From assembly GCF_009914755.1 (NCBI RefSeq), contig NC_060933.1: DNA of 64,000 bases. One strand, 5' to 3'. Shown piece after piece: positions 1 through 64,000 of the stretch (position 1 is its first letter; the number at the start of each line of letters is the position of its first letter). This stretch comes from the human T2T-CHM13v2.0 reference genome, Homo sapiens. The position numbers and the translations under genes were made by a program. A model generated the notes under the pieces. It had not been told where the DNA came from, made no database searches, and was given only the letters and a program-made list of their open reading frames with translations.

Positions 1-196
1 AATATCAGAGCCTAATGGTCATTCAAGATATGTCTTCAATGACTTTGTGGTTGTATTTAAGCATCAGCAACATTTCTATTTCGGGAAGGCGAGATACAAA
101 ATTTAACAAAGTAAGCGGTAGATAATTAAGAAGTGTCTGTATATGGGGCTGATTTGAGTGTAAACACCAGTCTTCCTCTGTAAGTAACAGATTACT

Positions 197-500
<304 letters not shown>

Positions 501-1120
501 CTACCCGCCACACCCCCCCAAAAAAGAGAAATTCTTGACTATGGTAAAATGTGATTTCTGGAAAGCTGCTTTTAAAAGAGAAAAATCTTGCCAAATTGTA
601 CTACCATATTATCATGACCCATCACTGTTCTATTTCTACCTCTTTTTATGAAAGGGCAGAACTTAGGCATGTTTATATTTTAAAAAACATTACAAAAGGT
701 GCACTTGTTCCGTCTTGAGATAAAATTGAATCACTAATGCCACATTCATGGGGAGCCCCACGTGGTTAGTAAATTCTCTTGGGGTTTATGTTCTCCCAGT
801 CATTTCCCCTTCTGATTCTCTGTTTCTGCTGAATAACTCCCCATACTCAGCTCTCACCTCCTACATCCCCTCTGGCCTCTTTATTGATTCCCAGTCTATT
901 TAAACAGCCTCTTTTCCTAATTTTCCTAAAGCATCACTTACTCATGGCAGGGGGTATATGATACATTTTATAGAAGGTCAGAAGCCATGATGGGGATTAT
1001 ATTACAGCAGCCCAAAAATCCCGATAAAACAAACTATAATAACTAATTTTATGGTGCTTAATTGAGTGAAAAATGATTTATAAAATTGTATGCCTAGTCT
1101 TTTGGGGGGGGTCAGGGGGA

Positions 1121-1262
1121 AGGGTCTTGCTCTGTCACCCAGGCTGGAGTGCAGTGGTGCTATCACAACTCACCACAGCCTTGAACTCCTGGGCTCACCA
1201 CAGCCTCCCACCTCAGCCTCCCAAAGTGCTGAGATTACAGGTGTGAGCCACTGCACCCAGCC
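1121..1262 (-). mobile_element. Alu monomer/fragment (FLAM/AluJ-like)
   Basis: Antisense Alu motifs tcttgctctgtcacccaggctggagtgcagtgg...cccaaagtgctg. Confidence 0.85.
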
Positions 1263-2900
1263 TGTGTGCGTATTCTGATTGTTAACATTACCCACTAGGA
1301 GGACAAAAAAAAAAAAAGAAGGAAATATACAAAAGTGTGAATAGTGGTTATCTTAAGTTAATAAAATTATTGTTCATTTTTTTTCTTCCCCTTCCTCTCA
1401 AACTTTCTACATCTTCTTTGATGCACTTTCCTCTCTACATGGCAAGGTGGGTGACCTTCTCTTCCAGCCCCCATATCTTTGGGCGTCCTTTTCATATTTA
1501 TAATGCAATGTCATTTCTGCCCAGCTTAGTGAACTGTTGCAAGCCTGTGGCTTTGCACTTTCCCATCTGCTGAGAAGAGTTGCATTCCAGGTACTTATCA
1601 GAGATGACCTCTAACTCTGTGCTGCTCAATATTTCGCAAAACTTCAGTTGAAAATAAATAGTATAAATGGAAGATTGCCTGGAGGTTCTTTCTTTCCCTT
1701 TATAGAATTATACTTTGGCAAAATGCCAAGAATGAGGGACGTTATACAAAGAGGTCTGACACAATTCTGTCGCAGTCACTGCAGGGCATTTTAGGAACCT
1801 GATCATCAGAGCTCAAAATACTTTTTATGAGTAACTGTGAGAAAACTCACTTCTGTTCTTAACACCAGGGACAACTGAGCTCCTCCTAAAAAACTTCATT
1901 TTTTTAAATCACATAACCAAATGGGATTTTCCTCTTTGCTCTAGTCACTAGGAAGCCTACAGTCAAATTTTTATTCCACAGGTATACATTTTCCATACTT
2001 ACCTTTGCCATATTTATCCTTCCCCTTAGTCCTCATTTATTTTATATTCTTATTTTGTATTGTCTTAAAGTTTTTATGAACCAAGACAGTTATAAGAAAA
2101 GCACTTGCCCCACTGTTATAAGGGAAAGCAAATTTGAACAATTGCCCATGGAGTGATGGAGACATATGGTCAGAACTTCTTTCACTCTTCAGTGAAAAAG
2201 ACAGACAGCATCTTCTTTGGCAAAACAACACTGATCAAGGAAAAGAAGAATACTTCAATATTTTCTCTATGAATCCTGGGCTGTTTTCCATAGGAAAGCT
2301 GGATCTCTTTAAGAAGTTTTGAGCTGGGAAATGTTTTCATTAAACATATTCAAACAGTTTTTCTTTGTGGTTTGTCCTAGGAAAATGCGTGTGCATGAGC
2401 GTACCTGGTTGCTTGTTTTGCATCAACAAAAGGACACCTTAATATTCACTTTTTAGGAAAAGCACATATATAAGAAACAATCACATGAGTTTCTGTTCCA
2501 GGGCCCTTGCAGAGCAGTGATAGGTTCTAGCTCTGCTTAGCTGGGGAGAAGTCACATGAGACAGCAAACCTGGAATTTCATGGCAGAGCTTGTGTTTACC
2601 TCCTGTTGTATAAAGGTTATTGTGTGATCATCATACTGCCTTGTTACTCAGGCTCTTTGGAACTCAGTAGGAAGTATTAAAAGTACATAATCTTAAGTAT
2701 TAAGGGTTATAGAGAAGATGTGCTATCATGTTTAAGACATTCCCTTCAATATAATCCAGAGCTGGCTTGTTTTTCCCCCTCAATGACTTTCTAGAAAAAC
2801 TCTCACTCTTTTTTGCTGAGATGGAGCTGTACCTTGTCGCAGGATTGTTCTATAGAGCCTTAGTTGTCCCTAATGCCCTTCCCCACAAACATAAGCCCCC

Positions 2901-3583
2901 TATTATTAAAAAATCAAAAAGTAACAGATGGTGGCAAGATTGTCAAGCAAAAGGAACTCTTATATACTGCTGGTGGGAGCAAAAATTAGCTCAACCATTG
3001 TGGAAGACAGTGTGGTGATTCTTCAAAGACCTAAAGACAGAAATACCATTCAACACAGCAATCTCATTACTGGGTATATACCTAAAGGCATATAAATAAT
3101 TATATTATAAAGACACATGCACATGTATGTTCACTGCAACACTATTCACAATGGCAAAGATATGGAATCAACCTAAATGCCCAACAATGATAGGCTGGAT
3201 AAAGAAAATGTGGTACATATACACCATGGAATACTATGTAGCCATAAAAAACAATGAGGTCATGTCCTTTGCAGGGACATGGATGGAGCTGGAGGCCATC
3301 ATTCTCAGCAAACTAAGGCAGGAACAGGAAGCCAAATACCACATGATGTCAGGTATAAGTGGGAGCTAAATGATAAGAACACATGGATACATAGAGGGAA
3401 ACAACACACAATGGGGCTGATCAGATGGTAAAAGGTGGGAAGAGGAAGAGGATCAGGAAAAATAATTAATAGATACTAGGATTAATATTTGGGTGATGAA
3501 TAACCTGTACAACAAACCCCCATGACACAAGTTTACATATGTAACAAACCTGTACATGTATCCCTGAATTTAAAAGTTTTTAA
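2901..3583 (+). mobile_element. L1 3' fragment (old L1PA/L1PB-like)
   Basis: ORF2 C-terminal peptide (WNQPKCP...[14 protein letters not shown]), L1 3'UTR, AAGCCCCC on both flanks (TSD). Confidence 0.92.
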
Positions 3584-3735
3584 AAGCCCCCAAAAGATGA
3601 CTGTATGACTGTAAGCAACAACAGTTAAGTTGTTGGAGTTCACTGGAGTTAACTAAGTTCTTACTATGTGCCTGGAACAATGCAAAGCTCTTTATGAAGA
3701 TCTCATTGTCCTTCACCACCAGCCTTCTAGGTAGG

Positions 3736-4068
3736 TGCTGTGGTCTGAATATTTGTGTCCCTTACAAATTCCTAAGCTGAGTCCTAATTACCAACATGAT
3801 AGTATTAGAATATGGGGCATCTGGGAGATGATGAGGTCATGAGGGATTAGTGCCCTTATAAGAGGTGTGAGGATGCTGATTTGCCCCTTCTACTATATGA
3901 GGATGCCTAGAAGTTGCCATCTACAAGGAACAGGCCCACACCAGACACCAAATCTGCTGGTACCTTGATCTTGGACTTCCTAGCCTCTAGAATTATAAGC
4001 AATAAATTCTGTTGTTTATAGATTCCATTTAAGGTATTTTGTTAGAGCAGCAGGAATGGACTAAGACA
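3736..4068 (+). mobile_element. MaLR solo LTR (MLT1A/MST-like) inserted in a MIR
   Basis: TG...CA termini (tgctgtggtctgaat...gactaagaca), 5-bp TSD GTAGG on both sides. Confidence 0.88.
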
Positions 4069-4735
4069 GTAGGTCTATCTCCATTTTAGTGTTCAGGCTC
4101 AGACCACTGAGTAACTTGTCCAAAGTCAAACAGCTATCATATGAACAGAAACAGGATTCAAACCCAGATTTGTCCAACTCCCAAATAAATACTCTTAAAC
4201 GTGACGTCATTGGGACTCCATTTGTCCAGAAGAGCAGAAAGTCTAAATCCTCTTTCCATGGCTTGTTCACCCCAATAGAGCTAAGAAGTTCCAGGTACTT
4301 GCTCATGGGCAGAGGGTCTGCCAGTCCTGCTTTCTCCCAGTTAGCCGCCAGAGCCAGAACTCAGTCATGCTTCTTTGATCTCCAGAGTACCATAATAGCT
4401 TGCAACAGAAGACAGTTGCTTTAGAAAACAAAATTAGTCCAGAAACCTGGTGTCCCATGAAGTTTAGAAAGGTCTTCCATTGACTAACCCTGACTTCACT
4501 AGAAGGCATGGTCACCTCCAGCTATGTCCAAAACAGTTGAAGTGAGGCTAGGCCTCTACCCTCGAGTTTCTTATGACAATGTTAGCATTCCCAGAGGGTG
4601 TCTTGGAAATATGAGGACACATTTTAGTTGTCATAATGACTGAAGGTTTTGTGTTGCTGACTTTTAGTGGGCCAGGATTCCAGACATCCTGCAAAGCAGG
4701 TGACACATCCTACATATCAAGAAAAATGGTCTACA

Positions 4736-5000
4736 GGAGACTAAGGCAGGAGGGTCACTTAAGGCCAGGAGTTCAAGACCAAACTAGGCAACATAGCAAG
4801 ACCTTGTCTCAAAAAATAAACAAATAAATAAAACCTTAGCCAGGCACAGTGACACATGCCTGGAGTCCCAGCTACTTGGGAGGCTGAGGAAGGAGGATGG
4901 CTGGGAGCTCAGAAGTTAAGGCTGTAGTAAGTTATGGTCATGCCACTGCACTCCAGCCTGAGCAAAATAGTGAGAACCTGAAAAAAAAAAAAAAAAAAAA
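4736..5000 (+). mobile_element. 5'-truncated AluJ
   Basis: Diverged Alu with A tail; TSD GGTCTACA; appears inserted in an older DNA-transposon-like sequence. Confidence 0.88.
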
Positions 5001-8000
5001 GGTCTACATGCCTCATATATCCAAAGATGTTCCAATAGGCATCAAGGGTTTCCCACTTATTTATAATTATCTGAGCAAAGGTTTTGATTTTGTCTTATAT
5101 ACAAGCAAAAATTACTTTTTTACAATTTTATGATAACTGAATTTTTCAGGATTACAGCTACTCTGTCTAGAAAAGGGAAGATTGCTATGTATTTAACTTG
5201 GAGCATCACCAATTGTGGCTCACCATTTCAGAAAATCATGTCACTAACAGTGACGCTACTTGTGATATGACAGTGTCCATTCTATTCTACTATACCAGTA
5301 TCAGATGGATACGATGGCCTATGGGCTGCCACATTCATGAAGATCCTACATGTGCAATATCTGACCACTGCATGTTGTCTTCTGATGTGGTTTGGCCATA
5401 TTGCTTTTTTATAAATTATTTTCCCTTCACGTTTCCTTTATATTATACTCAGGACATTATTTTGATTATTTTTTATAGATTATATATGTACATATATCTT
5501 ATCTATGATTTTCATTTCAGGACAGGGAAAGGGCATTTCAAGATATTTCTTACCTGAAGGGGCAACTGATAGCATTGGGAATCACTCTACTCTCCTACCT
5601 AACAGAGTGCAAGTGAGTAATATGAGTAATGTGGATCTTCAGGTTAAAAAAAGGAGGCTTCTTTACTCATTGTTATCTCAGCTGAGGATGCTCTATGCCA
5701 AAAGTGATTTGGGCTACCAGCTGCCATCTTTTTAGATTCAAATGCCCGAGCCATTTGCTCAAAGCAGAATCCTTCACTTTTTGGAACAAGGCAGGATCCA
5801 ATGCCATTGCTAACATCCAGCACAACTCTGTCTGTCCCCATAGGCACTTTAACACAGGGACCTTTTTTATATTCCTATGGCATTGGATCACACAGCCCGC
5901 TCAAAGGTTTCTGTAATCTGAAATTACAAGAAGAGGAGTTTGAGAGATTTTGGTCCCTTCTCTCCCAGGAGGGCCATTAAAATCCTTATGGAAGTTTACT
6001 TACCTCTATCCTGCTTTCTTCCTTACAATTTTAAATTCTTAATATCTGTACACTGTCCCAGTGAAAACCTCACTGGACACTCCACCAAAACTACTGACAG
6101 TCACTTTATATACTCATCCTCCCTTTGGATCCAGATGAAATGCTATAAAAGGCCAGAGGTTGAGCAAGAATTATTTCCTTTCCCCAACTGAAGAAAGTGA
6201 GGCTCAGAAGGAGTTACGGGACTTTGTCAAGGACACAGAGCTCATGAATGGCAGAGCCTGGACAAAAACCCTGGCTTTTGAATCCAAATGCCAGCATGGA
6301 TCACACCATAGTAAGGTGATGGAAAATTTTGCAAAGCCATCTCAGAGTCAGACAAGTTCCTTCTACAACACGTCTTTGAAAGTTTTTTCCTTCTTTCTTA
6401 AGCAAGGTAACTAGAGTCATCCTCTAGATAAGCAGAGAAAATATTACTTACAATTTAGATGGCACTTTATATTGAATGTGGGCCAGAAATCCTTCTAACA
6501 CACACAACTCATGCACACTCATACCCAAACTCCCACCTGTTACATGCTCGGCTGCTTATTAATGGAATGGGACATTTACCTGCACAACCTAAAATCTTAT
6601 CTGGGGGCTGCAGACTTCATATTGGAATTATCAAACATTTCCAGGTTATTAGCCCCTGCATTCCTGAACTCAAAGGTCCTACAGAGCCTGAGGAAGAGCC
6701 AGAAGTTTAAAGAGCGCATTTTTTAGTATGTTTTCCTGCTCTTAATGAGGGAGCTTAAGGTCTCTTTATGCTCTGAAATCCCATGTTGTTTTGACAAGGG
6801 CCACTCTTTCTTTCCCTTAACAAACACTGGGAACCCACCAGTCTCCTCTCAGGGCACCTCTGAACTCTGGAGAGCAAAGCAATGCTCTCCTGAGCACCTC
6901 TGAGAGCTCACCCAGATCCAAGAACCACACGCAGCTCTGCAAGGGAGAGTGGCTACAGGCTTCTGGGACCTGGAAAACTGGTGCTTGCTACTACCAATGG
7001 GAGCATCTTCAGGCTGAACATAGGACAGACATGGGTACCCCCATCTCCCCAGTGCCCACTTGTCAGAGTTTATATGTTAAGACTGGTACTTGATCCACAT
7101 TTTCTATGTCAATGAACAAGTACCATAGATTCACATTCAGTGGTTAAAATTACACACAGTGGATCCTTAGTGTTAACTTCTTTTCATGAAACAACTTTAG
7201 TACAAGATAAGTGTCTCTTGTATCTGGTCCAAGACTCTGTGCTGCCATGTTACACAAGGATTACAGTACAAAGTGTCATGTCTATGAGAGGTTCATGCTA
7301 TGTCCTCCAAAGGACACAACTTTATCAAGGCTTTAAACATTTTCAGTCCAAGTTCTGATTGCAGTAGAATTTCAGTGGTTATGGAAGACACGATAAGTAT
7401 AGTCTGGATACAGATTACCCTCGTTAGTCACTTAAAGGGTGCTTTAAGTGTGTGCATGCTGGGGCCTCCTACTGTGGGCTCTGTGGTTACGGTCCCAAAC
7501 ATCACAAATGTCAATGCGCTTGAAGAAAAGGTTAAAGACAACAAAAGGAAGACAAAGTTACATGGCAAAAAGAGAAATGCTCCTGGGATCTCCAACCTTA
7601 TTAAACATGACAACATATATATAATGACAAAAATTCCACAGATCCACTCCCACATGATACTAGAGATCAAGACCAAAGGAAACACAGGACTGTAGCAGGT
7701 ATTTCTGGGTGAGAAAAGGGAACAACATCATTTTTGGGGGGAAAAGGGAGTTTTTGTCGGGGTAGGAGTTTCCAAGTGCCCACACCAAGGGGTTGATTTA
7801 GGCTTGGGAAGGGAAGACACGGAAAATTTATCAGCAAGGATAATGTGTATGACAAAAAAAGTTGAGAAGATGAATTTGGCAGTGAAATTTTAAATAGATG
7901 CCACAAAACATCACAGTCTCTTATTTATTCCATATAAAGCAATAACTCCCACCAAACCCCCAAGAAGATTTTTAAAAATTAACCAGGGAGTCTTTGGGGA

Positions 8001-8214
8001 GAAAAATACAAAGACCCGCCCCACCCCTGCACCCCCCACCCCCCAAATCCAGATAACCACATGAAAGGCACAGTCAACTTGCTACTTTGCTTGTAAATCC
8101 AAATATGTACACTGCCAAGTCTAGATACGGGACAAGTATTTACAGCTGAGCAAAATTTAAATGGCCAGTAACTTTTCCTACCAGAAATACTTTGGTGATT
8201 AAGGAAAAGATTCT

Positions 8215-8525
8215 GGCCAGGCACAGTGGCCCACACCTGTAATCCTAGCACTTTGGGAGGCCGAGGCGGGCGGATTATCTAAGGTCAGGAGTTCGAGACC
8301 AGCCTGACCAACATGGTGAAACACTGTCTCTACTAAAAATACAAAAAAAAAAAAAAAAAATAGCTGGGCATGGTGGCACGCGCCTGTAATCCCAGCTACT
8401 AGGGGGTGCTGAGGCAGGAGAATTGCTTAAACCCAGGAGGCAGAGGTAGCAGTGAGCCAAGATCGCGCCACTGCACTCCAGCCTGGGTGACAGAGTGAGA
8501 CTCCATCTCAAAAAAAAGAAAAGAA
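8215..8525 (+). mobile_element. Alu (AluS-type)
   Basis: Full dimer; TSD AAAGATTCT. Confidence 0.95.
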
Positions 8526-8534
8526 AGATTCTGA

Positions 8535-8905
8535 TGATGACCAGAGGCTGGGGGAGGTGGGGAGGGAGGGAATGGAAAGTTGTTGATCAAATTGAAGAAC
8601 ATATCAAACAGAAGGAATAGATTTTGAGATCTATTGCACAACAGGGTGACTACAGTCAATAATCGTGCACTGTACATTTCAAAATAACTTTAACCATATG
8701 TCTCACCATAATTTCAAATGTCTCACCATAAAACATGATAGGTGAGTGAGGTAATAATAGATATGTTAATTAGGTTAATTTAACCATGTCACATTGTATA
8801 CATATATCAAAACATCACATCATACTCCATAAATGTATACAATTATGATTTGTCAATTAAAAATAATATTAATAAATTTGAAAATACAGAAAAAAGGAAA
8901 AAAAA
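8535..8905 (+). mobile_element. L1MA-type 3' end
   Basis: L1MA 3'UTR motifs (acagggtgactacagtcaataat...catcacatcatactccataaatgtatacaatt), A-rich tail. Confidence 0.85.
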
Positions 8906-10111
8906 AAGATTCTAATAGAAGAGCTATTCTATCTGACAGTATATTAGACCTGTTAGTACAAACCAACTGAAGCCAGTTCATATCAGAGACAAAGGAAATG
9001 GGAAAAGAATTTGACCTGATGAATAGTTCCTCTTTTCACCTTCAATTTCCAAATAATCCTTGCTGCAATATTTCCGGTAATTTCTCCAATGAATTGTCTC
9101 CTGAAGTGAACTTGATTAGAGGAAACAATATTAGATCTACAAGGCACAGCTCCATTTCTCTTCATATTCTATAAACTTTCTTCCATGGGTAGGGCCTCCT
9201 GAGATTTCTTAAGAGAGCCAAACAGAAGACAGGACAGAGATTAAGGGAGGGGAGCTAGAATCAAAAAAGGAAAATACAAGCAGCTTTAGTGGATGAGACT
9301 TAAATTTCTTAGTAAAAACAGAAAAAGAAGTTGTAACTACTGCAAATTATAACTATTGATTTATTTTTCCTTCAAGTTACTAACAGAATTTTTAACTGCC
9401 ATACTTTGCTACAAGATCCTAATCAAAACAACAGAGGGAAAAAGGATGCTTCATTTCCCTCTCCAGGGGATCCTCTAAGACTCCAAGTTTTACCCGAGGT
9501 GATCCAATTTGGTACCAAGTCATGCTAACATAAACACTACTTGGTATCTCTTGTTTTGTTGTCATTTTATTTTTGCCTTGCTCCACAAACGGATGTTAGA
9601 GGAAGGCCAGTTCTAAGAATGGCCACTGGCAAGAAAAAAATAAACTATAAAAGTTTACAGTGTGCCTTTTTAAAGTATAAGACATGGAGTTCATCAAGGA
9701 TCTCACTTAGACTTCATCTAGCCACATTAAGTATTAATGCCATCCTTCTGTGTATGAGACTTAGAACAGTTAGGGGACACTTTGCACAAATTCACTGAGG
9801 AAGTTGATCTGTGCCTTAGCTCCTCCTAACTGCTGAAAAGGGATTATTCTCCTCAGAATTCACCTGCAGCCTCCTCCCAGGGAGTACTGATGTCATGTTT
9901 GCAAAGTACTTTGAACCTACTCAGAAGAAAGGCAACACACAAACTCAAGACATTCTTCCCATACTATGTAAGACATAGTGATCATTTTTTTGTTTCACAT
10001 TTAGAAAACTGCCCCTCTAGCCAGGCAAGGTCTATGATGAAATCACTGCAAAGGAAAGACGAGATCTCCCAAGACCTTCATGTATCTTTTGTTGCTTGTT
10101 TTGAGGAGTCT

Positions 10112-10930
10112 TTTTAAAAACTGTTTTTACGGATATGAATACTTGACATATTTATAGAGTGCGTGTGATATTTTGTTATGTGCATAGATGGTGTAATGGT
10201 TCAATCAGGGTATTTGGGGTACTCATCACCTCAAGTATTTATCATTACTACGTGTCAGAAACATTTCAAGTTCTCCGTTCTAGCTATTTTGAAATATATA
10301 ATACGTTCTTCTTAACTATGGTCACTTTACTATCAAACATTAGAGCTTATTGCTTGTGTCTAACTGCATATCTGTATCCATTAACCAGCCTCTCTTTACT
10401 GTCTCTCCATTCTCTTCCTAGCCTCTGCTATCTGTCATTCTACTCTCTATCTCCATGAGATCAACTTTTTTAGCTCCCTCATGAGTGTGAGAACATGAGG
10501 TATTTGTCTTTCTGTTCCTGGCTTATTTCACTCAGCATAATGACCTCCAGTTCCATCTATGTTACTGCAAATGACATAAACTTATTCTTTTTTTATAACT
10601 GAATAGGATTCCGTTGTGTAGCTATACCACATTTTCTTTGTCCATTCACCCATTGATGGGCACTTAGGTTGATTCCATGTCTTTGCTAATGTGAATAGTG
10701 CTGCAAGAAACATGCAAGTGCAGGTATCCCTTTGATATACTGACTTCTTTTCTCTTGGATAAATACCCAGTAATGAAATTGCTGGATAGTATGGTAGTTC
10801 TGTTTTCAGTTTATTGAGAAACTCCATACTATTTTCCATAGTGGCTGTACTAATTTACATTCCCACCAACACCATATAAGGGTTTCCTTTTCTCCGTATC
10901 CTTGCCAGCATCTGTCATTTTGTTTTGAGC
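10112..10930 (-). mobile_element. L1 3' fragment (L1MA/PB-like)
   Basis: Minus-strand ORF2 C-terminal peptide ([16 protein letters not shown]...WNQPKCPS). Confidence 0.9.
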
Positions 10931-11729
10931 AGTCTTTATGCCAGCCAACTCTCTCTCCATCTCTTCTTTGTCTTTTCTTGCAGTCCCTGGCAAATGGGAG
11001 GAAGGGAGGGAAGAAGAAATATAAAGAGAGAAAACTAAACAATGATCCATCCTCCTTGTAGATGCCCTGAAACGTGCCTAGAGTTCACCAAGAAAACCTG
11101 ATTAAAAGATCTCTTCCCATATTCCAATTCAATTCCACAAACATTGTAAGCCCTTCAAGTATTTAAATCATAATTTTTGCCTTCACAGTATTTACTTCTC
11201 ATAGCAGGAAAATAGAAAGCTTTGATTGCAAAGAAGGACACTGTTGATATTGTGGTGTTATCAATATCAATTGTGGTATTATGGCTAAGAATGCAAAAAG
11301 CAAATATTAGAGTCAATAGCAGTCTCAGGTATGTCTCATTCCCCAAGTTTCCTCTCCCAATCCCAACATTTCCCCTCTCCATCTCTATCCACAAAGAGAC
11401 CTCTCTGGTGCTTCCGAATGACCTTTCATTTTCTTCTTCCCAAATCAAATCCAAGTCAATTTAGGAACGAGGTCTGATTTGGGTCATTAACAGTCAATTA
11501 TCTTTTAATTTGGGTCAGTAACCATGACCAGTTCTTCAATTATACAAGGAAACTTCTCCCAAAGGGTGAAACTTCTTATTTCTCTCACATGCAAGCCTCG
11601 TCCATTCAGAAAAACAATGAGACTCTGAAAATTGCTGTGATAAACACGCCTTCTGAGAGAGTTCAAATGTCTCCTGAGGTCGGGGAAACGGAATTCCAAA
11701 ATAGAATTCCACTTTCTACCAGATCTTAA

Positions 11730-12247
<518 letters not shown>

Positions 12248-12944
12248 TAACTCTTTGATCTGTCTATCCATTTATTCCTGACTTTTGACTCTAGGAATCA
12301 TTAAGTGGTCTTTCCTCTTTTAGGTGGCAAACTCTGTCATGCCTCATAATTGAGTGAGCACTCGATAAATGAATGCTATAGTGCTCTGAGAAATAATTCT
12401 CTTCCTATTGGCAGCAAATCCAAGAGAAACTTCCTTAGAAGGACTGTCAATTACCACTTAACAAGCCTGAGTTTTGGCTCCTGCAGAAAAAGCAAACAAA
12501 ACAATAACAACTCACCCCTGAGAGCAGCCACATTGCTATCTGGTTGCTGCCCTCCAGTCACCTGGCACACTGTAGGTCCCAAAAGAAGGTGCTCAACAAG
12601 TCCTTGTTGGTAGATTTATTTGTGAAGGCATGAGACCAGTGATATGTAATCCATCACCTGATAGGTAGACACCAGCTGGGTTCCAAACAGTCTAGCTGTG
12701 CCCAGCTTCTGACCTCCCATGGTTCTTGGCTCCCTTACAGCTGACAAATCTAGCTGGATGTGAGATGCTTGGCCAGGAGCAGGATGCATAAAGTGACGAC
12801 TGGGAGGCTGTTGTGGAACACTAGGAGGAATTTGCATTTGTTTCTCCTGCCACAGTCACCACAACATCCCTGTCTGCCTAAGAGTGCATTCTCATTCAAA
12901 ACCTACCACACAGCTCCCCTTCTATACCCCAGTGGCCACAGCTT

Positions 12945-13130
12945 CAGGCTTGACACCGAGTGAGTCACAGTTAGAATGCACATTAGACTCACCTGGAAAG
13001 CTAAAAACTGCTCGTGCCCAGGCCCCACTCCAGACATGTTATTCAGTTGGCCTAGATAGAGCTGTTCCTGTGTTGATATTCTTAAAAGCTCTCCAGGAGA
13101 CTTTAATGTACCATCAGGGTTGAGGACCAC
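12945..13130. mobile_element. MER5A-like hAT-Charlie MITE
   Basis: cacattagactcacctgg...ctccaggagactttaatgta...gggttgaggaccac. Confidence 0.65.
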
Positions 13131-13199
13131 AGTCTTACGTTGTTCAAATCCTAGGCCCATACCTGTAATTGCCTCTCTTATACATTGAAGCTGCTGATT

Positions 13200-13420
13200 T
13201 ATTATATGCCAGGCACTGTTCTAAATGCTTTATTATAAATGTATCCAACCCTCATAAGAAGTGGGTGTTCTTCCCACCCCCATTTTTCAGATGAAAAAAC
13301 TAAGGCATAAAGAGAGGCTAAATAATTTGCCTAAGATTTCACAGGGTCAGAGCCAGGCTTTGAACTGAGGAAGACTCACTCCAGCACCCACTCTCTTAAC
13401 CATTAACCAATACTGCCTCT
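13200..13420 (-). mobile_element. MIR
   Basis: tgccaggcactgttcta...cccatttttcagatgaaaaaactaaggc core. Confidence 0.75.
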
Positions 13421-14631
13421 CTGCATTCATTCAACACACAAAGGCTTTCAGGTACCACAAGAATGCCCTCTGGATCCCATACAGCCATAATCACCTTTTC
13501 AGATAGTCATATTCATAAATACTCATATCCAAACAAATCATCTCTTGATCAAAAACCTTCAATGGCTTACTAAATGCTTTGCGGATAAACAAACAAACAA
13601 TATACAAATGCCTTCCTTAATTGTACTTGCCTTCCTCTCCAGTATCTCCTCTGGAATCTGTCCTCCAAAAATTCTGAGTTACTTGCAGTTTTTACATGTA
13701 CCGTATAACCCTAAAGCCAGGCTCAAAAACTGGGCCTCCCCTCCACTCTGCAGACATGGTCATTATCAGCATTAGAACTCCTCATAAATGTGTTTCCAAA
13801 ACAATATAGAGATGCTAGGACATAACCCTCCCAAATAGCCAGGCTGGAAGGAAGCATATTCATTCAGAAACTCAGCCCTTCAAGGAATGTGAGCAGCAGT
13901 ATAATATGAATTTAAACCTCCTTACATAACCAAGTAAGAAAACATTAAATAAATCAACTATCTACTTCCACAAAACTCTTAAAAGTTCAAAAACGAAATA
14001 TCATGGTGAAATGGTAATACTTAAAGAACTTGCTTCATTACTCTAACTTGCAGATTAAAATTCTTATGTTCTAATAAGCAATCTATGCTTAACTAACTCG
14101 GTAGAGGCCACAATGCCTCTATTTCCATAGAAACTCCCATTGTAAGAGTGTTTTAAATGCTATAGCCCTATATTCCAAAACCTCCTATAAATTACATTTA
14201 TGACAAGTGAGAACAATCAAATTTGGGGCCAGAGTCGTAGGAATTAATTATCAGGGCTTCCAAAAATAAGTGGTACAGTATTTCATTCCTGCATTGTAAA
14301 CCAAAGGAAACAAAACTCAATGCTACAAAACAAAGAACCCTGGTGAGTTCACAATGCAGCCTAGAATGTGCCCTACACTGACCTATTTCAACTTAAAATG
14401 TAAACTACATGTGTTTTGCTTTACATCTCCCCGTTCTGTAAATCCACCCACAACCTCCTCTGACACTGCATTCACATCTGTCATTGACCGGACAAAACCC
14501 AGCTTGTCCTTGCTCTGTCGTGAGATAGAACATCTTTCTACTAGGCCGCCCAAGTCCTAAGTAATCTCCTTCCACCCAACCCAGATAAAAATCTCGCGCA
14601 TACAGAGCCATCTGACTTCTCCTAAGTCTAG

Positions 14632-14860
14632 CTCAGAATGTCTCAACTGTGGCACCATTGACATTTTAGACTGAATAACTCATTGTGGGGCCCAGTCCTG
14701 TGCACTGTAGGATGTTCAGCAGCATCCCTGGCCTCTACCCAGTAGAGGGTACATCTCCCAGGAGTACCTCTCCCCAGGCATGACAGTGAAAAATGTCTCA
14801 AGACATTGATGAACATTGATTGGGTCTACAATTGCTTCCAGTTAATAATCATTTGTCTAG
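14632..14860. mobile_element. MER20
   Basis: tctcaactgtggcaccattgacattttagac...gcagcatccctggcctctaccc. Confidence 0.75.
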
Positions 14861-15665
14861 CCTCATATTCAACCCATTTTGGAATTTCCACGTTTTTACA
14901 TTTGGCCACATTTTTTACTTTCTGAAATTGTTCAAAAGCAGTGTGTAAAATTGTCTTTGGCCTTGGAATTTCAAAAACCTTGTCGTTACCAGATTGTAAC
15001 CCTCAATCGGCATTCACTTATAATACGTCCACATTAACCCCTGATTTAGAGTGGGGAATTCATCTGGCCAGGTTACACAAGAATACAGTTGTTCAAAACT
15101 GTCCTTACTAATACCTGTATTCCTCTTCTGAATGCCCTCCAGGAGGGGTTAGCCATGTGCAGAGTTTTGCCTATTGCTTTCACGTAAGCACATTCCATCC
15201 CTCAAGAGGGCACCTCTGTCATTTAGGTAGCAAGTAAGAGAAAACGCAATCTAAACCGACTTCAGCAACAAAGGGAATTTTTTGGTGCAGGTAAACAAGA
15301 AGTCCCATGGAATGGCAGCTTTTGAAACAAGCTGATCTGGGCTTGGGCTTACAAATATGAGTGCCATTTATTTCAGTTTCCTCTTCTCCATAAGTCAGTT
15401 TCGTCTTCCAACTGGCTTCCTTCAGGGTGGCAAAATGGCAGAAGCAGTTCTGGCCTTACGTCCACACATCTCATTACTTAGAAGATAATGCCTTTCTAGC
15501 CAAGCAAAAGCCCTGAGCTTCGTCGTAACTGAGCTAGCTTTTGTAATGTGCCTAAGGCTGAAGCATCCAATCAATGCCAACAGAGGAAGGCCATAGGTTG
15601 ACTGGCTGAGGCCCTTAAACCAATTACAGTAGCTAAGGGGGAAAGTGATGTCAATGGGTTCAGAA

Positions 15666-15842
15666 CAGTGGTTCTCAAAGTATGCTCCCTGACCAGTGGC
15701 ATTAACATCATCTGGGAACTTACTAAAAATGCAAATTCTTGGGCCTACTGATCCAGAAACTCTGGAGGTGGGGCCCAGCAATCTATGTTTTAACAAGCCT
15801 TCCAAGTGATTCTGATGGAAGCTAAAATGCATGACCCACTGA
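15666..15842. mobile_element. MER5A
   Basis: cagtggttctcaaag...aatgcaaattcttgggcc...ttttaacaagcc. Confidence 0.8.
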
Positions 15843-16536
15843 TTTTGACCATCAGGTCCTACTCACGGAGCCTAGAAGGGGGGAATCCCACTCATTTCCC
15901 TGGGCTGTCACACAATTAGAAAATAATGGAATGGAGGCCTGTGAAGTTACCATCGAAACACTTCAGAAGGGGATGGCCCCAGAAGAGGACAGCTCATTTC
16001 ACATCTTACTTTCTATGCTGAGGCTGTGGGGTAGAAATCACAGTGATGAGTACTACAAATTAGCAAATTGGTTTGAAGATTATTTCAGATGCCAATATTA
16101 TCAGTCTAAGGATCTTGAAGAAAAATAATGATAAGCATCAACCTTAGCATTTTCTATGGGTCCTAACCTACTCCCTTAGGAGAAATTTGACAAATTAATT
16201 TACACAAATATGACAGAAGTAAACCTACTTAGCAATTAAACGGCACTGAAGAAGTCATTCTCTAAAACAGTTTCTTAATCATGACTAATCCTAAGAATCA
16301 ACTAGAATAGGGTTACATATACAGATTCCTGGGTTCTACCCTAGACCAATTGAATCAGGATCATCAACGGAGGGGCCTGAGAATCTGTACTTTTAGCAGA
16401 CATAGCCAGTGATACACAGGGATTATATATGTTTGGAAAATGCTTCAAGGAGATAAAGCCAAAAAAATCAAGGAGAAAAATCTCATGGAGGAATTATTTG
16501 AATGCTTCTGACTAATCAAACGGTAGTTTCTTCCCC

Positions 16537-16844
<308 letters not shown>

Positions 16845-17227
16845 TCCTCTACTTTCTTCAATGCACTCCCTCACTACTGGGGCCTCTAACTAATGTTTCT
16901 TCCTCTAGTCTGACCCTATCCCACACCCTAAACAAGTTGCTTTCCATACCATTGTCACAGTAAAAGAAACTGGATGTCAGGCCTCTGATCAAAATCTATC
17001 ACAAGTCCTTACTATGGTTCACAGGATAAAATCCAAAGCCTTAGCATGACATCCTAGACTCCAGCTAATCCAGTCCTTGCCTTTCTTCTTCAGCCTTACT
17101 TCACATTGTTAGTCCATTTGAACCCCACCCTTGAATCACCCTGAATCCCTTCCATTGCCTTGAATAGATACTGCTGTTTTGCCTTTGTGCCCTCTGCTCA
17201 CCATGGTTTTCCTTCCCTCTTCCCCTG

Positions 17228-17830
17228 GTGTATCAGTCAGGTTAACACTAGGTTATGCTGAGGTAACAAAATCTCAGTAGATGAAGATGACAAAGATTTA
17301 CTACTCTCTCACCCGTTCTATGTTAGGGGTTGGCAAGTTTGTTTGATTTTTTTTTTTTTCTAAAGGACTAGATGGTAAATATTTTAGGCTTTGGGAGCAA
17401 CATACAGTCTCTGTTGCACACTATTCCTCTTCTTTGTAAAACTCTTTTTAAATGTAAAGATCACTCTTATTTGTAGGCCATACAAAAACAGGTGACTGGC
17501 TAGACTTGGCCCATGAGCCCTAGTTTGCTAACCTCTACTCTATGTGACCAGTGCTAAAGACACATAGACAGCAGGGAACTACTCACATGGGTAGTTCTAA
17601 ATGAATCGAATCACTCGGAGACCTGGGCTAATGCAGCAGCCACCTCTTAAACATTTCTTGTCACCACGCAGACACAAAGAGAGGGTTTCACATAAGCAAT
17701 TAAGTGCTCCGGTCTGAAAGTGGCACCCTGTAACTTAGGCTCACAAATAATTAGCCAAAGTTAGTCTTTCGACCCCATCCAACCATAAGGGGGCCAGGAC
17801 GTCCAATCCTACCATGTGTCCAGAAGTAGG
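17228..17830. mobile_element. Old MLT1 LTR with nested MER58A-like element (~17322-17535)
   Basis: tgtatcagtcagg...ggttatgctgaggtaacaaa start; internal ggtaaatattttaggcttt...tagtttgctaacc. Confidence 0.6.
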
Positions 17831-18214
17831 GAGAATTCAGATCACCGGGTAAAAATTATGAAAAAAGCTCAGAGACAAACGCTCTGTGAAGCCTTTTCTG
17901 ATACCTTCATCCTGCAGCCAGAATAGCTGCTTCTTCCTTGCAATCTTCTAGCACTTTAAGCATCTCTTAATCAGAGTGCTATACATAGGGTACTACAGTT
18001 GCCCACTTGCCTGCCTCCCCTACCAGATGCTGAGCTTCCTAGATAAGCACTTCTGTATGCCCACTACTTTGCACAGTGCCCGTTAGCCAGGGATGCTCAG
18101 TATGTGTTGCTTCAACAAATAAATGAATGTGGTGGATTGTAGGAGTGAATGGGATTGCCTCTGCATTTACCTGACGGCGTCGGGAATCCAGCAGTGTCAA
18201 CTTCTCTGAACCCA

Positions 18215-18302
18215 GTTAGTTCAACCATTTCAGTCTCCACTTATGATCAATTAGCTCTGTTAGTTCAACCACTTCAATATCCACTTATCATCAATTTATC
18301 TT
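18215..18302. repeat. Two-copy 44-bp tandem duplication
   Basis: GTTAGTTCAACCA...CCACTTAT.ATCAATT repeated at 18215 and 18259. Confidence 0.85.
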
Positions 18303-19336
18303 TTTAGTTATTAGCTACTTTCTATCATAATCCAATGAATTTCTCCATACAACCTTTTTCTTCTAATAAACAACACCTTGCAGAGAGCTGGTCCTTGAGG
18401 CCACGGAGCACTTTGATATAATGTGGCTTGGCTTTCTTTTCAGTTTACAGGCCAAAAGGCAGACACAGAGAGGCACAGTGATTTTTCCCAAGTTACACAG
18501 TCAATCAGAGATGGAGCCAAAAGTTATGCTTTCTTCTGAGTCAACAAAAAAGCTACAGGATTGAATACAGAGCTGCAGCTAAGTTCACTGAAAGTTTATT
18601 TATATCCCTTGGAGAATTAGAAAGTACTCACACACGTTTTTCAAAGTTAAGTCTTATTATACCATATCAATGTATAGCTTGTAGTATACCTGTATCTCTG
18701 AGTAAAGTATTAAAAACAAGTCATATGACTGTTTATTAATGCTGCCTCTTTTTGTATTGATTCCACCCATCCCTTCTACTCCTTTCCTCTTCTGTAAAGC
18801 AGTAGCTCATCAGATGGCATTTCAGAACCCTGAGAATATGAAAGACATCATGCACTAAGGTTTTCCTATCACATCTCAATGCCATTAGGTGAATAACACC
18901 GGCATGCATCTTCACTACTAAATGTCATACAAACAAATTTCAGTTGTTTCACATGCAACCTGTGTGGCTGCTGCAGTTTGTATCAACTATGTAACCACAG
19001 GGTGGGCAAAATAGCATTCAAAATGAGCTATAGTGCAAGATACCATCCATACGTAGAGTTAAGCCCTTTCATGCTTAGCAGTCACAATCAGGATATCTTT
19101 GGCCCACAGAAACCTATCCTGACTGGAATTTTCCTCTCCTGTGTGTCTCCTGGATATAGTAAGTTCCTAATAAACATCTCCTCTGATTGCTAGCCTTGAC
19201 AAATTTCCAGGAGAACCAGGGCAAGGAGAAGACAGTGAGGCAGTGCCCGCTGCTCTTCAGATCACCAACAGAATAGAGTCAGAATATGATATTATTGAAA
19301 CCTTCCAAGTTTGAATTAAGATAAAAACAACTTTTT

Positions 19337-20400
19337 CAAAATACCAAAAACCTTTTATTTAAGAAAGTGAAATCGCTCGATGTGCCCTCCCACTCTGGTT
19401 AGATGCTCAACAGACCACAGCAGACAATGCACCTCAACCAGGGCTAAGTGTGCAAGAAAACTGAAGTACACAAAAAGCAAATTATAGACTCAGGTACTGT
19501 CAGGCACAAAAGAAGAACCAACCCTTTCTAGGAGTCTTGTCTTTGCTTCCTTTATTCTTTCCTCGATTCTTGTAATTGAATGTTACAAAGTATATCAAGA
19601 GGAATAAACGTATGGGGCCCCTCTCTTCCAAACAAGAAAAGGTTAAGCTTTTAATTACAGGCCCTCAAACTATCATTTTGTGCAATTAGCAATTAACTAT
19701 AATCGTTGATGAGCAAATGCAAAGCTGCGCTAGCAATTTCCCTTCTCCTCATCCCAGGCTGGGTTATTTCAGTCTTGTTCTATTACAGAGGACCAGACAC
19801 AACCGCGCGCACTCTCTTTCAAACATACACACTCTCTCACTTAAAGACACATTTAGTTTTCGGCAAAACGGCATCTCAGCGTGCGATTGAGACCGGCATC
19901 CCAAACCCCACATTTGAGCAGCCCAAACGTTTGGAGCCCCTCCGCTTCATCACTTTCTGAGTGGATAGAGGAGGCCCGAAGAAGATGCTACCTACCAGCC
20001 TCTCTCAGGGGCGCAGGAGAGGGTGGTAGAGAGATGCTTGTTGCCCCTGGAAACTGCAAGTACCCCCCAGGTGCACGCCCCGTCAGTGGGGAGGCGGTGG
20101 CAACAGCAACGATAGTTGCATCAGCGCTAACTGCTGCTGCTGCTGCGTGTTCTGCCGGAGGCTGCCGGGAGGGTACAGTAATGACTGTAGGGAGCGCACA
20201 GCCGCTGCGGCGGCAGGTTCCCTGGATCAGGAAATTAGGACAGGCACCGGGGATTGGAGGCGAGGGCGGCGCGCGAGCCAACCAGCGGTCGCCCCGGGCC
20301 CCCGTGAGCCCCAGGCGAACGCGCGGAGCAGCCGGGCCCCTAGAGCGGTCCGGGTGGCGGCGGCGGCAGCCACGACCACGACCGCGGTCACTCACGCACG
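19337..20400 (-). ncRNA. Putative short spliced divergent antisense transcript (VLDLR-AS1-type isoform): exon ending 19996, intron 19995-19461, last exon 19460-~19337
   Basis: Minus strand: donor CTG|GTAGGT; acceptor tttgctttttgtgtacttcag|; AATAAA at 19359-19354; U/GU-rich element after the putative cleavage site. An antisense lncRNA is known at this locus, but this isoform and its TSS are inferred. Confidence 0.5.
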
Positions 20401-20521
20401 CTCACACTCGCACGCTCCCCGCGCGGGCACCCGGCTGCCCGGCGCGTGCAAGAGGAGCGCGTCGAGGGAAAGGAGGGCCGAAGCCGCCGCGCTCCCGCCC
20501 GCCCGCCGCGCCTCCCGTTGA

Positions 20522-21034
<513 letters not shown>

Positions 21035-24000
21035 TAAGGACGCGCCCCTCCGCCGGCGGGCGGGACCCAGCCGGGGCACCGGGAGACCCCGAGGCGTAGG
21101 TCTCCGTTTGCCCACCCGCCTCCTAGGAGGCGCCTCTCGGTTCTCCTCGCCTTCCCTCCCTCCCCTCCGTGGTGGCGCCTCTGAGCTGTCAGCGCCGAGG
21201 CTAAAGGGAGCCGGGCTTGGGGAACAGCGGGGTTCGGGGTGCCCCGACGCCTCGCCTGAACTAGTCTTCTGCCCCTCACTCCGCCTCCCCCAGAGCCGCT
21301 GCTTTGCCTCGCTTCTCGCCCTCTTGACGGGCGCCGAGGTGCGTGGGCTTCTGAGCATTGAACAATGGTTCTGCCTCCTCTGCCAGGCGCAGTGTTGGGA
21401 AGGAGGCAGAGGGCCAAGACGTGTGCGGCAGCCTCGGGCGCACCCTCGAACCCCGGGGAGTGCGGGAGCGGACGGGGGGAGAAGGTGAGCGCCTCCGGGG
21501 ACGCGGAGCGCCAGGGGCCGGCCGGGCTTCAGAGTCTTCCGGCGGCCGCGAGCTGGCGCACGTTCGGTGGGCGGCGGCCGGGAGGCTCCGCGGAGCCGAG
21601 GGCACCCGGACTGCGACTCCCCCGGCGCGGGGCCGCCTCTCCGGCGTGCGGGGTAGGGGAGCGGCGGGGCTTTACGCAGGACTCTGCTCTGGGCGCTTCT
21701 CCTCTCCCTTTTCCCCGCCTCGGGCGGCGTTTGGAAACCGCTCGGGTCTCCCGTGTAGCTGAACGCGGAGGGGGAGTGGAGGGGAGACTTAATCTGGTTA
21801 GTTTGCTGACCCTCCTTCCCGGTGACGTTTCCTCGAGAGGAATTGAGTCCTAGGCTAGTGACTGTAATTAGCCTTCATTCTACACAATAGCTCAAAGGAG
21901 CAGCGCGAGAGCGAGCGTGTGGCCCTGTCTTGTTGGGAAGGGCGGCGGTGACTACTGTCGGGTCCCCAGACTCTGCCGCGGGGGCCTGGGGGCCCCGCCT
22001 GGTCGTCAGCCACGTTCCCACTTGGGGCCTCGTAACTTTCCTGGACAGGCGACAGGAAGCCTTTCTGAGAGGACTCAGTCGGAATCCTAGCGCGTCCCCG
22101 AAGTGATCTTCAGATGTGACGCCGAGGGGCTTGCTTGCCAGCTGCAGGGAATTGGGACTGAAAGCCGCCCAGGCCCTTAACACCCGTTCCAGAGTCCCTG
22201 GCTCCCGTCGCCGGGTGGCTTCAGGGGCCCTAGCCGGCCTGCAGTCACGTGCTCCTGAAGTGAGAGCGAACTTTAAAGCATGTGGTCAAGGAGCCTGTCG
22301 GGCAGCGCCTGGGGTTTTTACGTCTCCGAATGCCCCTGCCCTTTGGTTGCCACTGTCCGGAGCGTGTGAACTGGGACTGGCCTTTCCGCCCTCTGCGATT
22401 GGTTAGCGGTGCGATCACGTTTAGGTTGGTCACATGGTTCCGCGGACTCTTAAGTGGGCAGCATGGGCAGTGTTATTTTCAATGGAAAGTAGGAGACTCC
22501 ACAGGCTCTTACGGGCTGTTCTCTCAAATGCCTTCCCCTGCCTGGACTCTTTGAAGAGGACGAATGTGTAGTGAACATGGAATCTGATGTGTAACAAGCC
22601 TGAGAGCCTAGAAAAGCTCTGCTTACAAGAGTTTCCAAACGCTAGCATTAATCATTAATAGATGAGTAATACTAACTTATTAAACGATTTCTCAGTATAG
22701 TGCCATGACTTGCATTATGCCTTTTGTAACATTTCAAAACGCTAAGGTATACCAGAAGGAGGGACAATTATCCAGGAAGGTGAGAGAAAAGTTTCGTTTT
22801 TGCTGCATGTCCCTTCCACTAGAGGTTAACTTTACCTTATAGAATGCTAGGAATGCACCTAAACTACTGACATGAGTTAGTCAAAGCCAGATGTTCACCT
22901 TGTATTGGGCAGGTGAGGATCCTTTTCACTTTGTCACATGTGAAATATTTGACATGCCATGAACAATGGAAAAACAAATTCTTCAAAGGAGAGGAAGCAG
23001 ATTCTTCCAGAACTGGAGGAAATTTGGGCTGAGGCAGTTATTGACCCTAAACCAATCCCAACCGGCATCTGTCTTAAGTTCAAAGTCTCAGGGCATGTGG
23101 GCTGACTTTCTACCCTGGAGCTTCTACACATACCCCTTCTGTCCACTGGCACATGGTGCTGTTCCACAATACTCCTGGACAAGACAGGTGAACACTGAGA
23201 CTCTGGCAAGGAACTTAAGGCTAACAAGAAGTTGGTATACCTGATTGCACAATTCCTGGGGGTTCTGGGACATTTTCCTTCAGCCTAAGTAGTCAAGATT
23301 AAGATCTGTGGTATGATATATTCTTTAAGGCCAGAGTCTAAAAGAACCAAGGTTTTTTGAGAGCTATTCATATATGGCTAGCAACTAGCCTAAGAATAGA
23401 AAGAAAATTCCCTCATTGTGAGAAGTGGGTTGGTGGTACTGGTGGTAGTAATAGACCTGGAGGTAGGAAACTGGTTGGCATGGAAAGTAAACTTGGCTCA
23501 TCCAGATAGCACCAATGAAGGTATGACGATGATAGTACCCCTTATCAAAGACTGATCACTCATGTGAGCAGGGACTGCGTAAAGGAAGGTCACCAGCCAA
23601 GCCCTCCTTGGCAGTAACAGCTTCATGAAATCTAGTGTAGCTTTGTTCCCTGGATCACCCTCTTGCCCACTTTATGTGGCATTTACCTATAGTGCCTGTC
23701 CTGTGTCATTTTGATTGTTTGCTTTTATGGCCTGAGTCCCCAGATACTTAAAGCATGTATAAAGGTCAAGTAGAGCTGCCAAATATTAAGACTTTAGTAC
23801 AATAGACTGCTATTTAACACTAAACATTGCTAGCAAAGGTGACAGTCTCCATGCTCAAAAGAAGTGAAGACCTGATCCAAGTGTCTCTACCTGTCATAAA
23901 ATTGAATAACCGTAAACTTGACTTGAGTAGTTTCATTACAGTTTTGGAAGAGGAAAAAAGTTGTTACAAGCCCCTTCTGCTCCAGGAGAGGTATCAAATT

Positions 24001-24865
24001 GATAAGACTTAACAAGAACTCCTAGAGTAGAACATGACCATAAGATCAAGGGAACACATAGTACCCAGCCGTGTGGCTTCGGGTTTTGATCCCAAACCTT
24101 GAAGACTTGGCACACAGCATAGAAATACAGCTAATTCATTTTAAATATCTAGCCCATTTTCTGTTTCTCACAGAATGTAAATTTGTTCTTTTCAGTGCAG
24201 GGAAAAGTGTTTAAGACAAGGCAGTTGCCTACGTGACTTAAAGTAATGATTGCATTCACTTTGGATACTGACTTTCATTTGGAAAACCACCTTCACATAC
24301 TAGCCTATAAGAAATTAAATGTATTAAAGGGCTTGATGAGGTCTATAATGATGTTCGTTGTAAATGTACCTGCCTTAGGGAGCTCCTTGTGGTGGCTAAT
24401 ACAACTGCCCTCTACATGGTTAGTTGATAAATTCAAAATTGCTTAGTTTGGTCCCTACTAATTTAATCTCAAAAGAATACTTGGACAACAGAGTGATAGA
24501 CTACTTTCAAGGCAAACAGTCCAAAAATACTGTCTGCTGAGGTTATGGGCGAGATATACTTGTTAAGCGGAAGTAAGTAGTCCAGGGACAATTTTTTCTG
24601 CCACCTAAAGAGTTTTGGGCTAGAAAATCTGAGGACTGATAGTTTTTCTGAAGAGTTGGGGCAGAGTCTAACCTAGCTATAGGCGAATCTGGCTTTTAAG
24701 TAAAAATCATCTCAATTTTACTGTCTGCATTTTTCAAACTAAATCAGTGTCTCTTTGCTAAGTTCGTCTATTGGCTTGCAACAAAAACTCTAAACACTGT
24801 TAATACCACTTAGTTAAGTACACTAACTGCACTGCAGGAACCAAATGAGATGGCAGGTGATAACA

Positions 24866-25208
24866 CAGGTTAAGTGTCCTTTATCTGAAATACTTGAAAC
24901 CAGAAGGGTTCCACAGAGTTTAGATTTTTTCAGATTTTGGGACATTCACACATACATAATAAGGTATCTTGGGGATGGGACCCAAGTCTAAACATGAAAT
25001 TCGTTTATATTTCACATACACCTTATACACATAGCCTGAAGGTAATTTTATAGACTATTTTTAATGATTTTATACAAGAAACAAAGTTTTGACTGCAACT
25101 TGTCACGTGATGTCAGGTGTGGAATTTCCACACTTACGGCATCATGTCAGCACTCAAAGTTTTGGATTTTGGAGCATCTCAGATTGCGGATTAGGGATGC
25201 TCAACCTG
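24866..25208. mobile_element. Tigger4/MER46-like TcMar DNA transposon
   Basis: Imperfect terminal inverted repeats CAGGTTAAGTGTCCTTTATC ... GATTAGGGATGCTCAACCTG. Confidence 0.8.
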
Positions 25209-26341
25209 GACCATAAATTTAGCATACTTTTCCCCTTGAGTGAAGTCTCCTAGGAAAGCTTGGGCCCAACAGTTATTTTGAGTCTCTAAGCAAGAGAATG
25301 CCTGTTAGGTCCTGTGAGAGTAAGTGTGGAGATTCTGTTAGAAATGTTTCAATGCTTGCTTAGAGATCCTTTGCCTACTTTGTAGTTTAGAGATGCTGGA
25401 AACTATAAGATGAAGCCTCTGGCTAGAGCAGCTGATTTTGCCAACTTGGGGGCCATCTGGGGAGCCTTTATGTATGTAGACGAGGTGGTGGGGATGGGGG
25501 GACTTGCAATTTGCCAACCAAGGGACATAACAAAGCCTCGGCGATAGACAGCATTTGTGAGTTACATCACAAGTTTGTTAGAACTTAATAGTTCTCCCAC
25601 ATGCTGTGAGTAAACAGGGTTTCTATTTTATAGACTGCCTCTAATCTTTCATTTTCTTAAGAAAGACTTCCCCACATCTGAGGTATTAACTGATCTGTAT
25701 GTTCACTAAGTAGGTTGCAGATTGATGTTGGTCATCTTTGTGCATCTTCTGGAAACCACTTAATGTACATCTACTGAGTACCTACCATATGGCACCAGGC
25801 ATGGGGACAGAGTGACCATAGCACTGGTTCCTTCCTTTGTGGCACTTAGTCTAGTAGGGGAATCAAAGCAGGAAACAGCCAAAGACCGCTTGGAATAGAA
25901 GCTCTGAAGAGGAGTGAGCAGATCCAGTGTTTAAGACTTAATCATAAAAGAGGCAGATAGCAGCTGGAGATTTCTGGAATTTCCATATGCTATCTGGGTT
26001 CTAGCTTATGAAGTTTCCCTAAAATTACCAAGAACTTAGACTTTAATTTCAAAAAGCCAGAAATAATTCTATGTCTGCAGATAATCCTACAAAAGTGATA
26101 TGACTAAAGCAACAATGGATTACTGCCAGTATTACCAAAGAGCATTAAAACATGTCAGAAGTAAAATCTGCGTCTGATATATCACACTCAACTTTACCAG
26201 TTAGCCGCTGCTAACCTTCTCAGGTGTTGGAACCTCTCTTTTCACATGGAAATGAAGCCAACACACCCAAAGGGACACACTCATTCTGACAGACAAGTGT
26301 GTGAAAATGCACTGTTTTTAAATGATAAATTGCAACAAAGA

Positions 26342-26640
26342 GGCCGGGCGCGGTGGCTCAAACCTATAATCCCAGTGCTTTTGGAGGCCGAGGCAGGCAG
26401 ATCACGAGGTCAGGAGTTCGAGACCAGCCTGGCCAACATAGTGAAAGCCCATCTCTACTAAAAATACAAAAAAATTAGCTGGGTGTGGTGGTGCGAGCCT
26501 GTAATCCCAGCTACTCAGGAGGCTGAGGCAGGAGAATCGCTTGAACCCGGGTGGCAGAGATTTCAGTGAGCCGAGATAACGCCACTGCACTCCAGCCTGG
26601 GCTACAGTGCGAGAATCCATCTCAAAAAAAAAAAAAAAAA
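26342..26640 (+). mobile_element. Alu (AluS-type)
   Basis: Full dimer; TSD AAATTGC(A/T)ACAAAGA. Confidence 0.95.
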
Positions 26641-27775
26641 ATTGCTACAAAGATGAGGTGAAGGTACCCTCATAGGCCTAGGGAACAGGGACCTTTATAA
26701 CCTAGAGTCTTTCAAAGTATTCTAGCTAGTAAAACAACCAGTCACACTTGGTTTCAAGTTCTGAAAAAGCTGGGGGAAATGTTTTTGACAAAAGTTTTTA
26801 GTTCAGACCAGCTTTATTAGTAAACTAATAAATCAACTCATGCACCCAAGACTACCAACTAGTGCCTAGAGAATATAGGATGTCAGGCACCAGGTCCTGA
26901 GTTACAAATGTGAACTGCAGCCCATGCCTTAGGGGATCTCTGTGTCTAAAGGTGAAAAATGGTAGCTGAACTCATCTCCTTGGGTGATGGCTCTGTGACA
27001 GGGACTATTATGAGAAAGCAGCCAGACCATACCTAGTTTTTCCAAAAAAGGCATTGAGGCCTCATTCAAGAATACAATCTGAGCCCACTCCTGGTGAATG
27101 GGTGGACAAGGGCAACATGAACAAACTGAGACAAAGCAGCCATGAGGAAGGGCAAAGCCATGGGGAAGTGAGTGGGTCCCCTTTGAGCTGTTAGCTCAGC
27201 CCGTATAGCAGATGGTGGGTAGTGACCAATAGGGAAAAGTCTGAGGAAATTAGTAGGGAACTTAATCCTAGAGATAGTGGTAAGCCAAGAAATGACCCCA
27301 TTCTTGGCTATTCTAGGTTGCTTGAATCACTAGGTTGCTTGATATGGGTAGAGAATGTGGCAGCCTGGAGGCAAAGGAACAAGACATTTAAATTGACATC
27401 AGGTGAGAGGAGGGCTTGGGCATAGCCAGGGATTGATGGCCAAATGTCAGGGAAGAATTTGGGCTCATTTCTGGAGTACTGATTTAGAGTAAGTAATGGG
27501 GCCAATCAAAGATAGACTACACAGGGAGGGAAGGATGGATTTTAGAAGAACCTCTGCCTAGTAAGACACCCAAATAAATTTTTTCTGCAAAATAGTTTTG
27601 AGGGCTTTACTCACATGTTACTATCATGTGTATTGTAAAAGAGGCATTTATCTCCTGTGTCCCTCCTGTGATGAACATTAGGCCTTATGAGGGTGTTATT
27701 GGTATATGCTACAACCCTGAAAATGAAAGAGCCACTTACATTATGGGTAGAAGCTGTAGCTTCTTAACCTTAGTG

Positions 27776-27979
27776 CAGTGGTTCTCAAAGTGTGGACCGA
27801 AATTGGCAACATTAATTCAATGTTAATTGAGTTCATGTGTCAACATTGACTCATTAGAAATGCAAACTTAGGCCCTGTTCTAGACCTGCTGAATCAGAAT
27901 CCAGGCTGGGGCCCAGCATTCTGTGTTTTAACAAGCCTTCCTGGGGATTCTGATGCACACGGGAGCTTGAGAACGACTG
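27776..27979. mobile_element. MER5A
   Basis: cagtggttctcaaagtgtgg...ttagaaatgcaaa...ttgagaacgactg. Confidence 0.8.
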
Positions 27980-28541
27980 ACTTAGTTTACCACTCACAGA
28001 AGCTAACGATTTTCAAGGTATATCCGATGGAGGGCCTTTCCTCTGACTTGAACCCTAGACAAGAAAACCAAGAGCTATAATCCTTTTAGAAGACTTGCTG
28101 AGGAATTCTAGAAACATTTTTAAAAACTTAGAATGAGGAAGGAAAGCAGGCCTCCATCTCAACAACAAGGCTAAATCTAAGTTGATGCTTAGTAACACAG
28201 TATCTAGAGCCAGTGCCTGGGTTCAACTCCTAGCTCTGCCCAGGGCAATCTGGGACAAGTGACTGTACTTTCCTTCTCTACCAGGTTTCCTGATCTGTAA
28301 AAGAGGAATAATAGGGCCAACTGTGCAGGATTAAGAATTTTAAAAGCTAAGAGATGTGAAGTCTTAGAGCAGTGTTTGACCAACAACAAAAACGATTTGA
28401 TTATGTCCATGATTCTTAAGATCAATTTGATGTAAATGGAAATTGAATGTAACTGACAATTGAACTGTAAAATTCACTTATTTCCATGACTCAGAAGAAT
28501 TAGCCTACATATTCACCACTTTTTAGTGGCCCCCGAACTAG

Positions 28542-28913
<372 letters not shown>

Positions 28914-29512
28914 TGACAGCTCAGAACATTTCCCTTAACACCTGTTGTGGTACTTTGCCTCTTACAAACCCTTCTCCCCTTAGGAAAACTTTTTTGCTGA
29001 CTCAGAAATTTGCTTGTCCTGAAAGGAGTTTTAGCTTACAAATAGAAACACTGTCATTAAAGTGGCAAGCAGTAGAAGTGAACTAGACTAAAAATAAATG
29101 CCCTTGGTGGCCCCAGAAGTGCCAAAACAAATGGACGGAAGGAATTCCAGCAAGTAACACCCATATGCTCAAGCAATGAGTAAGGGCATGAGAGATGTAA
29201 ATGCTTGGCCCTGGTGGCCCCAGCAGTGTGGCAGCATGAGCCTCTGTGCAGGCTGAAGTACGCTCTGAGCCTGGTACCCAGAGACACTTTCTCTATATTC
29301 TGGGCATGCATCTTGGAGTGCTCCTGCCAGGGTGCTGCTCGGAGCCCCATAGGGAGATTTGTAGTCCGTTTGGAAGGCTTGGTATTTACTCGAAGGCCTA
29401 TGCAGTTTTTTACTGAAGCTTATGTATTAGTCCTCCATGTCAACCGCTACAGGGAAAATTAGACAATGGCGGCTGACTTCTATATGCATTAAAAACCCTG
29501 AGTTTCCCTCTA

Positions 29513-30620
29513 GGACATTGGTCTAGACAAGGAATTTATGAAAGAGACCTCAAAAGCTTAGGCCACAAAAACAAAATAGACAAATGGGACTTAATTAAAC
29601 TAAAAAGCTTCTGCACAGCAAAAGAAATAATCAACAAAGTGAAGAACAACCTGCCGAATGGGAGAAAATATTTGCAAACTATTATCTGACAGGAGACTAA
29701 TATCCAGAATATACAAACTCAAACAATGGGGAAAAAATAATCCCATTAAAAAGTGGAGAAAGGACATGAATAGACATTTCTCAAAAGAGGACATAAAAAT
29801 AACCAACAGATACATGAAAAAATCGTTACCATTACTAATCATTAGAGAAATGCAAACCAAAACCAAAATGACATATAATCTTATACCAGTCAGAATGGCT
29901 ATTAATAAAAAGACAAAATACAACAGATGTTGCTGAGGATATGGAGAAAAGGGAAGTCTTATACACTGCTGGTGAGAATGTAAACTAATACAGCCACCAA
30001 GGAAAACAATATGCAGATTTCCCAAAAAACTAAAACTGGAATTAACATTTGATCCAGCAATCCCTCTACTGGGTATCTACCCAAAGGAAAAATCAGTATA
30101 TCCAAGGGATACCTGCACTGGCATGTTTATTGCAGCACTATTCACAGTAACAAAGATACAGAATCAACCTAAATGCCCATCAATAATGAAAGGGTAAAGA
30201 AAATATGGTACATATACACAATGGAATACTATTCAGCCATGAAAATGAATGAAATCATGCCATTTGCAGCAGCATGGGGATGGAATTGGAGGTCATTATG
30301 CTAAGGGAAATAAGCCAGGCACAGCAGGACAAATATCTTATGTTCTCAATCGTATGTGGAAGCTTAAATATTTCATTCCATGGAGGTAGATGGTAGAAAG
30401 ATGACAGAGACTCAGAAGTAGGGGGAAAGGGAGAGCAGATGAAAGGAAGTGGGTTAAAGAATACAAACCTACAGTAAGGTAGAAGAAATAACGTCAATGA
30501 CTGTAGTTAACAAAAACGTGCTCGCGTGATGGACACCCTAAATCCTCGGATTTCATCAGTATAGATTCATTACATACATGTAACAAAATTTTACATGTAC
30601 CTCATAAATTTATACAAACA
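29513..30620 (+). mobile_element. L1 3' fragment (L1MA/PB-like)
   Basis: Degenerate ORF2 C-terminus (NPIKKWRKDMNRHFSKEDI) and 3'UTR. Confidence 0.92.
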
Positions 30621-31790
30621 CCACCAAGAAGAACCCTGTTTTTCTTGGAGCCAGTGAACTGCCAATGTGTCTGTGTAGCAAAGTTAACTACTTAGAGAAG
30701 CAAGGCTCCCAGGAAAATAGGTCCTTGAAGTTAGTGTGCATATTCTATAGTCTGATTCCATCTATATAAGTGACAGTAAAAGTGAGAATTTTTTGACGCT
30801 CCAGGAATTCATTCATTACAAATTTAAATAGGCACATAAGTGAGTAGGTACAAGCGACTTCCAACCCCCTCACCCAAAGGAGCAGAGATATTCTAAGGAT
30901 TAGAGCTGGAAGAAAACCTAGACAATTTCTTAATAGAACCCTTTTCAAATTCTTACACCAAAATCCAATATTCAAAAGAAAGTCTTGGTAGAGGCAGAGG
31001 TGGAACACCCAGGGCCTCTGCTACTGTGGCCTTTCCCTCCACTTCAACCACCCCTCTAGCCTGAGGCATTCTTGTGAAACCTCATGGCTTTAAGGAACCC
31101 ACTAACAATTGCATTTTGCCCCATCTTCTCACCTGTCTGAGCAGAAATGCCTAGCACTTCTACTTCCAAGGTATTTTTTGAGGTGTCATTGGCTTTAGTT
31201 TAGCCTGAAGAATTAAAAGAATCTCGAGTGTAGATGATTTCAAGCTCAACTTGTTCCCTTTATGAAAGTATAATACTGAATTTGAGACGTAACTTTCATG
31301 GATGGAAATAGACTGCAGGTCCACAATCCTATAATCCCAAAGCTTTGGAAACCAAAAGCCTCTTAACTCATTTGGTGCTTTCAGTTCTCCTAGAGCTCTG
31401 CACAGCAGCAGTCCCAGCTGAGCACCAGAGGTGGATAGGTAGAACCTTTTAAAAACTTGAACAGAAAACTTAACAGTGTTCCAGTCAGGTGGCTAAGGGC
31501 TGGGCATTCGATTTAGTGTCTGAGCTCTCCCTCTCTGTGGGAAGCAGAGAATTAAACAGAACTAGGGAGCACTTTCTGCCCAGTAGCAGTCCCTCAAAAC
31601 AAAGTGCTTAGGAAACTAGGAAACGAAGAGGCATAGCCATAAAGCTTAAGGTCTTTATTTGCCTGTCTTTAAAGAGTCCTTTATAAAGCCAGCTTGTCTT
31701 CCCACCCCCACCCCAATGTCATTCTTTTAAACAGGCAGGGACATTTTAGTAGCACACTGTACTCCTAATGCCTGTTGCTACTCCTTATTG

Positions 31791-31805
31791 GAGAGAGAGA
31801 GAGAG

Positions 31806-31846
<41 letters not shown>
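31791..31846. repeat. Compound microsatellite (GA)9(GT)19
   Basis: Direct reading. Confidence 0.97.
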
Positions 31847-31848
<2 letters not shown>

Positions 31849-34093
31849 TTGAGAGAGAGGGAGTAAAACACAGCTTTATGATGATCAGGCAGAAGCTTGA
31901 GTAAAGTGGAAATATCTCGGATAAGAAAAGCTAGAAATTAAACTCCTTTTTGGCTTCGGATATTTTCTTAGTAGAAAATGCTGATGCCTGTCCTGAGTCT
32001 CCTCAATATAGACTCTTAGAGCAGAGCTGCTAGGATTTTAATAGAATTTATTACTGTTGATAGCTTGTATATTACAACTAAATTCAGAGACCCTCTTTAA
32101 GGCAATAGTAGAGTAAATATCAGCCTTGGGATACTGTATGCCCATACTTAATCCCAGGCCACTCTGAGTGCCTAGGAAATCTGTAGCTTCAAACTCATTC
32201 TTAAGGAGGTTGTCTTCCAGGTACCTTAACCCTGAGGTGGGAAACTATCAATTGACATTGACCTTTAAGTTGCTATTCAAATCTGATTACAAGGTTTCCA
32301 TTTTGATTATGTAGATATCAATGTCAATGTTGTTGTCTCATTTTGACTTAATAACCTTTGGTAACTAAAACCTTAAAAAAAAAATCAGAGGCTTTCAGTC
32401 TTTACTGTATCTTAACTCCAACCTGACTATTCTTTCCAAGTATATTTATACCTATGTTCTCAGACTACAAATCATTCTTTTCCTGATTACTCAAGGTAGA
32501 GTCTTACCACTTTCACAGTCCCCAAAGGTAGTAAGGTCATATAGAACTGCAAGACACGTACCCTCAGCATTGAGAATATTGCAAACATATTAAGAATCCA
32601 GTGGCAATGAGGGGAGAGGGGAGAGGCACCAGGTACCTCAGATTTGGTTTAGCAGTATAAAACAACACAGGTGATGCTTCCTGACAACAATCTCTACCCT
32701 CCTCTAGTTCCCCTTCTAAATCCCTAGTATATTACAACCAATAAAACGTGAAGAATGAAAAAGTATTATGAAATGAAGGTAGGAAACCATTCTGCTTTGT
32801 AGCTGGGTCCTAGCTTAATTAGACTCATGGGAGCAGAGTGATAGATGCAGTTTTAAAAGCAACATATTTAATATCCAAGGAAGTAACCACACCCATATGG
32901 TCATCTTGATTTGGGCCAAATTTTAATCTCCCTGGGAAGAGCCACAAAGCACGAAATGCTCCCAGACAGCAGGGAGTAGCTGACACTAGGGAGACCAACT
33001 AGGGTATTGTGCACGTAACACAAGAGTTCCAGTCTGTGCTTGTCTCTGTAATATCAGTTCTTATGCCAGCATGCCACAGCTGCAAATGCTGAAAGGTGGC
33101 AGGAAATCGGAAGGCCTTCTGCTGGGACACCCTCCCTAAGTAATCTGCGTGAACTATATGATTCCACTGTTTTTCTCAAATATTTGCAGTATATTTGCTT
33201 TAAGGGCCACATCTGTGCCTTTTATCGTGAAGCAATCACATCCGCCAGAAGGACGGAACTGCTAATGATAGGAAGCACCTGAACATTAGCTGGCCTGTGC
33301 CGGGCAAAACACCAACTGTCCCACTTAGAAGTCTTAGTTCACACCATTGTGTGAATTAAATATCCATACATTAAGCATAGAAAACCAGATTCAGAGAAAT
33401 CGAAACTACATCTTCAGCTCCACCTCACTTTCCTTTCCTCTCCTCTTTAAATGACAAATGATCTTCCTTTCCCTCTTAACTATACTTTCTTGTTGCTTTT
33501 ATCTTGGAGCTGTTTTTTAAAGCTGTGTTTTTCCAATTAGACCTCAGTTTCTAAGAGGAGGAATCATGTATTAAATCTCTATTTCTACCCTATTCTTGCT
33601 GCTCCTTCTAAATCTTCTTCACTGTGCTTGTAATAGAAACATCATTAATGGATAATAGTATGGATGTGGACAAGAAATGCCATTAAAGGATTAGGACTTG
33701 GCTGATTATAGCCACACACGTAGTTTCAACAAATGAGAGAAATGAGTCCACAGGCAGAGATGATGCCCCTTGTGGTCTCTGGGCAATCTGGATTCCTTCT
33801 ATTTTCGTCTGGCTCCATTTGCCCGAGATCACTATTCCAGCCACCATGCCCAATTTTCAGGTACCAGGAATGAAGAGATGGAAAGAAAATGGATCCTCTA
33901 TCCTCTTAAGGACATTTCCCAAAGTTGTATATACCATTTTAGTTTACATTCCATTAGTCAGAATGTAGCCCCTTGGCTGCACCTCACTGAGAAAGAGGCT
34001 TGAAAATCTAGTATTTAGTCTTAGCATGCACCCAGCTAAGAACGCAATTACTGTCAGTCACTGGCTGAAGAGCCATCCTACTCTGGCCCTTAG

Positions 34094-34336
<243 letters not shown>

Positions 34337-36418
34337 TAAAGAGTTTGATGACTTATGCATTTTGTTAAAATATGATGTTATCTTAGTCTGCAAATGTATT
34401 GAGATTCTGAAAATAAAATCCACTTCTAACAATTGCTTTGAAAGAATCTATACTTCTCTGTGTAAAGGAATAAAATTGAATGTTTGACGTGGGGTTATCA
34501 ACTTGAGAATGGAATGATAAGGTGATGTTCCATTTAAATGACAGGACCTAGTTTATCTTAGATCAGACAAACGTGGAATAGGAATCTGGGAGAAGGGAGA
34601 AGAGGACCAGAAATAGAGACAAACAGAAGATTGCTTAGAAGGGGCTTTTTTCCCCTTTTAATTTTCAAATGGCTCTGATCCTAGAAAAGAAGGCAAGCCA
34701 TGGACATGAGAAAATCCCATAAAGTTTCAGGGGGTTAATTAACCCTTGACATAGAAACTACAAGCCAGCACAGATCAAAGATCAGATAAGGATTCTTTTT
34801 TAATTCTCTGCCTACAATAGTTGCTAATTCTAAAGCATTAGCAGGGCGGAAGACATTCTCTCCCCAAGAGAATGGGGATACAGTGTCACAGCCATCAATC
34901 AGCATCTATTAAAAGATCACTGTGAGAAATGCCTATGTATGCAATCTATACAACCTCATGTCAAGCCAAAATAGCTGAGAACTGCATGGCAAGATTACAT
35001 TTACATACCATGAATACATGCTGAAATTTGCTCTACGATCCCTTTGTTCAGGGTTGTAAACATTCTGAAACAATATTCTATGTGAATATTGGTGCTAACA
35101 TTGTCATTTATCTTTTAAAAGATGTTATATAAAGATGTTCACTATACAAGGTAGAAATACAGAAGAAAAGTAGAGTCTAAATGTAGGTTTCATCAACTGC
35201 CATCTTGTTATGCCTTTACCTACTTCTTCATGCATCATTATTAAAATGCTATAAAGTATGCATCATGGCAGACCTTGTGCTACACCTGATCTCTCAGAGC
35301 AGTATCACAGGTGTTTTCATGCCAATGTGTAAAGCAGATCAGTAGCTCCTTTAGAAGCATAAGAAAGTCCATTCTACCATCTCAGGGAAGAAACTTACAT
35401 CCAGTCTCAGGACCAAGAATAGTTCTCCTGTGCAACACTTTATCATCATTTGCATTTTAACACTAAGATTTTAATCTATTCCACAAGACACTGAGTCTCA
35501 TGCTATTTCTGGGTTACCTAGGTAATTTAGTTCTCTTACTAAATATCTCCTTAGAGAGTCCTCACTCTTGTCAACTATTTTCCTGTTGTAAGTTGCAATT
35601 TTTTTTCCTCTCTTCTAAACGATATATTTGGCAAAACCCATTGCTTGTTCTTAAAAAGTAATTATTCTCTTTGTGTTGCACAAGTCTTTTTTTACCATGT
35701 GACTCAGTAGGAACTAACCTGGGTCAACTTGGGATTTTTCTAAAATAGTCTTGTATAAGTACTCTCTACTAGCCACATGGTAGGAGAGTTTGGCAAAGAA
35801 AAAGAGGTAGATGTATATCTAATCAAGATCATTTGAGGCAGGAAAAATTATATCCTTAGCCAAAATTTGTCTCTACTTCCTGTGTGTGACAGTAGAGAAA
35901 GAAAGTAGAAATATTACAATCAGGGAAGGTCTGAGTGCTTACTTTGTTTCTCTATGGAAGAGGAAAGCTATAGAATTACTTAAAACTTCCAAAGCTGCCT
36001 CCTATTTTTAGTCTAACCTCTTAATATGGAACTTGGTTACAATATTTAGCTTAGTTCTTTATTTCCAGTATGTCAATGGGCATAGTCAACTTAACCTTAG
36101 ATTCTATTAGCCATGTGCTTCTGTTGGTCCCATTAACTCATTCTTTTATAATGTTAGGCTGAGCTAATTAATCAGCAACCTAAGTACTCTAAATATGTAA
36201 CTGCTAATTCTCTTCCTCTGTAGCACATCTAAATTCCTATTTGTCTCTCAAGGCCCAGTTCACATATCCTTTCTTTACCCTCCCAGTCTATGCTCCAAAT
36301 GAAGAGAGAGAACCATACGGCAATTTGTCTGTCTCTGTTTATCTTTTGCTCAAACACTGTGGTATACAGCCAATCTTTCACATCCTCCTTACGTTTTCTA
36401 AGACTTAAAATCATGGAG

Positions 36419-36748
<330 letters not shown>

Positions 36749-37847
36749 TGGGGTCTCTTTACAGCCATTCCGCTACTCCCTCTTTTGTAGCTTCCAAAGA
36801 ATATCACAGGTTGAATTATAGCAACTAACCCTGCAGACCCTCTGACTTCTTCCTCCATGCTCAGGAGAACACAGACCTTGAATAGCACTTAATTCATTAA
36901 CATTAGTGTTTGAGTTTTTCAGTGATTTTAGAAACAGGCATGAATCTAAAGCTAGCATGGCCAGTCTTGTTTCCTTGGCTGTGTAATTCAAGGAGATAAT
37001 CCTTTATAGATCATCATAATTTGTCAACCCATCTTGAGTTCTAGAAATTAACTGTAATCACTGTCTCTCTCCTTTACAATATCTTACTCTCAACCAGAGT
37101 GGTCCAAGGGCACACTCTAAGCTCTGAGAGTTCTACCTGCTTTAAACCAGTGATTTGAGAAACAGTCCCTTTCAAATGTTCATCAAATTGTGAATTTTTC
37201 ACTTATTTACCTTCACAGAATATATGTTATAGAGGAATGTTTTAAAATAGAAATTGGGTAGAAGGTATAAGCATATAGGCAAGAAAGAATATAATCTAAG
37301 AAAGATAAGCTTAGGGTATCCTGTGTGGCTACTTTATATCAAGATTCATCCTGCTCCGTGATTCCTTCATGGGTAGGATAATCAAGCTGCCCGATTTGCT
37401 TAGGACAGTCCTGGTTTATGCTTATCTTCCAGATATAATTAAAAGTGTCCCCTTTCTGCTGAGACTGTCCCAGTTTGGACAAAAAATTGCATGGTAACCC
37501 TAAGTATAGGGGAAAGACCTGCCCCAGGAAGAATTAGCAACAGAATCAATTCCTCTCCTTAGGCTATTTTAACATTAGCAGGCAGTTATGGATATTAGCA
37601 CTGACAGCTTCAATGACTTTTAGCTGGTTGATGTTAGCCTACCCCTTGGCTAGAAAGGCTAAAATCTTCTCTCCCTTGAATTCTAAGTACAACATCTCTT
37701 GTTACACTGATTGAGTTTTCTCCCCTTTCTACCTGATGAGTTTCTTTGCCCCTGTAGACCAGTATGGGTGACAATATTCAGTACTGGGGTTTGGCCTTCA
37801 TTCTCCACACTAAACACATGTGTTGTTAGGGGATGCCCCTTGAACAG

Positions 37848-38212
37848 TATATTAGTCAGCTCAGACTGCTGTCACAAAAATACCATAAGTGGGTGGCTGA
37901 AACAACAGAAATTTATTTCTCATAGTTGTGGAGGCTGAGAAGAGACCTGCCAGTAGATCTGATATCAGGTGAGGGCTGTCTTTCTGGTTTGCAGATGACC
38001 ATCTTCTCACTGTGTCCTTACATAGTAGATAACAAAGAGAGAGAGAGTAAGCGCTCTGGTTTCTTTTTATGAGGGTGCTAATCCCATTCATGGGGGCTCC
38101 ACCCTCATGACTTAATTACCTCCCAGAGGCCCTACCTCCTAATAACATCATGTTAGGGGTTAGGATTTCCACACGTGAATTCTGGGTGGAGACAAACATT
38201 CAGTCCCCAGCA
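37848..38212 (-). mobile_element. MaLR solo LTR (MLT1A/MST-like)
   Basis: aaacaacagaaatttatttctcatagttgtggaggctg...gctccaccctcatgac motifs. Confidence 0.85.
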
Positions 38213-38617
38213 AGCAGTTCTACTATGATCCAGTCAGAAGATGGAATGTTTAGCTGTTAAATGAAGTACTTGAATGACTTGGAAGAAATGCATGTAGAAA
38301 ATGAAAGTGTTACTTAATCTCAACATTATAAAACAGGCAGGAAGTTAAATGTAAGGTATCTCCGAGTTGTAAGATAATGGGCAACCTCTGTCTGACCTTG
38401 ACTTCAGTTTCCTCCAAGTCTCTCAAATGAGCATCTTCCTCCTCTGAAAAAAAATAATAATTTTTCTGAAGTTTCCCCTGGATATTGGCAGTTGAGTGCC
38501 CATTGACTCAGCTTTTTTTTAGAGCAAAACATGCCAAAATGCAGTATGAGCCCTCATGTGAAGCTAGGGCTGTGGGTAAATGACTTCAACTTTAACCCTT
38601 CAAATAAACGTTTGTAG

Positions 38618-38740
38618 TAAAGAAGACGTGTGCTGAATCTGACTTCGTGTGCAACAATGGCCAGTGTGTTCCCAGCCGATGGAAGTGTGATGGAGATCCT
38701 GACTGCGAAGATGGTTCAGATGAAAGCCCAGAACAGTGCC
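38618..38740 (+). CDS. VLDLR: VLDLR exon 3 (LDL-A repeat 2)
   Basis: ttgtag| [41 protein letters not shown] |gtgagt; 123 nt. Confidence 0.99.
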
Positions 38741-40116
38741 GTGAGTGTAACTTGCTTTGGCCTTGAACTTTGCCAAGTTGTTCGGTGTCTAACATTTCTA
38801 AGTATTGCTTAATCTCCTACTTGGTATTCATTTTTCTTTGCCTGCCTTAAAGTTTAGGTCAATTGACTCCAAGGGCAGTCAAATCATTACCAGTTTATCA
38901 GCCTCCTTTAAAGAATGTTCTCCCTGGTCCAACAAGACTGACATTCTCTTGGGTAGCTTCACTATTGAATACTTAAAACTGAAGTCAGCAGATTCAATCA
39001 AGAACTCCTTGACTAGGTGCATAGATTTCAAATGTCTGTTTATAATAACTGAGCAGATGGTACTCTGGTCCTGGAAGCTAAGTCAAGAAGTGAGGGTTCC
39101 CTATGGGCCAAGCAAAAGCTTTTAGAAGCACAGCTTATCATACTATTAAAAAGCTATTACTGAAGAGGTAAGGTAGCTAGTAATTGGGTGATATAGTGAC
39201 TCCTGACACACATGTAACCTCAAGTTACTAAAATGGAGATCTTACAGCATATTCTTAAATAAGAGAAACTTCATAGGTATGCAAGTATATACCTGTGTCC
39301 TTAGGAAAAAGTCTATGAGACCATAAAGAATGATGGTTTGGGATCATATAAATTGAGATCACACGAATGTCAAGGCAAAGAAAGTCTTAGAGTTTGAGTC
39401 AGTAGAGGCCTGCACTGGTAGAAACACTAAAAAAGGACTAACATGAACACAGTTTAGGTCTAAAGTGTGATTATGAAAGAAAATCAAATAGAAAGGAAGA
39501 TAAGGCTGTTACTTTCAATTTTCTAGATAAGAAGTGAGGGGAGTAATATTGGTCAAGGCAAGTGAGTTCAAGGCCTGTGAGCTAAAGACAGGTTGTGTAA
39601 AGATTCAGCCTCAACTTTTAGTGGAGAATGACCTGGTCAAGTCAAGCATTAGGGCATGCTTCTACTTTGCAAGATGTCAATCTAAAGGACATTGTGAAGG
39701 AGGCCCATAAAGGAATCTAGGCAATAGAAGATTTTGTAGGTGTTTGACCATCTGACTTTTCATGTATTTGAGATTAGATGACAATATCTAGGTGTGCCCA
39801 CTTGACATCCAACAGATAAATAGTGGTCTAGGAGCAGGCCAGCCAATAAACTTCACCACGCCAAGTAAAACAAAAGCCAGAACTGAGCACGCCATGGGAC
39901 CTTGAAGGAGTGACGTGGTCAAAGCTGTCACGTACACTGCCAGGTAGCATAGGTTGGCACAGCTTCTAAGGAGTGGAGCTGATGAAAGAGCTCCCCGGGC
40001 TTCAGCCAGTTAGTAGAATTTCACCAGTGTGCCAGGCTACTGAGTCACAGGTATTAGCGCTTCCAGGCAGCACAGGAGCAGCAGCTTTGCATTGATCAGT
40101 TCTGAGGCTCTTTTGA

Positions 40117-40278
<162 letters not shown>

Positions 40279-41884
40279 TGACGTAACCCAAAGACCCTTT
40301 TCCTAAAGGAAGGGTGGGCAGGGGAAACTAATCTAAGCCTGAAGACGCACTGACATTGACTCACTTTTCAGTGACTTCACTATCTGCTCAATTACTTGTC
40401 CTTCATAACTGCCCTAAAACCCTAAAAGACATTCATGTGGCAATTGACCATCGCTTGGTGTTTCTTTTAGGCAAATAGAAATAAGAAGGTAAGTCATTCA
40501 AGGCACTTATATATAGAAGTAGCTCAGGGAAGCAGCAATTGTGTGGGCTTTTGTTTTGACAGTAATTCATGTGTCTTTTGCACTTTGGCACAATAAAATT
40601 AGAAGGTGAGTAGGGTTGGCAAACACATTCATAGGTCTAAATTTGATTGGGTTATTGGAATAAATTATTTGAGTATTATACAAGCATTTCTTTGCCCATG
40701 AACTAGATTCTGGCATAACTTTCCCAGAAAAAAAAAAAAAAAAGACACAGAAGCATGAATTAACATCTTGCCTCAGATACCCAAAGAAAAGTCTACCCAA
40801 CTGGTGATACCTTTGTCTCCTGTTGCAGTTCCTGTCTCTGAAAGCTAACTCTGCTTCCTATTCTTTCATGTTTCTGGTCTTGGAAAATCTTTAATAAAAT
40901 GCTGCATGTTGAAGGTGAGGGCCTGGGAAAATCACTAGGTTGAACAAACAGTGCTTTGAATGTTCTTTCAAGCTACTGCCCTTTTTATAGGGCCTCTAAA
41001 ACCTACAGCTCCCAAGTCTGACAAGCATGGGCCTCCTGATATGGTAGTAGTCAAGGGAGCTCAGGGCACTTACAGTTGAAACACCAGTCTTGTGTGTAGA
41101 AGTCGCCTCCTGAGGTCAATACCACTGCACCTAGTCCAATGAGTTTTAGTGTTCAATCCTAGAATTGGGTTTTCTGTATTGGTAAGCCCTGGTGCTGCCA
41201 AGTGTTTCCCTTATAAATCTAGACTTTGCTTCCCAAGAGAGTCGTGGTCTCTATTCTAATTGCCACCAAATTGTGACCTTGAAACATTTGGCAGGAATTT
41301 AAGTCAAAGTACCAATTGGCTAGTAGGACTAGCTTATCATTGTCAGCATACCTGATTGTTAAATGGTGATTATAGCCCTGGCAGTGACTTTTTCAAAATG
41401 GAAAGTGTTTAAGACTTGTTATTCCTGATCCTTATTTAAAGGACCAAAAAGAGGAACCATATATGGTGGTATGTGGTTCACCTCTTTTGGTGACAAAGTC
41501 TTAATGCTTGTTGTGAGTATTACGTTGCATGATATTCTCAACTAGTGATAAGATCTGACAAGCAGTATGTTGATTCAAGGACAACTCAATCTCTGCCTTC
41601 CAAATTGAAATCCCTTGTTACAGTTTGTTATTTATGATGGCCACTTTTAGAATCAATTGTGGTTCTCATCTCAAATTAATTTCCAGTCTTCAACTATTTT
41701 CTTGGTTCTTTATTTCTGTTCTTCTTATTTATTGTGTGCCTTCATTTTTTGTACAATGAGACTGTACAAAAGTTCTTGATTTAACTCCATTGTAGCCTTT
41801 AAGTTGGGCTAGTAAGTTAGGATTAATGAATAAAGATCAATGTATTAGATTTTGGGACAAGAATCTTGAACGGACCAATCTTGA

Positions 41885-42295
<411 letters not shown>

Positions 42296-42298
42296 TAG

Positions 42299-42592
<294 letters not shown>

Positions 42593-42595
42593 TAG

Positions 42596-42718
42596 TCAAT
42601 CAGTGCTTGGGCCCTGGAAAATTCAAGTGCAGAAGTGGAGAATGCATAGATATCAGCAAAGTATGTAACCAGGAGCAGGACTGCAGGGACTGGAGTGATG
42701 AGCCCCTGAAAGAGTGTC
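42596..42718 (+). CDS. VLDLR: VLDLR exon 7 (LDL-A repeat 8)
   Basis: ttgtag| [41 protein letters not shown] |gtaagt; 123 nt. Confidence 0.99.
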
Positions 42719-42897
42719 GTAAGTGTACTTGTTGTTCAAGTACAGATCCTGGAAGTTTGACACAATCCAGTATAGCTAACACTGTGTGGACCCCCCGTGA
42801 TGGCTAGTTAAACTTTTGAATGTACTGAAGTTCAATTGTAGACTTCAGAGTGAAACTTTATGACTTAAAAGCCCAGGTAGGACAAACTAGTTTATAG

Positions 42898-43226
<329 letters not shown>

Positions 43227-43439
43227 CAAACTAGTTTATAGTTTAACCTCCTTAAAGATAACTGATCATCAATAGAGAAACTTGACTAAATGCTTGACCA
43301 GCTGGTAACTTGCCGAGGAGTTAGATAATCCACCCTGAAATATATACCTATAAAATAAATGATTAGGTCTTAGACAAATCGTGGGTTTGACCAGGCCAAC
43401 TAGATAAGTTATCACAAATAGCCTGGGTTTTAAATGTGA

Positions 43440-43845
<406 letters not shown>

Positions 43846-44219
43846 TGAACTTGGACTGGTATGGCTGTTGTACCTTTATGAGTAAGTGCCTCTAAAAGGT
43901 ACAGCCAGTGACTACAATAGTCAAACTAAACATGAAATTGTACTTGAGAACAATGCTGCTAACCTCATAATACAGCAGTATAGGTCAAATAGCAGATCTC
44001 TCCCCTAGATATGTACCTTGATCATTCCTTTTGCATATGATACCATGAATACCTACCAGGTTTGCATGCTCTGTTTCCAAAACTTGAGTCCAACTCAAAC
44101 AAGTGACTTATTCATCACTCACCCTGTTCTTGAAGGCTGTAACCCCACGACTGCCTTCCTAAACTGTAGGAAGCACTTGCAGGTCCCAGGGGCAGGAACT
44201 CCAGAACAGATACTACTGA

Positions 44220-44504
<285 letters not shown>

Positions 44505-45065
44505 TAACTTTCAGTTCCTTTTGTGGTGTCTTGACATAAGTCATTGTCACTTGGGAAGTGATCTGTGGGATAGTTTGGAGGAGTTTCTTTTGTGTCTAGC
44601 CCCATCTAGCATCGAATTACCTGGGGACATTAAATCTAATGCTAATTCTTTATTAAACTGTTATCACTTCCTAATTAGAAACTAACAATTGTCTATGAAG
44701 TAAAAGATGACATCTTTCATATTTTTTATATTTTCTCCCTTTTCTCTACAGTTAATTGAGAACTGTTCATTGTTGCTACAAATAGAAATGGTAGTACAGC
44801 CTTTTCTTAATGGGAACTATAGAAACTCAGATGATGGATACTGAAACAAATAGCTTCACTTAGAAATTTGTTGTTCTTGTATATAGAATACATACCAGCA
44901 ACTAGATAATCTACAGCATTATTAATTTAGGATCAGTAAGCAGCATGGTTAAATAATTTGAGTGGTGAGCTGTGGTGTTAACTGGATTTCTTTCTGAACA
45001 AAGTCATTGACCATTTTGTAAGCAAAAAGTCCATTCTCCAAGCTCTAATTGTGTCAAACTCTTAA

Positions 45066-45383
<318 letters not shown>

Positions 45384-46157
45384 TAGTACTCAAATCTCAA
45401 GGTTTATGAGCCTTCTGCAACAAAGAATTAGAATTCTAATTTAAGATATCAGTTTTGCCCCAGGTGAGTGACCCTGGGATGTCCTTATCTATATGACAGG
45501 TCCTCCTGTCTGACTCTCGTATGACTGATTGCTGGCTGACATTAATGAATTAACATTCCTGATTTGATGTGTGTACCAAAAGCTGTATCTGAACCCTTTT
45601 GTCCACCCAGTTTCTACGCAAGTGATTTTTTAATTTTTGACTGAAAGCTTTGCTGGGCTAGCTCTGGATGATCAAACCTAAACGACAGCCTGAATTGTGA
45701 GGATTTGGGTAACCACATTGCATCTAAGTGTGCAAGTTGTCTGAAAGTCCAGCAGAAATAAACAGACCTTTCTAGAAACATTTCACTAAGGGGGTTCTGT
45801 AAATTGCCACTAAGTAACATAGAAGAGCAGCTCAGGAAGTTGACTAAGGCTGTAGTTGTCATCACAACTGGCCCCCGTGCAGCCTCATTAGAACTCAGTC
45901 AGCCAGCCAACCCCTGCTATGAAATTTGAAGGATGTTCGTCTTGCACTCCTCTGTAAGAACTGACCTTTTAAAAAGGAAACATAACCTTGTGACTTTGGG
46001 CCGAAATTTAAATGTCAGACAAACATAGATTATTATAGTTAATAATGAGCTTGTAGATTCTTAATATTCAATTTTATTTACCTAGAACATAATTTAGACC
46101 CTTAAGTGTTACTATTTGTCACTAGAGAATGCCTTGAGTTTTCTGCTCAAATTTTAA

Positions 46158-46394
<237 letters not shown>

Positions 46395-46946
46395 TAGTGT
46401 TTCCATTTATCTCCATGGTGAATTCTGGACTAGCAGATGACTCTACTGCTTCCGCCTAAATTCTAGCAGGAATTTTCAATGGGAGTAACTGAACAACACA
46501 AGTAAAATGGTGGATTAACAAATTACACATTCCATAATTACTGGCCTGTTGTCCAGCTGGGCCTAATATGTGACACAAATTCAGTGAACGTTGGGTCTTG
46601 GGTGCACTCATACTAAATATTCTGGGCATGAGTGCCTTAGCATTTCCTGAATTGCAGGCTTTTAACAGTTTTCTTCTGGCTTTTTGGAGGAGAACAACAA
46701 AATGGTAGCCTCTTTTAATATTTTCTGTAATGTGAGTAATATTTCTTAAGTCATTTGCTTTGAGAATCTCAGGTACCCTGTTAGTCCCCAAAAATGAACG
46801 TGGATACAGGCTCTGCATGCTGCTTCGCAAGGTTTATGGTGACCCCGTTAAGAAACCCTGCTGGGGAAAGAACCGTGAAAGTAGATTATTAATTCATTAG
46901 ATATTTTTAATGGAAGCCAGAGTAGTAGTGGCTTGTCATGTAATGA

Positions 46947-47138
<192 letters not shown>

Positions 47139-47426
47139 TGAGCTACTATATCACTTTGAGAAGAAATAACAGACATAGCGGGAGGAGGGAAGAGCAGCTG
47201 AACATGGCTTGAGAAACTGCTTTCACTTAAAACCTGGTACAAATCAGACACTAAGTCCCAGAAGCACTCCACACCTAAACTTGATTCTTTTACAGTTTTA
47301 TATCCAGTGTCCCAGTTCAGCATTCAGTAAACTTAGTCCATTAAATGAGAAGTAAATGATGATGACCTTAGAAATGGACTTGTGTTAATCCTGGATGTAC
47401 ATGCTAATTGTGGGCTTCTGTTTTAG

Positions 47427-47591
<165 letters not shown>

Positions 47592-47899
47592 TAATAACTA
47601 CTTTAAGGGAAGCAGCATGACACAGAACCTGCTGGATGTCAGTAGCTCTTGGCAACTCAGTTTTCTTTAAAAGGGAACTTTTGCCCTCCTGTACCCTACC
47701 TTAAACATTTCACATGTTATTTTTTTATTTCTGCTGCCTCAGAGAAATGGCTTCTCAACTTCAGCTCCTGGCTTTCCTCCCAAGCCTCAGTGTCAGAGCT
47801 TTTATTTCTGTTTCATTCATGTCCCCTTGGCCTTCAGCCCCTCTTGCCAAGACTATTGCAGTAGCCTCCAAAGTAGCTTTTGTGCTACAAGCTTTCTCT

Positions 47900-48600
<701 letters not shown>

Positions 48601-49123
48601 CCTACTTTCCCCCTGTGACACACCTGATATAGGATTGTGTAGATTCTCAAACACATCGGGTTATATTATCTCCTGCTGAAAACACTTGGCTGGTTCTATC
48701 TAAATAAAGCCTTCAAACCTTCCTAAGGCTGAGTTTCCTTCCACTTTGTTGGAGCAAGTCAAGAGAAAACCAGGAGAACATGCCTAGTCTCCTTTCTCTG
48801 AGCCTTCACGCTAAACCTCGGGCAAATAGTGAGAGCCAGTCCTGGTCCCTCACCTCCCTTCCCCACCTCCTCTTTTGGCATCTGTCTCTTAAAGGCATAA
48901 CTTTTACAGTCTATCTCGAAGAGGTCCCTTATCTGGTGTCCTTAGAGCATGCTGCCTGTACCTGTATACTTATTCTTCCTTGATACTGTTCTCACTTGAA
49001 GGATTAGCAGAGTAGACAAGTTTAAGCTCTTGGGGGCAAGGACTCAGGTCTTCAACATGTAGAACAAGGCTTTATATATACTAGGCACCGGAATACCCAT
49101 TTTAATGGTATTTTTTTTCCTGA

Positions 49124-49429
<306 letters not shown>

Positions 49430-50123
49430 TAGAACTGACTTTAACCCATTTCAACATTAAATGAGTTTATAGGAGACTAAAGTGTCAACATACCTTACAC
49501 TAATTTGTACCTAGTCCCTTAACAGCACTGAGCTAGCCAACTTGCAGGTAATTAAATGAGGCCTTAACATTTTTCCTCAAAAGGAGGAGGACAGAAATTA
49601 TGCTTAAGGAAGGCCATGGTTACAGAAACCTCATTGCCTCAGTGGGTGACGCTACCCTAAAATAACACTTAGGCTGAATTTGCATTTAGTCTTCTGTTCT
49701 TAACTTTTGATTAAGTGGCAAATTAAAGTCATTTGTGTGATCAAGGAGCTTGTATGGTGAGGCTGATGAGGTTTTTATTAGCGTAATTCATGGTCAGGCA
49801 GGGATTAGCTCAGTTTACCAAGAAATTAGTTGCAAGACAGTCTGGTATGCCTGGTATACCAGAGCATCTTGAGAACATTTCTCGTAGTTTCCAGGAACAT
49901 GGGATGTTGTTTAGAGGGATAAAATGTGGTTGTCCATCATTTTGAATTGTCAAATTCCAAACACCGACTGTCCTTCCCAAAGTTTCATGTATCTCTTTTT
50001 TGCATGAAGATTGCTATTTCAATGTTGACACATCAGCTGTACAACTTAGTTCAGCAGTGGTTTGTCTATTTTACCTGGTTTTAAAATAACCTTTTACATG
50101 GCTTGTCTGGACAAAACAGCTAG

Positions 50124-50282
<159 letters not shown>

Positions 50283-50606
50283 TAATCTCAACTAACAGCC
50301 ACACTCTTTGTATCTACAGCTTAAATAATTAATGCAGCCTTTAACTACTATTTCTGCCCCAATTGGTAACCTATATTTAAACACCAAAGACTTAAAACTT
50401 GCATATCTTTTCCTGACTGATCTTAAAGGTTTCTAGTAGAGAACTGTCAGTGAAATGGCTACTACAGCATGTGACTCAAATACTTCTAAGCCAGAGTTGT
50501 TCCTGGTGTTCAATTGTTGTAGATACTGAACATCAATATTGGATGCAAAGGTTTTGGCTCCTTACCTGATGGGTAAATTTCTAAGTCTGAATACAGATCC
50601 TTCTAA

Positions 50607-50717
<111 letters not shown>

Positions 50718-51527
50718 TAGATTTCCTACAAGTCTGGGTTCAAGAACTTCTTAGATACCAGATGAAGATTTTTTGTTCATCTGGAGCTACCCCTTTCATG
50801 GGCCTTTATGCTGTCTAGCATTTATGACACTGAATTACGTTCGCTTTCTCCCCCACATAATACACTAAATTAAGGCCCATATCTTTCTCTTCAGTTGTAC
50901 CTTTGGCACAGTAACTGGCAATGATAAGTGTTCAACGGTTAATGCTTTCTACTTCCGCACTGTTAACCTGGCTTATCCCCTTTTATAATAAGTCTCTTTA
51001 ACTAGTGTACTGTTCTGTTCCCCCTTTGAAATGTGTGTAATGCTTCATACAGAGGAGATGCACAAATGCTTAAATGCTAAGAGTTACAGGACTTGTTGAG
51101 GATAAATTAAAAGCAGTTAAGAATTTTCAAACCTATGGAAAAGGACCTCTAAACGAGACACGCAAATTCTAAGGACTTTGCTATAAAAACCTTTGTCCTA
51201 AATGAAGAGACCCAAGCTTAGCTAACACGCCAGGACCACCTGAATAGCTCTCCAGAACCTTCTGCAATTTTAATTTGGTGAGCCTAAGGTGGGACCGAGG
51301 ACCCTGCCCTTGCCTGGATGGATGTGGCTAGTCCAGCTCCAGTGCACAGAGCTACCTCTGGGCTGAACTTGTTTCAAGCTCCTGGCCCATGTGTATTCCA
51401 ACTTCTAGTTATCCTAGCTCCATAAAACATGGCATTTTTACTAATGTCAATTATTATGGATTCCTGAACGTTATTACCTTTCTTGTATGTTCCAATACTA
51501 GACTTAGCTCACTTAGCTACCCTCTGA

Positions 51528-51746
<219 letters not shown>

Positions 51747-52590
51747 TGAGACTTTTCAGAAAGGAGACCTGGGTGAGAGAGAGAGAGCCATTAGGATGAT
51801 GGAGTTACCAAACACTTCATCTGCTACCTGGCTATTAGACAGACAGTATAGCCTGTTAGAACATAAGTCACTCAGTTGATCAGCATCTAACCCTCACCAA
51901 CTGACAAGTGGGTCAACTTAAAGTCACCACTATATTAAGATATTTTTGGTTATAGAAATGACATGTAAATACTAGCATGAACCAAGTAGCTCATTACTGA
52001 ACTATTAAATCCATTGCCTACTGGATATTTGAAAGTAAATTAGCATATCATATATAGGGGAGTTGGCTTAAAGTCAGTGTATTGAGTAAGATTCACTTAG
52101 CCAAAATTATTATATGCTTTGCTTTAAAAAGGTATCCCACCGCCCTTAGTATAGCTAGCTTTTCTTCCAGCAATAGTCACTCACTTGTTCTTCAGATGAA
52201 ACCCAAGTGGAGTATTTGGCCTTCACGTAGGAAACAGGCTGAACAAAACAAGTATTGATCACTCCCCTCTCAAACTCCGGTGAAACATGGAACAGTGGTC
52301 AATTCTTGACACACACATGGCTTTTCACATTTTTCCCCAAGACTTATGATCATTAAGTAGAAAAGACAGAATTAGTCACACTATCTTATCTCACTACCAA
52401 GCAGGTATAGTTGAATTCAAGTTAAATGCATGAATGATACAACTCAGTATTCTTTTGTATCTGACTGACTTTTCTTCTAAGCACTCTGAGTGTTTGAATG
52501 ACCAACTCAAAAGCAAGGTCCATTTTAAAGACTAGAGTTGCCATCAGTGAGTGATCACCAAGCTCATTCTATACTTCTTCTTTTCCACAG

Positions 52591-52626
52591 ATATCAGTTG
52601 TAAGCACAGATGATGATCTAGCTTGA
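52591..52626 (+). CDS. VLDLR: VLDLR exon 19 coding part (ISVVSTDDDLA*)
   Basis: ccacag| acceptor, TGA at 52624-52626; summed exon lengths = 2622 nt = 873 aa + stop. Confidence 0.99.
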   Translation: MSVVSTDDDLA

Positions 52627-53219
52627 CTTCTGTGACAAATGTTGACCTTTGAGGTCTAAACAAATAATACCCCCGTCGGAATGGTAACCGAGCCAGCAGC
52701 TGAAGTCTCTTTTTCTTCCTCTCGGCTGGAAGAACATCAAGATACCTTTGCGTGGATCAAGCTTGTGTACTTGACCGTTTTTATATTACTTTTGTAAATA
52801 TTCTTGTCCACATTCTACTTCAGCTTTGGATGTGGTTACCGAGTATCTGTAACCCTTGAATTTCTAGACAGTATTGCCACCTCTGGCCAAATATGCACTT
52901 TCCCTAGAAAGCCATATTCCAGCAGTGAAACTTGTGCTATAGTGTATACCACCTGTACATACATTGTATAGGCCATCTGTAAATATCCCAGAGAACAATC
53001 ACTATTCTTAAGCACTTTGAAAATATTTCTATGTAAATTATTGTAAACTTTTTCAATGGTTGGGACAATGGCAATAGGACAAAACGGGTTACTAAGATGA
53101 AATTGCCAAAAAAATTTATAAACTAATTTTGTACGTATGAATGATATCTTTGACCTCAATGGAGGTTTGCAAAGACTGAGTGTTCAAACTACTGTACATT
53201 TTTTTTCAAGTGCTAAAAA

Positions 53220-53225
53220 ATTAAA
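53220..53225 (+). terminator. Proximal poly(A) signal ATTAAA of VLDLR
   Basis: ATTAAA ~600 nt after the stop, upstream TGTA motifs, downstream GGTTTGTG. Confidence 0.7.
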
Positions 53226-53721
53226 CCAAGCAGCTTAACCATGGTTTGTGCCTGTTCCTCTAGGATGAACTCCTATCCTGAGTAGTACCAAGTGTTCTAA
53301 CTAAATGTGTGAGCTGTAGTTCTTGATGTTGTATAACTAAGCCTGTAATTGGGCTGGTTTCTCTTACACCCTAGCACAGTTAAAAAATGAAGTACTGTTT
53401 AACATTTGCTCCCGAAATATTTCTTACTGTGTAAAAGAAGCTAGCTTAGTCTGTACCTAGAATTCCTCTTGGTTAGAGGAGTGAGTTTCTTTTTTTTCCA
53501 TTAACTTGTTTCCTGATCGAGAAACACGTGCTAAGATTTCTATGAATTCTGCTTCTTTATAGTTAAGTCTCTGTTTTCCATGTTCTGTCATTTATATAGG
53601 TCAAGGACAAGTGCCTTCTAAGGCATGGATAAGGGCTTTCTTCTTATGAAAGTCTAGACTGTCTTACTGTGAAGATGGCCAGGGAGGATAGCAAGCAATG
53701 GCATTCTTGAACAGTCTAAGG

Positions 53722-53903
53722 CAGGTTTCTCAGTGTGGTCCTGAGAACAGAAGCATCTGCATCACCTGGGAATGTATTAGAAATGCAAGTTCCCAGCCCC
53801 ATCCCAGACCTACTGAATCAGAAACTCTGGGGGCGAGGGCTGAAACCTGCTTTCATAAGCCCTTCAGGCGATACTGATGTAAACTAAAGCTTAAAAACCA
53901 CCG
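53722..53903. mobile_element. MER5A in the extended 3'UTR region
   Basis: catctgcatcacctggg...ttagaaatgcaag...cagacctactgaatcagaaactctggg. Confidence 0.8.
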
Positions 53904-54951
53904 TTTTACTGTGACTTCATGAAGAATATAATTGCAATATCACCTAAATTTTTATCCTGGCTGGGATGGGGCAGATTCTTACTATGGACAATTTCTGGAA
54001 CTTACAGTATGAAGAGCAGATGAGGAGTTTGAGACAAAGAAAAAATTGTACAGGGAGTTTAGTGAATTTTCCATCAGGTTGGCCATTACTTTCTTTCTCT
54101 AAAGTCTCAGGATGTCTGGAAGCAAGGAAAGACAAAAGACTTGAAGCACCGGGTGCATGCTGTGTGTCACAAGTGAGGTGGAGAGTTGGCTGTGGAAGGT
54201 ACAGCAATTCCTCTGGAATTAAATGACCGACCAACACAGTACCAAGAGGATGAAGAGAAGATGTTTTGCGTTGCTACGTGAATCAGTGGATGACTCATAT
54301 TTCACTTGCATATGAAATATAAGGCAGTTAACATCTTGTTTGTGGCTTAAGCAAGGACATTAATCCTACTAGATGAAGGGGAAGTTGGTTCTGTTGTCTT
54401 AAGGGATGCCCCCTTGTGATTTTGGTCAACTGAATGAAAAAGAAAAGATAGCCTTGGACTTTTTTTTCATGGGAGGTTTGGAGGTCAAGCATGTAGAAGG
54501 AAAAGGCTGTAGTCATGAATATAGAACTGTCTGCTCTCCACCTTTTCCTCACTCTACATTTAGTCATCACACTGAACAGGATGTGGCCTGCTGACAGTGA
54601 GTAGCTGAAGTGCCTGTTTGGTAAGTAGGTTAGCATTCATCATGAACTCTGAAAGCCATTTCAGAGTTTGGCTGCTGCTCTGACCCTGCTGTGGTACAAA
54701 AAACATGGATTTTTTTTTTTTTAACTGGAGTAATACCAAATTCCCTTTAGAAGCTTGAAGTTTGATACTATTGCTTTCCCCATTATAAGGATTATACAGT
54801 ATTAATTAATTATAAGGCCCAAAGTTTGTTTTGGCAAATAAAGTATTATTCTCTATCATCATCTTTTGAATTCCTGTCCCTAGTATGTTCTTTCATGTTC
54901 TGGGTAAAATTTCCAACCCTCAAAGAGTCTAAAACGTCTCATTTTTTTTTA

Positions 54952-55224
<273 letters not shown>

Positions 55225-55700
55225 TTATATGACTAAACTACTAGTCAATACAGCTTGCAATAATAGTGCATGAATGATAACAGGCCTCGGCTTTATCACC
55301 CAAAAAATAACTTGAATTCTATGTGAAATGTGTTAGGATAAGTTTGCTCTGTCTCTAGAGTTCAATGTAGAAGATAATTAAGAGGTAAAATATGAAGCTT
55401 ATCATACACTAAAGGAGAATATTTGGAGTTAGATGAGCCTGTCACACAAAGTGAAAGTGGACCCTCCAGAAATTTTAGGAATTGCCACAAAGATTGATGA
55501 TAGATGAATAAACAGATTTGTGGCCTCTGGTAAAGAAATCCAGCCAAGTTCCTCTGTCCAAATTTTTAAGTGCCCTTTGCAAGCTAATCTATTTGGCAAA
55601 AAAATAGTCCCAGTTGTTCAACTAGCTCCCTTAAAACATTCTAGTAGGTGTTTTAAAGCCTAGGTATCGCTGCCTCTTTAGTTCTTGATGAATACAAGGC

Positions 55701-55728
<28 letters not shown>
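55701..55728 (+). repeat. Poly(A)28 tract
   Basis: Direct reading; no adjacent Alu/L1 body seen. Confidence 0.95.
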
Positions 55729-55732
<4 letters not shown>

Positions 55733-56336
55733 GGCTTTCACTTTGGCATTTGCTTCTGTTCCTTGTATCTGTGGAAGTCAAGTAGCCCTTCTCAAAAATG
55801 AGAAGCCAAGCTTTAAATAGCAAACTACAGGGTATTAAAAGACTAACTCTTCAGTTAAGAACACTGTAGAAATGGTAGACCAACTTAAAGTCTACCTTTT
55901 AACAATCTTTACCCCAAACCTAAAGATTCTAGGGGTCACTTATCTCTATTACGTAATCTAACTGGAATAATTTCCTAGAATTCTTACTAGTGAAATCTTA
56001 CCCAAGTAAAACAATTTATTATTTTGAATCCAAATGAAAGCTATACTGTTTGCTTTCAATGGTGGCAAAAACTTGCAAAAAGCAGATATACTTTTGCTAA
56101 TTTAAGTTGAAGTACTATGAATACAACCTGCTAATCTTGATCCCCAAATCTGAGCCCTTCAGTTTCATAATTGTTTTATCCTGAACGTAGTTGTGACATA
56201 GACATTTCTCAAAAGGGTCTGATACATCAAACTCCTAACAAGTAGGAGCAGCAACTAGCTAAAGAGTAGAAAGAAGCTTCCCTTATTGTGGGTGATGAGG
56301 CGGTGCCTAAAAACCACATATATATATAATCCCCTG

Positions 56337-56588
56337 GGTATTACATATTCTGCAAGCCCTGTTAGTGGGGAGATGGTAGTGGCAATAGCAGCGATAGTTG
56401 CGTCAGTGCTAACTGCTGCTGCTGCCCGTTCTGTTGGCGGCTGCTGGCCAAGTGTGCACACTTAGCCCTGGTTGAGGTGCATTGTCTGCTGTCGTCTGTT
56501 AAGCATCTAACCGGAGTGGGAGGGCACATCAAGCGATTTCACTCTCTTAAAGAAAAGGTTTTTAGGTATTTTTGGTATTATATAGTCT
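56337..56588. other. Templated mosaic insertion copied from the VLDLR upstream region, with 15-bp flanking direct repeats
   Basis: 56351-56447 matches 20072-20168 (direct); 56455-56574 matches reverse complement of 19337-19454; GGTATTACATATTCT / GGTATTATATAGTCT flanks. Confidence 0.93.
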
Positions 56589-58757
56589 CTAAGGCCAGAA
56601 GGGGCTTATAATGACTTCTCTTCTAGAATTGTAATACTAAAAAACTACTCGAGTAAATATCCTAACAAGTATGATTTTTCTTGGGAAAACTAAAAATTGT
56701 ACATCCATGCTTCAGCCATATCATGGGCCTAAACTATGAGAGTTCAGAAATATATAAAAGTACAAAAATCTTCAAAGGTACTTATTTCCAAATATGGAGG
56801 GAATGAATCTGAAGAGGGAACAATGGCGTTTTTCGAACTTATTTCTCTCTAATCCAGCCTGGAGGATTTTTAGCCGAAACAGTTGCATGTGAAGGATTAT
56901 CAGCCATCTTTGCATATCCCTTTCACATCTACCTTCACACAGGAAAGCTGAATGCATTTTACCAGTGAGGCTCTAGATATGAAACTTAGGGATCCATAGA
57001 TAAATAAGCTACTAACAAACTGATAACAGTGGTGTTCCATCTCTCTATCATGTCTCCTGAGTCCGTTTCACGTTTTTGAGCCTGGCTAATGAGAAAAAGA
57101 ACAAAGTAGGACCATGACCCAGTGTTCTCCTGTAAATCTCACTGTAAAAATCTCAATGCAAAAACACTGAGACAGGAGTGAGACCAGCTGCGGGTGGGGA
57201 GTTTGTGCTCCGCAGGTTACCTCATGGCATATCAAAAATGGCTTTTTTCTTCACTGCGCTCAAGGAAAAAGTCAGATGGGTGACAAGGTGGTTCTGTTTA
57301 GAAGCAGCAGGCAATGTAGTTAACAGCATAGACTTCCGTGTCTTGTGTGTGGTACCTTGGGCAAGTTACTAACTCCCTCTGTAAAGTAGAGACGATGGGG
57401 ACTGTCTCACTGTGACAAGGTAAGATTTAAGTGAGATGCACACAAAAAGCTCAGCACAGTGTCTGGCATCTAATATGTGCAGGGCAGATGTCACTACTGA
57501 ATATCACATCAATGCTAGGGCTGTATTTACTGTCACACACAGGCACCGGTAAGTGACTTTACCGGTGAAAGTCACAGGTACCTTTATCTATGATGAATGT
57601 AATGTGTTAGATGGTGACCGAAGTGTTCTCCACTACACCTGTCTGAAGAGATCTAAGTCTGATATTTAAGGAGTGATAGCATCTTGCATACTTAAGAAGG
57701 CTTAAAAGACTGCATGGTTTAAACCCTAGAAACATAAATGGAATGTTTCTGCCTCAGTTCTTTTGACTACCTCCTAGGACATGGAAACAAATATTTGGGA
57801 GCCTGCATAGTCTTTAGATGGCTGCCAAAGCACTTAAAATCTCCTTTAAATTCTTACCATATGCTTACTTTTGTACTAAGTAAGTGCTCCCAAGTCTTTT
57901 ACTTGCTCTTCACAGCAACCCTAATAGGTATCTCCATTTTACATAGGTAAAAACTGAGGCTACAAACAATCTATGGTTCCAAATCCTATGTGCTTACTGC
58001 CGTCTTCTCTTAGAAGGGGATGCAGTACTGTACAAAGATTGAGCTGGATGTCGCATTGCATGTTTGCTGAGTCCTCCTCATTGCTGATGTTAGGATCCTT
58101 CAACAGTTTCTCAGATGCCAGCTATGGCTGGCATCCAGTATGGTGGTGTAATGGAAGTGTACTACTAGCACTACTACATCAGGTCAGCACAGATTAACTC
58201 AGTTACGTGTTATACCTTCAAGACGCTAGACATTCCAGAATTATTTTCCTTGGCCATCCAAGTGAAGTAGAAGTAGATTGTTGGATTGCAAAGAAAATGA
58301 TAAAGATTCCCTAAAGGAATTTATAAGCAGGCAACTTCATTCCTATGTATAAGATATTGGGAGAAAACAAACTGTACCACAACAAATCTTAAGTTTCAAG
58401 GCTCTCCTATAGGGAGAAACATGGCCAAAAAGACAGGAAGAACTGTGGCTTGTAACTCAATGATGCTATAACTCCAGCACTGGATCTTAAGTATTCTGGA
58501 ATATACCAGATTGGTAGAACTACCAGACTTGGGTATTTCTCAGTTAACACACATGCAAGGAGGAAGAGAGTTTTTTTGAACAAAATGACTGGCTTTGACA
58601 AAACTATCTTGCTCTTTTTAAATGTCACTTGATACTAGAATGCGATTTAAAAGCATGTAATGCCTCAGGAGTCCGGCATATACAACCAAATTATCATGCT
58701 CAGGATCTTCAGAATTCTAAAGGCACATGTTAGAATGCAGAGTCCTGATGACCTGTC

Positions 58758-58798
58758 AATAAACTTTTTTTTACTAATGAACTGTACATTTAAATAAA
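58758..58798 (+). terminator. Distal poly(A) signals (AATAAA x2) defining a ~6.2-kb long 3'UTR
   Basis: AATAAA at 58758-58763 and 58793-58798, TGTA between them, U-rich downstream. Confidence 0.6.
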
Positions 58799-60634
58799 AG
58801 TTTATTTTTGGGATAATTGTGAGCCTTTCCTTTCTCTAGAGACCTTTTATAAAAGCTTTTACTCAAATCTTTTTCCTTTTCTCAACTGAATCACTGAAGA
58901 TGACTCAGTCACCCCTTTCTAGGAACAAGTAGGGCCACCCAGGTCTGGACACTTCAGGCTGAAAAACTGAGAGATGGTCCCTTTCTTGCCATATTTAGTA
59001 CAGTTAGTGCCTCACCATGGACAGCCAGTATATTATCCTCTCAAATTTCCCCTCTCTACCCTTCCCATGAAAAAGACAGAAGTCAAAGCTACTGTTACTT
59101 AGTTAGGAATGTTAGCCTAGCACTTCCTTCTTGTAGGTGACTGAGAACAGGCCACACCTGGCTAAAGGGGGGCATATCCCAGGGCGGCAGGACAGGAAAG
59201 GACATTACAAGTAAAATCATTTTGATGCTGTCTCCTCGTTAGTTCTTAGATGGTCTGTGTTGAAATTCGTTTATAAGGCTAAAACTTTTGTGAGTCGTAG
59301 ATATATTCCACCTAAAACTTTTCTAAGCAATGGCCCCAGTTGTTCGAATTAGTTGGGCACTAAACCTTGAAATTGACTCAGAGGATCCAAAAGAGTAGGA
59401 GAAAAATAAGTAAATCGAAGGAAAGAGAAACAGTCAAAAAAATATTTTAAAGCTCAACAGTGAGTCTGTAATAAGTGAGATATTGCATTTTGTTTGAGAT
59501 GTTGATCTCACCAGCTTTGCAGTGAGGTGGATACAAGTTTGGATGTTTTTCCACTACTTAATCAGCTGTGGCCACAAGTAAGTTGCTTACCATCCAAGCT
59601 TATGTCCTCTTCTGAAAATCACAACACCTACTTTCATAGTTCTCATAAAAGAGAGAGGCAACACGTGTAAAGTGCTTCATTCAAACAACAGCTCTTTCCC
59701 TCTCTAGCACCAAAAAATAAATAAATAAATAAATCATGATTCATCTTTTTTAAAGTAAAAATCCTTATGTCTATTCGGAGATCTGATTTTGATCTGTACT
59801 CTTGTATTAAAATTCCATTTGCAAGTATTCCTTGTTAAATCTCCCCTTGAAATGCTAGCATTTGGTGATCTTTTTTTACTCAAAAAAATTAAAATGATTA
59901 ATCATGCTGCACCTATTAGGTTTGCAGAAAGCCTCGTGTGTGACCCTCTGCTGATTAAAGAACACGGATGATTGGTTTAAGTTCACCAATTATTCAGAAA
60001 TGTATTTTTAATTAGTGGGGGTAAGAAGACAGACTATACCTCATACCACTCCAGAAGATATAGCACACTCTTTGGATTTATCAAACTCAGCAAATATGAT
60101 TGGCCCGCAATCTAGGAAATGTGAAATGCTAGATTTTAGGCATGAACATTTAATGTTATAGTGTTCAATTCAGAGGCATTTCTTGCCTACTGGTTTTGAG
60201 GGCAGAGAGTATATTTTATACCCTTAGTCATTGTTTATGTTGTCTTAAATTTACTCACTTACATGTGAGATTTGCTGATTTGTTCTTTAAAGATTTGTCC
60301 TTTAAAGTTTCAGGGAAATTTGCCTTTTGACCTGACCCCAAACAAGTAGCCCTGTGGTTTGCTAAGCAGGACTTCTAAATGCTGGAAGATAATTTTAAAT
60401 AACTAGATAGCAACTGGCATTCCTCCTCAGACCTCAAGGGACTTAAAGTAACAGTTTCTAAAAGGTTCCAGAACAGTTTTATAATTGGCACATCCTAGAA
60501 GAAACATCAGTTACGGGGAAGCACACACATTTCTTAAACTTTTAACAAAATTGAGGAAGGATATATGGATCAGCCACATCAGAAGGTATCCCTCCTTATA
60601 GCCGCACATAGACATCCCCTATATGTGCTGTCTT

Positions 60635-61290
60635 TACTTCATTCATTTGTTTAGTGCCTGCTATGTACCAGGTATTGTTCTGGATTCTGGGGAACCAGAG
60701 AGAACATGAGAGGCCAGAGCCCCATCCTTCATGGTGCTCATTCTAGCTGGGAGTTAGGCACTGAACAGACATTTATATGTTAGGCAGTGATAAAATCTAT
60801 AAAGATAAACAAAACAGAGTAAGGGACTAGAGAATAGCAGAATGTGCTATTTTAGATAAAGTGGTCAGGGAAGCTCTCCAAAGAGAGGATTTAGCAGACA
60901 ACCTGGTGGAAATGTGTTATGAGCCCACTGAGGCATAGTAAAGACTGAAGCCATGAATAATGAATAATGAATCCTGAGGCATGAGCATGCCTGATTCCTC
61001 TAAGAAGAAGCAAGGTGGCCTTGGTAGCAGGAGGTGGCAGAGGCAGAGTGGGAGGAGAGAAAGGAAGAGGACCAAGTGATGTCAATTTCAAGAGCTGTGG
61101 TTGGGACTCAGTTTTTTTTTAAGTGACAGAACTTTTTTAGTGGGCTTGGGGCGATAGAATGACATCCAGTTTTAAAAGGCTCACACTGGCTGCTTTGTCT
61201 GGAATGGGCGGCTGGGAGGCAAGGGTGAAAACGGAGATATATTAGAAGACTCTGGTAGTGGTCCTGGTAGATGGACACGATGTGAGCTAA
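60635..61290 (-). mobile_element. L2 fragment
   Basis: ttcattcatttgtttagtgcctgctatgtaccagg start; ttttaaaaggctcacactggctgct internal motif. Confidence 0.7.
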
Positions 61291-63429
61291 GCCAGTGGGG
61301 ATGAAAGAAAGCTCTACTCCAGATTCGGTCCATCACAGGGGGTGTGTGCACAGGCTATCTCCCCAGAGTACGGGGAATTCAGCCTGTAGATGGTCCCTTA
61401 ATCCAGGAGAATCTCACCAGTTCCTAGCTCAGCTGTGCCCTCTGCCTGTGGGATATCTGTTTGGCTGCCTCCCTGATTGGGCAGGGATGATAGGCTCAAC
61501 ACCAGGAAGGCTGGAAGAAAACAAGGCTGCGTGGAACGCAGGAGAAAAGCCATGCCTCTCCTCTCTAACCAAAAGAATTCAGGATTCAGAAGAAAAGAAG
61601 AGCCCAGAGCACGAATTCCAGCCCCCGAAAAGTTCAAAGGCTTCAACCATTCAAAGGAAGTTCTTTTCTACCTTCAGTGTAAAGGCCTTCCAAGGGACAT
61701 ATTTTGGCAGCATCATTTTAATATGGAGTTCCATACTAGCTCTTGAGTAATGGTCTCTGGAGGAATGTTTGTATGAATGGCATCATTTTTAAAAAATATG
61801 ATGGCTTTAGGCAGGGTCCAGCATATCCTATCTATCCAACTGCTTTATATTTTCCCTGTTACCTGTCTGGTCTCTAAAAATATTGGAGAACTATCAAAAC
61901 TACTTTCCCTAAGACATTTTAGAATCCTGGTATTTCTGAGTTAAAAGGAACCCAAAGGTCATTGAGTCTCTGATAGTTGTCTGATACAGGAGGCAACAGG
62001 CCCCATTGAGGAAGCAGAAAGTGGCCACCTAACATTACCAGGAAGGAGACCTCATTCAGCAATGTCTTAAGTCACCCACAGAGTAAGAATTGCTCTCATA
62101 GTAAGCCTGTAAATTCAACAATAACTTGTGACTCTTTAAGATAAAAAAAACAAACAAACAAAAACAAAACAAAAAAAAACAGGAATGGATGCTGTTTGGG
62201 AAAACAAAGCCTCCTAAAGCCAAAACTTTCAGGAAAGGATTCTTTGTATGTTAGGAAGTAAGGTGAGTCTCTGAAATGCATCCATGCATGTCACAGAAGC
62301 CAAATAGTAACAAACAGCTTATGAAACAGAAAGCAGCCTCTTCCCAGACATTAGCCCCAGTGCCTATTTCCATTCAGAAAACAAGGCCAACCTCCCATAT
62401 GTCAGGATCCACTAACCTCCGGGGAGGACTATGCTGAGAACAGAGACTACGTGCCATTCTCCCTCTCTTCTCCCTCCCCTGCAGCAGGCAATGTGTTCCC
62501 AGTACTCTGTGAACTGTCTCTATTATGAGACAGATAATATTTCAGTGGGCCTACTTAATATTTTTAGTTCACCAAAAGTGGCACGCCGGTCTGTATGCAA
62601 CTTCCAGTCTCTCAGAAATCCAGCGAAATGGGGGTGGAAAAAGATTATCTAAAACCAAAACCAACTGTAGCTTCTTTTGCCTTGGTAGGAGGGCTAGGGA
62701 TGCCCCTGGGAAGGGAAATTTCTCTATAGCTACAAGGGAAGGAAAATCTGGATCTGCCAAAGGAGGTCCTGAGCCAAGTTTGGAAAGTAGGCTACAGATG
62801 GCTGCATTGCTCTGTATTCTGCAGAGAGAAAAGTCAAGTCAGGGATGAGGAAGTAGCTGTGAAGCAGCAGGGTGGAAAAGAGGGCAGAGGCACACGGTGT
62901 GCCGTGGAAATTTGGAGCTCAAGGTGACAAACAAGAATATCCAATATGCAATTTTGGATGGCTTACATTTTTGGCACTGTAAGCCCTATCACCTCCCTGA
63001 TCCTTCAGTAATGTCTGTGGCACACACTAACACGTTGTGGGAGTGGCTTTTGATGAAAATCATAGATAGGAGCCCAGTCCTAGACCTGGGTTGATATGGC
63101 AACAGAACAGAGAAGGAACTTTCAGAACAATTTGTTAACTGAACGAATTAAGTCACTGAAGAGCTTAGAGTCAGAAAACATAAGCAACCCAGGGACTCTT
63201 AGAACTCTGGCTGGGACACTGGACTTTCTGCAGGATGTGGAATGGAAGTTCAACCCTGTATTATCTGGATATTCAAGGGCAGAATGACTCCAGATGATGT
63301 CACAAGCTATTAAATGTGTTAGATGGGATCAGGTGGCTTTTAAATACTATACACCCAGCATTTTGCTAGTCAGGATACAGAACTAAGTATAGCAATGGCT
63401 TGTAGGATCTTGGAATATCTTGAACTATG

Positions 63430-63995
63430 GAATCATCTTTCCAAAGTGTGAATATGACCATGTCACTCCCTATCTAAGATGACTTCTTGATGCCTACAGA
63501 ATGAAGGCCAAGGTCCCTAGATTCAGGCTCAAGATCACCATGGCCTGACCCTGGAGCCTGCTGCTCAGCCCCGCTATGCCCTGCAGTTCCCCAGCCCAAC
63601 TCAGTAATGCCCAACTCTTTGCAACCACTCCCCTCTCCCCTTCTCCTTTACTGCTGTTTCCTGTACAAGGCTGTGCCTTTGCTCCTCCTCTTCCCTCTGC
63701 CTGAAGTGCCCTTCTGGCCTTTACTTACCCGGCTCTTATTCTTCCAGGTCTGGGCTCAGATGTCTCTTCTTCCAGGAAGCCATTCCTGTTGTCCCAGTTT
63801 GGGTCATGAGTCTCTTGTATATCCAGCATATAATTCTACAATAACATGTATAACATCAGGTTGAGATTATGTATATGTATATAACTTCTTGACTGAATGA
63901 AACACAAGCTTCTTTTATATAAGAATTTAGTCTTTGCAATCTTTGTGCCTTGAGTACGTAGCACAAAGTTGAATGCTTTTTAAGTGCTCAAATAC
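63430..63995 (+). mobile_element. L2 3' fragment
   Basis: tgaccatgtcactccc...tgtctcttcttccaggaagcc...gtgctcaaata motifs. Confidence 0.6.
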
Positions 63996-64000
63996 TGGAT

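What the first reader, a model, noticed from the sequence alone, without database searches (positions are those of the whole stretch)
56337..56588. VLDLR 3'UTR has captured a mosaic, partly inverted copy of its own promoter-antisense region, with target-site duplication
Seen: 56351-56447 aligns directly to 20072-20168 (about 15 substitutions plus two 3-nt indels by hand, ~84%). 56455-56574 aligns to the reverse complement of 19337-19454 (about 8 differences in ~118 nt, ~93%). The two sources are ~620 bp apart and ~36 kb away. The insert is flanked by GGTATTACATATTCT (56337-56351) and GGTATTATATAGTCT (56574-56588), 13/15 identical. Neither piece resembles an interspersed repeat I recognise. The ORF track echoes it (AAAAVSADATIVAVATASPLTG vs AAAAVSTDATIAAIATTISPLTG). 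More CpGs are lost in the 3' copy, which indicates promoter-to-3'UTR transfer. Inference: the second piece starts ~6 nt inside a minus-strand splice acceptor and stops ~17 nt after a minus-strand AATAAA, i.e. it matches an exon's limits. The layout [inverted upstream part][3' part] is that of an L1 twin-primed retrocopy. There is no poly(A) tail; instead the TSD begins with GGTATT, which matches the source 3' end (microhomology priming). So this looks like a tailless retrocopy, or RNA-templated repair patch, of the gene's own divergent antisense RNA, inserted in cis into the same gene. Promoter-terminator looping could explain the cis targeting. A DNA template-switch (MMBIR/Pol theta) origin is the alternative.
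Basis: partly seen in the sequence, partly recalled or inferred. Interest (0 to 1): 0.88.

Follow-up and report, generated by a model that had tools for sequence, protein, structure and literature searches.

The report
Nested self-copied patches in VLDLR 3'UTR
A 440-base stretch of the VLDLR 3' untranslated region is built from short pieces copied from the same gene's own 5' end, one patch inside an earlier one, which records an unusual, locally templated kind of DNA break repair.

Summary
56455-56572 is the reverse complement of 19338-19454 (111/118). 56351-56447 matches 20072-20168 (79/94 aligned, two 3-nt indels). The pair is flanked by a 15-16-nt duplication. Genome-wide, these pieces occur only at these two places, so they are not a dispersed repeat.

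The flanks are also copies, from VLDLR intron 1: 56250-56305 from 23380-23435, 56334-56351 plus 56573-56599 from 23305-23335, and 56596-56657 from the reverse complement of 23918-23979. This outer patch has its own 15-16-nt duplication at 56233-56248 and 56660-56675.

Without CpG-context changes the inner patch diverges 3.3% and the outer 13.6%.

Both layers share one geometry: forward pieces on the left, an inverted piece on the right, joined at 2-4 nt of microhomology. That fits both 3' ends of a staggered break being extended on one minus-sense single strand, as in twin priming.

The inner 3' piece has terminal-exon limits (AG 6 nt upstream, AATAAA 16 nt before its end), which favours an antisense RNA template. 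There is no poly(A) tail and no L1 endonuclease site in either layer. A DNA template-switch origin is not excluded. No outgroup genomes were available.

The parts
56233..56248 (.). Outer target-site duplication, left copy (TCCTAACAAGTAGGAG)
   Evidence: the repeat finder D1, 56233-56247 and 56660-56674, 15 nt, 93%. Read by eye it extends to 16 nt, 14/16 identical, with chance 2.6e-7 at fixed positions. Its first 12 nt are the only exact 12-mer direct repeat outside A-runs in 55000-58000.
56250..56305 (+). Outer patch, piece Y: copy of intron-1 23380-23435 in direct orientation. The core is 56250-56290; the right limit is uncertain.
   Evidence: BLASTN core 35/41, E 1.6e-7. Local alignment score 30 against a maximum of 15 in 100 shuffles. 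The first 26 nt, allowing up to 3 mismatches, occur in the whole genome only here and in intron 1.
56306..56333 (.). Unassigned 28 nt inside the outer patch, containing a short (TA)6 run
   Evidence: No significant match to the 5' region (91 of 100 shuffles score as high) or to the X-Y spacer of intron 1 (162 of 1000 shuffles).
56334..56351 (+). Outer patch, piece X, left half (about 23306-23324). It contains the inner target-site duplication, left copy, at 56336/7-56351.
   Evidence: Alignment 16/18 with one gap; sequence read.
56351..56447 (+). Inner patch, left piece (P2): copy of 20072-20168 at the upstream shore of the VLDLR CpG island, direct orientation
   Evidence: 79/94 aligned bases identical plus two 3-nt indels, E 8e-18. 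11 of the 15 substitutions are in CpG context. Source CpG observed/expected is 0.79.
56446..56467 (.). Fold-back junction. 56446-56458 repeats 19442-19454 in direct orientation (12/13), then turns into its reverse complement. This gives the perfect palindrome AAGTGTGCACACTT at 56450-56463.
   Evidence: the repeat finder I1; self inverted hit; alignment.
56455..56572 (-). Inner patch, right piece (P3): reverse complement of 19338-19454
   Evidence: 111/118, E 1e-46. It is the only other genomic copy found.
56573..56599 (+). Outer patch, piece X, right half (23309-23335). It contains the inner target-site duplication, right copy, at 56573/4-56588.
   Evidence: 24/27. This 27-mer, allowing up to 3 mismatches, occurs in the whole genome only here and in intron 1; the control pattern gave 0.
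56596..56657 (-). Outer patch, piece Z: reverse complement of intron-1 23918-23979. It overlaps X by the 4-nt microhomology CAGA.
   Evidence: 48/57 aligned bases plus two 5-nt indels. Score 25 against a maximum of 17 in 100 shuffles.
56660..56675 (.). Outer target-site duplication, right copy (TCCTAACAAGTATGAT)
19338..19462 (-). Source of P3. On the minus strand it is bounded like a terminal exon: pyrimidine tract and AG at 19462-19461, AATAAA at 19359-19354, the piece ends 16 nt later at 19338, and gttgttttt follows downstream.
   Evidence: frequency check. No RefSeq exon lies here.
20072..20168 (+). Source of P2. On the minus strand GT lies at 20063-20062 (8 nt after the piece) and AG at 20186-20185 (16 nt before it). 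It overlaps the annotated activating tile 20096-20390.
23305..23435 (+). Intron-1 source of X (23305-23335) and Y (23380-23435). Here they are contiguous in the order X then Y; in the UTR the order is Y then X.
23918..23979 (+). Intron-1 source of Z

Best explanation
Window 56233-56675 is a two-layer scar of locally templated break repair. It is not a transposable element.

Layer 1 (older). A break with a 15-16-nt stagger in the VLDLR 3'UTR was filled with a roughly 190-nt patch. The patch is stitched from three pieces of VLDLR intron 1: Y and X forward, Z inverted.

Layer 2 (younger). A second staggered break fell inside piece X of that patch. It was filled with a 222-nt patch stitched from two pieces lying 0.4-1.2 kb upstream of the VLDLR transcription start: P2 forward, P3 inverted, with a short fold-back between them.

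Both layers have one layout. If the left pieces were synthesised from the top-strand 3' end of the break and the right piece from the bottom-strand 3' end, then every piece is a plus-sense copy of a minus-sense single strand. The two new strands were then joined at microhomology (GG, CAGA). This is twin-priming geometry.

I take the template of the inner patch to have been an antisense, VLDLR-AS1-like or promoter-upstream transcript, spliced and cleaved at its poly(A) site. The copying would have been done by a reverse-transcribing polymerase, either L1 ORF2p acting non-canonically or a repair polymerase. The template was available because the gene's 5' end lies physically close to its 3' end.

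Shown: the pieces, their uniqueness, the two nested duplications, the junctions and the order of the layers. Inferred: that the layers differ in age, that the template was RNA, which enzyme did the copying, and the reason for cis targeting.

The patch is most likely a neutral passenger in the mRNA.
For: Pieces and uniqueness:
- map the pieces and show they are unique.
- With the 21 annotated masked repeats removed, the 64-kb window has only 4 non-self matches at E<=1e-4. Three of them link the 5' region to this spot.

Nested duplications:
-. The inner duplication lies inside X, so the inner layer cannot be older than the outer one.

Age:
- Substitutions outside CpG context are 7/211 in the inner layer and 17/125 in the outer, Fisher p=0.0007.
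- P3 alone is 6/117 against 18/125 in the outer layer, p=0.018.

Junctions:
- X and Z share CAGA.
- P2 and the fold-back share GG.
- The fold-back turns at TGCA.
- P3 abuts the duplication with no filler.

RNA marks on the minus strand:
- P3 starts 6 nt after a pyrimidine tract plus AG.
- P3 ends 16 nt after AATAAA, with a GU/U-rich stretch downstream.
- In this window, AATAAA at that distance occurs for 0.96% of placements, and all three marks together for 26 of 127,200 (post hoc criteria).
- P2 ends 8 nt before a GT. A GT-AG intron from 20063 to 19461 would bring the two pieces within 14 nt of each other in a spliced RNA.

Literature (passages read):
- Twin priming is described as two reverse-transcription reactions started on opposite ends of a break and joined, giving segments in opposite orientation (PMC13174262; PMC10760644).
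- RNA-derived patches without poly(A) at breaks are described (PMC5110952).
Against: - There is no poly(A) tract at either layer, and neither target resembles TTTT/A (read). Two of the three canonical ORF2p marks therefore fail.
- No RefSeq transcript has an exon at 19338-19460 or 20064-20184. The annotated VLDLR-AS1 starts at 21131, so it does not cover the intron-1 sources 23305-23979.
- The outer layer carries no RNA-processing marks by my criteria. Its bottom-strand piece comes from the upstream part of the putative RNA, not the downstream part, which is the reverse of classical twin priming.
- Retrocopies are not known to land in cis. The templated insertions in the review read mapped to 18 of 24 chromosomes without preference (PMC5110952). 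Proximity therefore has to be assumed, and proximity would serve a DNA template equally well.
- With all substitutions counted, the two layers do not differ significantly (21/211 against 18/125, p=0.22). The age gap rests on discounting CpG-context changes and on P3.
- The splice-signal and poly(A)-signal criteria were chosen after seeing the case.
Confidence: 0.45

Rival explanations
1. The anatomy is the same two-layer scar, but the template was DNA. Replication-based or break-induced template switching (FoSTeS/MMBIR-like, or polymerase-theta-type synthesis) copied short stretches from the gene's 5' end, 33-37 kb away. It switched templates and strands at microhomology, then returned about 16 nt behind the point of departure, which created the flanking duplications.
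For: - Each layer has several short templates, both forward and inverted, with 2-4 nt of microhomology at the internal joins (CAGA, GG) and a fold-back palindrome.
- Fold-back templated inverted insertions at breaks are described in yeast (PMC11724301; only the search listing and the start of the abstract were seen).
- A DNA mechanism is local by nature. That fits two hits from the same 4.6-kb source region into the same 430 bp.
- It needs no poly(A), no L1 site and no unannotated transcript.
- The scrambled Y-then-X order of the outer layer is easy to explain by template jumping.
Against: - It does not explain why P3 ends 16 nt after AATAAA and starts 6 nt after an acceptor-like AG.
- It does not explain why both layers have staggers of 15-16 nt, a length in the range usual for ORF2p (under 20 bp; PMC10760644).
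- There is no microhomology at the return junctions: P3 to the duplication has 0 nt, and the duplication to P2 has 0-1 nt.
- The templated insertions in PMC8421209 were, by the design of the search, templated within 100 bp, not tens of kb away.
- All pieces use the same template strand in the two-primer reading. With random strand choice that is about a 1 in 16 coincidence. A fixed lagging-strand template could explain it.
Confidence: 0.33
2. One complex event made the whole mosaic 56249-56659. Only the outer duplication is a true target-site duplication. The inner 15-mer pair arose because piece X was copied twice, once from each side.
For: - It would remove the need for two independent hits at one spot.
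- With all substitutions counted, the inner and outer pieces do not differ significantly (21/211 against 18/125, p=0.22).
- The two inner 15-mers differ at 2 of 15 positions, which is as expected for the older age.
Against: - P3 is less diverged than the outer pieces (6/117 against 18/125, p=0.018). Outside CpG context the difference is 7/211 against 17/125, p=0.0007.
- Two independent copies of X would have to overlap by exactly the 15-16 nt that flank P2+P3, with X continuing seamlessly outward on both sides. A target-site duplication gives this for free.
- Both 15-mers share T where intron 1 has G.
Confidence: 0.12
3. Ordinary L1-mediated retrocopies in trans (class 1 templated sequence insertions) of polyadenylated RNAs landed in the source gene by chance.
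For: Both layers have target-site duplications of 15-16 nt. The inner source has a poly(A) signal 16 nt before the end of the piece. Class 1 features are listed in PMC5110952.
Against: - No poly(A) tract and no TTTT/A site in either layer.
- A donor within 37 kb of the acceptor has a prior of about 2e-5 per event if insertion is random. Two nested events from the same 4.6-kb region make chance untenable. This is inference.
Confidence: 0.03
4. The pieces are members of an old interspersed repeat family, or the similarities are chance or an assembly artefact.
For: - The BLAST-type whole-genome search is not very sensitive. It missed the 41-nt, 85% intron-1 match itself.
- Closed regions of the reference are not shown.
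- The repeat table lists only stretches of 100 bases or more.
Against: - P2+P3 have only the two local hits.
- The 27-mer and the 26-mer, allowing up to 3 mismatches, each hit only the UTR and intron 1 in 3.1 Gb, with 0 control hits.
- No masked repeat lies at any piece.
- E-values reach 1e-46.
- The RefSeq mRNA NM_003383.5 aligns as one uninterrupted last exon, 52591-58816, across the mosaic.
Confidence: 0.02

Closest known systems
L1 5' inversion by twin priming (Ostertag and Kazazian 2001 seen only as a citation; described in PMC10760644 and PMC13174262, passages read)
   Same: Between target-site duplications lies an inverted upstream segment followed by a direct 3' segment, joined at microhomology. 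Both are complementary copies of one RNA strand, made from the two ends of a staggered break. The inner layer fits this exactly, and the duplication length of 15-16 nt is in the usual range.
   Different: There is no poly(A) tail and no TTTT/A nick site. The template is not L1 but a unique sequence from the same gene. An extra fold-back palindrome sits at the inversion junction. In the outer layer the direct piece comes from the upstream, not the 3', part of the putative RNA, and the inverted part is itself two pieces in swapped order.
Templated sequence insertion polymorphisms, classes 1 and 2 (PMC5110952, abstract and passages read)
   Same: These are short non-repeat insertions copied, not cut, from a distant unique locus. 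Class 1 has a target-site duplication and a cryptic poly(A) signal 10-20 nt before the end. Class 2 has microhomology and a few untemplated bases, no poly(A), and is thought to be an RNA-derived patch at a break.
   Different: This case mixes the two classes. It has the duplication and the poly(A) signal of class 1, without the A tract or the TTTT/A site. It has the junction features of class 2, but with a duplication. The donor is in cis, 33-37 kb away in the same gene. The event happened twice at one spot, and each insert is a multi-piece mosaic.
MMBIR/FoSTeS templated insertions (PMC8421209, passages read)
   Same: They have several templates per event, forward and inverted copying, microhomology at joins and a local origin. 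Complex germline examples with up to five templates are reported.
   Different: The templates there lie within 100 bp, by the design of the search. Here they lie 33-37 kb away. Here the insert is flanked by a clean 15-16-nt duplication with no microhomology at the outer joins. One piece has RNA-processing limits.
Tailless retropseudogenes (Schmitz et al. 2004; seen only in a reference list, content recalled)
   Same: These are retroposed copies that lack an A tail yet carry target-site duplications.
   Different: As recalled, those derive from tRNA-type small RNAs and are dispersed in trans. This case is a mosaic of unique gene-flank sequence inserted in cis.

Membership tests
Interspersed repeat / transposable element family | Many dispersed genomic copies; masked as a repeat | tested here: not met
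   Whole-genome searches find only the local partners. There is no masked stretch of 100 bases or more at any piece. Caveats: closed regions are not shown, and the BLAST-type search has limited sensitivity.
Canonical L1 ORF2p-mediated insertion (retrocopy / class 1 TSIP) | Target-site duplication under 20 bp | tested here: met
   Inner 15-16 nt, 13/15 identical. Outer 15-16 nt, 14/16 identical.
Canonical L1 ORF2p-mediated insertion (retrocopy / class 1 TSIP) | Poly(A) tract at the 3' end of the insert | tested here: not met
   P3 abuts the right duplication directly (56572|56573). Z is followed by TA and then the outer duplication. There is no T run at the left ends either.
Canonical L1 ORF2p-mediated insertion (retrocopy / class 1 TSIP) | Insertion at a TTTT/A-like endonuclease site | tested here: not met
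   I read both possible nick positions of both layers. The nearest is TTCT/CT at the right edge of the inner duplication. None has the A-rich start of the duplication.
Canonical L1 ORF2p-mediated insertion (retrocopy / class 1 TSIP) | Poly(A) signal 10-30 nt upstream of the 3' end of the copied RNA | tested here: met
   Inner layer only: AATAAA at 19359-19354, with the piece ending at 19338. In the copy the signal has since mutated. It is not met for the outer layer.
L1 twin priming | Inverted upstream segment plus direct 3' segment of one RNA, between duplications, joined at microhomology | tested here: inconclusive
   The inner layer fits in geometry and has a 2-nt GG join. The outer layer has opposite orientations and a CAGA join, but the piece order is reversed and scrambled. 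The existence of the RNA could not be tested.
Class 2 TSIP / endonuclease-independent patch at a double-strand break | No target-site duplication; microhomology or untemplated bases at junctions; no poly(A) | tested here: not met
   Duplications are present in both layers, so this feature is not met. The junction features (1-2 unassigned bases at 56249 and 56658-56659) and the lack of poly(A) are met.
MMBIR/FoSTeS templated insertion | Serial template switches, both orientations, microhomology at every join, nearby template | tested here: inconclusive
   Multiple templates and both orientations are met. Microhomology is present at internal joins (GG, TGCA, CAGA) but is 0-1 nt at the outer joins. 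The template distance is 33-37 kb, against 100 bp or less in the operational definition of PMC8421209.
Known structured RNA family (Rfam) | Match at gathering score | tested here: not met
   0 matches in the whole window at gathering score. Only chance-level hits (E 0.18-0.66) in 56150-56750.

The most novel reading that the evidence does not exclude
The locus is a germline fossil of recurrent RNA-templated break repair in cis. Minus-sense transcripts from the VLDLR 5' end (a promoter-upstream antisense RNA and an intron-1 antisense RNA) were held next to the gene's 3' end by a promoter-terminator loop. They were reverse-transcribed twice, tens of millions of years apart, from both 3' ends of staggered breaks at one fragile spot of the 3'UTR. 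As a by-product, the mRNA gained a 97-nt stretch complementary to its own antisense RNA, and a 62-nt stretch complementary to its own intron 1. These could couple sense and antisense expression.
Probability: 0.25. Interest if true: 0.8.

Novelty: new variant of a known kind. Interest (0 to 1): 0.55.

Why it matters
Short templated insertions are a recognised class of mutation. A fixed case with all of the following is unusual:
- two successive multi-piece patches sit nested at one site;
- both were copied from the 5' end of the same gene, 33-37 kb away;
- both share the same twin-primed layout;
- one of them has the limits of a processed antisense transcript.

If the template was RNA, this is natural evidence in the primate germline for RNA-templated repair acting in cis. 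It would also be evidence for lasting physical proximity of a gene's two ends. If the template was DNA, it is a clean evolutionary example of long-range template switching that leaves target-site-like duplications. Such duplications could be mistaken for marks of retrotransposition.

In practice, about 410 nt of the VLDLR 3'UTR is not ancestral UTR. It also carries strong complementarity to the antisense strand of the promoter flank (predicted duplex -172.6 kcal/mol) and to intron 1 (-65.9 kcal/mol). This matters for reading conservation, probe and primer specificity, and possible sense-antisense regulation.

Tried and rejected
Steps that led nowhere, or ideas I rejected:

1. Homology beyond the outer duplication. 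56100-56232 and 56676-56800 against 19000-24300 on both strands gave scores no better than shuffles (60/100 and 78/100 shuffles as high). The mosaic therefore stops at the outer duplications.

2. The unassigned 28 nt (56306-56333). There is no significant source in the 5' region or in the X-Y spacer of intron 1 (162/1000 shuffles). A 12/14 resemblance of 56292-56305 to 20086-20099 is not significant (91/100 shuffles).

3. Whole-genome BLAST-type searches of the flanks and of intron 1 returned only self hits. They missed even the intron-1 partner, so they could not settle uniqueness. I replaced them with pattern searches.

4. Rfam found nothing.

5. A decayed large duplication of the 5' region is rejected. 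The pieces are neither colinear nor in one orientation.

6. Transfer in the UTR-to-5' direction is rejected. The duplications flank the UTR copies. No comparable flanking repeats surround the intron-1 pieces. The CpG-rich version of P2 sits in the CpG island shore.

7. Microhomology priming at GGTATT is rejected, because both copies are retained.

8. Strand bias. In P2, taking the source as the ancestral state, C>T outnumbers G>A by 8 to 1 (p=0.04). In P3, G>A outnumbers C>T by 2 to 0. This would fit deamination of two separately primed new strands. The numbers are too small, the direction of the changes cannot be set without an outgroup, and CpG decay confounds them. I do not use it.

9. Literature. 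VLDLR with 'target site duplication' gave 2 papers, of which 1 was listed and is irrelevant (duck gene copies). VLDLR with 'templated insertion' gave 0 papers. The VLDLR-AS1 paper I read in passages gives no transcript structure.

10. I opened no supplementary files. The supplements of PMC8421209 and of the TSIP papers may list comparable events.

11. No genome other than the human reference was available. The ages given use a recalled rate of about 1e-9 substitutions per site per year per lineage.
Full report
**Observation**

- In a BLASTN of the window against itself, 56455-56572 matches the reverse complement of 19338-19454. The match is 111/118, with six substitutions and one single-base indel, E 1e-46.
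- 56351-56447 matches 20072-20168 in direct orientation, with 15 substitutions and two 3-nt indels. That is 79/94 aligned bases, or 79/100 columns, E 8e-18.
- The flanking 15-mers at 56337-56351 and 56574-56588 are 13/15 identical. The chance of that at fixed positions is 9e-7.
- The ORF echo is reproduced and is a trivial consequence of the DNA match.

**Not a repeat**

- The whole-genome search of the reference with 56337-56588 returned three places: itself and the two local sources. The reverse search with 19250-20250 returned the same.
- No stretch masked as a repeat (100 bases or more) overlaps any piece.
- After masking the 21 annotated repeats (5,093 of 64,000 bases), a self-comparison of the whole window leaves only four non-self matches at E<=1e-4. 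Three of them connect the VLDLR 5' region to this one spot in the 3'UTR.
- Matches in closed regions of the reference are not shown, so absence elsewhere is not absolute.

- 56250-56305 (piece Y; core 56250-56290, 35/41) matches 23380-23435 directly.
- 56573-56599 (24/27), together with 56334-56351, matches 23305-23335 directly (piece X).
- 56596-56657 matches the reverse complement of 23918-23979 (piece Z; 48/57 aligned bases and two 5-nt indels).

Support for these weaker matches:
- Against 100 shuffles, Y scores 30 (null maximum 15) and Z scores 25 (null maximum 17).
- The BLAST-type genome search is too insensitive for such short matches. It returned only self hits for the flanks and for intron 1.
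- I therefore ran pattern searches allowing up to 3 mismatches. The 27-mer of X and the first 26 nt of Y each occur in the 3.1-Gb genome at exactly two places, the UTR and VLDLR intron 1, with no hits to the control patterns.

This outer set is bounded by its own direct repeat.
- The repeat is TCCTAACAAGTAGGAG at 56233-56248 and TCCTAACAAGTATGAT at 56660-56675, 14/16 identical, with chance 2.6e-7 at fixed positions.
- The repeat finder reports it as 15 nt at 93%.
- Its first 12 nt are the only exact 12-mer direct repeat outside A-runs in 55000-58000.
- Beyond these repeats there is no further similarity to the 5' region.

**Map of the mosaic**

1. Outer duplication, 56233-56248.
2. One base, 56249.
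3. Y (23380-23435, forward).
4. 28 unassigned bases with a (TA)6 run.
5. X, left half, ending in the inner duplication.
6. P2 (20072-20168, forward).
7. A 9-13-nt direct copy of 19442/6-19454.
8. P3 (19454 to 19338, inverted).
9. The inner duplication, which starts the right half of X.
10. Z (23979 to 23918, inverted).
11. Two bases.
12. Outer duplication, 56660-56675.

X continues seamlessly outward on both sides of the inner insert: CTG before the left copy, CTAAGGCCAGA after the right copy. Counting the base before GGTATT (T in intron 1 and in the right copy, G in the left copy), the inner duplication may be 16 nt, the same as the outer.

**Junctions**

- X and Z overlap by CAGA.
- P2 and the short direct copy share GG.
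- The direct copy turns into its own reverse complement at TGCA. This produces the perfect 14-nt palindrome AAGTGTGCACACTT at 56450-56463.
- The seven filler bases match the expected source at 6/7, which I put at about 1e-3 at a fixed position (inference).
- P3 abuts the right duplication with no filler, and the left duplication abuts P2 with 0-1 shared base.
Both GGTATT copies are present.

**Direction and age**

- The duplications flank the UTR copies, and the source loci are intact. The transfer was therefore copy-and-paste from the 5' region to the UTR.
- The P2 source lies on the shore of the CpG island (CpG observed/expected 0.79) and has 8 CpGs against 4 in the copy.
- 11 of the 15 P2 substitutions are in CpG context.
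- Outside CpG context, the inner pieces differ from their sources at 7/211 sites (P2 4/94, P3 3/117). The outer pieces differ at 17/125 (Y core 6/41, X 3/27, Z 8/57). Fisher p=0.0007.
- P3 alone against the outer pieces gives 6/117 against 18/125, p=0.018.
- With all substitutions counted the difference is not significant (21/211 against 18/125, p=0.22). The age gap is therefore probable, not proven.
- The order of the layers follows from the nesting, independently of divergence.
- With a recalled rate of 1e-9 per site per year per lineage, the inner layer dates to about 17 My (7-34) and the outer to about 68 My (40-109). Both loci may be under constraint, so these are rough.

**Mechanism**

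Both layers have the same layout: forward pieces on the left, one inverted piece on the right, a microhomology join, and a 15-16-nt duplication outside. Suppose the break had 15-16-nt 3' overhangs and both 3' ends were extended. Then every piece in both layers (Y, X and P2 from the top-strand end; Z and P3 from the bottom-strand end) is a plus-sense copy of a minus-sense template. This is inference from the map. It is the twin-priming geometry described for L1 (passages in PMC10760644, and PMC13174262). The fold-back is what a snap-back of one new 3' end would give.

The minus strand is the sense of VLDLR-AS1. On it the P3 source looks like a terminal exon.
- It has a pyrimidine tract with AG at 19462-19461, 6 nt before the piece.
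- AATAAA lies at 19359-19354, and the piece ends 16 nt later.
- A GU/U-rich stretch follows downstream.
- Among 127,200 placements of a 117-nt piece in this window, 7.1% have such an acceptor, 0.96% such an AATAAA, 0.10% also the downstream element, and 0.02% all three. The criteria were set after seeing the case.
- P2 ends 8 nt before a GT. A GT-AG intron 20063-19461 would put the two pieces 14 nt apart in a spliced RNA.

These marks are my main reason to prefer an RNA template for the inner layer.

**Against that reading**

- There is no poly(A) tract, and neither target is TTTT/A-like in either layer. Two of the three canonical ORF2p marks listed in the reviews fail.
- RefSeq has no exon at the P2 or P3 sources. 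The annotated VLDLR-AS1 starts at 21131 and cannot cover 23305-23979.
- The outer layer has no processing marks by my criteria, and its piece order is the reverse of classical twin priming.
- Retrocopies and RNA-derived patches are not known to prefer cis. The review reports origins on 18 of 24 chromosomes without preference.

Two nested hits from one 4.6-kb source into one 430-bp target cannot be random. Some form of physical proximity, or a fragile target, has to be assumed, and that would serve a DNA template just as well.

Replicative template switching of the MMBIR/FoSTeS type explains the multi-template, two-orientation, microhomology-joined structure. Complex germline events with up to five templates are reported (PMC8421209). 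Fold-back insertions at breaks are also reported (PMC11724301; only the listing was seen). It does not explain the RNA-like limits of P3, the missing microhomology at the outer joins, or the L1-like stagger occurring twice.

I put the RNA-templated twin-primed patch at 0.45, the DNA version at 0.33, a single complex event at 0.12, chance L1 retrocopies at 0.03 and repeat or artefact at 0.02.

**Consequences**

The patch lies about 3.6 kb into the 6.2-kb 3'UTR of all full-length RefSeq VLDLR mRNAs.
- P2 in the mRNA can form a near-continuous duplex with any minus-sense RNA crossing 20072-20168, for example the first intron of the VLDLR-AS1 primary transcript. The predicted energy is -172.6 kcal/mol, z -15.8 against shuffles.
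- Z in the UTR can pair with its source in intron 1 of the same pre-mRNA (-65.9 kcal/mol, z -14.8).
- P3 is same-sense and does not pair.

These follow automatically from the copying and are not evidence of function. No Rfam family matches.

**Comparison and novelty**

The nearest known kinds are templated sequence insertions (classes 1 and 2), L1 twin priming, MMBIR templated insertions and, from recall, tailless retropseudogenes. The locus meets no full definition of any of them (see the membership table). It is best called a new variant of templated insertion: in cis, recurrent, nested, multi-piece, with target-site duplications but no tail.

I found nothing in print on it. VLDLR with 'target site duplication' gave 2 papers, of which the 1 listed is irrelevant. 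VLDLR with 'templated insertion' gave 0 papers.

**Limits**

- No outgroup genomes, transcript data or chromatin contact data were available.
- I opened no supplementary files.
- Closed regions of the reference are invisible to the searches.

Noticed in passing
window 27907-27955 and 15769-15817; weaker 53760-53901: This is the only other unmasked non-self match in the window: 49 nt at 90%. Weaker matches of about 67% link 53760-53901 in the 3'UTR to the same two places. It is probably a short, old interspersed repeat below the 100-base masking list.
   Followed up: no
window 23918-23979, minus strand: On the minus strand, the intron-1 source of piece Z is bounded exactly by AG on one side (ctcctggag|CAGAAGG) and GT on the other (AGTCAA|gtttac), like a small exon. 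It did not pass my pyrimidine-tract and +3 purine criteria. It may be chance.
   Followed up: partly
window 56351-56572: Substitutions are strand-asymmetric, taking the source as the ancestral state. In P2, C>T outnumbers G>A by 8 to 1 (p=0.04). In P3, G>A outnumbers C>T by 2 to 0. This pattern would fit deamination of two separately primed new strands. The direction of the changes cannot be set without an outgroup, the numbers are small, and CpG decay confounds them.
   Followed up: partly
window 20096-20390: The P2 source overlaps an annotated reporter-assay 'activating' tile (K562, promoter-flank state) by 73 bp. The UTR therefore carries a decayed copy of part of a promoter-flank element.
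   Followed up: no
window 56316-56331: A short (TA)6-type run sits in the unassigned part of the outer patch, a few bases from the inner insertion point. A longer ancestral AT repeat could have made the spot fragile. This is untested.
   Followed up: no
window 55064-55231 and 55700-55720: The 3'UTR contains an Alu-like fragment that matches many other places in the window at 81-84%. An A-run of about 20 nt lies 500 bp downstream of it.
   Followed up: no
window 56381-56426: A sub-threshold Rfam hit to mir-1538 lies inside the P2 copy: 20.7 bits against a gathering score of 78, E 0.18. I take it as chance in GC-rich, CTG-repeat-like sequence.
   Followed up: no
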